Positions 1 through 64,000 of a stretch of 64,000 nt of DNA are shown one piece after another (the stretch's first letter is position 1; each line of letters opens with the position of its first letter). The notes under the pieces were generated by a model. The model was not told where the DNA came from and made no database searches. It saw only the letters and a list, made by a program, of their open reading frames with translations. Source of the DNA: Thalia democratica (Eukaryota); contig OZ241834.1 in NCBI GenBank assembly GCA_965202585.1, positions 744,001-808,000 of the forward strand, written 5' to 3'. The position numbers and the translations under genes were made by a program.

Positions 1-3000
1 GCGTGGGGTACGAAAAATGACTCGTATAATAGCGCAAATGTACCGAGGTAACGGTGCATTTCTGCAAAGAACAGATAGCAATAAAAGGCGGAAAGAGCTC
101 CAATATAAACATGGATTGTAACAATAAGCAAAGTTGACCAACTTTAAACCAATTGACCCACTCAAGGGTAAGAGTAAATTTGAGAAAATGAATTACTTAT
201 GAGTAAATGCAGTACCTTCGTAAAGTGTTCGATAGTGTCAACCATCTCAAGTTAGTCGAGGTGTTGTATTCGCGTGGGGTACGAAAAATGACTCGTATAA
301 TAGCGCAAATGTACCGAGGTAACGATGCACTTCTGCAAAGAACAGATAGCAATAAAAAGTGGAAAGAACTCCAATATAACCATGGATTGTAACAGGAGGC
401 AAAATTGACCAACTTTAAACCAGTTGACCCACTCAAGGGTAAGAGTAAATTTGAGAAAATGAATTACTTATGAGTAAATGGAGTACCTTCGTAAAGTGTT
501 CGATAGTGTCAACCATCTCAAGATAGTCGAGGTGTTAAATTCGCGTGGGGTACGAAAAATGACTCGTATAATACCGCAAATGTACCGAGGTAACGGTGCA
601 TTTCTGCAAAGAACAGATAGCAATAAAAGGCGGAAAGAGCTCCAATATAAACATGGATTGTAACAATAAGCAAAGTTGACCAACTTTAAACCAGTTGACC
701 CACTCAAGGGTAAGAGTAAATTTGAGAAAATGAAATACTTATGAGTAAATGGAGTACCTTCGTAAAACGTTCGATAGTGTCAACCATCTCAAGAGAGTCG
801 AGGTGTTGAATTCGCGTGGGGTACGAAAAATGACTCGTATAATAGCGCAAATGTACCGAGGTAACGGTGCATTTCTGCAAAGAACAGATAGCAATAAAAG
901 GCGGAAAGAGCTCCAATATAAACATGGATTGTAACAATAAGCAAAGTTGACCAACTTTAAACCAGTTGACCAACTCAAGGGTAAGAGTAAATTTGATAAA
1001 ATGAATTACTTATGAGTAAATGGAGTACCTTCGTAAAACGTTCGATAGTGTCAACCATCTCAAGAGAGTCGAGGTGTTGAATTCGCGTGGGGTACGAAAA
1101 ATGACTCGTATAATAGCGCAAATGTACCGAGGTAACGGTGCATTTCTGCAAAGAACAGATTACAATAAAAGGCGGAAAGAGCTCCAATATAAACATGGAT
1201 TGTAACAGGAGGCAAAGTTGACCAACTTTAAACCAGTTGACCCACTCAAGGGTAAGAGTAAATTTGAGAAAATGAATTACTTATGAGTAAATGGAGTACC
1301 TTCGTAAAGTGTTCGATAGTGTCAACCATCTCAAGATAGTCGAGGTGTTAATTTGCGTGGGGTACGAAAAATGACTCGTATAATAGCGCAAATGTACCGA
1401 TGTAACGGTGCATTTCTGCAAATAACAGATAGCAATAAAAGGCGGAAAGAGCTCCAATATAAACATGGATTGTAACAGGAGGCAAAGTTGACCAACTTTA
1501 AACCAGTTGACCCACTCAAGGGTAAGAGTAAATTTGAGAAAATGAATTACTTATGAGTAAATGGAGTACCTTCGTAAAGTGTTCGATAGTGTCAACCATC
1601 TCAAGATAGTCGAGGTGTTAATTTGCGTGGGGTACGAAAAATGACTCGTATAATAGCGCAAATGTACCGATGTAACGGTGCATTTCTGCAAAGAACAGAT
1701 AGCAATAAAAGGCGGAAAGAGCTCAAATATTAACATGGATTGTAACAATAAGCAAAGTTGACCAACTTTAAACCAGTTGACCAACTCAAGGGTAAGAGTA
1801 AATTTGAGAAAATGAATTACTTATGAGTAAATGGAGTACCTTCGTAAAGTGTTCGATAGTGTCAACCATCTCAAGATAGTCGAGGTGTTGTATTCGCGTG
1901 GGGTACGAAAAATGACTCGTATAATAGCGCAAATGTACCGAGGTAACGGTGCATTTCTGCAAAGAACAGATAGCAATAAAAGGCGGAAAGAGCTCCAATA
2001 TAAACATGGATTGTAACAATAAGCAAAGTTGACCAACTTTAAACCAGTTGACCAACTCAAGGGTAAGAGTAAATTTGATAAAATGAATTACTTATGAGTT
2101 AATGCAGTACCTTCGTAAAGTGTTCGATAGTGTAAACCATCTCAAGATAGTCGAGGTGTTGTATTCGCGTGGGGTACGAAAAATGACTCGTACAATAGCG
2201 CAAATGTACCGAGGTAACAGTGCATTTCTGCAAAGAACAGATAGCATTAAAAGGCGGAAAGAGCTCCAATATAAACATGGATTGTAACAGGAAGCAAAAT
2301 TGACCAACTTTAAACCAGTTGACCCACTCAAGGGTAAGAGTAAATTTGAGAAAATGAATTACTTATGAGTAAATGGAGTACCTTCGTAAAGTGTTCGATA
2401 GTGTCAACCATCTCAAGATAGTCGAGGTGTTGAAATCGCATGGGGTCCCAAGCAAAATAACTCGAATAATAGCGCAAATGAACCGAGGTAATGGTGCATT
2501 TCTGCAAAGAACAGATAGCAATAAAAGGCGGAAAGAGCTCCAATATTAACATAGATTATAACAATAAGCAAAGTTGACCAACTTTAAACCAGTTGACCCA
2601 CTCAAGGGTAAGAGTATATTTGAGAAAATTAACTACTTATGAGTAAATGGAATACCTTCGTAAAGTGTTCGATAGTGTCAACCATCTCAAGATAGTCGAG
2701 GTGTTGAATTCGCGTGGGGTACGAAAAATGACTCGTATAATAGCGCAAATGTACCGAGGTAACGGTGCATTTCTGCAAAGAACAGATAGCAATAAAAGGC
2801 GGAAAGAGCTCCAATATAAACATGGATTGTAACAATAAGCAAAGTTGACCAACTTTAAACCAGTTGACCCACTCAAGGGTAAGAGTAAATTTGATAAAAT
2901 GAATTACTTATGAGTAAATGGAGTACCTTCGTAAAGTGTTCGATAGTGTCAATCATCTCAAGATAGTCGAGGTGTTGAATTCGCGTGGGGTACGAAAAAT

Positions 3001-6000
3001 GACTCGTATAATAGCGCAAATGTACCGAGGTAACGGTGCATTTCTGCAAATAACAAATAGCAATAAAAGGCGGAAAGAGCTCAAATATTAACATGGATTG
3101 TAACAGAAAGCAAAATTGACCAACTTTAAACCAGTTGACCCACTCAAGGGTAAGAGTAAATTTGAGAAAATGAATTACTTATGAGTAAATGGAGTACCTT
3201 CGTAAAGTGTTCGATAGTGTCAACCATCTCAAGATGGTCGAAGTGTTGAATTCGCGTGGGGTACGAAAAATGACTCGTATAATAGCGCAAATGTACCGAG
3301 GTAACGGTGCATTTCTGCAAAGAACAGATAGCAATAAAAGGCGGAAAGAGCTCCAATATAAACATGGATTGTAACAATAAGCAAAGTTGACCAACTTTAA
3401 ACCAGTTGACCAACTCAAGGGTAAGAGTAAATTTGAGAAAATGAATTACTTATGAGTAAATGGAGTACCTTCGTAAAGTGTTCGATAGTGTCAACCATCT
3501 CAAGATAGTCGAGGTGTTGAATTCGCGTGGGGTACGAAAAATGACTCGTACAATAGCGCAAATGTACCGAGGTAACGGTGCATTTCTGCAAAGAACAGAT
3601 AGCATTAAAAGGCGGAAAGAGCTCCAATATAAACATGGATTGTAACAGGAAGCAAAATTGACCAACTTTAAACCAGTTGACCCACTCAAGGGTAAGAGTA
3701 AATTTGAGAAAATGAATTACTTATGAGTAAATGGAGTACCTTCGTAAAGTGTTCGATAGTGTCAACCATCTCAAGTTAGTCGAGGTGTTGAATTTGCGTG
3801 GGGTACGAAAAATGACTCGTATAATAGCGCAAATGTACCGAGGTAACGGTGCATTTCTGCAAAGAGCAGATAGCAATAAAAGGCGGAAAGAGCTCCAATA
3901 TAAACATGGATTGTAACAATAAGCAAAGTTGACCAACTTTAAACCAGTTGACCAACTCAAGGGTAAGAGTAAATTTGAGAAAATGAATTACTTATGAGTA
4001 AATGGAGTACCTTCGTAAAGTGTTCGATAGTGTCAACCATCTCAAGATAGTCGAGGTGTTGAATTCGCGTGGGGTACGAAAAATGACTCGTACAATAGCG
4101 CAAATGTACCGAGGTAACGGTGCATTTCTGCAAAGAACAGATAGCAATAAAAATCGGAAAGAGCTCCAATATAAACATAGATTGTAACAATAAGCAAAGT
4201 TGACCAACTTTAAACCAGTTGACCCACTCAAGGGTAAGAGTAAATTTGAGAAAATGAAATACTTATGAGTAAATGGAGTACCTTCGTAAAGTGTTCGATA
4301 GTGTCAACCATCTCAAGATAGTCGAGGTGTTGAATTCGCGTGGGGTACGAAAAATAACTTGTATAATAGCGCAAATGTACCGAGGTAACGGTGCATTTCT
4401 GCAAATAACAGATAGCAATAAAAGGCGGAAAGAGCTCCAATATAAACATGGATTGTAACAATAAGCAAAGTTGACCAACTTTAAACCAATTGACCCACTC
4501 AAGGGTAAGAGTAAATTTGAGAAAATGAAATACTTATGAGTAAATGGAGTACCTTCGTAAAGTGTTCGATAGTGTCAACCATCTCAAGATAGTCGAGGTG
4601 TTGAATTCGCGTGGGGTACGAAAAATGACTCGTATAATAGCGCAAATGTACCGAGGTAACGGTGCATTTCTGCAAATAACAGATAGCAATAAAAGGCGGA
4701 AAGAGCTCCAATATAAACATGGATTGTAACAATAAGCAAAGTTGACCAACTTTAAACCAGTTGACCCACTCAAGGGTAAGAGTAAATTTGAGAAAATGAA
4801 TTACTTATGAGTAAATGGAGTACCTTCGTAAAGTGTTCGATAGTGTCAACCATCTCAAGATAGTCGAGGTGTTAATTTGCGTGGGGTACGAAAAATGACT
4901 CGTATAATAGCGCAAATGTACCGAGGTAACGGTGCATTTCTGCAAATAACAGATAGCAATAAAAGGCGGAAAGAGCTCCAATATAAACATAGATTGTAAC
5001 AATAAGCAAAGTTGACCAACTTTAAACCAGTTGACCCACTCAAGGGTAAGAGTAAATTTGAGAAAATGAATTACTTATGAGCAAATGGAGTACCTTCGTA
5101 AAGTGTTCGATAGTGTCAACCATCTCAAGATAGTCGAGGTGTTGAATTCGCGTGGGGTACGAAAAATGACTCGTATAATAGCGCAAATGTACCGAGGTAA
5201 CGGTGCATTTCTGCAAATAACAGATAGCAATAAAAGGCGGAAAGAGCTCCAATATAAACATGGATTGTAACAATAAGCAAAGTTGACCAACTTTAAACCA
5301 GTTGACCCACTCAAGGGTAAGAGTAAATTTGAGAAAATGAATTACTTATGAGTAAATGGAGTACCTTCGTAAAGTGTTCGATAGTGTCAACCATCTCAAG
5401 ATAGTCGAGGTGTTGAATTCGCGTGGGGTACGAAAAATGACTCGTATAATAGCGCAAATGTACCGAGGTAACGGTGCATTTCTTTAAAGAACAGATAGCA
5501 ATAAAAGGCGAAAGAGCTCCATAGATTGTAACAATAAGCAAAATTGACCAACAATAAACCAATTGACCCACTCAAGGGTAAGAGTAAATTTGAGAAAATG
5601 AATTACTTATGAGTAAATTGAATTCCTTCGTAAAGTGTTCGATAGTGTAAACCATCTCAAGATAGTCGAGGTGTTGAATTCGCGTGGGGTACGAAAAATG
5701 ACTCGTATAATAGCGCAAATGTACCGAGGTAACGGTGCATTTCTGCAAAGAACAGATAGCAATAAAAGGCGGAAAGAGCTCCAATATAAACATGGATTGT
5801 AACAATAAGCAAAGTTGACCAACTTTAAACCAATTGACCCACTCAAGGGTAAGAGTAAATTTGAGAAAATGAAATACTTATGAGTAAATGGAGTACCTTC
5901 GTAAAGTGTTCGATAGTGTCAACCATCTCAAGATAGTCGAGGTGTTGAATTCGCGTGGGGTACGAAAAATGACTCGTATAATAGCGCAAATGTACCGAGG

Positions 6001-9000
6001 TAACGGTGCATTTCTGCAAATAACAGATAGCAATAAAAGGCGGAAAGAGCTCCAATATAAACATGGATTGTAACAGGAAGCAAAGTTGACCAACTTTAAA
6101 CCAGTTGACCCACTCAAGGGTAAGAGTAAATTTGAGAAAATGAATTACTTATGAGTAAATGGAGTACCTTCGTAAAGTGTTCGATAGTGTCAACCATCTC
6201 AAGATAGTCGAGGTGTTAAATTCGCGTGGGGTACGAAAAATGACTCGTATAATAGCGCAAATGTACCGAGGTAACGGTGCATTTCTGCAAAGAACAGATT
6301 ACAATAAAAGGCGGAAAGAGCTCCAATATAAACATGGATTGTAACAGGAGGCAAAGTTGACCAACTTTAAACTAGTTGACCCACTCAAGGGTAAGAGTAA
6401 ATTTGAGAAAATGAAACACTTATGAGTAAATGGAGTACCTTCGTAAAGTGTTCGATAGTGTCAACCATCTCAAGATAGTCGAGGTGTTGAATTCGCGTGG
6501 GGTACGAAAAATGACTCGTACAATAGCACAAATGTACCGAGGTAACGGTGCATTTCTGCAAAGAACAGATAGCAATAAAAGGCGGAAAGAGCTCCAATAT
6601 AAACATAGATTGTAACAATAAGCAAAGTTGACCAACTTTAAACCAGTTGACCAATTTAAGGGTAAGAGTAAATTTGAGAAAATGAATTACTTATGAGTAA
6701 ATGGAGTACCTTCGTAAAACGTTCGATAGTGTCAACCATCTCAAGATAGTCGAGGTGTTGAATTCGCGTGGAGTATGCAAAATGAGTATAATAGCGCATA
6801 TGTACAAAGGTAACGGTGCATTTCTGCAAAGAACAGATAACAATAAAAGGCGGAAAGAGCTCCAATATAAACATGGATTGTAACAATAAGCAAAGTTGAC
6901 CAACTTTAAACCAGTTGACCAACTCAAGGGTAAGAGTAAATTTGAGAAAATGAATTACTATGAGTAAATGGAGTACCTTCGTAAAGTGTTCGATAGTGTC
7001 AACCATCTCAAGATAGTCGAGGTGTTGAATTCGCGTGGGGTACGAAAAATGACTCGTATAATAGCGTATATGAGGTATAGGTGCAATTCTGTCACGAAAA
7101 GAACGAATAGCAATAGAACGGGGAAAGAGTTCCAAAAGAAACATGGATTGTAACAGGAGGCAAAGTTGACCAACTTTAAACCAGTTGACCCACTCAAGGG
7201 TAAGAGTAAATTTGAGAAAATGAATTACTTATGAGTAAATGGAGTACCTTCGTAAAGTGTTCGATAGTGTCAACCATCTCAAGATAGTCGAGGTGTTGAA
7301 TTCGCGTGGGGTACAAAAAATGACTCGAATAATAGCGCAAATGTACCGAGGTAACGGTGCATTTCTGCAAAGAACAGATAGCAATAAAAGGCGGAAAGAG
7401 CTCCAATATAAACATGGATTGTAACAATAAGCAAAGTTGACCAACTTTAAACCAGTTGACCAACTCAAGGGTAAGAGTAAATTTGAGAAAATGAATTACT
7501 TATGAGTAAATGGAGTACCTTCGTAAAACGTTCGATAGTGTCAACCATCTCAAGATAGTCGAGGTGTTGAATTCGCGTGGAGTATGCAAAATGAGTATAA
7601 TAGCGCATATGTACAAAGGTAACGGTGCATTTCTGCAAAGAACAGATAACAATAAAAGGCGGAAAGAGCTCCAATATAAACATGGATTGTAACAATAAGC
7701 AAAGTTGACCAACTTTAAACCAGTTGACCAACTCAAGGGTAAGAGTAAATTTGAGAAAATGAATTACTATGAGTAAATGGAGTACCTTCGTAAAGTGTTC
7801 GATAGTGTCAACCATCTCAAGATAGTCGAGGTGTTGAATTCGCGTGGGGTACGAAAAATGACTCGTATAATAGCGTATATGAGGTATAGGTGCAATTCTG
7901 TCACGAAAAGAACGAATAGCAATAGAACGGGGAAAGAGTTCCAAAAGAAACATGGATTGTAACAGGAGGCAAAGTTGACCAACTTTAAACCAGTTGACCC
8001 ACTCAAGGGTAAGAGTAAATTTGAGAAAATGAATTACTTATGAGTAAATGGGGTACCTTCGTAAAGTGTTCGATAGTGTCAACCATCTCAAGATAGTCGA
8101 GGTGTTGAATTCGCGTGGGGTACGAAAAATGACTCGTATAATAGCGCAAATGTACCGAGGTAACGGTGCATTTCTGCAAAGAACAGATGGCAATAAAAGA
8201 CGGAAAGAGCTCAAATATAAACATGGATTGTAACAGGAAGCAAAGTTGACAAAATTTAAACCAGTTGACCCACTCAAGGGTAAGAGTAAATTTGATAAAA
8301 TGAATTACTTATGAGTAAATGGAGTACCTTCGTAAAGTGTTCGATAGTGTCAACCATCTCAAGATAGTCGAGGTGTTGTATTCGCGTGGGGTATGAAAAA
8401 TGACTCGTATAATAGCACAAATGTACCGAGGTAACGGTGCATTTCTGCAAAGAACAGATAGCAATAAAAGGCGGAAAGAGCTCCAATATAAACATGGATT
8501 GTAACAGGAAGCAAAGTTGAAAAAATTTAAACCAGTTGACCCACTCAAGGGTAAGAGTAAATTTGAGAAAATGAATTACTTATGAGTAAATGGAGTACCT
8601 TCGTAAAGTGTTCGATAGTGTCAACCATCTCAAGATAGTCGAGTTGTTAATTTGCGTGGGGTACGAAAAATGACTCGTATAATAGCGCATATGTACCGAG
8701 GTAACGGTGCATTTCTGCAAAGAACGGATAGCAATAAAAGGCGGAAAGAGCTCCAATATAAACATGGATTGTAACAGAAGGCAAAGTTGACCAACTTTAA
8801 ACCAGTTGACCCACTCAAGGGTAAGAGTAAATTTGAGAAAATGAATTACTTATGAGTAAATGGAGTACCTTCGTAAAGTGTTCGATAGTGTCAACCATCT
8901 CAAGATAGTCGAGGTGTTGAATTTGCGTGGGGTACGAAAAATGACTCGTATAATAGCGCAAATGTACCGAGGTAACGGTGCATTTCTGCAAAGAACAGAT

Positions 9001-12000
9001 AGCAATAAAAGGCGGAAAGAGCTCCAATATAAACATGGATTGTAACAATAAGCAAAGTTGACCAACTTTAAACCAGTTGACCAACTCAAGGGTAAGAGTA
9101 AATTTGATAAAATGAATTACTTATGAGTAAATGCAGTACCTTCGTAAAGTGTTCGATAGTGTCAACCATCTCAAGATAGTCGAGGTGTTGAATTCGCGTG
9201 GGGTACGAAAAATGACTCGTATAATAGCGCAAATGTACCGAGGTAACGGTGCATTTCTGCAAAGAACAGATAGCAATAAAAGGCGGAAAGAGCTCAAATA
9301 TAAACATGGATTGTAACAGGAAGCAAAGTTGACCAACTTTAAACCAGTTGACCCACTCAAGGGTAAGAGTAAATTTGAGAAAATGAATTACTTATGAGTA
9401 AATGGAGTACCTTCGTAAAGTGTTCGATAGTGTCAACCATCTCAAGATAGTCGAGGTGTTGAATTCGCGTGGGGTACAAAAAATGACTCGAATAATAGCG
9501 CAAATGTACCGAGGTAACGGTGCATTTCTGCAAATAACAGATAGCAATAAAAGGCGGAAAGAGCTCCAATATAAACATGGATTGTAACAATAAGCAAAGT
9601 TGACCAACTTTAAACCAGTTGACCAACTCAAGGGTAAGAGTAAATTTGATAAAATGAATTACTTATGAGTAAATGCAGTACCTTCGTAAAGTGTTCGATA
9701 GTGTCAACCATCTCAAGATAGTCGAGGTGTTAAATTCGCGTGGGGTACGAAAAATGACTCGTATAATAGCGCAAATGTACCGAGGTAACGGTGCATTTCT
9801 GCAAAGAACAGATAGCAATAAAAGGCGGAAAGAGCTCCAATATAAACATGGATTGTAACAATAAGCAAAGTTGACCAACTTTAAACCAATTGACCCACTC
9901 AAGGGTAAGAGTAAATTTGAGAAAATGAAATATTTATGAGTAAATGGAGTACCTTCGTAAAGTGTTCGATAATGTCAACCATCTCAAGATAGTCGAGGTG
10001 TTAAATTCGCGTGGGGTACGAAAAATGACTCGTATAATAGCGCAAATGTACCGAGGTAACGGTGCATTTCTGCAAAGAACAGATAGCAATAAAAGGCGGA
10101 AAGAGCTCCAATATAAACATGGATTGTAACAATAAGCAAAGTTGACCAACTTTAAACCAATTGACCCACTCAAGGGTAAGAGTAAATTTGAGAAAATGAA
10201 TTACTTATGAGTAAATGCAGTACCTTCGTAAAGTGTTCGATAGTGTCAACCATCTCAAGTTAGTCGAGGTGTTGAATTCGCGTGGGGTACGAAAAATGAC
10301 TCGTATAATAGCGCAAATGTACCGAGGTAACGGTGCATTTCTGCAAAGAACAGATAGCAATAAAAGGCGGAAAGAGCTCCAATATAAACATGGATTGTAA
10401 CAATAAGCAAAGTTGACCAACTTTAAACCAGTTGACCAACTCAAGGGTAAGAGTAAATTTGATAAAATGAATTACTTATGAGTAAATGGAGTACCTTCGT
10501 AAAACGTTCGATAGTGTCAACCATCTCAAGATAGTCGAGGTGTTGAATTCGCGTGGGGTACGAAAAATGACTCGTACAATAGCGCAAATGTACCGAGGTA
10601 ATGGTGCATTTCTGCAAAGAACAGATAGCAATAAAAGGCGGAAAGAGCTCCAATATTAACATAGATTGTAACAATAAGCAAAGTTGACCAACTTTAAACC
10701 AGTTGACCCACTCAAGGGTAAGAGTATATTTGAGAAAATTAACTACTTATGAGTAAATGGAATACCTTCGTAAAGTGTTCGATAGTGTCAACCATCTCAA
10801 GATAGTCGAGGTGTTGAATTCGCGTGGGGTACGAAAAATGACTCGTATAATAGCGCAAATGTACCGAGGTAACGGTGCATTTCTGCAAAGAACAGATAGC
10901 AATAAAAGGCGGAAAGAGCTCCAATATAAACATGGATTGTAACAATAAGCAAAGTTGACCAACTTTAAACCAATTGACCCACTCAAGGGTAAGAGTAAAT
11001 TTGAGAAAATGAATTACTTATGAATAAATGGAGTACCTTCGTAAAGTGTTCGATAGTGTCAACCATCTCAAGATAGTCGAGGTGTTGTATTCGCGTGGGG
11101 TACGAAAAATGACTCGTATAATAGCGCAAATGTACCGAGGTAACGATGCATTTCTGCAAAGAACAGATAGCAATAAAAAGTGGAAAGAACTCCAATATAA
11201 CCATGGATTGTAACAGGAGGCAAAATTGACCAACTTTAAACCAGTTGACCCACTCAAGGGTAAGAGTAAATTTGATAAAATGAATTACTTATGAGTAAAT
11301 GCAGTACCTTCGTAAAGTGTTCGATAGTGTCAACCATCTCAAGATAGTCGAGGTGTTGTATTCGCGTGGGGTACGAAAAATGACTCGTATAATACCGCAA
11401 ATGTACCGAGGTAACGGTGCATTTCTGCAAAGAACAGATAGCAATAAAAGGCGGAAAGAGCTCCAATATAAACATGGATTGTAACCGGAGGCAAAGTTGA
11501 CCAACTTTAAACTAGTTGACCCACTCAAGGGTAAGAGTAAATTTGAGAAAATGAAACACTTATGAGTAAATGGAGTACCTTCGTAAAGTGTTCGATAGTG
11601 TCAACCATCTCAAGATAGTCGAGGTGTTGAATTCGCGTGGGGTACGAAAAATGACTCGTACAATAGCGCAAATGTACCGAGGTAACGGTGCATTTCTGCA
11701 AAGAACAGATAGCAATAAAAGGCGGAAAGAGCTCCAATATAAACATAGATTGTAACAATAAGCAAAGTTGACCAACTTTAAACCAGTTGACAAATTTAAG
11801 GGTAAGAGTAAATTTGAGAAAATGAATTACTTATGAGTAAATGGAGTACCTTCGTAAAACGTTCGATAGTGTCAACCATCTCAAGAGAGTCGAGGTGTTG
11901 AATTCGCGTGGGGTACGAAAAATGACTCGTATAATAGCGCAAATGTACCGAGGTAACGGTGCATTTCTGCAAAGAACAGATAGCAATAAAAGGCGGAAAG

Positions 12001-14990
12001 AGCTCCAATATAAACATGGATTGTAACAGGAGGCAAAGTTGACCAACTTTAAACCAGTTGACCCACTCAAGGGTAAGAGTAAATTTGAGAAAATGAATTA
12101 CTTATGAGTAAATGGAGTACCTTCGTAAAGTGTTCGATAGTGTCAACCATCTCAAGATAGTCGAGGTGTTAATTTGCGTGGGGTACGAAAAATGACTCGT
12201 ATAATAGCGCAAATGTACCGAGGTAACGGTGCATTTCTGCAAAGAACAGATAGCAATAAAAGGCGGAAAGAGCTCCAATATAAACATGGATTGTAACAAT
12301 AAGCAAAGTTGACCAACTTTAAACCAGTTGACCAACTCAAGGGTAAGAGTAAATTTGAGAAAATTAATTACTTATGAGTAAATGGAGTACCTTCGTAAAG
12401 TGTTCGATAGTGTCAACCATCTCAAGATAGTCGAGGTGTTGAATTCGCGTGGGGTACGAAAAATGACTCGTACAATAGCGCAAATGTACCGAGGTAACGG
12501 TGCATTTCTGCAAAGAACAGATAGCATTAAAAGGCGGAAAGAGCTCCAATATAAACATGGATTGTAACAGGAAGCAAAATTGACCAACTTTAAACCAGTT
12601 GACCCACTCAAGGGTAAGAGTAAATTTGAGAAAATGAATTACTTATGAGTAAATGGAGTACCTTCTTAAAGTGTTCGATAGTGTCAACCATCTCAAGATA
12701 GTCGAGGTGTTGAACTTGCATGGGGTCCCAAGCAAAATAACTCGAATAATAGCGCAAATGTACCGAGGTAATGGTGCATTTCTGCAAAAAACAGATAGCA
12801 ATAAAAGGCGGAAAGAGCTCCAATATTAACATGGATTGTAACAATAAGCAAAGTTGACCAACTTTAAACCAGTTGACCCACTCAAGGGTAAGAGTATATT
12901 TGAGAAAATTAACTACTTATGAGTAAATGGAATACCTTCGTAAAGTGTTCGATAGTGTCAACCATCTCAAGATAGTCGAGGTGTTGAATTCGCGTGGGGT
13001 ACGAAAAATGACTCGTATAATAGCGCAAATGTACCGAGGTAACAGTCTATTTCTTTAAAGAACAGATAGCAATAAAAGGCGGAGCTCCAATATAAACATG
13101 GATTGTAACAGGAGGCAAAGTTGACCAACTTTAAACCAGTTGACCCACTCAAGGGTAAGAGTAAATTTGATAAAATGAATTACTTATGAGTAAATGGAGT
13201 ACCTTCGTAAAGTGTTCGATAGTGTCAACCATCTCAAGATAGTCGAGGTGTTGTATTCGCGTGGGGTACGAAAAATGACTCGTATAATAGCGCAAATGTA
13301 CCGAGGTAACGGTGCATTTCTGCAAAGAACAGATAGCAATAAAAGGCGGAAAGAGCTCCAATATAAACATGGATTGTAACAATAAGCAAAGTTGACCAAC
13401 TTTAAACCAGTTGACCAACTCAAGGGTAAGAGTAAATTTGATAAAATGAATTACTTATGAGTAAATGCAGTACCTTCGTAAAGTGTTCGATAGTGTCAAC
13501 CATCTCAAGATAGTCGAGGTGTTGTATTCGCGTGGGGTACGAAAAATGACTCGTATAATAGCGCAAATGTACCGAGGTAACGATGCATTTCTGCAAAGAA
13601 CAGGTAGCAATAAAAGGCGGAAAGAGCTCCAATATAAACATGGATTGTAACAATAAGCAAAGTTGACCAACTTTAAACCAATTGACCCACTCAAGGGTAA
13701 GAGTAAATTTGAGAAAATGAATTACTTATGAGTAAATGGAGTACCTTCGTAAAGTGTTCGATAGTGTCAACTATCTCAAGATAGTCGAGGCGTTGAATTC
13801 GCGTGGGGTACGAAAAATGACTCGTATAATAGCGCAAATGTACCGAGGTAACGGTGCATTTCTGCAAAGAACAGATAGCAATAAAAGGCGGAAAGAGCTC
13901 CAATATAAATATGGATTGTAACAATAAGCAAAGTTGACCAACTTTAAACCAGTTGACCCACTCAAGGGTAAGAGTAAATTTGAGAAAATGAATTACTTAT
14001 GAGTAAATGAAGTACCTTCGTAAAACGTTCGATAGTGTCAACCATCTCAAGATAGTCGAGGTGTTAAATTCGCGTGGGGTACGAAAAATGACTCGTATAA
14101 TAGCGCAAATGTACCGAGGTAACGGTGCATTTCTGCAAAGAACAGATAACAATAAAAGGCGGAAAGAACTCCAATATAACCATGGATTGTAACAGGAGGC
14201 AAAGTTGACCAACTTTAAACCAGTTGACCCACTCAAGGGTAAGAGTAAATTTGAGAAAATGAATTACTTATGAGTAAATGAAGTACCTTCGTAAAGTGTT
14301 CGATAGTGTCAACCATCTCAAGATAGTCGAGGTGTTGTATTCGCGTGGGGTACGAAAAATGACTCGTATAATAGCGCATATGAGGTAACGGTACATTTAT
14401 GTCTCGTTAAGAACGGATAGCAATAGAACGCGGAAAGAATTCCAAAAGAAACATGAATTGTAACAGGAACCAAAAGTGATCAACTTCAAACCGGTTGAAA
14501 CACTCAAAGGTAAATTTGAGAAAATTAATTACTTATGAGTAAATGTAGTACCTTCGTAAAGCGTTCGATACTGTCAACCATCTGAAGGTTGTCTAGATGT
14601 TAAATTCGCGTGGAGTAAGCAAAATGACTCGTATAATAGCGCATATGAGGTAACGGTGCAATTATGTCACGTAATAAACGAATAGCAATAGAACGCGGAA
14701 TGACTTCCATAAGAAACATGGATTGGAACAGGATCCAAAAGTGATCAACTTTAAACCGGTTGAAACTATCAAAAGTAAATTTGAGAAAACAACTACTTAT
14801 AAGTAAATGAAGTACCTTCGTAAAGTGTTCGATAGTGTAAATCATCTGAAGGTTGTCGAGGTGTTAAATTCGCGTGGAGTATGTAAAATGACTCGTATAA
14901 TAGCGCATATGAGGTAACGGTGCAATTCTGTCACGTAATGAACGAATAGCAATAGAACGCGGAAAGAGTTCCAAAAGAAACATGGATTGT
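1..14990. repeat. 271-bp tandem satellite array (~55 monomers), open at the window start
   Basis: The unit TTATGAGTAAATGGAGTACCTTCGTAAAGTGTTCG...GAGAAAATGAATTAC recurs every 271 bp (identical ORF starts at 207, 478, 749, 1020). Monomers are highly similar; the last 2-3 (from ~14,380) are clearly more diverged. Confidence 0.98.
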
Positions 14991-15529
14991 TGAGTAAATG
15001 AAGAGCATTGTATAAGAAAGATAAACGCAGTTAAGAAAATGCTCGAGGAAAGTTCGATCTTCTACCTACTAACAGAACTTTGACGTATTTTATTTAGAAT
15101 TTTACTAAAATTTAATTTTAATATCACTAAAAATATTTTATTTTTTTTTCACTAAAGCAAGTAAAGAAATCAGGTTTAAAAGGAAAAAAACGGTAGAAAA
15201 TATTTTTATTTAACTCATTACTGCTCATATTAGCTATGAAGAGTCTACCATGGGCACCACACCGTTTCCCTCCTAAGATTCCGATCATTGTTCACATTTT
15301 TCTTGTTGCCCTCTCTACGAGAACAAACAAGAAAAATACAATGAAAATATTCAATGTGAGCAAGTAAACTACAATAATAAATATATTACTAAGTGTCTTT
15401 TTACTTTTTCTTTCATTCTATCTACTTTTTTCCTCTAAACAAAAACGAATTAAATAAAATTAAGTAATATATATGTGTAAAGCTAAAAAAAATAAAACTA
15501 AACCAATATTAACAAGTAAAAAAAATGCA

Positions 15530-17525
15530 CTTTATTTGAACAAAATAAATTCGAGTATTAATTGAAACGGTTTCTCTGAGATGATTAGTAGTATCAAGTT
15601 GAGATTAAATTGACTGACTTAGTTTGAGTTTGTTAAATTACTAAAAGTAAAGTAGAATGTTTGAATTAGAGTGTTCGTTGAAGCAGCCGGTAGACTGAGA
15701 TAGATTGAGCCTGTACCTTTGCCTTTTTTTTTTTTGAGTTTTGTAATGTTACGTTTGGGATGTATGTTTATTGGTGAGTTATTGGGGTGTGAGTTTCTTG
15801 TTTTTCAATAACTCTGCGTCATGTAGTTTTTTCCAGCTTCGAAATATGGAGTGTGACTTATAGATAGTCTCCATGGAAATGGCTTCCAAAAAGGATTTAT
15901 CAAACCCCATCTTTAGCATCATTCTAAGGCTCTTTGGGGACCAAGCGCCTGTCCAGTCTAACGCAGCTCCCATAAAATATACATCAGTCGGAATAATGTA
16001 GTTTTTTCCTATCCCCTTGTTTACAAGTTCAGTTTATATATTTGTCAACTTTTTTGTCGTGAGCTTTGTCAAGGTCTTTGTTAATGGAGATAATAGTGGG
16101 GTCCATGACGATGGTTTTCGGTAGTGAGTTGATTATTCGTGTGTTAGGGAACTGAAAAACAATGTCCGGTTTCTTGGATTGGTTATCTGTTGAATAGATT
16201 GTCGGCTCCAACTTGATGTTAGTGACGTTTTTCATCCGGTGGAGTTTAATTGCAATTTTCGTGCAGTTGTCGTTGTGTCTAACTGTTCTGAGTGACTTTG
16301 ATTTTGGGCATTCTGCGAATGTGGTGAAGTTTGCAATTTTGTTTTTGCAGAATGCGCATACTTTTGTTTGTGGGTTGTCGCTTTTTCTGTTTGTTCTAGC
16401 GGGGGTTTCTAGAAGATTAGCACGGGTCCTAATTAAAGTTTGGTAATGAAAAGGCTTCATCCAATTTGGTGGGTTAAGAATCTATTTGCATTTGTATTCT
16501 GGACACTTCCAGTGATTTTGAAAATTTTTCCCTTCAATCATTTTGAGAAATTCTTTTTTTTTCGTCGAGCTTGAGATAATTTGGTTGTTTTTTTTAGTTC
16601 CTCGACTTGTGTGTCTCCGTCGTACGGGTTGACATCCGTACGACATCTTTGTTGACATCTTTGATCCTAAAGTCGAGTCTGCGACCGCAGATGGTGTCAT
16701 GCGTGTTTGAAATGCTTAAATCTCCTTTTGCGACATAACCATTGATTAGGATGTTGGGACAGTCGTGCGGCAGGCGAAGCCATTTCCGCACGTATTTGTT
16801 AAAGAGGCGGTCAAAACTTCCCATCACGTTTTTTCTGGCGTGAAGTCGAGGTGGTGACGCATTTTTGCGGTGAGGATCTCCCTGATACCTTTTTGTTGTC
16901 ATTTCAGCGGGCATCTTCCCTTATGACTTTTTGTTGTGACCTCAACAGGCACCGCTTGATTTTTTAGAGTTTACTCTCCATGTCTTCTAGGCTGATTGAG
17001 GAAATTTTATCTCCTGCCGTGTTGGTTATGGCACCGAGATATTTGTATTCAGACATGCATTCTATCTGAGGGATTTCGATGCCGTTGCTGGTCCTGCCGT
17101 GGTGTCGATGCTTCTTGGAAAGACGCTCTTTTCTGTGTTTATTTCTAGACCTAGACTACGTAATTTTTTTGCGAGGATTTTGAGTTTTTTGGTTGACTTG
17201 TGAGTCGTTATTGGCAAAAATTACTAGGTCGTCTGCGAACGCAATATGGCCGATTATGGTCTTTCCAAAGGGAACTTCTCCTTGATTTCTGATGGAGTGC
17301 AGGGCCTCGTCTAGCACCAGTTGAACAGGAGTGGGGAGAGGCGATTTCCTTGAAGAACTCCTTTTTGCAGTTTGATAAGTTCTCCGTTTTGGAGCTCTGC
17401 CTTATTTCCAGTGTGTAGGTCTGTAATAAGAATTTAGTGTTTTTCTTGGGAAACCTATTTTAGCTAAGATTTTAATCAGCTCTTGGTGTCGAATGCTGTA
17501 AAAGGCTGTTGAAGAAAGCGAAGGT
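15530..17525 (-). mobile_element. 5'-truncated, frameshifted R2-like non-LTR retrotransposon (RT plus restriction-like endonuclease)
   Basis: Minus-strand translation across frameshifts gives the RT motifs AFYSIRHQELIKIL, KGVLQGNRLSPLLFN (~17,330-17,365), HIAFADDLV (~17,225-17,250) and EYKYLG. These are followed by a degenerate CCHC knuckle (CAFCKNK...EC), RHND, KKPDIVF, IVMDPT, KKVDKY and LDWTGAWSPKS, the motif order of R2-type RLE elements. Stop at 15,779, then a 3' UTR with AATAAA near 15,531. Confidence 0.88.
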
Positions 17526-17539
17526 TACTTCAAAAACAA

Positions 17540-18680
17540 AATTGGAAGAAAATGAGATATCCTTACAAATTAGGATTAAATTCAAATTTTTAAATTTACA
17601 ATGGATATATGAAAATATTTCTTATAAACCATAGATTTGTAAGAAAATTTATAAATACAACATCGAAAGTAGCAGAATAAAATTAATTGTAGTTTCAAAG
17701 GAAATATATATATTTCAATATATATAAAAAAGTATACTGTTGTTTTACCACCTATACAATTAAAAAAATATTTTATTATGTTATAGCCGTTACTGAGTTT
17801 TTAATAACTTTATATGATTAAGTCGTCACAACCAAAAGTATATTAATAAAAGCCTGAAAAACAGGTTGTTATCCAGTTTGAAATACGTTGCATCGTATTA
17901 CTTTCAACAATTTTAGTTACAAAATTAAATCCTTATTTAGTAACAAATAGACAACATAATACTTTATAGCTTACTTTGTACAACTTATAAGCTAATCTTT
18001 ATAAAAGCATAACATTAATTAAAAGTTTTCTTTAAGCAGAATCAAAAAAACAAATTTATAGTTTATGGTTTATTTTAACTCTATTGTGTCCCTAAAACCC
18101 AACTTCCTATTAGACAGTCCGAAACCGAATCTCGGCTATCACATAGATATATACATGATAAACTAGATAGAAATATTAGAGTGAAGTACAACAAAATGAA
18201 TGAGTCGCGACGATCAAACACCCCATCATATTTGATTGTACTTAAGTGATTTTAATTACTTTAGATTAACTTTATTATATTTATTAGCTGTAAACTGGCT
18301 TCGAACTAAAACTACAAGAGAACCTAATTTTAAACCAGAAACTATTTGCGAGCTGCCTGAATTTTTTTTAATTTTTCCTGACTTTTCCTGATTTCCTGAT
18401 TTTTCTCGACCATGTGGCAACCCTGCTTAAGTGATTTTAATTATTTTAGATTAACTTTTAATAGCTGTAACTTGGCTTCGAACTGTTTGTGTTTTTTAGC
18501 TTTTAAAAAATTTTTACTTAATTTTAAATCATATAAAAACACAGCTTATAAGCGTTAAATAGTGATCAAGTAAGTATTTTGTTTACTAACAAATATTGAT
18601 TTTAATTTAGTATTAAAATGAAATTACGGTGTTATGTATTTTAAACTGGATTAAAGCTTTGGTAGTGACATTCTGTTTAT
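17540..18680. repeat. Diverged duplicated segment, homologous to ~33,040-33,446 plus ~35,229-36,120
   Basis: Colinear shared blocks, e.g. GTCACAACCAAAAGTA...GTTGTTATCCAGTTTGAAATAC.TTGCATCGTATTACTTTCAACAATTTTAG at ~17,825 and ~35,232. The second copy is split by an hAT insertion. Confidence 0.8.
18060..18356 (-). mobile_element. tRNA-derived SINE-like element, copy 1
   Basis: Minus strand starts GCAGCTCGCAAATAGTTTCTGGTTTAAA...AGTTCGAAGCCAG (A/B-box-like), then an AT linker and the conserved core ATGATGGGGTGTTTGATCGTCGCGACTCATTCATTTTGTTGTACTTCACTCTAATAT. Homologous to copies at ~35,500-35,812 and ~48,456-48,770. Confidence 0.6.
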
Positions 18681-19652
18681 TAGATTTTTTTGTTAAAAAA
18701 TAAACATCTGATCAATAAAAAAATAAAATATTAACATCATTTGCAACTAACTACTCATTAGGTTTATTCACAGTTCTAAAATTTTTAAGAAACCACAGTT
18801 AAATACATATAAAATCGTTTTTCTTCTTAATTTATTTAATAAATCTTTTTAAAATTAATCTTAAGGAATAAGTTAGTAATTTTATTACAATAAACAAATT
18901 AAAATTAGGTTTACAGTATTGAAAACTAATATACTATGGTTGAAAAATAATTTAAAAATTTAATTTCCATGGAATAAACATTTACGAACTTTTTAGTACT
19001 TTCTAGGTAAACCTGTCACTTTAATGTTTTTACTTTATAATTTTGTTTTTTAGTATTAAAGGTAGCGTATGTCTTACTTATATTACTTACAATCGTTGTA
19101 AAATAGTTTTACAGCTATATTATTGTCAACTCAGATAAAATAATTAATTGATGAAGTATAGGTTGGCAATATAGTGGAAAAAAAAGGCTTGGACTTTCTA
19201 GTTAAGAAATAAAGGTTTTTTATATTTACAAGAATGTAAATAGCCTTGCGCTATAACATCATGAAAACCAATTAGTTTTGCTTACAATTTTCAGATAGTC
19301 TCTTGAACTAAGCTGAAAAAACAACATAAGAAAAAAAAAATTATTTAGAAACGTACTGAGCAAAACTTAAATTATTTTTTTACAAACAAGCATATTTTTT
19401 TTAATGATATCAGTAAACAATTTAACAAATTAAAGAAGCATATGAATCAGTGTACAAGATTCGTTGAGAAGAAATAAGATTGTAATGTTTGTTATAAAGC
19501 TTGTTTTGTTTTGAAAAAATGTGGATTTGAAAGTGTATTTAATATATTTCAAATATTTGAAGAAATTGAATTACTGAAATTTCAGTGATACAAGTATGTA
19601 AAAAAGAAAAAAATATTAATAACCTCCTGACATTGATACCAAACATTGTCTT

Positions 19653-20460
19653 TTAGTATGAGCGTGAGGTCTGAACTGCTTGAGCCTTTACGGTAGGTGC
19701 TCGACGTCTAGAAACTGGTCAATCTTTTTTTGTCAAAATCAGCAGCAAAAAATTTATAGTTTAAAAAAGAAAATTTTGCCAACAAATTTATTACAATTCA
19801 CACGTGGCGTTCATCTCGATCGTGTTGCCGTTTTGACACTCGCGCTCAACACTGTTGCGGTTTCCGGAACTGTTGCGCAAGATGCCGAGTCCTCATTGAT
19901 CATCTCGGACAAGCCTGAGTAAGTTGGAGGATTAATATATGTTGAAATAATTCCTGAAAAAAAATGTTTTTTCTTGCTTAGACATTTTTAGCACAATGGA
20001 AATAATTTTTCATTAGTAATGATTTTTAAATTACAAACACATTACTCCCCAAGCTGGAAGTCGCTAGTCTGTTCGTCGTTGCAGATTCGCTTTTTCTTTC
20101 TGATGTCCAATCATTTCGAGCAAAAGCTCTATTAGGCCCACGAGTATTTCACTGGATAGTCGGGCTGAGATAAAAAAATTCTCATTTAAGTTAGTCTGTC
20201 AAAACTATTGTTTTTAAGAGAAGTTAATTATAAAACAATAGAAGAACAAGTAAGTTATTAAAGCTCTTTTATTGATAAAAACTTTTTTTAAGTAAGTAAA
20301 TAGTTATAAAAGAAAAAAATGTTTATTCAAGCTCATTTATTAACATTATTTCTATTTTTTCTCAGAAATAAATATTTTCAGTCAACTCAATGCGAGCACA
20401 CATGTGGCGATCTCGTACGCGTTGTCCTGGTAACCGTCGTCGCCGATGTTCATGTAATCC
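19653..20460 (-). pseudogene. Chain of four GC-rich exon-like blocks, product unknown, probably decayed
   Basis: Blocks at ~20,460-20,385, 20,164-20,046, 19,953-19,804 and 19,707-19,653 are each preceded by a pyrimidine-rich AG, and two end in GT donors. Translations include DYMNIGDDGYQDNAYEIATCVLAL and ...NGNTIEMNAT|RRAPTVKAQAVQTSRSY*. In-frame stops are present and the family is not recognised. Confidence 0.45.
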
Positions 20461-20835
20461 CTAGTGTTGCAATTTTAGTCTGAATTTAAAGATTTTTTTT
20501 TTCACCATTTTAAGTCTTAGAAAAAAGAAATCAACTAGAACTGACAAATACTGAATTTAGCAGTTAAATTTAAAAAAAATCATTTTTTGTCATTTTCAAA
20601 AATAAACGACTTAGCCTGATTTAGCCAAACTTAGCCTGCAACACTGTTATAAAAATTGACTTTAGGCTGAAACTTGGTAACTAAATTTTTAAGTAAGTTA
20701 TTTTGAAAGTATGAACCAACCTCGAACCGTCTGGACACGTTACCTGTTTTGTTTGAATATTTTACTGAATTTATCTAGTCATCTTGTAGTATTTAATATT
20801 CAATTAATTATTTATAGTTTATTACTATAAACTAG

Positions 20836-21052
20836 AAATGTTACGCCCAGCAGCATTTAACAAACCCAATAAAAACTTGAAATAAAATCAAGTTAGGATT
20901 TAATGCTCTGTAGACGAGAGTATAACTTTGTAAAAAAATGCTAAAAAACAAAGTTATACAGTTGATTAATTTTGGACAGTTTCATTAGCACAAAAGTATA
21001 TACGTAGCTGGTTGGGAGCCAACCACTTACTTGTACTAGTCACCATGTCCAT
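20836..21052 (-). ncRNA. Putative intronic H/ACA-type RNA, type b, copy 1
   Basis: Ends in ACATTT. Has a GGACA/TGTCC 5' stem followed by an ANANNA (AAATTA) H box, a TAACTTTGT/ACAAAGTTA middle hairpin, and a long 3' hairpin CGTCTACAGAGCATT...AATGCTGCTGGGCG. Lies in the intron upstream of the UBX exon. Confidence 0.7.
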
Positions 21053-21351
21053 TTGCCATACAACAAAATTTTAATATGCTTATATACGAACTTAAAATTC
21101 TAAATATGTCTATTGTCTTTATAAGACTGAGGAAGTGAGATTGTTCATAACTACTTTGGATACTTTCGAATGCACAGAATATATGCGCGATTGGTGACTA
21201 GCCAACCACTTACTTGTTCCTTTCCGAAGTTACAAATTTAAATGTGCTTAAGAATCATTTTTGCTAAATACGTATCAAACTAGCTATATTCACTTTTCTA
21301 CTAAAAAAGTTAAGTAGATTTTCAACATCACATATTACAGTGTATTTAAAC

Positions 21352-23026
21352 TAGTGATGTACCGGACTTACTATCCGGGTCCGGCCGGATATTGCCATTT
21401 TTGTCTGATATCCGGATCCGGCCGGACTCTAATTTTAAAAAAAAGTCCGGATCCGGTTCCGGCCGGATTCTAATTAGAAAAAAAAGTCCGGATCCGGGTC
21501 CGGCCGGATCCTAACAGAAATCCGGCCGGACCCGGACCTAGTTAGTAAAAAAGAGCATACTGAAAAGTATTTTTTCAAAAACAAACCCTGTGTAAATTAA
21601 TAAGAGTCATTTTCGTCAGTTAAAATTAAACACTTACTGTGATTGGCTCATTTTGTACACGTGACTAATTTACATTTGTTTACATTTAAACTATGAAATA
21701 AAGATTTCAGAAATGCAACTCTTTACATATGTTGTAAAATTGAAAACTTTGGAATGAATACTTGCATTATTTATTGTTTAAAGTTGAGTTCAGAGAATAT
21801 TTAGAGTTAATACGGTTGAATGTACGAGCCAATGAGAATCATATGACGAAATGTTTCAAACTAAATACTGATGCAACAAGACATCAGAACATGACAGGCA
21901 GTTTATATGTAAGCAGTTAGTTAGTTTGGTGTGCAGCTTGAAGCAACAAAATATCTTGAACTTTTTTGATAATGCTTATTGTAAGTAGTGTTTTGTTTTA
22001 AAAGTGAATATTTCAACTGGTATTTAATTGTTTAAATATCTAAGCCAGGTTTATAGTTTAATAGTTTATAAAAATTTTACAGTTTCTTCTTTACTAAAAG
22101 TTTTATTTAATTTTTAGTTTATTGTTTTAAGTCTTTTGATATAGATATAAATAGCTTCCAGTTTTTAAAGTGTTACCAAAGTAATTAATAATTTTGTATA
22201 TGCTAGTATTTCTTGTTGTGTTTTATAAAAACAATTCATCACTCAAAACTGTCGTGTCTGATTATAGAAAGTAGTCTCAGTTAGAATTTAGTATTTGTAA
22301 GATATTAATTAAATAAGGTAGGATTTAATTATGATGGGTAGTACTAATAAGTTAAGTGTACCACAATCAGTCCACAACTTTACTACCAAATTGTCAACCT
22401 TTGCTAGCTGTTCTACTGATTATTAGATTAAAGTAATTTTTTCATTTTTTAAAAACCTCATTTTGACTCAGGCTTGTTTATACTCACTCTAGTTAGTTTT
22501 ATTGACTTAAACAGTGGCAACCCTGCTAGTTTCAAAGTTATTGGGAATTTTAGAAAATCTTGGACTGCCTCAGCCTAGTTTAGTTTTTTATAAAAACTTA
22601 GGCTAGTTTTCTTTCAAATTTTGAATGAGTTTAAGCTGATCCAGTTTTTAATATTTGGTAATTTTCTAGTGTATTTTGTTCAAGAACTAGATTTCAGATT
22701 TTTAATTGTAAATAACACCTAAATTTGTAAACCTTGTGGCTAGCTGTTCTACTTATTATTAGATTAAATTTCTTTTTTTTTCAGTTTTTGAAAACCTCAT
22801 TCTGACTCAGGCTAGTTTATACTAGTGATGTACCGGACTCACTATCCGGGTCCGGCCGAATATTGCCATTTTTGTCTGATATCCGGATCCGGCCGGATTC
22901 TAATTTGAAAAAAAAAGTCCGGATCCGGTTCCGGCCGGATTCAAATTTGAAAAAAAAGTCCGGGCCCGGTTCCGGCCGGATTCTAACTTGAAAAAAAAGT
23001 CCGGATCCGGGTCCGGTACATCACTA
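21352..23026. mobile_element. Non-autonomous hAT-like element (composite), copy 1
   Basis: TIR TAGTGATGTACCGGA...TCCGGTACATCACTA. Near-perfect 8-bp TSD ATTTAAAC/ATTTTAAC. Subterminal CCGGATCCGG repeats; a second left end starts at 22,823. Confidence 0.88.
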
Positions 23027-23628
23027 ATTTTAACATAAAATCAGTTAATCAATAACTAAATTATCTTTAATTACGTAATATATTCAAGGTAATAAAAACC
23101 CACGATTCTTAAGAATTACATTTTGACTATCAACTTTATACACAAAAAACTTACATTGTAACATTAGTGTATCTTATATCAGTATCTGTTCAAATTGGCT
23201 ATTTATATATAATATTTATTAACCAGTTACAAAATTTTAAAACTTGTTAGTTACTCAATAAATCATGCATAATTTTTCTATGTACAATAAGCCAACATTA
23301 CCGCAACAAACCTGTATCCTGGCTTCAGCAGCCGAAGGTTTAGCTTGAACTTGTTGGGTGGCTGAACTACTCGCGCTCACATCTTTTCTAGTGATTTCTT
23401 CTGTTGAGCAGCTCTCCTTTCCATCTGATCTTGTTTTATCTGTTGTCTAACCTTCTCTTTCGCCAGTTTGTCTGCTTGCTTCTCACGCTTCCTTTGTTCA
23501 ACTTGTTTCTGCATCTCTCGCATCTTCAAGCTGTTTGTTTGTATATTAATCCATTTAGAAATTTTACAAGTCACAATTTATATCATAAGAATATTTTTTA
23601 TATTTAAAAAATTTCAAACAAAAATTAG

Positions 23629-23842
23629 AAATGTTACGCCCAGCAGCACTTAACAAACCCAATAAAAACTTGAACATATAATATCAAGTTAGGATTTAAT
23701 GCTCTGTAGACGAGAGTATAACTTTGTAAGAAGGAGAAAAAACAAAGTTATACAGTTGATTAATTTCGGACAGTACAAGAAAGCACTAAAGCATAAACAT
23801 AGCAATTAAGCTATTTAGTCAGTACTTGCAGACTGTGTCCAT
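23629..23842 (-). ncRNA. Putative intronic H/ACA-type RNA, type a, copy 2
   Basis: Same three-hairpin layout, H box and terminal ACATTT as copy 1. Lies in the intron upstream of the coiled-coil exon of copy B. Confidence 0.7.
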
Positions 23843-24680
23843 TTAAAATAATTAAAAAACAATAATAAATATAAAATTTATCTTATACTTACTTATAATT
23901 CTACAGGATATGGAATTTGGTGATTTTAAAAGTTCATGGTTTGTAACGGTGCTGCGAGGGTCAGTTCTGTTAAAATATTGTAACATTAATATTTTATGTT
24001 AAAAAAAAATTATGTAAAAATAACTATTTACAATTATTCATATATGATGTAGTTTATCTCAAAAGCTAGTTTAAAACATTGATAGCTTTTTGACAAAAAA
24101 AAAACTTTTAGAGCACTATTAGTCAGTCCTGTTGAAGTTAAATGGTTTTATTAAAGTAAATAATTACTTTTATGAAGAATTTTATAATTAACAATTATTT
24201 TTTAACAACAAAACACATTTGTCAGCACTTTTTAGCTATAACTTTATTCGTTATTTAAACTGAGTAATTTAATGATGGCTTAAACTCAAAATTAAAGTTA
24301 ATAATTTTCTTCTCAAAAAAAGAGTTAAGAATTGAATCACAACTTTCCCACCATTACTAGTCACTTAAAGAAATATTTAAAACTTAACATAAACCAAACA
24401 AACCGAGATCTTTGAGTTGTTTTTCATAATCTTCCTCCACAAATGTCTTGCTGGGATACACAGAACGGAACCCGTACTGGAGAGTCGGATCATGATTGTC
24501 TTTTCTGTTCATCATTACAAACAATCTCACAGCTGAAAGTTGTTCTGTTGATTTGAAAGTTTGAACCAGCCTCGAACCGTCTGGACACGTTATCTGTTTT
24601 GATTCAAGTTTTACTGAATTAATCTATTTATCTTGTACTATTTAATTTTCAAGTAATTATTCGATATTACTATAATGCAG

Positions 24681-24886
24681 AAATGTTACGCCCAGCAGCA
24701 TTTAATAAATCCAATAAAAACTTGAACATATAATATCAAGTTAGGATTTAATGCTCTGTAGACGGAAGTATAACTTTGCCATGCACGAAACAAAGTTACC
24801 AGTTTATTAATTTTAGACAATCACGTTTAGCACAAAAGCATATGCGTAGCTGTAGCTACTTGCTTGCACTAGGGTACCATGTCCGT
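24681..24886 (-). ncRNA. Putative intronic H/ACA-type RNA, type b, copy 3
   Basis: Same layout and ACATTT end. The 5' hairpin is most similar to copy 1. Lies in the intron upstream of the UBX exon of copy A. Confidence 0.7.
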
Positions 24887-25100
24887 ACTAAAAAAAAATA
24901 CTAAGACTGTATAGAATTTCTAAATTAACAATATCTTTATTGTTTATATAAAGTTGTAGAACTTTAATATCGTTTAACATGATTAAATAATATAACGTTA
25001 GCTATTTCAAATATCAGACAAACTTAACTTACATCTTAAAATTACATATAATTTACTTAAAAATGTTCAGACTTAGTTTCAAATAGATTTTTAAATTAAG

Positions 25101-26892
25101 CAGGGTTGCCACTGATCAAGCTGAGAAAAATTTCCTGACTTTTTCAACACTTATTATTAAAATTTTCCTGACTTTTCTAAATCAAACACTTAATTTAAAC
25201 TTCTAATAAAATACATAATCTACATTTGAAACTATAAACAGATTTCAAACTAGTTTAAGTACAGGTTAAGGCCATAGGGGGGGGTAGGCCATGTTTTTTA
25301 CAAGTTGATCTTATTTTATAGAGTTTTTACTAAGCTTCAAGTTGCTTTCTACCGTTTTTAAAAATTCGAATTAGTTTTTGAGATATGACCGGCCAAAGTC
25401 GGGCCGCATAACAGGTTCCTTATGGGGAAGGAAAAACTAAAACGGCAAAAAAAGACTAATGCATTCAAAATCTATCTCCTCCTTCATTTTTTAAGCAATC
25501 TTCTTCAAACTTTCACAGTCTATTCTTTATACAATAACAAAAAAACTTTATTTGTAACTTTAAAAAATTTCAAGTAAAAATACCTTTTTTTTGAAAAAAA
25601 AAATTTTTTTTTGATAAAAAATCACTTTTTTTTTTTAATTTTTGTCATAAAATTTTTATTTTTTAAAATTATTAAAATTCACAAATAACGTTTTTTTCTC
25701 ATAATGTAAGGAACATTTCATGAAAATTTGAAGAAGATTGCTTGAAAAATGAAGGAGAAGATAGATTTTAAAGCCCGTTTTTAAAAACTCGAGAAAAATG
25801 GCTTTAAAGTTTTGGTAAACTTTATTTTTTTATATAAATATTTTTATATAACCGGTCATAAAAAAAAAGTTACTTAATATTTTTAAAATCTAAAAAAAGC
25901 ATCTGAAAGATTATGAAATTTACTATAATATAAGTCTATATGTTATTTTTGGTCAAAAAATGGCTTCTACCCCCCCTATGGCCTTAAAACAACAGTTTTT
26001 TTTTTGCTGTATTCAATTATAAAACTTTCATTACATCACTTGAACCATCTGTGTACTTACAATAAATAGCGCTACCAGAATACTTGTATTATTACCTTAT
26101 AAACACAGCTTGTCTGAAAAAAGACACTATTTTTTAACATTTCCCAAAATAAATGTATCTAAATAAAGGAAACGAAATATAAGAAACTTTTACAATTAAA
26201 ACATTAAAACAAAAACGAACTTTTACAATTAAAATCATAAAGAATTAAGAACTTAATCAAACACCGTTTTTTTATCAAAATTTTTTCATCTAATGAAGAT
26301 ATGGTTTCCTTCATCTGATCTACATCCCGCTACATTTTCTTGGCAGTTAAAACCATTTGCCTCATTTTATTTAAATCATTCTCATCTGCTGCCCCTACAG
26401 ATCTTTATAAAAGAATTTTTTTTTCTAAATTTAGCCACAATTTGTGGGCTTCATTCTTTTTTTTTGCACTCATTTATTTTTACCTCCAGTTTTGCTGCCT
26501 CAATTATTTAAATATACTTTTGTGTATATATCACAGTTTCACTATGGTAGTGTCCTTGCTACAGATCATCAATACTAAAAAGCTTACAAAAAGCTCAAGT
26601 AGGGTAGTTGTTCAATATGTTAATAGAAAAATTTTAAGTTTTATAAAGGATATTTTATTACTTTATACAAGATGAAGGCATTGGAATTCAAATAATTTTG
26701 TAAATTTCTAGAAATTTTTTACAATTTTAGTTGGCTTTTTAAATATTAAACTAATTTTTCACCATTTTAAGGCTTTGGAAAATAAAGAACTTTATAAGTT
26801 CAAACTAATAAAATATTTTTTTTGTCAAATTTCCTGACGTTTTGCAATTTTTTTAGTTTTTCCTGATTTTTCCTGACCTTGTAGCAACCCTG
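25101..26892. mobile_element. Non-autonomous DNA transposon with CAGGGTTGCCA termini and 6-bp TSD
   Basis: Left end CAGGGTTGCCA, right end TAGCAACCCTG, flanked on both sides by ATTAAG. TTTCCTGA subterminal repeats. A decayed coiled-coil reading frame on the minus strand (~26,500-26,270) resembles a transposase C-terminus. Confidence 0.75.
25270..25983. mobile_element. Kolobok-like MITE (TTAA TSD) nested in the 25,101-26,892 element
   Basis: TTAA|GGCCATAGGGGGGG...CCCCCCTATGGCC|TTAA, with an internal inverted repeat (~25,465-25,520 vs ~25,720-25,770). GG termini with a TTAA TSD fit Kolobok rather than piggyBac (CCC). Confidence 0.8.
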
Positions 26893-28628
26893 ATTAAGTT
26901 TGTTAGTTTGAGGCTGAATAAACGCTGTTTGTTAAAAGATCAAAATCTTTAGTTTGAAATCTACGTAGTTATTATTATAACTTTATCAATAATTGATATC
27001 AGATTATTCCGATTGACATCTTATATGTTTCAAATTAATATCAATATAGTCTTTCATATATTACATAATCCTTTAGTATCAAAATACGTAATCCTGTTAT
27101 AACTTAAGAACCTAATCTATCGGTTTGAAAAAAGTTTATGCATAACAGCTGAAATAATTATAAACATTAAATCAATTAAATTTTTGTATGAAATTTCTTA
27201 AGCTAAATCATTCATAGTTGCATTGTAACACTATTCCAAGTTTCACTAGAATATCGTTTTGTTTTTAAGAGAAAATTAAAAGTTTATTGCAATTACTATT
27301 CTTGCCCGGGCAAGTCTTATGTAACAAAAGGGAGATAGAGAATAAAGAGAATGAGAGCGTATTTCTCTTTTATGACGAATTATCAAAACTGACTGATGAA
27401 ATGTTTTTATATAATATTTGGGTCAAAAGCTGATAGGCCAGACTGAGTTGTGTATTGAAACAGGAGCTGCAGAGACTGTTTACAAGAAAGACACTTGAAT
27501 ATTGGTATTGAGTTGTTTTATAAAGTTTTAGTATATATATATTTATAATATATATTGTTAGATTTTAAGATTGTTATTTAAAGAAGTTTGTAACTTTCTT
27601 ACTGTACATTTTTATAGCTTTTATGATTTTCAACAAGTGATTTATTAAAAGCATTTTTCACTTAAGTGACATACTTTTATAGTTCTTATAATTTTAACAA
27701 TTGATTTTGTATTCATTGAAGTTCGTTTAATAGAAAAACCCACTCAATTGTTGTGCCTGGTTATTTATAGTAGTATTGATATCTAGTAATACTAAGTCTA
27801 TAGTAAAGTGTTATTTCTGTCAAATTCCAATAGTAAAGTCACACTCAGATAATAAAAACAAAAATTATACACATAAACCCGGTATCAGTACCACCAAAAT
27901 ATTTACTAGTTTTGATAAAAATAATCATTTAATAATCATTAGCTACTACCACAATATATAAGACCTATTTATTCAATAAGCCTACTTTAAGTAAAACAAA
28001 CTATATTACAACACACCATGCTTCAGCAGCCGATGATTAAGGTTGTACTTGCTGTGTACTACTGCTAGATGATATTTTATTAACTCTAGATTATCTTATA
28101 TACAGATATAGTGATACAGTTATAGCAACATAATAATAATGTTGTAATTAGTAGCATAGTTATGTTTTCTCCAACAAACCTGTATCCTGGCTTCAGCAGC
28201 CGAAGGTTTAGCTTGAACTTGTTGGGTGGCTGAACTACTCGCGCTCACATCTTTTCTAGTGATTTCTTCTGCTGAGCTGCTTTCCTCTCCTCCTGATCTT
28301 GTTTTATCTGTTGTCTAACTTTCTCTCTCGCCAGTTTGTCTGCTTGTTTCTCACGCTTCCTTTGTTCAACTTGTTTCTGCATCTCTCCAAGCTATTTTTT
28401 GTTATTTTGTTGAAAAATTAAAGTTTAAAGATAAGTTACCTGATTGTTTTTTATGAAACTTGTTTGACAATTCTTTATTTTTGTATCTGGTATATTAAAT
28501 CTAATATTTGTAAAATTGTGTGATAATTTATTTCGTTTAGTATTTTGCTTAAAACTAAAAACACTTAACAAATATGTGTCTCAAAGTAAATCATAGTCAG
28601 TTATTTTAATTTTTATATATAAATGCAG

Positions 28629-28839
28629 AAATGTTACGCCCAGCAGCATTTAACAAATCCAATAAAAACTTGAAATAATATTAAGTTAGGATTTAATGCT
28701 CTGTTAGCGAAGTTTAACTTTGTAGAAAGGCGGAAAAACAAAGTTATACAGTTGATTAATTTTGGACAGTATGGGAAAGCACATAAGCATAAACATAACA
28801 ATTAAGCTATTTACTCAGTACTTGCCAACGACTGTCCAT
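28629..28839 (-). ncRNA. Putative intronic H/ACA-type RNA, type a, copy 4
   Basis: GGACAGT/ACTGTCC stem, AAATTA H box, middle hairpin, 3' hairpin CGCT.../...GGCG and ACATTT end. The 5' hairpin is most similar to copy 2. Confidence 0.7.
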
Positions 28840-31663
28840 TTGAAATAATTATAAATTTACCAATACACACATTTTTCTAGTTAATAATAGCTTTAATTTA
28901 ATTAATTTTTTCTCATTTTAGTTGGCAGAATTTAAAATGGTTCAAAAAATTTAATAGAAAAATGTATTTGGATAAGTTATATAATTAATGTAAACTGAAT
29001 TTTATGATATATTATTATTACATTAGCTTTCTTATAGTTTAAAACATTTATATATCTTTTTTAACTACATGATCTTACTTTTCTTTCGTATGAATATTTA
29101 TACAACATTTTAACTTAATACTAAATGAACAAAATAACTAAATGGTGTTCTAAGTGGATTCATTACATTAATTTTAAACAGAAACAAACTCTTCTCTCGT
29201 TCTTTGTTTTCCTAACTCTCTGACCGTCTTTCTTTCTCCCACCTTTTTATTCAATCTTTCCTGCAATCTGTACAAGTTTATTTTAATGTGCTTAAAATTT
29301 TTCAGCTATTTATCAACGACCAATTAGTACAATCAGATTATAAAAAATATTTAACTTCCCATAAAAATAATTTGTGCTTAGCTAAGAGATAGTAGATAGA
29401 ATATTTTGTTTAACAGCTAGGATGTGAATTTATCAAAATTAAATCTTAAATGGTTGATAATTTCACAAAACTTATTAGCTATTGATATAATAATAGTTAT
29501 AAGATGTTTTCACTCGTTAAATCACCAGAACACTATTTAATCTTCTACAATAGAGAATATACACTTAATACAACTTAACTTTTAAAATAATCAAATATTT
29601 TAGAAACTTTTAAGCTCTTTTTTTTTCTTTTTTGGATTGTTTACTTTGTTCAGAAGGAGCTGTTTTTTTATTTTTTCTATGAAATTTATTTATAAGTTTT
29701 GATAAAGCTAAAATTTATTTAACTATGGTTCTTGATAATTATTTATTTTTTATCTAGAGTATCAGTGATTAAATTTGAACTATTTATTAATTAAAACATT
29801 TTGAACATGTAGACTGTAGGTAGACTAAAATTTACATCATTCAAACATAACTCATATAAAAATTTTTTTTATTTAGAATTTTTATTATTCCATTTAACTT
29901 TAATAAAAAATGACAAGATTATTTTCGAACATGTACTAAAAAAAACTTGAGAAGATTAATGATCAAATATTCAACAGGTTTGAGGTTTTCAGTCATTCGA
30001 TATAAATGTTAATATATAAATGTCACATTACCTGTAGCAGTTGTGACACGACCGCTAACAGAAGGGGCATCTTGATTTGTGAGAATGAAATTTGTCATGG
30101 CTTCCAATCCCCATTTACCTTGTGCTTCCCAAGCTGCATTACTGTGAATTTAATAAAAATTAATACTTTATACTGCATTACTGTAAATTAAATAATCCGC
30201 TTATCAAAAAGTGGAAGGAATTGATGTATTTAACATATAACTTATATACTAAAAATTACTAAAATTATTTAGCTTACAAATGAGGAAAAAAATAAATATT
30301 TGGGGCAGTACTTAGTTGTTTAAGTAGGTAGTTGTGTGAGTAGTTCTATTTTTGGAGCTAAAATAAAATATAAATTTGTTTGATGAAATTAAATAATTTA
30401 CATATCAAACTATTTACTTCACTTATATATGAAATAAAGGACTTTCAAAAAATCAAATTTTTATATGACAGCACACAAATTTTGAGATACAATTAAATTT
30501 TTTTATAATATATTAAAGTAAATTTTTAACTACTAATATTATAGTAATTACTCAAAGTGTGATATTGCATTAAAATAACTTCTTATAATTAATACTATAA
30601 CAAAATATATTCCACACCTATGGTAAAGCTTAGCATTCAACGAACACACAAATTTATTGTTCTGAATACAGAAGTGTACTATATTAAAAGCATATAAATG
30701 ATTAATGTTAGGCTGTAATGATTATGTTAACAGTTGGTAACTAGCACTTGCAGATGTCCCCTTGAATTTAAGAATACATTGAAATTCTATCAGGTTGCCA
30801 AGAAGTTGTCAGTAACTGACAGATTCTGAAACTTGTATTTTGATAATGGCTTAAAGCTTTAATTTAGAGACAATCCCAAGCTAGTGGTTAACTAATGTTT
30901 TTCAAATATTGTATATTGACTTACTATTTACTGAGTGCTTAATATATAAGTTATATTGCTGTTTAACTTCATTCTAGTATGTGATTATGAAAATTGAAAT
31001 GTGTATTTACAATTGAAAAGAACAAAATAACAATTGATCCAATTATGACATGAATTAAAGAAGCTTAACACTATAAGTGTTCGTTTAAACTTAACTTATG
31101 GAACAATCTATAAGGTCAACTACAAGTTTAAACTAGGAACCATTCAACTACTAAATACAGCAAAAAGCTGCCTACTTAAGTTAATGGCTAACTGCGTACA
31201 GCAACAACTAAAAAGCCTAGATTTAACTATTCAAATACTAATATACATAAATATTACAAGAAACAAGTAAAAAAAGAGAATAGCTATTTTAAGCTCTCTA
31301 CCACTAAAAGCTGTACAAAAAGATTAAGACAAAAATATTTACTTGGCTTTGTACCATTTATATCTATATATACATAAAATGTTTAGAACATAAAAACTAA
31401 CTAGTTAAGCTTAACTACATTCATTACTCAATAATGTTCACGATGCTCTATATTCTATTATTTTCTTTTAATAACATTCTTTTTATATTTTGATTACAAA
31501 TTATTCAATTTTAATTTTAATCAGAAGTTGTAAGCAATAAATACCTACATATAAAATAGTACTAGATATTATATTATATTAGCTTTATACCCATACTCTA
31601 GTATAAATTTTCTTATTTATCTTAAGATCACATAAAAAAAAAATTATAGAAAATTTAAATCAC

Positions 31664-32100
31664 TTTTCAAATTTTAGATATAAGTCCAGGTGTCCACGTT
31701 GTTGATCCACAGCCACGTCCAAATCCTCCACGGAAGTCAAATTGCTGGGTTTGACCTGCACCAGCATCAGCCTTCTTGTCTCCTCCCCTGTACGCATCAC
31801 GGTCCTGTTTCTGATCTTGTTTGGGTGGCCAGTGATATTCTGCTGCAACTTAAAGGTGGCGATCTAGATAGGGAGGTGGTAACAGAGATACTAGATACCC
31901 TCATTGGTCAGGGTGTAGTGGTGGCCAGGATACATTTTTCATTTAGGTTCCTTTGCAGACGAAGGACTTGCAAACGAAGTTCATGACGTGCAGGTTGGGT
32001 CAGTTTCTGCGCGTTTTGGTGAGTATGGGTCCTCCTTGCATGCTTCGTCCTTGATGAGGTTTTTAAAAATCAGATTTTTATTGCGTTTTGGCATAAGAAT
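31664..32100 (-). pseudogene. RPS10: 40S ribosomal protein S10 (eS10) pseudogene
   Basis: Minus-strand fragments ILMPKRNK (start ATG>ATT), PNLHVM, LTNEGI*YL and [31 protein letters not shown] match eS10. Multiple frameshifts and stops. A TTTCAG acceptor lies 12 nt upstream (32,112). Confidence 0.92.
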
Positions 32101-33446
32101 GGTTACAGTTGTCTGAAATATAGAAACGTTTAGTGTGATATTGATAATGTAACATGCATTTTGTATATAATTACATATAGCTATAAAGTTATCTTGTATT
32201 TGAATTGTTGAAAAAGTTAACTAATAATAATTAATAATTGATTTAATACAACAAATTAATTCTAAACAAATTTACTTACATTTCTTTTAATTACAATATG
32301 TTGAAGTTGATTTACATATATTTTAATTAACATAAACTATATTATTATATTTAGAGAAATTTAAATCACGGCCTACATTAATTGACAAAAAAACGTTTAA
32401 ATGAAGTCAGTATATTTTAATTTGTAAACAACTTAACTGTGAACATATTTTCAACAAAATGGTAATAATATAAAAATTCTTTCGAACTAGTTCTATTTTT
32501 AGTTACTTGAACTACTAAAACCAATTTAAAGATTTTGTTTTGTTGTGAGGAATGACATTTGTAAAATACTGCTTTCAACATTTCAACAATGATTGTTGAC
32601 TTCGAGCAACAAATGCTATCAAAATTACAAAAAATTTCCAAACATATTCAAGAAATTATTCATTGGAGCTTTAAAGATGGAAGTGAAGAATAGCAAGTAC
32701 AGATCAGTCTTAAGGGTCCCAAATTGTTTTTTACTTGAAGAAACAAAAGAACTAGCTCTGAACCTAATGACCGCTGAACCAGAAAGTTATAATTGATTTG
32801 TTAAATAAAACATAATTATTATTAATCATAACATGCTGCAGGTCAGCTAAATTAAAGTCAATTTAATTCAACACAATTATGTCAGACAGGTAGTATTATT
32901 TTTAAATTTAAGCAATATTCTGATACATAGCAAAAATGTCAGTTTAGAAACAATTTTTATTTGTTTACAACTGGAATACATCAAGGATAAAAACTTTGAG
33001 CAAAATTTTTAATCAGCAATAATACAAACTATTGTTTCAAAAAAATTATTAGGAAACGTAAATATAAAGTAAAATTGTTTGAACGTATCTAGCAAAAATC
33101 TATCTAGTAAAAATATTTACAAATTATGATTTAAATCAATTTCTTAAGTCAGAATGAGTATATAAAAATATTTCTCTTAAACCGTAGAATTGTAAGAGAG
33201 TTTTAAAAGTACAACATTAAAAGTAGCATACATTACATAAATTTAACTGTATATTATAGTTTCAAGGAAAAATGAAGGTTAAGTTTACTACTTAAGAATT
33301 TAATATGTTCCAAAAAATATACATGTAATTTATATATTTGTATTGTTTATATATTTATTATACAATTCAAAAAAAAGGTTCAAGTACTTAATTTGGTTAT
33401 AGTTGTCAGTGAAACTTAAATAAGTTTATTGATATTATGTTGTCAC

Positions 33447-35228
33447 TAGTGATGTACCGGACTCACTATCCGGGTCCGGGTCCGGCCGGATATTGCCATT
33501 TTTGTCTGATATCCGGATCCGGCCGGACTCTAATTTGAATAAAAATTCCGGATCCGGTTCCGGCCGGATTCTAATTTAAAAAAAAAGTCCGGGTCCGGTT
33601 CCGGCCGGATTCTAATTTGAAAATAAAGTCCGGATCCGGTTCCGGCCGGATCCTAACAGAGATCCGGCCGGACCCGGATCTAGTTAGTAAAAAAGAGCAT
33701 ACTGAAAAGTATTTAAAAAAAAAAATCCTGTGAAAATTAATAAGATTCATTTTCGTCAGTTAAAATTAAACACCTACCGTGATTGGCTCATTTTGTACAC
33801 GTGACTAATTTACATTTGTTTACATTTAAACTATAAATACTCATTTCATGAAATGCAACTCTTTACATATGTTGTAAAATTGAAACCTTTGGAATGAATA
33901 CTTGCATTATTTATTGTTCAAAGTCGAGCATAGAGAATATTTAGAGTTAATACGGTTGAATGTACGAGCCAATGAGAATCATATGACGAAATGTTTCAAA
34001 CTAAATATTGATGCAACAAAACATCAGAACATGACAGGCAGTTTATATGTAAGCAGTTAGTTAGTTTGGTGTGTAGCTTGAAGCAACAAAATATCTTGAA
34101 CGTTTTTGTGAATGCTTATTGTAAGTAGTGTTTTGTCTTAAAAGTGAATATTTCAACAGGTTTTTAATTGTTTAAATATTTAAGCCAGGTTTATAGTAAA
34201 ATAGTTAATTAAAAATTTTACAGTTTCTTGTTTACTAAAAGTTTTATTTAATTTTTAGTTTTTTGTTTTAAGTCTTTTGATATAGATTAAAATAGCTTCC
34301 AGTTTTTAAAGTGTTACCAAAGTAATTAATAATTTTGTATATGCTAGTATTTCTTGTTGTGTTTTATATAAAAGGTTTATCACTCAAAACTGTCGTGTCT
34401 GATTATAGAAAGTAGTCTCAGTTATAATTTAGTATTTGTTAGATTTTAATTAAATAAGGTAGGATTTAATTATGATGGGTAGTACTAATAAGTTAAGTGT
34501 ACCACAATCAGTCCACAACTTTACTACCAAATTGTCAACCTTTGCTAGCTGTTCTACTGATTATTAGATTAAAGTAATTTTTCAGTTTTTAAAATCCTCA
34601 TTCTGACTCAGGCTTGTTTATACTCACTCTAGCTAGTTTTATTGACTTAAACAGTGGCAACCCTGCTAGTTTGAAAATTTTTGGGAATTTTTTAAAATCT
34701 TTGACTGCCTCAGGCTAGTTTAGTTTTTTTATAAAAACTCAGGCTAGTTTTCTTTTAGATTTTAAATGAGTTTGAGCTGATCCAGTTTCAATATTTTGTA
34801 ATTTTCTAGTGTATTTTGTTCATGAACTTGATTTTAGATTTTTTATTGTAAATAACATCTAAATTTGTAAACCTTGTGGCTAGCTGTTCTACTTATTATT
34901 AGATTAAAGTTCTTTTTTCCAGTTTTCAAAAACCTCATTCTGACTCAGGCTAGTTTATTTTAGTAATGTACCGGACTCACTATCCGGGTCCGGCCGGATA
35001 TTGCCATTTTTGTCTGATATCCGGATCCGGCCGGATTCTAATTTGAAAAAAAGTTCGGATCCGGTTCCGGCCGGACTCTAATTTGAAAAAAAAGTCCGGG
35101 TCCGGTTCCAGCCGGATTCTAATTTGAAAAAAAAAGTCCGGGTCCGGTTCCGGCCGGATTATAGTTTGAAAAAAAAGCCCGGATCCGGGTCCGGCCGGAC
35201 CCGAAATTGTGGGTCCGGTACATCACTA
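33447..35228. mobile_element. Non-autonomous hAT-like element (composite), copy 2
   Basis: Same TIRs as copy 1, perfect 8-bp TSD GTTGTCAC (33,439-33,446 / 35,229-35,236). Internal region nearly colinear with copy 1; second left end at 34,961. Confidence 0.92.
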
Positions 35229-35499
35229 GTTGTCACAACCAAAAGTAATTAATTTTATCAACGTCTAAAAAACATGTTGTTATCCAGTTTGAAATACATT
35301 GCATCGTATTACTTTCAACAATTTTAGTTACAAAATGAAATCATTATTTAGTAACAAATAGACAACATAATACTTTTTTGCTTACTTTGTAACACTTATA
35401 AGCTAATGTTTATATTAAGCATAACATTAATTAAAATTTTCTTTAAGCATAATAAAAAGCAACAGACTTTTAATTTATGGTTTAATTTAACTTTATGGT

Positions 35500-35812
35500 G
35501 TCCCTAAAACCCTCCTATTCTGACATTTTTTTTAATTTATTTTTGGACCCGACTTCCCACAGACGGTCAGAAACCGAATCACACATGTACTTAATAATTA
35601 TTTAAGTTTGATAAACTAGATAGAAATATTAGAGTGAAGTACAACAAAATGAATGAGCTGCAACGCTCAAACACCCCATTATACTTGGTTATACTAAAGT
35701 GATTTTAATTACTTTAGATTAACTTTGTTATATTTAATAGCTGTAACCTGGATTCGAACCAAAAACTACAAGAGAACTTTAAACTTTAAACCACAAACTG
35801 TTTGCGAGCTGC
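35500..35812 (-). mobile_element. tRNA-derived SINE-like element, copy 2
   Basis: Minus strand GCAGCTCGCAAACAGTTTGTGGTTTAAAG...GGTTCGAATCCAGG (canonical B box), followed by the same conserved core. Confidence 0.62.
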
Positions 35813-36889
35813 TAATTGACTAAATATGTTAAATTTTATTTTTTTAACAAAATCTGCCATATATGATAATCGAACTCTTGTTCTATCAATCATTATCACT
35901 TAGTTGCTTAAACTAATTGTTACTTTTTAGATTTAAAAAATGTTCAATGAATTTCTAGTAGTTTATATTTAGGTTATAAATGTTACATAGTGATACAGAA
36001 AGCATTCTATTAACTAACAAATATTGATCTAAGTTTATTATCAAAACTTAATTATGATGCAATAAATTATTAACTGGATTGTTTAAAACTGTTGTAAATA
36101 CTTTATTTTGTTGTGACATTTTTATTTTAGTTCAAACAATTTCAGAATTTTAATATTATATTTTACAGTAATCACAATAATTTTGAAATGTAATGGATTA
36201 TAGCAACTTAATGGGCTAAGCAATGAAATATATCCTTAAACCACAAAATCAATTTTAAATAATTATAAATAATAATTAGAGGGAAAAACTAAGATGATTA
36301 CTGATTAGAAACCAAAAGAAATTTACTTATTCTTTCAAGGATTATATATTGTCAATTTTCAGACTATATTATTTTGACTAATTTACAAAATCGCATTGAA
36401 TTACTAAACTCTGTTTAACTGTTTTCAATTGGAGTACTAAATAACAAATATTTTAAATAACAAATGTTGTCATCTACAATTACTTATTTAACCATAAAGA
36501 TGATAATTTAAACTAATAATATGAATTTATCTGTTAAGGATATAAATAATATAAATTTAAATGGTTGGGGGATACAATAGATTTATACCAGATATAATAC
36601 TAATTCGGAATTGTTCAACAGAAGTAACCAAAAGAAACCTTCGAAGTATAAACAACCCAGAGTTCAAGTGCTGCTAACTCAACTGACATGTTGTCACTGA
36701 CTCTTATTATCATTAATTAACATGAGAGATATTTAAATAATATATATATATATATATATAAGTTATGTAGGATATATTTTACAACAAGCTGTCTTAATTT
36801 TTAAGGGTTTTAAACTTACGCACTAAGATACTTATATCAATAAGGACAACTTAGCTGCAATCGAAGAAAACTTTGGTGAAACTTTTGCT

Positions 36890-37030
36890 TGGACAACAAA
36901 TGCTGTTTTCTGGTGGTTTTCACCTTCTTTTCAAATATTCAGGGGCCACATCTATGTATGGCCTGGACAACAAATGCTGTTTTCTGGTGGTTTTCACCTT
37001 CTTTTTGGATTTTCAGGGATCACATCTATG
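36890..37030. repeat. 74-bp tandem duplication (~2 copies)
   Basis: TGGACAACAAATGCTGTTTTCTGGTGGTTTTCACCTTC...CACATCTATG starts at 36,890 and 36,964. Confidence 0.9.
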
Positions 37031-37515
37031 AAAAATATATAATTTGTTTTATTTTCAACATGATAATAAAGTAACATTGATTTTATTACAGCAGTACCAC
37101 AATAAAACAAAATTAATTAACTTCATAATTGATAATTAGCTTCAGTATTTCAAAGAAAATATATTCAAACATCACAGTTTCTACAAAGTCTATTAAAAAA
37201 TATATTTTGGTAGTACTAAAACCTGTACATTTGTTTATCTAGGAATTTATTAGAAATAGATACAAGTTGTTTTGTTAAAAACTAAATCTATTCTTAATAT
37301 CTTGTTTGAAGTTGTTAAAATTCTCCTATAGGCTTTAAAATAAAATGAATTGTTTTAAGGTAGTAGAAATTGGACAACTTCGAATATTGTTATCTACATG
37401 ATATAAATTTATTTTAAAAAACATATATAGAAACTGTATAAACTCTTAAAAAAACAAAAAAAACAGATACAGAGATCTATTGTTTATAATATAACCATTC
37501 TCAACTTTTTGGTAC

Positions 37516-37556
37516 ACTGAGATCAGTTTTGTCCTTATTAGGACTCATCAGTCAGT
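37516..37556 (-). ncRNA. Minimal type I hammerhead ribozyme-like motif (core G12>A)
   Basis: Minus strand: ACTGA CTGATGA GTCCT AATA AGGAC AAAA CTG ATC TCAGT. Stem I ACTGA/TCAGT and stem II GTCCT/AGGAC are intact, but the GAAA core reads AAAA. Confidence 0.65.
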
Positions 37557-37604
37557 CACAACCAAAAACTTGTTGTCTTCAACGACACAAACGATTTATC
37601 ATGC

Positions 37605-37645
37605 TTTCACTGATGAGTCTTAATCAGGACGAAACCGGTCTCAGC
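37605..37645 (+). ncRNA. Minimal type I hammerhead ribozyme motif of the Penelope-like-element type
   Basis: CTGATGA (37,610-37,616), stem II GTCTT-AATC-AGGAC, GAAA (37,631-37,634), palindromic short stem III AC-CG-GT and a GTC cleavage triplet (37,638-37,640). Stem I is mismatched. Confidence 0.75.
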
Positions 37646-38311
37646 CTACCGGAAGCTTGTGGTCTGATGATTTGATTTTATAATCAACCCTTTTGTTAAA
37701 CTTGAGCTTGTCTCATGGTATACAAAAGTCCAGGCTTCTGCTCTGCAGATTTAAGCCTATGTTTTTGTTGATCTTTTGAAGTTAGACTAAGTTTTACTCT
37801 TTGGGCTAAAAAATATGCCTGAGTGACAAAAAATAGTCTGAGTTAAATAAATTTATGCTGAGTTAGCTTAAGTTTATAAAAAAGTTTTAAATTAACAATA
37901 GTAGCTTAAAACTAGGAAAAAATACTGTTTATCAAGCTTTAGTACTTATGAAGACCTAAATTATACTCAAACTTAACAAAAATATGTTTATAAGAAAAAA
38001 AAATATTAAAGTTAACTAAAACTAGCCAGAGGCTTTAATAAATCACACAATTAAAAACATCAAATAAGCTTAAGTTTTTATCTAACTTGATTGGCTTGAG
38101 TGTGTGACAACACTAAGCTAAAAAATATATCTTCTTTCCTGGCTTATACTATTAATATATAATAGGTTGCTTATTTTAAGAATTTAAGGTCTTCTAAAAA
38201 AATTGGTTTAATCAATATTATGTGATAGGTAATTAATGTATAGACTGAGATAGTTAAAATTGATCTGTTGAAAACTGAGAACTGAAATGTTAAGAAAAAG
38301 TCTAGTCCGCC

Positions 38312-38376
38312 TCTCATTTTGTCATCTCATTTTGTCATCTCATTTTGTCATCTCATTTTGTCACCTCATTTTGTCA
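38312..38376. repeat. 13-bp minisatellite x5
   Basis: (TCTCATTTTGTCA)5 with one substitution. Confidence 0.95.
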
Positions 38377-38399
38377 AATTGAATCTGAGCTATCAGATA

Positions 38400-38952
38400 C
38401 ATTTAACCAGTTAAAAAAATCAAAGTTTCTTCTGAGATATAAGCAATAAAAGTTTGTAAAGGTTTCTTGTAGAAGAAGCAAACTCAAAAGAAAAAAAAAA
38501 CAATTTCATTAAAAATCTATCTTCTCCTTTATTTTTTGACAAATTTTCTTAAAACTTTTACAGTAAGTCTATTATAAATACATAAGTCATCAATCAATGC
38601 AGAATTTTTCTTAATTTTAATGAAAATTTGTAATAAAAACTTATTTTTTTGGCTTTTTTTATCTCAATTTTTTTTCAAAATTTTGAAATTCCTCCAACAT
38701 TTCCAAAAATTGGCACAAAAATGAAGAAGAATATAGATTTTCGGAACTTTAAATTTCTGGGAAATATGAAGATGAAAACTTTTTGTCCATACACTTGTAT
38801 TGGAAATTTTTTACTATAACATCTCAAAAACTAATTAAAACTTTTTTATTCTATAAAAACTGGCTTGTAGTTTATATTTTTAGCTTCCAAATAGGAGTCA
38901 ATCTTAATTTTTATGAAAAAAAAATGTTTGAATTCCCTCTATACCATTTAAG
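38400..38952. mobile_element. Diverged MITE remnant related to the Kolobok-like element
   Basis: Shares the internal inverted motif AAAATCTATCTTCTCCTT.ATTTTT / AAAAATGAAGAAGAATATAGATTTT and a degenerate CCCTCTATACCATTTAA end. The left boundary is uncertain. Confidence 0.4.
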
Positions 38953-41119
38953 AGAAATTAAATATAGTAGTTACTAACTAATTTTGTTAAATACAGCATT
39001 TTACAGTGATTTTTTCTTTTTACATAGATTTAAGTTTTACTTGTTAGGAAGACGATATACCTGAATACTGTTTAACATGTTGTAATTACTCCTTTTAGTT
39101 TTAAATCGTTTAAAATATTTAAATACTTTTTTTTTTGAACTTTTACAACTAAAGGGTTTACTTTATTGTGAAATTCTTCAAAGTTTTCTGAGTTTATTTA
39201 AGAGTTTTTTATAAAACAACTCAAAACTAAATTTTTAAATTTCAAAATATACAAAAAATATAAAATAAACAAGGTTTAAAATCATCTTAAGTAGTTTAAC
39301 AACAATGATATAATACTGAAAATCTACTTAAAATGTGTTTTTTGATAGAAAAATTTTAAATTATAGAATAAAAAATTATGTTGTTATGAAATTTTTTTTA
39401 CATATCATTCAAATACAATAATTCATAAGTAGAAATAATTTAAATGTCCAGGATTTTCAGTAATTTTGTCCAAAATTTCAGGTTTTTTCAAGTTTTCACA
39501 AATTCTAGATTTTTTGGCTACCCTGATATAAATTAAATTTTTGCTTTCTTAAATTAGTATTTAAACTTACATTTAAACTTTAAATGATCTGCTAACTTTC
39601 AGTTGTAATTTTATTACATGACAGCTAAAATTGTTATTAGCTTTTTGATGAGGCAGTGGTTATACATTACATTCCAAAGTTTGTCCAATGAAAACCTACT
39701 AGTTGCTTGATCTAGTTTAAACTCTGAACTGAGAGCTGCCAAACAAAATTAATTTATGAACAGAATTTTAATCAATTCAACAAAATGGAGTTTTTATAAA
39801 GTTCTTATTAGAATGAAACTTTCTAAAATAAAATTTCTAATTTTTTCAATTACACCAAAAGTGAAGGGTTTTCCATATTTAGTTCAAAAGTTCTTTTCGA
39901 ATATAATTTGTAGCAGTTAATGATACTTTTCAAACATAGTGAAAGTTTTGTTAAAATATTTATAAAAAGTTTCAAACATTAAAACTGCTTTTTTAAATAT
40001 GTAAAAATAAATGATAATACACGCAGGACTCAGGGGTTCAAAGCCTTAACCGTATAAAGAGTTATTAAAAACTACTAAGACCAGCAAAAAGATATAGTAA
40101 ATTAATAATTTTTGATTTAAGGAGTATGTTTATACATTAGTATATGTTTACTTACACACTGTATTTTAATTTAAGAGAGAAAGTTGTATTAACTTAACCT
40201 GATAACCGAAAGGTTCTTTATGCACCAAAATATTACGAGCGACTTTTTGTTTACCTTTTTGTCGCTCACCAACTATAATACAAAAACTTAATCTGTAGAA
40301 AGTTATGTAAACTAAGTTCTAAGCAAATGTTGTGTTAAATTTTTAACTACTTTTTAATAAAAGAAGCTTTTACTAGAAGTTATTATAAAACTTTTTAAGA
40401 AATCTTTAAATTATATAGAACTAAATATCAGAAATACTTTATTTTGTTCCTTATAGCTTCAATTAAAAAATTTATTTCCGAATATTTAATATGTTATAGA
40501 AATAAGCTATTTTCCAATTCAGATTTACCTAAAAACACATCTAACTTCTTTAGATTTCGATGTCGATATATGCATCAATTCATCAATTGATACAGTAAAT
40601 TTTAGTTCTCAAGTTAATTAAAAAATATATTTTTTTAATTAAAGATAATTTTTTTAAAGCTTTTTATTTAGCTTTTTATTTATTGGTAAAGTTATATTGT
40701 GTAATTGATTTATAAAAAAAAATATTTTGCCGATAAAGCTTTATTGTTCTCTTAAAATATTTATATTGTTCTGTGTTAAAAACTTTTAATAAAACAAAAA
40801 AATTTAATCTTTAAACAATTATTTAAACTTTGTTTATACAAAAATGCCTAAACTTTTATTTATGTTTTACATATTTTTACTAAAAATATTATTAAAAAAA
40901 ATGTTTTTGGTTATATACAAAATGTATTAGATATTAAACTTTTGTTTAAGCGTTTTCTAATAGAAATATAAACTAGTGTATATGATATTTAACAGGTTGT
41001 TTTAATTTTTTTTTTATATGCACAACAAAATAAAAATAATTTAACTTTTTTAAGCTTAATAGCAGAAAGACATTACAAAAATGTTGTAATTATGTTATTA
41101 AAATTTTTAGATTTTATTA

Positions 41120-41678
41120 AAATTATAAGATTTTACAAATTTTAACATGACAGAACTTAGTTCCACTGTGCTTGGTTTTAGACTATTTCCATATAAATGA
41201 TCTTTGATCATTTGCTGGGATCTTATTGTCATCTCTCCAATATCAGTTAATATTAATTACTTATTTAAGCTAAAGCCCCTGTCAACACTTGCCTGGCCAT
41301 TGTGAAGCACAAACACAGCCTCAACAACTCTTCTTAAATATTTATACTTGCATAGTTTACCACAACTTTCATATCTCTAAACTGTTTGTTTTTGTTTAAC
41401 TTTAGTTATGATAAATATACATTTACAACTTAAAAAAAATTACAATGTTAATTCTAAAAATGTTAAGAACTAGCCACAAGGCTAAAAAGTTTCAAAATAA
41501 GCAGTTAAAAATAAATAAATTTAAACATTTTTGAACACAAAATTACAACTAGATTAACTAAATATCATTCTAAATCTATAAAAAAATTCTCTGAAATTAA
41601 AAAAAAAATCTTAAAACTTACCTGATATTAGAAAAAAATTAAAACTGCCATGAGTTTTGCTGTGTGTGTGGCAACCCT
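41120..41678 (-). mobile_element. Decayed DNA transposase C-terminal fragment next to a CAGGGTTGCCA terminus
   Basis: Minus strand KYKYLRRVVEAVFVLHNGQASVDRGFSLNK*LILTDIGEMTIRSQQMIKDHL...STVELSSVMLKFVKS contains an (E/D)RGFS motif like the hAT dimerization region. TGGCAACCCTG terminus at ~41,668-41,678. Confidence 0.7.
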
Positions 41679-42141
41679 GTCATTGGCCAAATTTCAAAAA
41701 TAAAATTATTTGTAGTATTAGTTTTTACTGTTTGTAACAGACCCAAAGTATTTAGCATAAGTTCCTATGTAATGTAACTATTTATCTTAAGCCTTTTACT
41801 TTCATGGACCACAGTTTAACCTTTTATGGGCTGCATCCTATTTAAAATAAAAACTTTGATTTCTGCTCTTGTAGAAGGGGCAACAGAAAAACATGAATGA
41901 CAATGATAGTAAATTTAAATTCAAGATAGAAAATAGTTTGGTGCTTGTAGCAAAACATGGTCTCTATGTTTAATATTAGAATTAGTGGGTCAAAAAAAAA
42001 ATGCTTATTTTTTTAGACAAATTAATTACCTATCATTTTCTATTCTAAAGCAAATAAAGTGTTATAAAGTATAAGTAAATTAAATATATTTAAAGAAGCT
42101 CATGTGTTTACAAACCTAATTATATGTCAATTAATGATTAA

Positions 42142-45100
42142 AAGGTCATACTCCACGCTAGTCCATTGACCATAGCTGTATATATTTACACTTTATTTCT
42201 TTTAATATTTATGCTATTTAAGAGCATAAAGTTAATTTTATAGGCAAATTTATTAATTTTTCAAAAAAAAAACAAAACTTTAATGTCAATTATTTTCCTT
42301 ATCTTAAAAGCTATCCAAAAAATTTTTTTTTTAGAGAACGTACCTCTGTCTTTAATTAAAAAAAAAATTTGGTTTGGGGTTTGAATTATTTCATGGGGTC
42401 CCTTAAAAAATAAAAGTTTTTTTTTTTTTTTTTATGGTATTACAACCAAAAGTAACATCATTTTTTTATTTATTTTTTTTCACTTAGTTTGCATGTTATT
42501 TAACCTCTTAAATGTTTATTTTATAAGTAATGTTAATATCTTTTATGATTTGGCCTCAATCAAGGACCAGATTTGCTAAAACTTAAAAACATAATATAAA
42601 AAAAAAAACAAAGTTAATTAAATTATTTTACTTTAATTAAACTTGTTGTAGTCCACACTACTATTATTTTTTTTTCCTGTTATATTTTCTTTTTTTCCCC
42701 TTTATCCTTACAAAATAAGAGGAGAAACAAGCAAAATGATGTATATTACACTATCATTTGCCTTGGCCATTTCCTAGTTTAAAAATTGATAAAAGGAAAA
42801 AAAAACTAATAATAGTGTGGATTACAACTAACTTAATTAAAGTAAAATAATTTAATTAACTATTTTTTTTCTTTTATATTATGTTTTTAAGTTTTAGCAA
42901 ATCCGGTCCTTGATTTGATTAGCGTCTTTTTGGATCACATTTTTCGAGATCACATTTTTGTTGAAAACAATTTTCTAGACAACATTTTTTAAGTTTTCCG
43001 TGATTGGCTTACTAAAAGGTTACTAAAGGTTAAAGTTAAATTTATTTTATACTTACAAACAAATATATGATATGTAAGCAAGTTAAAATAAATATTACAA
43101 TTTTAACGTTAATAGAAAAGTAAACAAAACAAAATTTAGATAATCAGCAAAAGATATTTTATTAAATAAAAATTACAAAAAAAAAAATTAAAAATGAGAA
43201 TAATAAATAAAAAAAACAAATAAATAAATTAAAATACACCTTCAGAAAAGAAAAAAAAATCAATAGAAAATATTGAAACATAAGTTTTATAAAAACCTGA
43301 AAAATATTTTAATAAAATAGTAACAAGTTTAAGAATAGTTATTAAAACCAAAATACTAAATAATAAAAAATTATGTTAATGATATAAAAGTTTAAAACCA
43401 TTCTTTTATAAGTTTAGGTAATAAACCAATTTATATCAATCTAAAAATTTATTAACAAATAAAAAGAAAATATAATCATATTAAAATTTTATGCCATTTA
43501 ATTAAAAAACTATATATATCTGCATAAAAAAAAATTATTCGTGTAATGTATAGAAGTTATGTTTAAAACGTAACGTGTATCATTTACTAATCGACCGTTT
43601 GAAACTTATCATCAAAAACATTCATTTGGTTGTAATAAACAGTCTAGTACCAGTACAAATCTGACTGACTCATTTCTCAATATAAATAACTGAAACTTTG
43701 CAAATATGTAATTTAGGGGTATTTCTTGGTACCGCTATATTTTTATGCACCTAGCTTAAATATTTTTGAAGCAGTGACCGCCTGAAATTTACCTTAAATA
43801 AACACAGTCGGTTGACTTAAAAAAGACAACTTAGTACTGCTGGACCTCTAACTCCTTTTTTTGTCAAAAAAAACATATAAAACTTTGCTAATATGTTCTC
43901 TTATGTTTTCACTTGGTTAAAATTAATTATCTCATTTCTAACATGTTCGGTTTTGAAAATATGATTTGACCAAATAAATCAGCAAAATTGTTGTAAATTC
44001 CGTATAAAAACACGTTCATTTTATTAAAAACAAAACAACGTAGTACCAGTACAAATCTGACTGACTCATTTCTCAATATAAATAACTGAAACTTTGCAAA
44101 TATGTAATTTAGGGGTATCTCTTGGTACCGCTATATTTTTATGCATCTAGCTTAAATATTTTTGAAGCAGTGACCGCCTGAAATTTACCTTAAATAAACA
44201 CAGTCGGTTGACTTTAAAAAAGACAACTTAGTACTGCTGGACCTCTAACTCCTTTTTTTGTCAATAAAAACATATAAAACTTTGCTAATATGTTCTCTTA
44301 TGTTTTCACTTGGTTGAAATTAATTATCTCATTTCTAACATGTTCGGTTTTGAAAATATGATTTGACCAAATAAATCAGCAAAATTGTTGTAAGTTCCGT
44401 ATAAAAACACGTTCATTTTATTAAAAACAAAACAACGTTGTACCAGTACAAATCTGACTGACTCATTTCTCAATATAAATAACTGAAACTTTGCAAATAT
44501 GTAATTTAGGGGTATCTCTTGGTACCGCTATATTTTTATGCATCTAGCTTAAATATTTTTGAAGCAGTGACCGCCTGAAATTTACCTTAAATAAACACAG
44601 TCGGTTGACTTTAAAAAAGACAACTTAGTACTGCTGGACCTCTAACTCCTTTTTTTGTCAAAAAAAACATATAAAACGTTGCTAATATGTTCTCTTATGT
44701 TTTCACTTGGTTAAAATTAATTATCTCATTTCTAACATGTTCGGTTTTGAAAATATGATTTGACCAAATAAATCAGCAAAATCAGCAAAAAATCAGCAGT
44801 ACTAAGTTGTCTTTTTAAAAGTCAACCGACTGTGTTTATTTAAGGTAAATTTCAGGCGGTCACTGCTTCAAAAATATTTAAGCTAGATGCATAAAAATAT
44901 AGCGGTACCAAGAGATACCCCTAAATTACATATTTGCAAAGTTTCAGTTATTTATATTGAGAAATGAGTCAGTCAGATTTGTACTGGTACTACGTTGTTT
45001 TGTTTTTAATAAAATGAACGTGTTTTTATACGGAACTTACAACAATTTTGCTGATTTATTTGGTCAAATCATATTTTCAAAACCGAACATGTTAGAAATG

Positions 45101-46946
45101 AGATAATTAATTTCAACCAAGTGAAAACATAAGAGAACATATTAGCAAAGTTTAATATGTTTTTTTTGACAAAAAAAGGAGTTAGAGGTCCAGCAGTACT
45201 AAGTTGTCTTTTTTAAAGTCAACCGACTGTGTTTATTTAAGGTAAATTTCAGGCGGTCACTGCTTCAAAAAAATTTAAGCTAGATGCAAAAAAATATAGC
45301 GGTACCAAGAGATACCCCTAAATTACATATTTGCAAAGTTTCAGTTATTTATATTGAGAAATGAGTCAGTCAGATTTGTACTGGTACTACGTTGTTTTGT
45401 TTTTAATAAAATGAACGTGTTTTTATACGGAATTTACAACAATTTTGCTGATTTATTTGGTCAAATCATATTTTCAAAACCGAACATGTTAGAAATGAGA
45501 TAATTAATTTTAACCAAGTGAAAACATAAGAGAACATATTAGCAAAGTTTTATATGTTTTTTTTGACAAAAAAAGGAGTTAGAGGTCCAGCAGTACTAAG
45601 TTGTCTTTTTTAAAGTCAACCGACTGTGTTTATTTAAGGTAAATTTCAGGCGGTCACTGCTTCAAAAATATTTAAGCTAGGTGCATAAAAATATAGCGGT
45701 ACCAAGAAATACCCCTAAATTACATATTTGCAAAGTTTCAGTTATTTATATTGAGAAATGAGTCAGTCAGATTTGTACTGGTACTAGACTGTTTATTACA
45801 ACCAAATGAATGTTTTTGATGATAAGTTTCAAACGGTCGATTAGTAAATGATACACGTTACGTTTTAAACATAACTTCTATACATTACACGAATAATTTT
45901 TTTTTATGCAGATATATATAGTTTTTTAATTAAATGGCATAAAATTTTAATATGATTATATTTTCTTTTTATTTGTTAATAAATTTTTAGATTGATATAA
46001 ATTGGTTTATTACCTAAACTTATAAAAGAATGGTTTTAAACTTTTATATCATTAACATAATTTTTTATTATTTAGTATTTTGGTTTTAATAACTATTCTT
46101 AAACTTGTTACTATTTTATTAAAATATTTTTCAGGTTTTTATAAAACTTATGTTTCAATATTTTCTATTGATTTTTTTTTCTTTTCTGAAGGTGTATTTT
46201 AATTTATTTATTTGTTTTTTTTATTTATTATTCTCATTTTTAATTTTTTTTTTGTAATTTTTATTTAATAAAATATCTTTTGCTGATTATCTAAATTTTG
46301 TTTTGTTTACTTTTCTATTAACGTTAAAATTGTAATATTTATTTTAACTTGCTTACATATCATATATTTGTTTGTAAGTATAAAATAAATTTAACTTTAA
46401 CCTTTAGTAACCTTTTAGTAAGCCAATCACGGAACACTTAAAAAATGTTGTCTAGAAAATTGTTTTCAACAAAAATGTGATCTCGAAAAATGTGATCCAA
46501 AAAGACGCTAATCCTTGATTTGAGGCTAAATCGTAAAAGATATTAACATTGTTTATAAAATAAACACTTAAAAGGTTAAATAACATGCAAAGTAAGGGAA
46601 AAAATAAAAAATAAAAAGAAAAAATATTTATTTTTGGTTATAATACCATAATAATGATAAAAAAACCTTTATTTTGGGGGGACCCCATGAAATAATTCAA
46701 ACCCCAAACCATTTTTTTTTCAAGTTAAAGACAAAGATGTGTTATCTAAAATAAAATAAAAAATTTAGACAGCTTTTAAGATAATAAAAATAATTGAAAT
46801 TAAAGTTTTGTTTTTTTTTTAAATTAATAAATTTGCCTATAAAATTAACTTTAAGTTTATACTCATTCTTTTTTCATATGTTTATTTTTATTCATGTAGC
46901 TTCATGTGCTATGAAACTATTGAATACTATAAGTAGGGAGTTACCC
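42142..46946. mobile_element. Older foldback element with long diverged arms, hosting the inner palindrome
   Basis: ~42,227-42,680 is the reverse complement of ~42,800-42,917 plus 46,523-46,855 (e.g. GGTTTGGGGTTTGAATTATTTCATGGGGTCC / GGACCCCATGAAATAATTCAAACCCCAAACC). Outer ends with possible TTAA flanks are tentative. Confidence 0.7.
42918..46512. mobile_element. 3.6-kb palindromic foldback element (~1.72-kb arms with ~397-bp internal tandem repeats)
   Basis: Arms 42,918-44,636 and 44,794-46,512 are almost exact reverse complements around a 157-bp spacer. Termini (G)ATTAGCGTC...GACGCTAAT(C). The direct repeat CCTTGATTTG flanks both ends (TSD 10 bp, or 8 bp with the longer TIR). Repeat units start at ~43,646, ~44,042 and ~44,440. 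Confidence 0.92.
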
Positions 46947-47759
46947 TTAAAAAAAACTGTCAGCTTAGTTTGAATAAAAATAAAATTTATACATTTAATT
47001 AAACAAACAATACTTTATTAATTCAAAAATTTCGACACTCATAAGAATTTTTTTTTAAACTTAAATAAAAAGTTTTAATTAACTTTAAAATTAAGACGTA
47101 TAATTTTTGTATCAAAATCTTCACGTGTGCTTTCTAAAATAAGTTTTAAATTTACTCTGCTTTAAAATTTTTTAGAAATATTTAAAATTGGACTTTATAT
47201 TGAAACTGAGTTTAAAGTGCTACTAAAATCTAAACTACTTTTTTTTCAATATTTTACATTTTTTGATTTACATAATTTTTTTTAAGTTTCTGTCCATAAA
47301 ATTTATTGAATGATATATTTCAATATGTTTGTTTTTTGTATTGTATCTAACATTGTTGTTTTTATTGTTGAATATTTTGACTTAGATCTTTTATTTTTGA
47401 AGATTGGTAGCTTTGTTAGGTTGAAAAAACGTTTTAATAGTATTCAATTTAAGTTATGTTCTAACAGCAATGTATATTAATGAAAACCTTTATACATAAC
47501 TCTAAAATTTATAAAATCTTTTGGTTGGATTTATAAAAATTAAAAGACTTTTATTTACTGTTTAAACATTTGTTTTATTTATAAAAGTCATTAAAAAAGT
47601 AAAATTGTTAATAGTTTAATTTAATTACTTATATTATAAAACAGAAAAATAATTTTTTGTAAAGTGGTGAAAATAAACTTAAGGTGCAAAGTCTCTTAAC
47701 ATTGTTTATTTCGTTTTAAACTACTTTTTAGTTTAAAAATTGTCCTTTATTTTGATAAA

Positions 47760-47821
47760 TATTATTGTTATTACTATTATTAAAATTATTATTATTGTTA
47801 TTATTATTATTATTATTATTA
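47760..47821. repeat. Imperfect (TTA)n microsatellite
   Basis: ATTATTGTTATTACTATTATT...ATTATTATTATT. Confidence 0.85.
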
Positions 47822-48319
47822 GTTTATAACTTTTAAGGTTTGTTTATTAATTTAGACTTTCAAAAAATAACAAAATTAAAAGATAAAAAAAGATAGTTTT
47901 TTTAAAAAGCTCATTTTACTTTTTAGATAGGAGAATAAGTTAAATAGTTTTTTTTCAAGTTTTAGTTAGATTTTGGTTTATATTTTATATGTTTTTTAGT
48001 TTTATTTTGGAAAAATATTACAAAAGTTTAGCTTTTAAGTTTATATATTTATAGTAAAAACTGACTTATTAGTATAAATTAAAGTTGGTTTGATAAGACT
48101 TACTTGTCACATCAATTAAATAGTTGAATTGAAACGGATTATAACAAGTTTAAATTACATCGTGGTAACTTTTTTTCATTTCTAAATAAAATTCTTATTT
48201 AGTGACAAATAGTAAACAAAACGCTTTCTAGCTAACTTGTATTGCTTATTAACTGAATGTTTAAGCTTTTAAATGTAAACAATCGTTTTTAAATGCTAAA
48301 AAATCTCATATATCGTAAG

Positions 48320-48395
48320 CAGCTGTAGCCTAATGGTTTAAGCGTTTGACTGACTTTGATCGATAGGATAAGAGTTCAAGTCTCTTGTCGGATGG
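48320..48395 (+). tRNA. tRNA-like pseudogene or SINE head (isotype not assignable)
   Basis: A box TAGCCTAATGG, good T arm AAGAG-TTCAAGT-CTCTT. Acceptor and anticodon stems pair poorly. Confidence 0.55.
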
Positions 48396-48455
48396 ATTAT
48401 TTTGCTAAAATTTATCAAATTTAAATATATATACCCTTCTAATCTGCTCATAAGC

Positions 48456-48770
48456 GCTACGGCGTAGCCTTGTGGTTTAAAATTAGGTTCCCCTGCAGTT
48501 GGTAAGTGCTGTAGGGTTCGAAGCCAGGAAGCAGCTATTAAATTAAGGCTAATTATATATAAATTAACTCACTAACCTCACGTAAGATAATCAAGTATGA
48601 TGGGGTGTTTGAGCGTCGCGAACTCACTCATTCTGTTGTACTTCACTCTAATATATAAGTTTATCACTATCTAATTTATATAACTTATATCTAAGTACAT
48701 GGCTGTGGAATGGTTTCAACTTGTGGGTAGTTGGGTTTTTGGGAAACATAAAGTTCTGTCGTGTGACTGG
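48456..48770 (+). mobile_element. tRNA-derived SINE-like element, copy 3
   Basis: TAGCCTTGTGGTTTAAAATTAGGTTC...GGTTCGAAGCCAGG, then the core GTATGATGGGGTGTTTGAGCGTCGCGAACTCACTCATTCTGTTGTACTTCACTCTAATAT. Confidence 0.62.
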
Positions 48771-51504
48771 CAATGCTGACGAGTGTTGTCAGGAGCATGG
48801 GGTGGTATAAGGTTTGGTAGAGTTAACTTACGTCGTAGTTGTAGAGGCAGAACTTTTGTACTTTTTTTTTTCTTTCATTTTTAAAGCTGTTTTTATCTTC
48901 TTATTTCAAAACAAAACAAAATTTGCTTTTTTATTCAACTATGCAGCTTCTATTAATGCAACTTTTTATTGTAGCAAAAATGAAGAAACAATAAAAGTAG
49001 ATTTAAAATAATTTAATACTTTTTTTTGTCGTTCTGAAAGTAATAAAATTTTTATTGTTTAAGTTCTAATACTTCTTTTTTAACTACTTAAACTAAAATA
49101 GTAAATACTACAACTGTAAAAAGTTGCTTCTTTTACTATAAGTTATGTTTCAAGATTATCAATGAGATAATTTTTACGGTATAGTAAAAGTTTTATTTAT
49201 TTATTATGCTTTGAACAAAGCTTTTTCTTAAACTATGGTAAAAAAAAACTAAGAAAAGTTTAAGATAATTTGTGTAAGTAATTCATTATCAAACTTAGCT
49301 TAACATTGTTACTAACTAACAATTTAATTATGTGTACCAGAGTAAAGAAAAAAAGCAAAATTTTGAATAATTAAATTTTGTATTTAAGTTAGGTTAAAAT
49401 GATAAAATAAAAAAACTGTATCTATCATTTTTTTTCAAATTTGTATTTTCAACAATATGCTACATAGTAAACTATTTATGTTTTTATTTTATATGCAAGT
49501 GTATCAACCTACATTTTAGCTGCTTGAAGAAAACTAGCTGTACTTAAAGTATGTATTTTCTACAAAGGAAATTATAATTATAAATATTATTATACTTACA
49601 TTGGTTATGAACTTTACAGAACTATACTTCTAAGGCTTTATAAGATCAGTTTGATAAAAGTAATTTTCAATATTTATTTTTTGTCGATTAATAGTAGCAA
49701 AAGAAAGTTTTTAGTTATTTTAGTTTTTGTCTCACAAACTTATTTTTATTAAGTGGTTGAAAACGTTTGTTAGTTTTCATTTATTTTCATGACTTTAGTC
49801 CTTGTCAACTTACTTCATGATTTTTTTTCAGTTAACAATATTTGTTTATCTAATTAAACTAGAGGTGAGCAACTTTAAACTTTAGCTTAGAAAAACTGCA
49901 GGACAGATTTTAAAAAAAGAGTTAGAGATCTGCGTAACATTGAGATATTTTTTAAATAAAAAACATTTTTTTAAAGATAATACTGTCATGAAATTGTCAT
50001 ATGACTTACATATGCTTTACATTAAACTAAGTCAACATTTAAAAATTATTTTTATAAAAAAGCTCAGTTTTGTTTTATTTGCACAAAATGTTTTCAAACT
50101 AAATTACAAAATAAGTGCCGTAAACTGCCTTTCCTTGTCTATACCGAAAAATTATGAAAATATTATTTTTATCATTATGTAGAATTTTAGAACTTTTATT
50201 ATCAAAATTAAAGAACAAACCTTAGGGAGTGATGTTTCTAAAAATTTTCTATTAGGTAACTTTAAGCTCTAAAAACCTTAAAAGTTTAAAAATAAATTTA
50301 CAGCTTTTAAAAAAATTAAGCACAAGCAATCTTTTAAACATTAATTTTATTGAAAGATTAATCAAAGTTTTTGCTTTTATTATTTAAAGCACACAGTATA
50401 CAATTATGTTTGAATTGTTTTTTATTCTGTATCAAATTCGTAAACTTATACAACAATTTTTGTTTGATAGGATGCATTTAAAGCAATCAACATTTAATTT
50501 GTATCAAAAAACTTAAAAAAAGAAGGGTTTTCTTTTGAAAATGGAGAAGTTTACTGTCTATTTGTAAAAAACTATTATACACGCAATAATATCGTGGCTC
50601 AATTAATATCAGCTGCTGTTAACCTTGTACTTGTTAATACTTTTCTTGTACAAATTTTAATGTAAGCTATTGAATTTTATTTATTGTTTCACGAAAACAG
50701 ACGAAAATGAGCAAACGTAAACGTTGTATTTCAGCTTTTATCAGTTAAGTATTAAAATGGCATTAAAACTAGTGTTTTATTTTTTACAAAAAACAAACAG
50801 ACATTATAGCTTTAACTATAAACTTAGCGTTTCAGAAAGTTTCAACTCTTATTTATTTGCAATATTTAATTTACATTAAAAAAATAAATAAAATATATTA
50901 AAGTTTTGTAATATTTTTAAGTGTATCGCTTGTCGTTTCAAAATAATCTAAAAAGCTATCAAAAAAGTTTTAGTAGGTTTTTAAAAGTTTTCATAGTTTA
51001 ATTAAAACGTTACAACATTTCAAAAAACATATCGTAGTCTATTGTAAAAAAGGCTTAATTAAATTAATACTAGTGTCAAATTTATAACAAAATATAAATA
51101 AATGTTTTGTACTTTTACGGCTTTTATTTAAGTTTATCTTGTTTATTTTATAAACATATTTTAAAGAAAAACATGCTTTTAAACTAAAAAAAATATTAAA
51201 ATTATAATTCTAAAACTTAAAAAAATTGTAAAATTTATTTTTCAAAGTCATACTTTTTCTTGTAAACATTTACAAGAAATATCTAAATGAGTAAACCAAC
51301 AGCTTAAAAATTTAGACTAAGTGTTTATAAATCACCACTTAGCTTTTTTTTCATGAAAATTGTCAAAATATTATTACTAACTAAAAATAGACATTCAAAT
51401 TATACCTCAAGATAGTCAAAGAAACAACTTTTATCAGGAACTTAACAACTAAAAACAACCTACAGCAGCATTTTGTCAACAATAAAAAAGTCCCTGCTTT
51501 TTGA

Positions 51505-51687
51505 TCAAGCGCTTGAGAAGTTGTATTTTGTTTCTATGGACCATATCTCGTCTTCACTCTCTTCATCTTTTATCTTCTTATTCCTCATCTCATCCACGTG
51601 GGATCTTGATGAGATGCCGTATGATGGATGATCTTGTCTGAAAGGGATCGTTGATCTCTGAGAACTCCTCTGACTATGCGGGGTGTC
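51505..51687 (-). CDS. Putative terminal coding exon, product unknown
   Basis: TTTTTTTACAG acceptor, then 60 open codons DTPHSQRSSQRSTIPFRQDHPSYGISSRSHVDEMRNKKIKDEESEDEIWSIETKYNFSSA* in a GC-elevated island. No upstream exon identified. Confidence 0.5.
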   Translation of the reverse strand, partial: DTPHSQRSSQRSTIPFRQDHPSYGISSRSHVDEMRNKKIKDEESEDEIWSIETKYNFSSA

Positions 51688-52592
51688 CTGTAAAAAAAAA
51701 AATCTTATTATGTTTTACTTGATTAAATTTGTTAATTTTTTTTTCAAATGCTTGAAAGTTAATGCAATTTTAAATTTAGTTAGGTGTTTTATAAATGTAT
51801 AATAATATCTATTTCAGAACGTTAAGAACAGTGCTAGCTGTTGTAATGTTAAAAAGTAAGTTAATAAAAAAAGCAAAGTATTTTTTTCTTATTTCAATTA
51901 TTAAAAATGAGACTTGTAATTTGGTTTTATTGTGCACCAGGTCTTATTATACATGCAACAATATTGTGGTTCAATTAGTATCAGCTGTTGTTAACTAAGT
52001 AGGCTTTTGTTAAAAAATAAAATATACATTTATTATATAGTTTTAGATAAAAAATATGAGTTATCATAAGTTACATAAGTTTATGTGAAAGACTTCTTTG
52101 TTTTAGATATTCGCAGAATTTGTTTTAGGTGCAAAGTTGCAACACCTGCTGCACAAAACGTAACAACTGCATTTATACAAAGTGGCACTCTAAATTTTTC
52201 TATTGTAAAGTGAGTTTATATGTAAAAGCATAAGCTGTAGAAAGCTGTTGTATAAAATATCAAGTTAAAAGTTGTTAAAGCTAAATAAAGTATTAAGTTG
52301 GAATTTAAACTGTCATATGCCGGATATTAAGATCTGGAAACATTAAACTGAGATAAAAACTCAAACACAGTATTTAATTTTCTAAATCACCTATATAAAT
52401 ATTTAAATATGTTTAAATTTCTATATTTATATCTATACTTTAAGTGTAATTCTCTTCAATTTTCTAAAAAATGTACTTATCTTTGTTTTTTGACAAATAT
52501 ATCTTCTAAAATAGTTTTATTAGAAATATAAGTTTAGATTGTGCATTTAATATTTATAAAGTATATGTGATTTAAAGTTAATAACTATAAAA

Positions 52593-53504
52593 GGGGTAGG
52601 TGTTAAATATGCATGAAGAGAAATTTTTGCACGAGGGGTCACTTTTACAGCTTTATTTGACTTTTTTTTTTTTTTTATTTGCAGCCTTTTTTTATATATT
52701 TAATGTTCTTTTTTTTAATGATTATAGCTTTAATTTATTTTTGCTTATGTTTTAATAATTTGAAATAAGTTTATAGTAGAGTATAAATTCTTAAACATAC
52801 TGTTAAAAAGTAAACTTCAATTTTTTTTTTTCACTTTTTTAACTCATATAAAATATTAAATTATTTGCTAAAATTATTGATAAACGAAAAAATTAAAAAC
52901 AATTCAGATAGAAACTTTTCCTTTTGATGTAGAGTTCAATATATATTTTATGTGTATATAATGTTAGGTATATGTGTGTATAAAACTAATTTTAGTTTTT
53001 TGATACTAAAAAAAATAATGTTGTAAAATTTAATAGTTTCATTTTTTATAAAGTTTTTCATTTTAAAGTTTAAATTTTGACCGTTAGATTTTTTTTCTTT
53101 TTTTTTCATTGGAGCTCATTATAATTTCGATTAAATTGGGTATGCAACTCGATGACCGAGAGGTCTTTTTGCGTATCTAGGTCCTTAAACTAAAACAGTT
53201 TGAGCAGTTTTTCGTTTTTGTTCAATTAACCATTAAACGTAGACACTTTTGCACGGGTAAAATTAATCTTGTTTATTTTTATTTTCTTTTTTTTTACCTT
53301 GACTGTTATTCTTAAACCTTTCCATGTCTGTAACGTTTTTCAAATTTATTATTTATTTTTTAACTATTACTTTCACCCCTAACCCTTACCCTTGGTTAGT
53401 TACTTTTATATTATTTTGTGTTATTTTTAATTTTTATCTTTTTTTATGTGCAAAAATTACTCTTCGTGCAAAAGTGTCTTCGTGCATATTTGACTCGTCT
53501 ACCG
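52593..53504. mobile_element. Degenerate TIR element (MITE/foldback-like)
   Basis: Left GGGTAGGTGTTAAATATGCATGAAGA vs right TCTTCGTGCATATTTGACTCGTCTACCG, with internal TTTTGCACG repeats. No clear TSD. Confidence 0.6.
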
Positions 53505-53938
53505 TTAAACTTTCGAAATTTCTAGAATAAATTAAACTTTCGAAATTTATTTTACCTCTTTATGCCTTGTTTATACATTTACAACCATTTTTAGAAAACC
53601 CTAAAACTATTATCTATAAACTACCATTAACTGTTTTATCAGAGTCTGCAATACCCCTTAAAAAAGAAGAAAAAAATTACTTAAAACCTTGTTTGACCAA
53701 ATCTTTTAAACATACTGATTTGGTTTTGCATCGTTGCTAAATGTTTAAATACAAAATAAAGAACTTAAAAGATATATACATAAAAAGTATTATATAATAC
53801 CATACATAGTTTTGTTGTTGCTGGAAATCTCTTTGAAATCAGCTAAAAAATGTTATTTAACATTTAATAGTGATTTTTTAATGAATTTATGTTTTCTAGG
53901 AATGTAAATAGAATTTTTTTACTTATATGCATTTACAG

Positions 53939-54038
53939 ATTGATAATCAATGAACTTCACAGCAAGATTAAAAACAATAGCATCCGAGACAAACTACGAC
54001 TGGTTTTGTCCAAATTAGGACTTATCAGGCAGGCATAG
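53939..54038 (+). CDS. Putative terminal coding exon, product unknown
   Basis: TTTACAG acceptor, then LIINELHSKIKNNSIRDKLRLVLSKLGLIRQA*. No upstream exon identified. Confidence 0.4.
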
Positions 54039-55364
54039 TCGCGTGAAACCGCTGTTGAGGTCTAACCAAGCGGGCTGAAGTACGAAGTTATGAAATTGTT
54101 TACATTTTTGAATTGAAAATGTTCGTCAGCCTTTTATGATTCACAACTAGTAATTTTTAATTAATTGTAGCCTAGTTGTAAGTTTTTATTAGATTTAAAT
54201 TTGTTAAAATCTAAGTATGTCATAAAATACCTAACGGGCATTTTTGACTCGTCAGCTTTGCTAACTCCTTTGCTAAAACAAGTTAATAAAATAATTGCTC
54301 TAGAAACTACAACTTTACTTCAGACTTATAGTCATTTGGTTTCAAAAACGGAATATTGACGAAGCAAAAGTGACAAGAAAAATAATCTTCTCAAAACTAA
54401 ATTTAATATGAAAAATAAGTGTTTATTTTATGTACTGTTAGTTCAGAACTAATTAAAAAAACGCTTGTTTCTTTATACTATATTAGTATTTATTTTTATA
54501 TTTATTTTTTATTTAGCTTAATATTGTTTGTTGCTTATTATTTTATTTAGCTTATTACTAAAGTTTGCGTTGAAAATCGACTGTAAACTTTATTTAAATA
54601 CATTTTTAACAAGTAATTATCTTGCTTAAGGTCGCTAATACTGTTTGAACAACATGAAACAAGTAAGAGCTGTTTTATTATTAAAAAGTTACAAACCAAG
54701 ATATTGCATGAAAAAATTTGAAATCAATAAATAAATGATTTTCTTTAATAAGTAGCCACAATAGGTGTTCACAATATGATGTAAAGTTTAAAGTTTAACA
54801 AACAACATTTTAAACATGAAAGCTTTGTTTATCTATTTTACGATTTTTTTTGTAAAATACTAAATGTAATACTGTGTCTTAATACTAGATTAAAAGATAA
54901 AGCTAGTTTATAAAAAGTTTTATTATTTAGTTTTTAATAAATAGTTGAACGAGAAATTGCGTAAACTTTTACATTATAACTTTGCCATAACTATACCAAT
55001 TCAAAGAATTTATGTAAGTTTGGACTATGTAAATTCTTTAATATATGAAAAAAATAATTTATGACATTGGTAAAAGTTTCAAGTTGTATCTTAAAAATTA
55101 TTATATTACGAAGAAAATTGTAAAAAACATCCAAAGCATTCAATGAATAATCTTATAAGTTGGGTATTGCTTGTTTTTGATTAAAATTTTGGTTTGAATT
55201 TTTTCAAAAATTTTTAGTAAGGACAGTAAAAGTTATGTCTATACTAATTCAAAAAAACTATGTTTTGTGTTACTGCTCAGCTAATAAAAATAAAGCTTCA
55301 CTTAAAATTTATTAAGTGTGATACTTTTAAATAAACCTTGTTAAAATGTATTGTAAAATTTCAA

Positions 55365-55858
55365 AAATTTAATGTCGAAATTATATGTTTTGTTTTATTG
55401 CATATTTGAATTGTAACAATCAATACTGACATTGTAAATATAAACATTTCTTAAACTGTAAATGTTTATAAACTGCAGCACACTTGATACAGGCTTTTAT
55501 CTCAACAAAAAATAATTATGAACACTAAGCTCAGGTATTTGTAGTAAATAAGTGTGTGGTCAAATGTAAATTAGTAAAATGGTTGTATGTTTAAAAGTTT
55601 ATATTGAATGTGAGCTAAAGCAGGGTAAACAAAAGAAATTTAATGTCGAAATTATATGTTTTGTTTTATTGCATATTTGAATTGTAATAATCAATACTGA
55701 CATTGTAAATATAAACTTTTATCTCAACAAAAAATAATTATGAACACTAAGTTTAGGTAGTTGTAGTAAATAAGTGTGTGGTCAAATGTAAATTAGTAAA
55801 ATAGTTGTATGTTTAAAAGTTTATATTGAATGTGAGCTAAAGCAGGGTAAACAAAAGA
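55365..55858. repeat. Direct tandem duplication (271-bp unit, second copy internally deleted)
   Basis: AAATTTAATGTCGAAATTATATG starts at ~55,365 and ~55,636; both copies end GCAGGGTAAACAAAAGAA. Confidence 0.9.
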
Positions 55859-55969
55859 AGACGATATCGATAAGTTTAAATGTATCTTGTACAATTGTAA
55901 GCATATTTCTCAAAATATTTTAAAGAAATTTTGGCAATAAATAGGCGATAAACGTTTAATCAGTTTAAA

Positions 55970-58900
55970 AAAGATACAAAGTATTACTTAATCAGTTTTA
56001 TTCAAAATACTTACATATTTCTTGAGATAAATTAACGTTTGAACTCATATCTCCTTAATGCAATTTTTTGGTCGATCAAAAGATACAATTGTTAAACTGA
56101 AACTCTTAGAAACATTTTTAAATACTTCGTAACTCTTTGCGACCAAACACAGGTTAGCGGCTAAAGTAACTAATTCTTAGAAATTAAAACTTACAATCTG
56201 TTTTAATGAAGTTTTAATGAAAAAATTTAAAGTTGAAGATACTTACAATTTTTTGGAGTTGGCTTTACATTTGTACTCATATCTCCTGAATGCGACTTTT
56301 CACGGTCGATCCAAAAATATCATTAGAAAGGTAAAACTCTTAGAAACATTTTAAGATAGTTCTTAGTTCTTTTTCGCTATACAGGGTTAAACGGCAAGAG
56401 TAAACATTTCTTACAAATTAAAACTTACAAATTGTTTTAACGAAGTTTTAAGATCATACTTAATAGTACAAAGTACTTACAATTTTCTTAAAACAACTTT
56501 AACTGTGTACTCATATATCCTAAATGCAACTTTTCTCGGTCGATTCAAAGATACCTTTAGGAAGCTAAAACTCTTCAGAACATTTTAAGATATTTTCAGC
56601 TCTATGCGATCAAACACGGGTAAACGGGAGGAGTAAAAATTTCTCACCAATTAAAACTTACTAACTCTTTTAATGAAGTAAGAATTAAAACTTACAAATT
56701 TCATGAGATGACCTTAAATTTGTACTTAATATCTCCTGAATGCAACTCATCTTTATCGATCGAAAGATACCATGAGAAAGCTAAAACTCTCAGAATAATT
56801 TTAAGACATTACATCGCTTTTTAAAATTAAACATGGGTAAACCGCAAGAGTAGCTACTTCTTACAAACTATTATAACAAAGTTTTAAAAAACATACTTAA
56901 ATTTCAAACTCCTTAAGATGGCATTACGTTTGTACTCATATTTCCGAAAAGCAAATTTTCTCGATAAATTAAAAGATACCATTGAAAGCTGATTCTCTTA
57001 AAATAGTTTTTAAAAAAGTAAAAAGTTCTCTGCGACCAAATAGAGTTAAACGGCAGGAGTAAAAATTTCTTACAAATTAAAACTTACAAATTGTTTTAAC
57101 GATGTTTTAAGATCATATTTAAAAGTACAAAGTACTTACAATTTTCTTGAGATGACTTTAACTGTGTACTCAAGTATCTTGAATGCAATTTTTCTCGGTC
57201 GATCCGAAAGTACCATGAGAAAGGTGAAACTCTAAGGAACATTTTAAGAAGTTTCTTAGCTATGTGCGACCAAACACGGGTAAAGGGCGAGAGTAAAAAT
57301 TTATTACCAATTGAAAGTTAGAAAATCTTTTAATGAAGTTTATAAAATCAAACTTTATAGTTTTAAGTACTTACAACTTTCTTGAGATGACTCTACCTTT
57401 TTACTCATATATTCTGAATGCGACTTTTTTTGGTCGATCGAAAGATACCATGAGAAAGCTGAAACTCTCAGAATAGTTTTAAAAGATTATATCGTTTTTC
57501 TAGATAAAAAACAGGTAAACCGTAGTAGTAAAGCGGTAGTAATAAATCTTACAAACTAAACCTTACAAACTGTTTTAATAAAGTTTTTAGAATCATACTT
57601 AAAGTTCAAAGTAATTACGAAATCCTTAAGATAACATTACGTTTGTTCTTATATTTCCAAAATGCAAATTTTCTCGATAAATCATAAGATACCAATAAGG
57701 TTGAAAATCTTAAAAAAATTTTAAGAAGTTTCATAGCTTTGTGCGACAAAACACCAGTAAACAGCGGGAGCAAACATTTCTTACCAATTGAAAGTTACAG
57801 ACTGTTTTAATTAGGTTTTGAAAATCAAACTTAACAGTTCAAAGTACTTACGGTTTTATTGAGGTAACTCTCGTTTGTACTCATATCTCCTAAATTCGAC
57901 TTTTCTGGGTCGATCCAAAAATATCATTAGAAAGATAAAACTCTTAGGAACATTTTAAGATATTTTCAGCTCTGTGCGATCGAACACGGTTAAACGGCGG
58001 GAGTATAACGTTTTTACCAATTGAAAGTTACAGACTGTTTTAATGAAGTTTTAAATATCAAAATTACCAGTTCAAAATACTAACAATGTTCATGAGATGA
58101 CTTTATGTTTGTACTCATATCTCCTAAATGCGACTCTGCTTAGTCGATCTAAAGATACTTTTAGAAAACTAAAACTCACAGAAAAATTTTAAGAGATTTC
58201 TTAGGTCTGTGGGACCAGACATGGGTAAACGGCGGGGGTATAAATTTCTTACAAATTAAAACTTACAAACTGTTTTAACGAAGTTTTAAGATCATATTTA
58301 AAAGTACAAAGTACTTACAATTTTTTTAAGATGACTTTAACTGTTTACTCAAGTATCTTGAGTGCAATTTTTCTCGGTCGATCCAAAGATACTGTGAGAA
58401 AGCTGAAACTCGTATGACCATTTTAAGATATTTTCAGCTCTATGCAACCAAACACGGGTAAACGGCGAGAGTAAAAATGTCTTACCTATTGAAAGTTACA
58501 AATTGGTTTAATGAAGTTTTGAAAAGCAAACTTAACAGTTCAAAGTACTTACGATTTACTAGAGATGACTTTATGCTTGTACTCAGATCTTCTAAATGCA
58601 ACTTTTCTCGGCCGATCCAAAGATACCATTAAAAAGCTAAAACTCTTAGAAACATTTTAAGATATTTTCAGCTCTATGCGATCAACCACGGAAAAACGGC
58701 GGGAGTAAAAATGTCTTACCAATCGAAAGTTACAAATTGTTTTAATGAAGTTTTGAAAAACAAACTCTTTAGTTCAAAATATTTACAATTTTCTTCAGAT
58801 GACTTCACGTTTATACTCATATCTTCTAAATATAATTTTTCTTGGTCGATCCAAAGATACCATGAGAAAGCTGAAACTCTTAGAATAGTTTTAAAAGATT

Positions 58901-61900
58901 ACATTGATTTTTAAGACTAAACACGAATAAACCGCGGGAGTAACTACTTCTTACAATCTAAAGCTTACAAAATGTTTTAATAAAGTTTTAAAAATAGTAC
59001 TTTAAGTTCAAAGTACTTACGATTTTATTGAGGTAACTCTCGTTTGTACTCATATCTCCTAAATTTGACTTTTCTAGGTCGATCCATGAATATAGTTAGA
59101 AAGATAAATCTCTCAGAAATATTTAAAGATATTTCTCATCTCTGTACAACCAAACACGGGTAAACCGCGGGAGAAACACTTCTTAAAAATTAAACCTTAC
59201 AAACTGTTTTAATAAAGTTTTGAAAATCAAAATTACCAGTTGATAGTACTAAGAATTTTCTTAAGTTAACTCTCATTTGTACTCATATATCTTGAACGCA
59301 ACTTTTCTCAGTCGATCTAAAGATAGCATAACAAGGCTGAAACTCTTACAAAAGTTTTAAGAAGTTTTATAGCTCTGTGTGACTAAACACGGATAAACGG
59401 CGGGAGCAAAAAAAAATTTTCACCATTTTGAAGCTTACAAACTGTAAAAATTAAGTTTTGAAAATCATATTAACAGTTCAAAGTACTTACAACTTTCTTG
59501 AATTAACTTTTTTTGTACTCATTTCATCTTAGTTCGACTTTTCTCGGTCAATACAAAGATACCGTGAGATAGCTAAAACTCTCAGGAACATTTTAAGAAG
59601 TTTCTTAGCTCTGTGCGACCAAACACGGGTACACGGCTGGAAATTTTTTTTTTACCAATTGAAAGTTATTAATTGTTTAATGAAGTTTTGAAAATCAAAC
59701 TTTACAGTTCAAAGTATTACGATTTTCTTGAGATGACTTTATGTTTGTACTGATATTACGTAAACGCGATTTTTTTCAGTTGATCAAAAGATATCATTAG
59801 AAAGCTAAAACTCTTAAGAACTAAATTATTTCTTAGCTCTGTGCAAACAAACACGTGTAAACGGCTCGAGTAAAATTTTCTTATCAAATAACAATTGGTT
59901 TTAATGAAGTTTGGAAAAACAAACTTAAGAGTTCAAAGTACTCACAACTTTCTTAAGATGACTTTACGTTTGTACTCATTTCTCCTAAATGCGATTTTTC
60001 TTGGTTGATTTAAAGATACCATTAAAAAGCTGAAAATCTTATGAAATTTTTAACATATTTTATAGCTCTGTGCAACAAAACACAAGTAAACACCGGAGTG
60101 AAAATTTCTCTTAAGTTAAAACTTACGAACTGGCTTAGTAAAGTTTTTAAAATTAAATTAACAGTTTAAAGTACTTAAAACTTTCTGGAGATTACTTTAT
60201 GATTGTACTGATATCACGTAAATGCGACTTTTCCTTGTCGATTCAAAGATATCATTAGAAAGCTGAATCTCTAAAAAAAAATTAAGCTATTTCTTAGCTC
60301 AGTGCAACCGAACACGAGTAATCGGCTGGTAATTATTTTAAATTAAACTGTTTTATTGAAATTTTGAAATCCAAACTTAAAAGTTCAAGGTATTCACAAC
60401 TTTCTTAAGATGACTTTACGTTTATACTTAGATCTCCTTAATGCAATTTTTCTCGGTCGACCTTAAAATACCATTAAAAAGCTTAAACTCATTTTAAATA
60501 TTTGCTAGCTTTGTGCAACGAAACACGGGTAAACGGCAAGAGTAAATATTTTTACCAGTTAAAACTTACAATCTAATTTATTGATATTTACAAATACAAA
60601 CTTAACAGTTCAAAGTACGTACAACTTTCTTGAGATAAATTTATGTTTCTACTGATATCACGAAAATGCGACTTTTCTCAGTTGATCAAAAGATATCATT
60701 AATAGCTGAAACTCTAAGGAGAATTTAAAGAGATTACTTAGCTTTGTGCGACCAAAACACGGGTAGACGGTGGGAGTAGAAATTTCATTCCGATCGAAAC
60801 TTACAAACTGTTTTAGTGAGGTTTTGACAACTAAATTAACAGTTCAAAATGCATTCAATTTTTTTGACATTTCTTTACGTTTGTAATGATATCTCCCCCT
60901 GAAGACTATTCTCGGTCGATCCAAAGATACCATTAGTAAGATAAAATTTTTAGGAACATTTTATTGAATTTCTTAGCTCTGTGCAACCACACAAGGCGAA
61001 CGACAGGTGAAATTTTTTTTTTTAATTGAAACTTAAAAATTGTTTTAATGAAGTATTGAAAATCAATTTAAAAGTTCAAACTACTTTCTTTTTTTTTGAG
61101 ATTACTTTCGTTTGTACTCATATCACTTGTAAGCGACTATTATCGGTATAACTAAAAATACCACTAAAAAGATAAAACTCTTATGAACATTCTATCATAT
61201 TTCATAGCTCTTTGCAAGTAAACACGGATAATCGCAAGTTGTGAAATTAAACAGAAGTGAAATTTCTCAAAAAAATTAAACTTTTAAACTGTTTAAATGA
61301 AGTTTTGAAAACCGATATAGAAAGTTCAAAGTACCTACCGTTTTTTAAATAAGTCTTTACATTTTTACACATATCCTGTAGACTCGTTTGTCGGTCGATC
61401 AAAAGATACGACTCATAAGCTGAAAGTTCATTAAATTTTTTTATCTTCGTGCGACAAAACACGGGCAAAAGGCGGAGCAGAAATTTCATACCGATTAAAA
61501 CTTAGAAACTGTTTTAATAAAGTTTTGACAATATGTAATTAATATCTAGTAATGTACCGGACTCACTATCCGGGTCCGTATCCGGCCGGATATTGCCATC
61601 TTTGTCTGATATCCGGATCCGGCCGGATCTTGATATGAAAAAAAAGTCCGGATCTGGTTCCGGCCGGATTCTAATTTGTTAAAAAAAGTCCGGATCCGAG
61701 TCCGGCCTGATTCTAATCTGAAAAAAAAGTCCGGATCCGGTTCCGGTCGGATCCTAACAGAGATTCGGCTGATTCGGATCTAGTTAGTAAAAAAGAGCAT
61801 ACAGAAAAGTATTTTTTCAAAAACAAACGCTTTGTAAATTAAAAAGAGTCATTTTCGTCAGTTAAAATTAAACATCTACCGTGATTTGCTCATTTTGAAC

Positions 61901-64000
61901 TCGTGACTAATTTACATTTATTTACATTTAAACTATGAAATAAACATTTTAGAAATGCAACTCTTTACCTATGTTATAAAATTTAAAACTTTACTCCCAA
62001 ATTGTTAAGCTAGTTTAAAGATTTTTTAAAAAACTCAGGCTAGTTTTCTTTTGTGATTTTCTAGTTAATTTTATTTAAGAACTTGATATTAATTGGTTTT
62101 AGATTGGTAAGGCTATAGGGGGGTCCTCCTTGATTTTTACAAGTTGATCTTATTTAATAAATTTTAATCTTAGCTACCAGATATTGTTTCTGTGACGTAC
62201 TTTATCTTTCTATCAATTTTCTTTTAGTAAATTTAAAGTTGTTCTTAGTTTTTTTTTAACTTTTATAGAAATGAAATTTTGTAACTACAAATGTAAGCTC
62301 TACTTTTTATGTGAAAACTAGTGATGTAACGGACTCACTATAAGAGTCCGGATCCGGCGGGATATTGTCATTTTTGTCTAATATCCGGATCCGGCCGGAT
62401 TTTGATATGTAAAAAAAGTCCGGATCCGGGTCCGGCCGGACCCGAAATTGTGAGTCCGGAACAACACTATTAATATCTAAAATTCAATTATCTTGAAATT
62501 ACTTTTGTTTGCTTATATCACGTGAGCTTAACTATTCTCAGTTGATCCAAAAATATCAATTGAAAGCTGAATAAGAAACAATTAAGGTTATTTCTAAGGT
62601 ATGTGCAACCAAACACGGGTAATCGGCGGGATTAAAATTTTGTACCAATTGAAAATTATAAACTATTATTATGAATTTTATAAAATCAAGTTAAGAATTC
62701 AAAGTACTAACAATATCCTTGAGATACATTTACGTTTTTACTCATACCTCCTGAAGGCGAGTTTCTCGGTCAATAAAGTTATACTGTTAGAAAGCTGAAA
62801 CCTTTAGAAACATTTGGAGATATTTCTTAGCTATGAGCGACCAACCATGGGTAAACAGCGGGAGTAAAAATTTCGTACCAATTGAAACTTATAAACTATT
62901 TTAATTAAGTTTATAAAAAGAAACTAACAGTTCAAAGTACTAACAATTTTATTGAGATGCATTTACGTTTTTACTCATATCTCCTGAAGGCGAGTTTCTC
63001 GGTCAATAAAGTTATACTGTTAGAAAGCTGAAACCTTTAGAAACATTTTGAAATATTTCTTAGCTATGAGCGACCGACCATGGGTAAACGGCGGGAGTAA
63101 AAATTTCGTACCAATTGATAATTATAAATTATTTTAATGAAGTTTATTAAAACAAATTAACAGTTCAAAGCACTAAGAATTTTCTTGAGATGCATTTACA
63201 TTTTTACTCATATCTCCTAAATGTGAATTTCTCGGTCAATGGAAATATACTGTTAGAAAGCTGAAACGTTTAGAAACATTTTGAAATATTTTTTAGCTAT
63301 GAGAAATCAAACACGGGTAAACGGCGAAGGTAAAAATTTCGTACCAATTGTAGCTTATAAACTATTTTAATGAGGTTTATAAAATCAAATTAAAAATTCA
63401 AAGTACTTACAATTTTCTTGAGACGCATTTACATTTTTACTCATATCTCCTGAATGCGTATTTCTCGATCAATGAAATTATACTGTTAGAAAGCTGAAAC
63501 CTTTAGAAACATTTTTAAATATTTCTTAGCTGTGAGCGACCAATAATGGGTAAACGGCGGTAGTAAATATTTCGATCAAGTGAAGCTTATAAACTATTTC
63601 CATGAAGTATATAAAAACAAATTAAAATTTCAAATTACTTACAATTTTCTTAAGATGCATTTACATTTTTCTAATATCTCCTGAATGCGAATTTCTCGCT
63701 TAATAAAAATATACTGTTAGAAAGCTGAAACGTTTAGTATTATTTTGAGATACTTCTTAGCTATGAGCGACCAAACACGGATAAACGGCGGGAGTAAAAA
63801 TTTCGTACCAATTGAAGATTATAAACTATTATTATGAAGTTTACAAAATCAAATTAACATTTCAAAGTACTTATAAATTTCTTGAGATGCATTTACGTTT
63901 TTACTCATATGTCTTGAATCCGAATTTCTCAGTCAATGAAAATATACTGTTAGAAAGCTGAAACCTTTAAAAACATTTTAAGAGATTTCTTAGCTATGAG
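55970..64000. repeat. ~233-bp diverged satellite array, open at the window end
   Basis: Recurrent TCTTGAGATG..TTTACGTTTGTACTCATATCTCC...CGGTCGATC.AAAGATA...AAACACGGGTAAACGGCGGGAG. The exact period is 233 bp in the last part (CTCATA at 62,741, 62,974, 63,207, 63,440) and varies with indels earlier. Confidence 0.95.
61547..62469. mobile_element. Non-autonomous hAT-like element (composite), copy 3, inserted in the 233-bp satellite
   Basis: TIRs TAGTAATGTACCGGA / TCCGGAACAACACTA, perfect 8-bp TSD TTAATATC (61,539-61,546 / 62,470-62,477), second left end at 62,319, Kolobok-like end fragment near 62,108. Confidence 0.9.

Follow-up and report, generated by a model that had tools for sequence, protein, structure and literature searches.

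A putative multi-copy, intron-encoded orphan RNA of box H/ACA type with three hairpins in UBXN1-derived duplicates of Thalia democratica

Box H/ACA snoRNAs lie in sense orientation in the introns of housekeeping host genes and consist of a 5' hairpin closed by a short stem and followed by the H box (ANANNA), and a 3' hairpin followed by ACA; the internal loop of the 5' hairpin has its top 15-16 nt from the H box. Genes of the GAS5/SNHG type are non-coding snoRNA host genes. A larger relative, U17/snR30 (SNORA73), is ~200-220 nt long, with multiple copies occupying successive introns of a single host gene. It possesses an internal hairpin, its conserved functional core is the 3' hairpin and one of its hairpins is not a modification guide (PMC7601244). 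Also documented are H/ACA RNAs with three hairpins and hairpins of H/ACA type that lack a usable pocket (PMC7601244).

The repeated unit found in the window (the whole 64,000-nt stretch of DNA that was analysed) shares the features listed above for H/ACA snoRNAs, as well as the length, the presence of an internal hairpin and the successive-intron arrangement of U17/snR30. It differs from H/ACA snoRNAs in an extra 12-bp hairpin, unusually placed so as to separate the H box from the 3' hairpin, in a 3' hairpin which is pocket-less 14-16 nt from ACA, in 'guide' strands which are its least conserved part, and in having neither an rRNA/snRNA target in scans nor an Rfam family. From U17/snR30 it differs in lacking m1, m2, 18S complementarity and a match to RF00045. 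As with GAS5/SNHG hosts, the UBXN1 duplicates of the window are broken in frame with splice sites and intronic RNA units intact. However, the putative host here arose by recent duplication of a protein gene and has become a pseudogene, with the intact parent gene still present. The favoured reading, to which a probability of roughly 0.6 is given, is that the units are genes of a lineage-specific, multi-copy, intron-encoded orphan box H/ACA-type RNA of ~205-218 nt that departs from the standard build by having three hairpins.

All four copies (206-217 nt) were confirmed on the host (minus) strand, where the earlier note had placed them:

20836-21052, minus strand: copy c1, type 1, 217 nt (CM 226 bits); P1 21046-21050/20974-20978, H box AAAUUA 20967-20972, middle hairpin 20920-20958, 3' hairpin 20844-20916, ACA 20839-20841
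23629-23842, minus strand: copy c2, type 2, 214 nt (CM 223.5 bits); P1 23836-23840/23768-23772, H box 23761-23766, middle hairpin 23716-23752, 3' hairpin 23637-23712, ACA 23632-23634
24681-24886, minus strand: copy c3, type 1, 206 nt (CM 198 bits); P1 24880-24884/24815-24819, H box 24808-24813, middle hairpin 24768-24799, 3' hairpin 24689-24764, ACA 24684-24686
28629-28839, minus strand: copy c4, type 2, 211 nt (CM 227.9 bits); P1 28833-28837/28764-28768, H box 28757-28762, middle hairpin 28712-28749, 3' hairpin 28637-28709, ACA 28632-28634

Pairwise BLAST between these copies gave E values of 1e-52 to 1e-87, and the mean column identity across copies is 86%. No N stretches were met. The two subtypes that had been distinguished (c1/c3 and c2/c4) are real, but their assignment to four introns of one gene was wrong: as the window holds ~1.5 tandem partial UBXN1 duplicates, c1 and c3 sit at paralogous positions, as do c2 and c4. 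Similarly, the introns are UBXN1-derived as had been proposed, but the hosts in the window are frameshifted, truncated duplicates and not the intact gene. The host features identified were as follows:

20680-20738, minus strand: truncated remnant of exon 6, downstream of c1; approximately the first 50 nt and the acceptor are kept, followed by unrelated sequence
23303-23565, minus strand: UBXN1 exon 5, copy b; same 4-nt frameshifting deletion as copy a, splice sites kept
24399-24596, minus strand: UBXN1 exon 6 (UBX domain); frame intact, AG acceptor and GT donor kept
28174-28391, minus strand: UBXN1 exon 5, copy a (coiled coil); 4-nt deletion (frameshift) and 7-nt deletion near the acceptor, splice sites kept
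30066-30140, minus strand: UBXN1 exon 2 (end of UBA domain) of the window duplicate
31703-32206, minus strand: decayed RPS10 relic, sharing ~72% identity with the intact RPS10 at the parent locus

UBXN1 exons 1 and 4 were not found within the window. The RPS10 relic identifies the window locus as the product of a segmental duplication of RPS10-UBXN1, whose intact parent locus is found 2.6 Mb from the window. Splice sites are retained in the frameshifted UBXN1 exons, and the loss of frame with retention of splice sites and units is what would be expected if only the introns matter. The decayed duplicates appear to persist as spliced non-coding hosts of the RNA.

The 801-Mb genome was found to contain 13 copies (with two different queries), although more diverged copies are possible. 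All 13 lie within gene introns in sense orientation, 12 of them in segmental duplicates of the one RPS10-UBXN1 locus and one in a LARP1-like gene. Copies occupy UBXN1 introns that follow one another, frequently at 70-100 nt ahead of the 3' splice site (84 nt from the end of c3 to the exon 6 acceptor), and no upstream promoter-like conservation belonging to the unit itself was seen.

The architecture described for the window copies was upheld in all its features. Their 5' hairpin is closed by GGACA/UGUCC(U), and right behind it stands the H box AAAUUA (16 of 16 copies, two species), which fits ANANNA and lies 1-2 nt past the closing stem. The extra middle hairpin (GUAUAACUUUGU/ACAAAGUUAUAC) was confirmed as a 12-bp stem with a variable loop, located in the hinge region, after the H box and before the 3' hairpin. 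The latter is long (span ~73-76 nt) and, as claimed, near-invariant among the window copies, which end in ACA and UUU, where similarity between copies stops. ACA is positioned 2 nt past the base of the 3' hairpin (GGCG-UA-ACA) in 15 of the 16 copies, one duplicate having AUA, and the 3 bases behind it differ between species. Where CGUC and CGCU alternate opposite GGCG all four pairs are retained, as had been noted, and helix-preserving changes were seen (G.U to A-U, C-G to U.G).

A 5' hairpin, a single-stranded hinge and a 3' hairpin were predicted in every copy, with agreement in the pair counts. The host strand folds more stably than the antisense strand in 16 of 16 copies (mean -53.1 vs -41.5 kcal/mol), and the folds of c1 and c2 have MFE z-scores of -4.6 and -3.8, respectively. 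Paired cells amounted to 96.3%, compared with 34-40% when partners were slid. Double changes were observed in 12 cells, a number matched by 0 of 500 shuffles. Pairs with double changes number 3, mostly between type 1 and type 2 5' hairpins; covariation is modest because the sequences are close. The internal loop of the 5' hairpin has its top 15-16 nt from the H box. Compatible substitutions indicate that the 3' hairpin is a near-continuous helix without a pocket 14-16 nt from ACA, this site being inside the helix CAGAGCAU/AUGCU-CUG, which is maintained by compatible changes. The base of its apical stem is 33-34 nt from ACA, and three bulges (2, 1 and 4 nt) together with a 1x6 internal loop interrupt its stem.

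Conservation in excess of the flanking intron, which the function suspected by the earlier note implied, was found both among paralogues and at the orthologous locus of a second species. Paralogue similarity falls to a random level at either end of the unit; some conservation is also seen in the short piece of intron that separates the unit from exon 6. The related species, represented by Tara Oceans contigs (L033, L034, and L077), has a syntenic RPS10-UBXN1 locus with 3 copies in introns 4, 5, and 6. Between the species 33 of 96 four-fold sites differ (~66% identity), whereas identity is 92-93% in the hinge, 86-100% in the middle stems and 81-100% in the 3' hairpin arms (91-100% without the 5' arm of Tara copies T1 and T3). 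Loop identity is 6-46%. With stems and hinge above four-fold sites and loops drifting, this pattern shows purifying selection on structure; judged by these comparisons, stems, hinge and boxes are under such selection in two species while the loops drift.

Further relatives were sought in JGI metagenome contigs by two exact-word scans, which gave 0 matches and 35 chance matches, and by a UBX-exon word search, which gave no match. The more distant RPS10 contigs L073-L076 are not syntenic and have no CM match. An exon-5 contig of a third species (L080) is 529 bp long and ends short of the introns.

As suspected in the earlier note, no Rfam family was found for the RNA: at the gathering thresholds and at E up to 10, window and Tara copies gave no match beyond a chance one to SNORA19 (RF00413). 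This was obtained for one copy at 23.6 bits (E = 3) against a gathering threshold of 80 bits; the alignment treats an ACA within the middle stem as the box, and the Tara copies have no such match. The RNA is not U17, and the absence of U17 motifs reported previously was borne out, m1 (AUAUUCCUA) and m2 (AAACCAU) both being missing and RF00045 having no match in the window at E up to 10. The genuine U17 of this genome is found in arrays on contig C4, with m1 AUAUUCCUU, m2 AAACCAU and scores of 34-42 bits. Two further resemblances were taken to be coincidental. A telomerase-RNA-like UCCUAAC lies within a helix of the 13-copy intronic unit, and a miR-103-like stretch (AGCAGCAUU) is on the opposite, less stable strand, with no miRNA family match.

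It had been proposed that a fixed 3' module is combined with different 5' guide pockets. This was not supported, as no part of the 5' hairpin is less conserved than its pocket strands, which drift like loops and match rRNA and snRNA at background only, and as the 3' hairpin is without a pocket 14-16 nt from ACA. The guide scan comprised nine 5' pockets and five pocket variants of the 3' hairpin. Against 18S, 28S, 5.8S, and 5S rRNA and U1, U2, U4, U5, and U6 it gave background, except for a weak candidate at U55 of U4. In the 15.5-kb rDNA unit the longest antisense match is 11 nt, equal to the shuffle expectation, and RNAduplex found no excess for four conserved segments against all targets. 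The RNA is probably not an rRNA pseudouridylation guide, given a 3' hairpin that is pocket-less at the catalytic distance and 5' pocket strands that are unconserved.

Under the favoured reading of an orphan H/ACA-type RNA, the transcript would be freed from the spliced intron via exonucleolytic trimming. Sets of dyskerin/NOP10/NHP2/GAR1 are predicted to assemble on the 5' hairpin with the H box and on the 3' hairpin with ACA, and because of this the RNA would be protected. Constraint falls on the upper part of the 5' hairpin, on the hinge of 15 nt, on the middle stem and on the 3' hairpin over its full length; by analogy with orphan H/ACA RNAs such as U17/snR30, these would most likely bind protein or another RNA. 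Copies within the genome may be homogenised by gene conversion. A more specific version, put forward only tentatively, is that of a non-guide H/ACA-type RNP, in which the two protein sets would only stabilise the RNA and the function would reside in the invariant hinge, middle stem and pocket-less 3' hairpin (e.g., in chaperoning or in scaffolding proteins, by analogy with U17/snR30 but with no relationship to it). Demand for the RNA would then keep the frameshifted UBXN1 duplicates alive as dedicated non-coding hosts.

If expressed, the units would constitute an H/ACA-type RNA family without assignment, from a marine animal lineage that has been little studied. Its most constrained parts are not guide sequences, and it would enlarge the small set of H/ACA RNAs with roles other than pseudouridylation guiding (such as U17/snR30 and telomerase RNA). 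The locus would also offer a natural example of a duplicated protein-coding host decaying to a spliced non-coding snoRNA host, with RNA copies evolving in concert. The alignment of 16 sequences and the covariance model could serve as the seed of a new RNA family and aid the annotation of related genomes.

The candidate in U4 raises the alternative of a working pseudouridylation guide (scaRNA), with the type-1 5' hairpin directed to U55, at the junction that precedes U4/U6 stem I, and the other copies redundant or retargeted. All three type-1 pocket variants reach this one site in canonical geometry (offsets 0/0, target U 16 nt from the H box), pairing by 8+5 bp in c3 (UGCGUUUA-UU-GCUAG), 3+8 bp in c1 and 4+5 bp in the parent-locus copy. 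The 13 bp of c3 were reached by 20 of 1000 shuffled guides across 6.4 kb of targets; however, the resulting p = 0.02 is not significant because about a dozen pockets and offsets were tried, and values for c1 (p = 0.14) and A_t1 (p = 0.38) are higher. The pairs include three G.U, and the orthologous Tara copy T2 retains just 2+4 bp. Terminal loops have no conserved CAB box (UGAG-like), the loops of both hairpins sharing no motif across copies or species, which is a further point against a scaRNA. Known pseudouridines of vertebrate U4 are at positions 4, 72, and 79, not 55. A guide of this kind, which would leave the 3' domain, the most conserved part, unexplained, is considered unlikely.

A series of copies in neighbouring introns of a single gene, frequently 70-100 nt ahead of the 3' splice site and with partial conservation extending towards exon 6, would also suit a cis-acting intronic structure controlling UBXN1 splicing or expression instead of a stable trans-acting RNA. 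However, the unit is repeated across three different introns, has one copy in the unrelated LARP1-like gene and is retained at loci with a broken coding frame, and the box placement suits a processed H/ACA RNA, leaving a cis role with a low probability. It is quite improbable that the unit is a small regulatory RNA precursor with a 3' hairpin cut by Drosha/Dicer, as for snoRNA-derived miRNAs. The nearly invariant arms, free terminal loop and ~73-76 nt of this hairpin are like those of miRNA hairpins, but the bulges and 1x6 internal loop which interrupt the stem make it a poor substrate, miRNA families gave no match at E up to 10, and the conserved 5' hairpin, hinge, middle stem and ACA placement would have no account.

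A non-functional repeat (a small mobile element or a hitch-hiking duplicated intron, similar through recent duplication and gene conversion) is very improbable: 12 of 13 copies do travel with one locus's segmental duplications, species-wide features and decaying copies do occur, but a transposable element or SINE should have many dispersed copies and not just 13, the second species has copies at orthologous intron positions, stems outdo four-fold sites in identity as loops drift, substitutions keep pairing and the folding strand asymmetry is not expected of junk. Gene conversion among copies could be inflating within-genome similarity, and features common to all copies within one species, among them the extended apical stem of all three Tara copies, show concerted evolution. 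Several copies in duplicate loci are decaying, one having AUA in place of ACA and others having disrupted stems, and decay is also seen in Tara copy T1.

The three-hairpin unit of the window is a structured RNA maintained by purifying selection. The four units claimed by the earlier note were all found, with the RNA-like strand being the minus strand and with two types that differ mainly in the 5' hairpin:

20836-21052, minus strand, copy c1 (type 1)
23629-23842, minus strand, copy c2 (type 2)
24681-24886, minus strand, copy c3 (type 1)
28629-28839, minus strand, copy c4 (type 2)

The copies align over 206–217 nt with a mean column identity of 86% and match each other with pairwise BLAST E-values of 1e-52 to 1e-87. 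Read on the minus strand, each unit possesses a 5' hairpin with a GGACA/UGUCC closing stem, a hinge (AAAAUUAAUCAACUG), a middle hairpin with a perfect 12 bp stem (GUAUAACUUUGU...ACAAAGUUAUAC) and a variable, U-rich loop, a 3' hairpin of 73–76 nt and the tail UA-ACA-UUU. Folding gave MFE z-scores of -4.6 and -3.8. The minus strand was more stable than its complement in 16/16 family members examined (mean -53.1 vs -41.5 kcal/mol), which fits several conserved G.U pairs.

BLAST searches of the 801 Mb assembly of this marine animal, in which the window is C10:744001-808000, identified an identical set of 13 copies with two different queries. Twelve of these lie in four loci, all segmental duplicates of one RPS10-UBXN1 locus. 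In the parent locus (C10:3.351-3.356 Mb) UBXN1 is intact, its UBA, coiled-coil and UBX exons being colinear with a relative's full-length transcript (P0121, 264 aa), and the introns preceding exons 5 and 6 hold one RNA copy each. The parent RPS10 is intron-less and its stop codon is followed after ~270 bp, on the same strand, by UBXN1 exon 1, an operon-like spacing kept in a second species (C10:3355970-3356300, stretch L018; L033:620-890). The best named matches of RPS10 were to ascidians (61–64%) and those of the UBX exon to crustaceans (~52%). The 13th copy (C10:2860401-2860618; stretches L010, L016), the only family member outside the UBXN1 loci, lies in sense orientation ~1.7 kb upstream of a LARP1 HEAT-repeat exon (PF21071, E = 1e-7).

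The window locus is a decayed, partly tandem duplicate of RPS10-UBXN1. Its RPS10 relic has only ~72% identity to the parent gene; UBXN1 exon 2 is present, but neither exon 1 nor exon 4 was found in the window. Along the locus, c4 is followed by exon 5, a 3.3-kb repeat stretch and c3; then come an intact exon 6, c2 and another copy of exon 5, and finally c1 and a truncated remnant of exon 6. Very high-copy repeats (24946-26700 and 27274-27855; summed contig depth 10^4-10^5 vs ~10^2 in the flanks) fill the long "intron" between the first exon 5 and c3. Given this tandem partial duplication, the two subtypes noticed earlier are real, but c1/c3 and c2/c4 occupy paralogous sites within a gene fragment that was duplicated, rather than four introns of a single working gene. 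The same frameshifting deletion of 4 nt is present in both copies of exon 5, whose AG and GT splice sites are retained; such frameshifted duplicates may persist as non-coding host genes.

Among paralogues, identity is 65–98% within the unit and falls to a random level of ~30–50% just upstream of the 5' stem; in most type-2 copies it also falls directly after ACA. A related locus was reached through RPS10 homologues (~91% amino-acid identity) on three Tara Oceans metagenome contigs (L033, L034 and L077), which have the same RPS10-UBXN1 arrangement and three RNA copies (T1-T3). The features of this locus and the identities between the two species are as follows:

L033:4751-4953, RNA copy in UBXN1 intron 4
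L033:5855-6092, RNA copy in UBXN1 intron 5
L033:6434-6654, RNA copy in UBXN1 intron 6
Four-fold degenerate sites, ~66% identity (33/96 differ)
Hinge, 92–93%
Middle-stem strands, 86–100% (excluding the 5' strand of T1, partly deleted, and that of T3)
3' hairpin arms, 81–100% (91–100% without the 5' arm of T1 and T3)
Middle and terminal loops, 6–46%

The excess conservation over flanking intron that the earlier note had set as a check was therefore observed both among paralogues and at the orthologous locus, and the comparison with this one other species is decisive evidence for conservation beyond chance. In the 16-sequence alignment, standard pairs occupied 96.3% of cells, compared with 34–40% when partners were slid, and 12 cells were changed on both sides, a count matched by 0/500 shuffles. 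Most single changes in the 3' hairpin were compatible with pairing (G.U to A-U twice, C-G to U.G, A-U to G.U), as was CGUC to CGCU against GGCG. A chance repeat or transposon is countered by this cross-species stem conservation and by the pairing-preserving changes. An extended apical stem (AUAG/CUAU) is common to all three Tara copies and missing from all 13 copies here, so there is also concerted evolution of the copies inside each genome.

An ANANNA box (AAAUUA) directly follows the 5' hairpin in 16/16 copies, and ACA lies two bases past the 3' hairpin in 15/16, the following three bases varying freely. The internal loop of the 5' hairpin has its top 15–16 nt from the H box. No conserved sequence was found upstream of the unit. 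The copies are in sense orientation, many of them 70–100 nt upstream of a 3' splice site. These features are consistent with an intron-processed box H/ACA RNA. The unit departs from the standard build in having an additional hairpin after the H box. In the 3' hairpin, the apical stem has its base 33–34 nt from ACA, the 14–16-nt position lies inside a helix (CAGAGCAU/AUGCU-CUG) and there is no pocket at the distance the enzyme requires; the would-be pocket strands (AAAUCC/GGGUUU) pair mutually, and compatible substitutions preserve this pairing. The extra hairpin and pocket-less 3' hairpin argue against a standard guide. However, three hairpins, and hairpins with a bulge too far from the box for catalysis, are documented for snR30/U17 and others (PMC7601244), so neither departure rules out membership of the H/ACA class.

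Searching the whole window against Rfam 15 at gathering thresholds gave zero matches, in keeping with the suggestion of a possible undescribed family. At E up to 10 the sole snoRNA match was SNORA19, which was rejected because it scored 23.6 bits where the threshold is 80, the alignment taking an ACA within the middle stem as the box. Genuine U17/SNORA73 genes were located on C4, five at C4:62185202-62189479 (~700 nt spacing) and two at C4:100187624-100190035 (stretches L023-L027), scoring 34–42 bits, under the Rfam threshold of 74. They carry m1 (AUAUUCCUU), a variant also present in C. elegans (PMC7601244), and m2 (AAACCAU) then ACA. As genuine U17 sits there, the three-hairpin unit is not U17, consistent with the earlier note, in which m1/m2 motifs could not be matched; the family itself is unassigned.

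Targets comprised 18S, 28S, 5.8S, 5S, U2 and U5 from the genome's rDNA repeat and U1, U4 and U6 from their own loci. The ~15.1-kb repeat (C26:18000-33500; stretches L031/L032) carries 18S-5.8S-28S, two to three 5S genes, U2 and U5, all on the same strand. Every distinct 5' pocket and five variants of the 3' hairpin were used in bipartite guide scans, which gave the same counts as shuffled controls. Antisense words to the complete rDNA unit reached at most 11 nt (the shuffle mode), and RNAduplex of conserved segments against the targets gave no excess. Target prediction, proposed in the earlier note, thus stayed at shuffle level bar one weak lead, in which the type-1 5' pocket would guide U55 of U4 snRNA. 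The pairing has canonical geometry (8+5 bp in c3, 3+8 bp in c1, 4+5 bp in the parent-locus copy), but shuffled guides did as well in 2%, 14% and 38% of the trials, respectively, many pockets were tried and only 2+4 bp are left in the Tara orthologue, making this role improbable. Within the 5' hairpin, variation is highest in the would-be guide strands, and the stem-loop above them hardly varies. A fixed 3' module combined with different 5' guide pockets predicts the reverse.

The unit would best be read (probability about 0.6) as an orphan RNA of the H/ACA type that is specific to its lineage, encoded in introns in multiple copies and built of three hairpins, with its function in the conserved hinge, middle stem and 3' hairpin and not in guide pockets. 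Four rival readings are each less consistent with the data than this orphan H/ACA RNA: the U4 guide, a precursor of small RNAs, an element acting in cis on splicing and a neutral repeat.

Two other repeats were observed in the window. A tandem satellite built of 271-bp units takes up positions 1 to ~15000 (at least 53–55 copies, 65–99% identity). A G+C-rich, internally palindromic repeat of ~170 bp (CCGGCCGGAU-type arms) occurs at least six times (21345-21515, 22816-22987, 33445-33615, 34961-35205, 61534-61716 and 62315-62446); it looks MITE-like and was the source of weak chance Rfam matches to bacterial sRNA and miRNA models.
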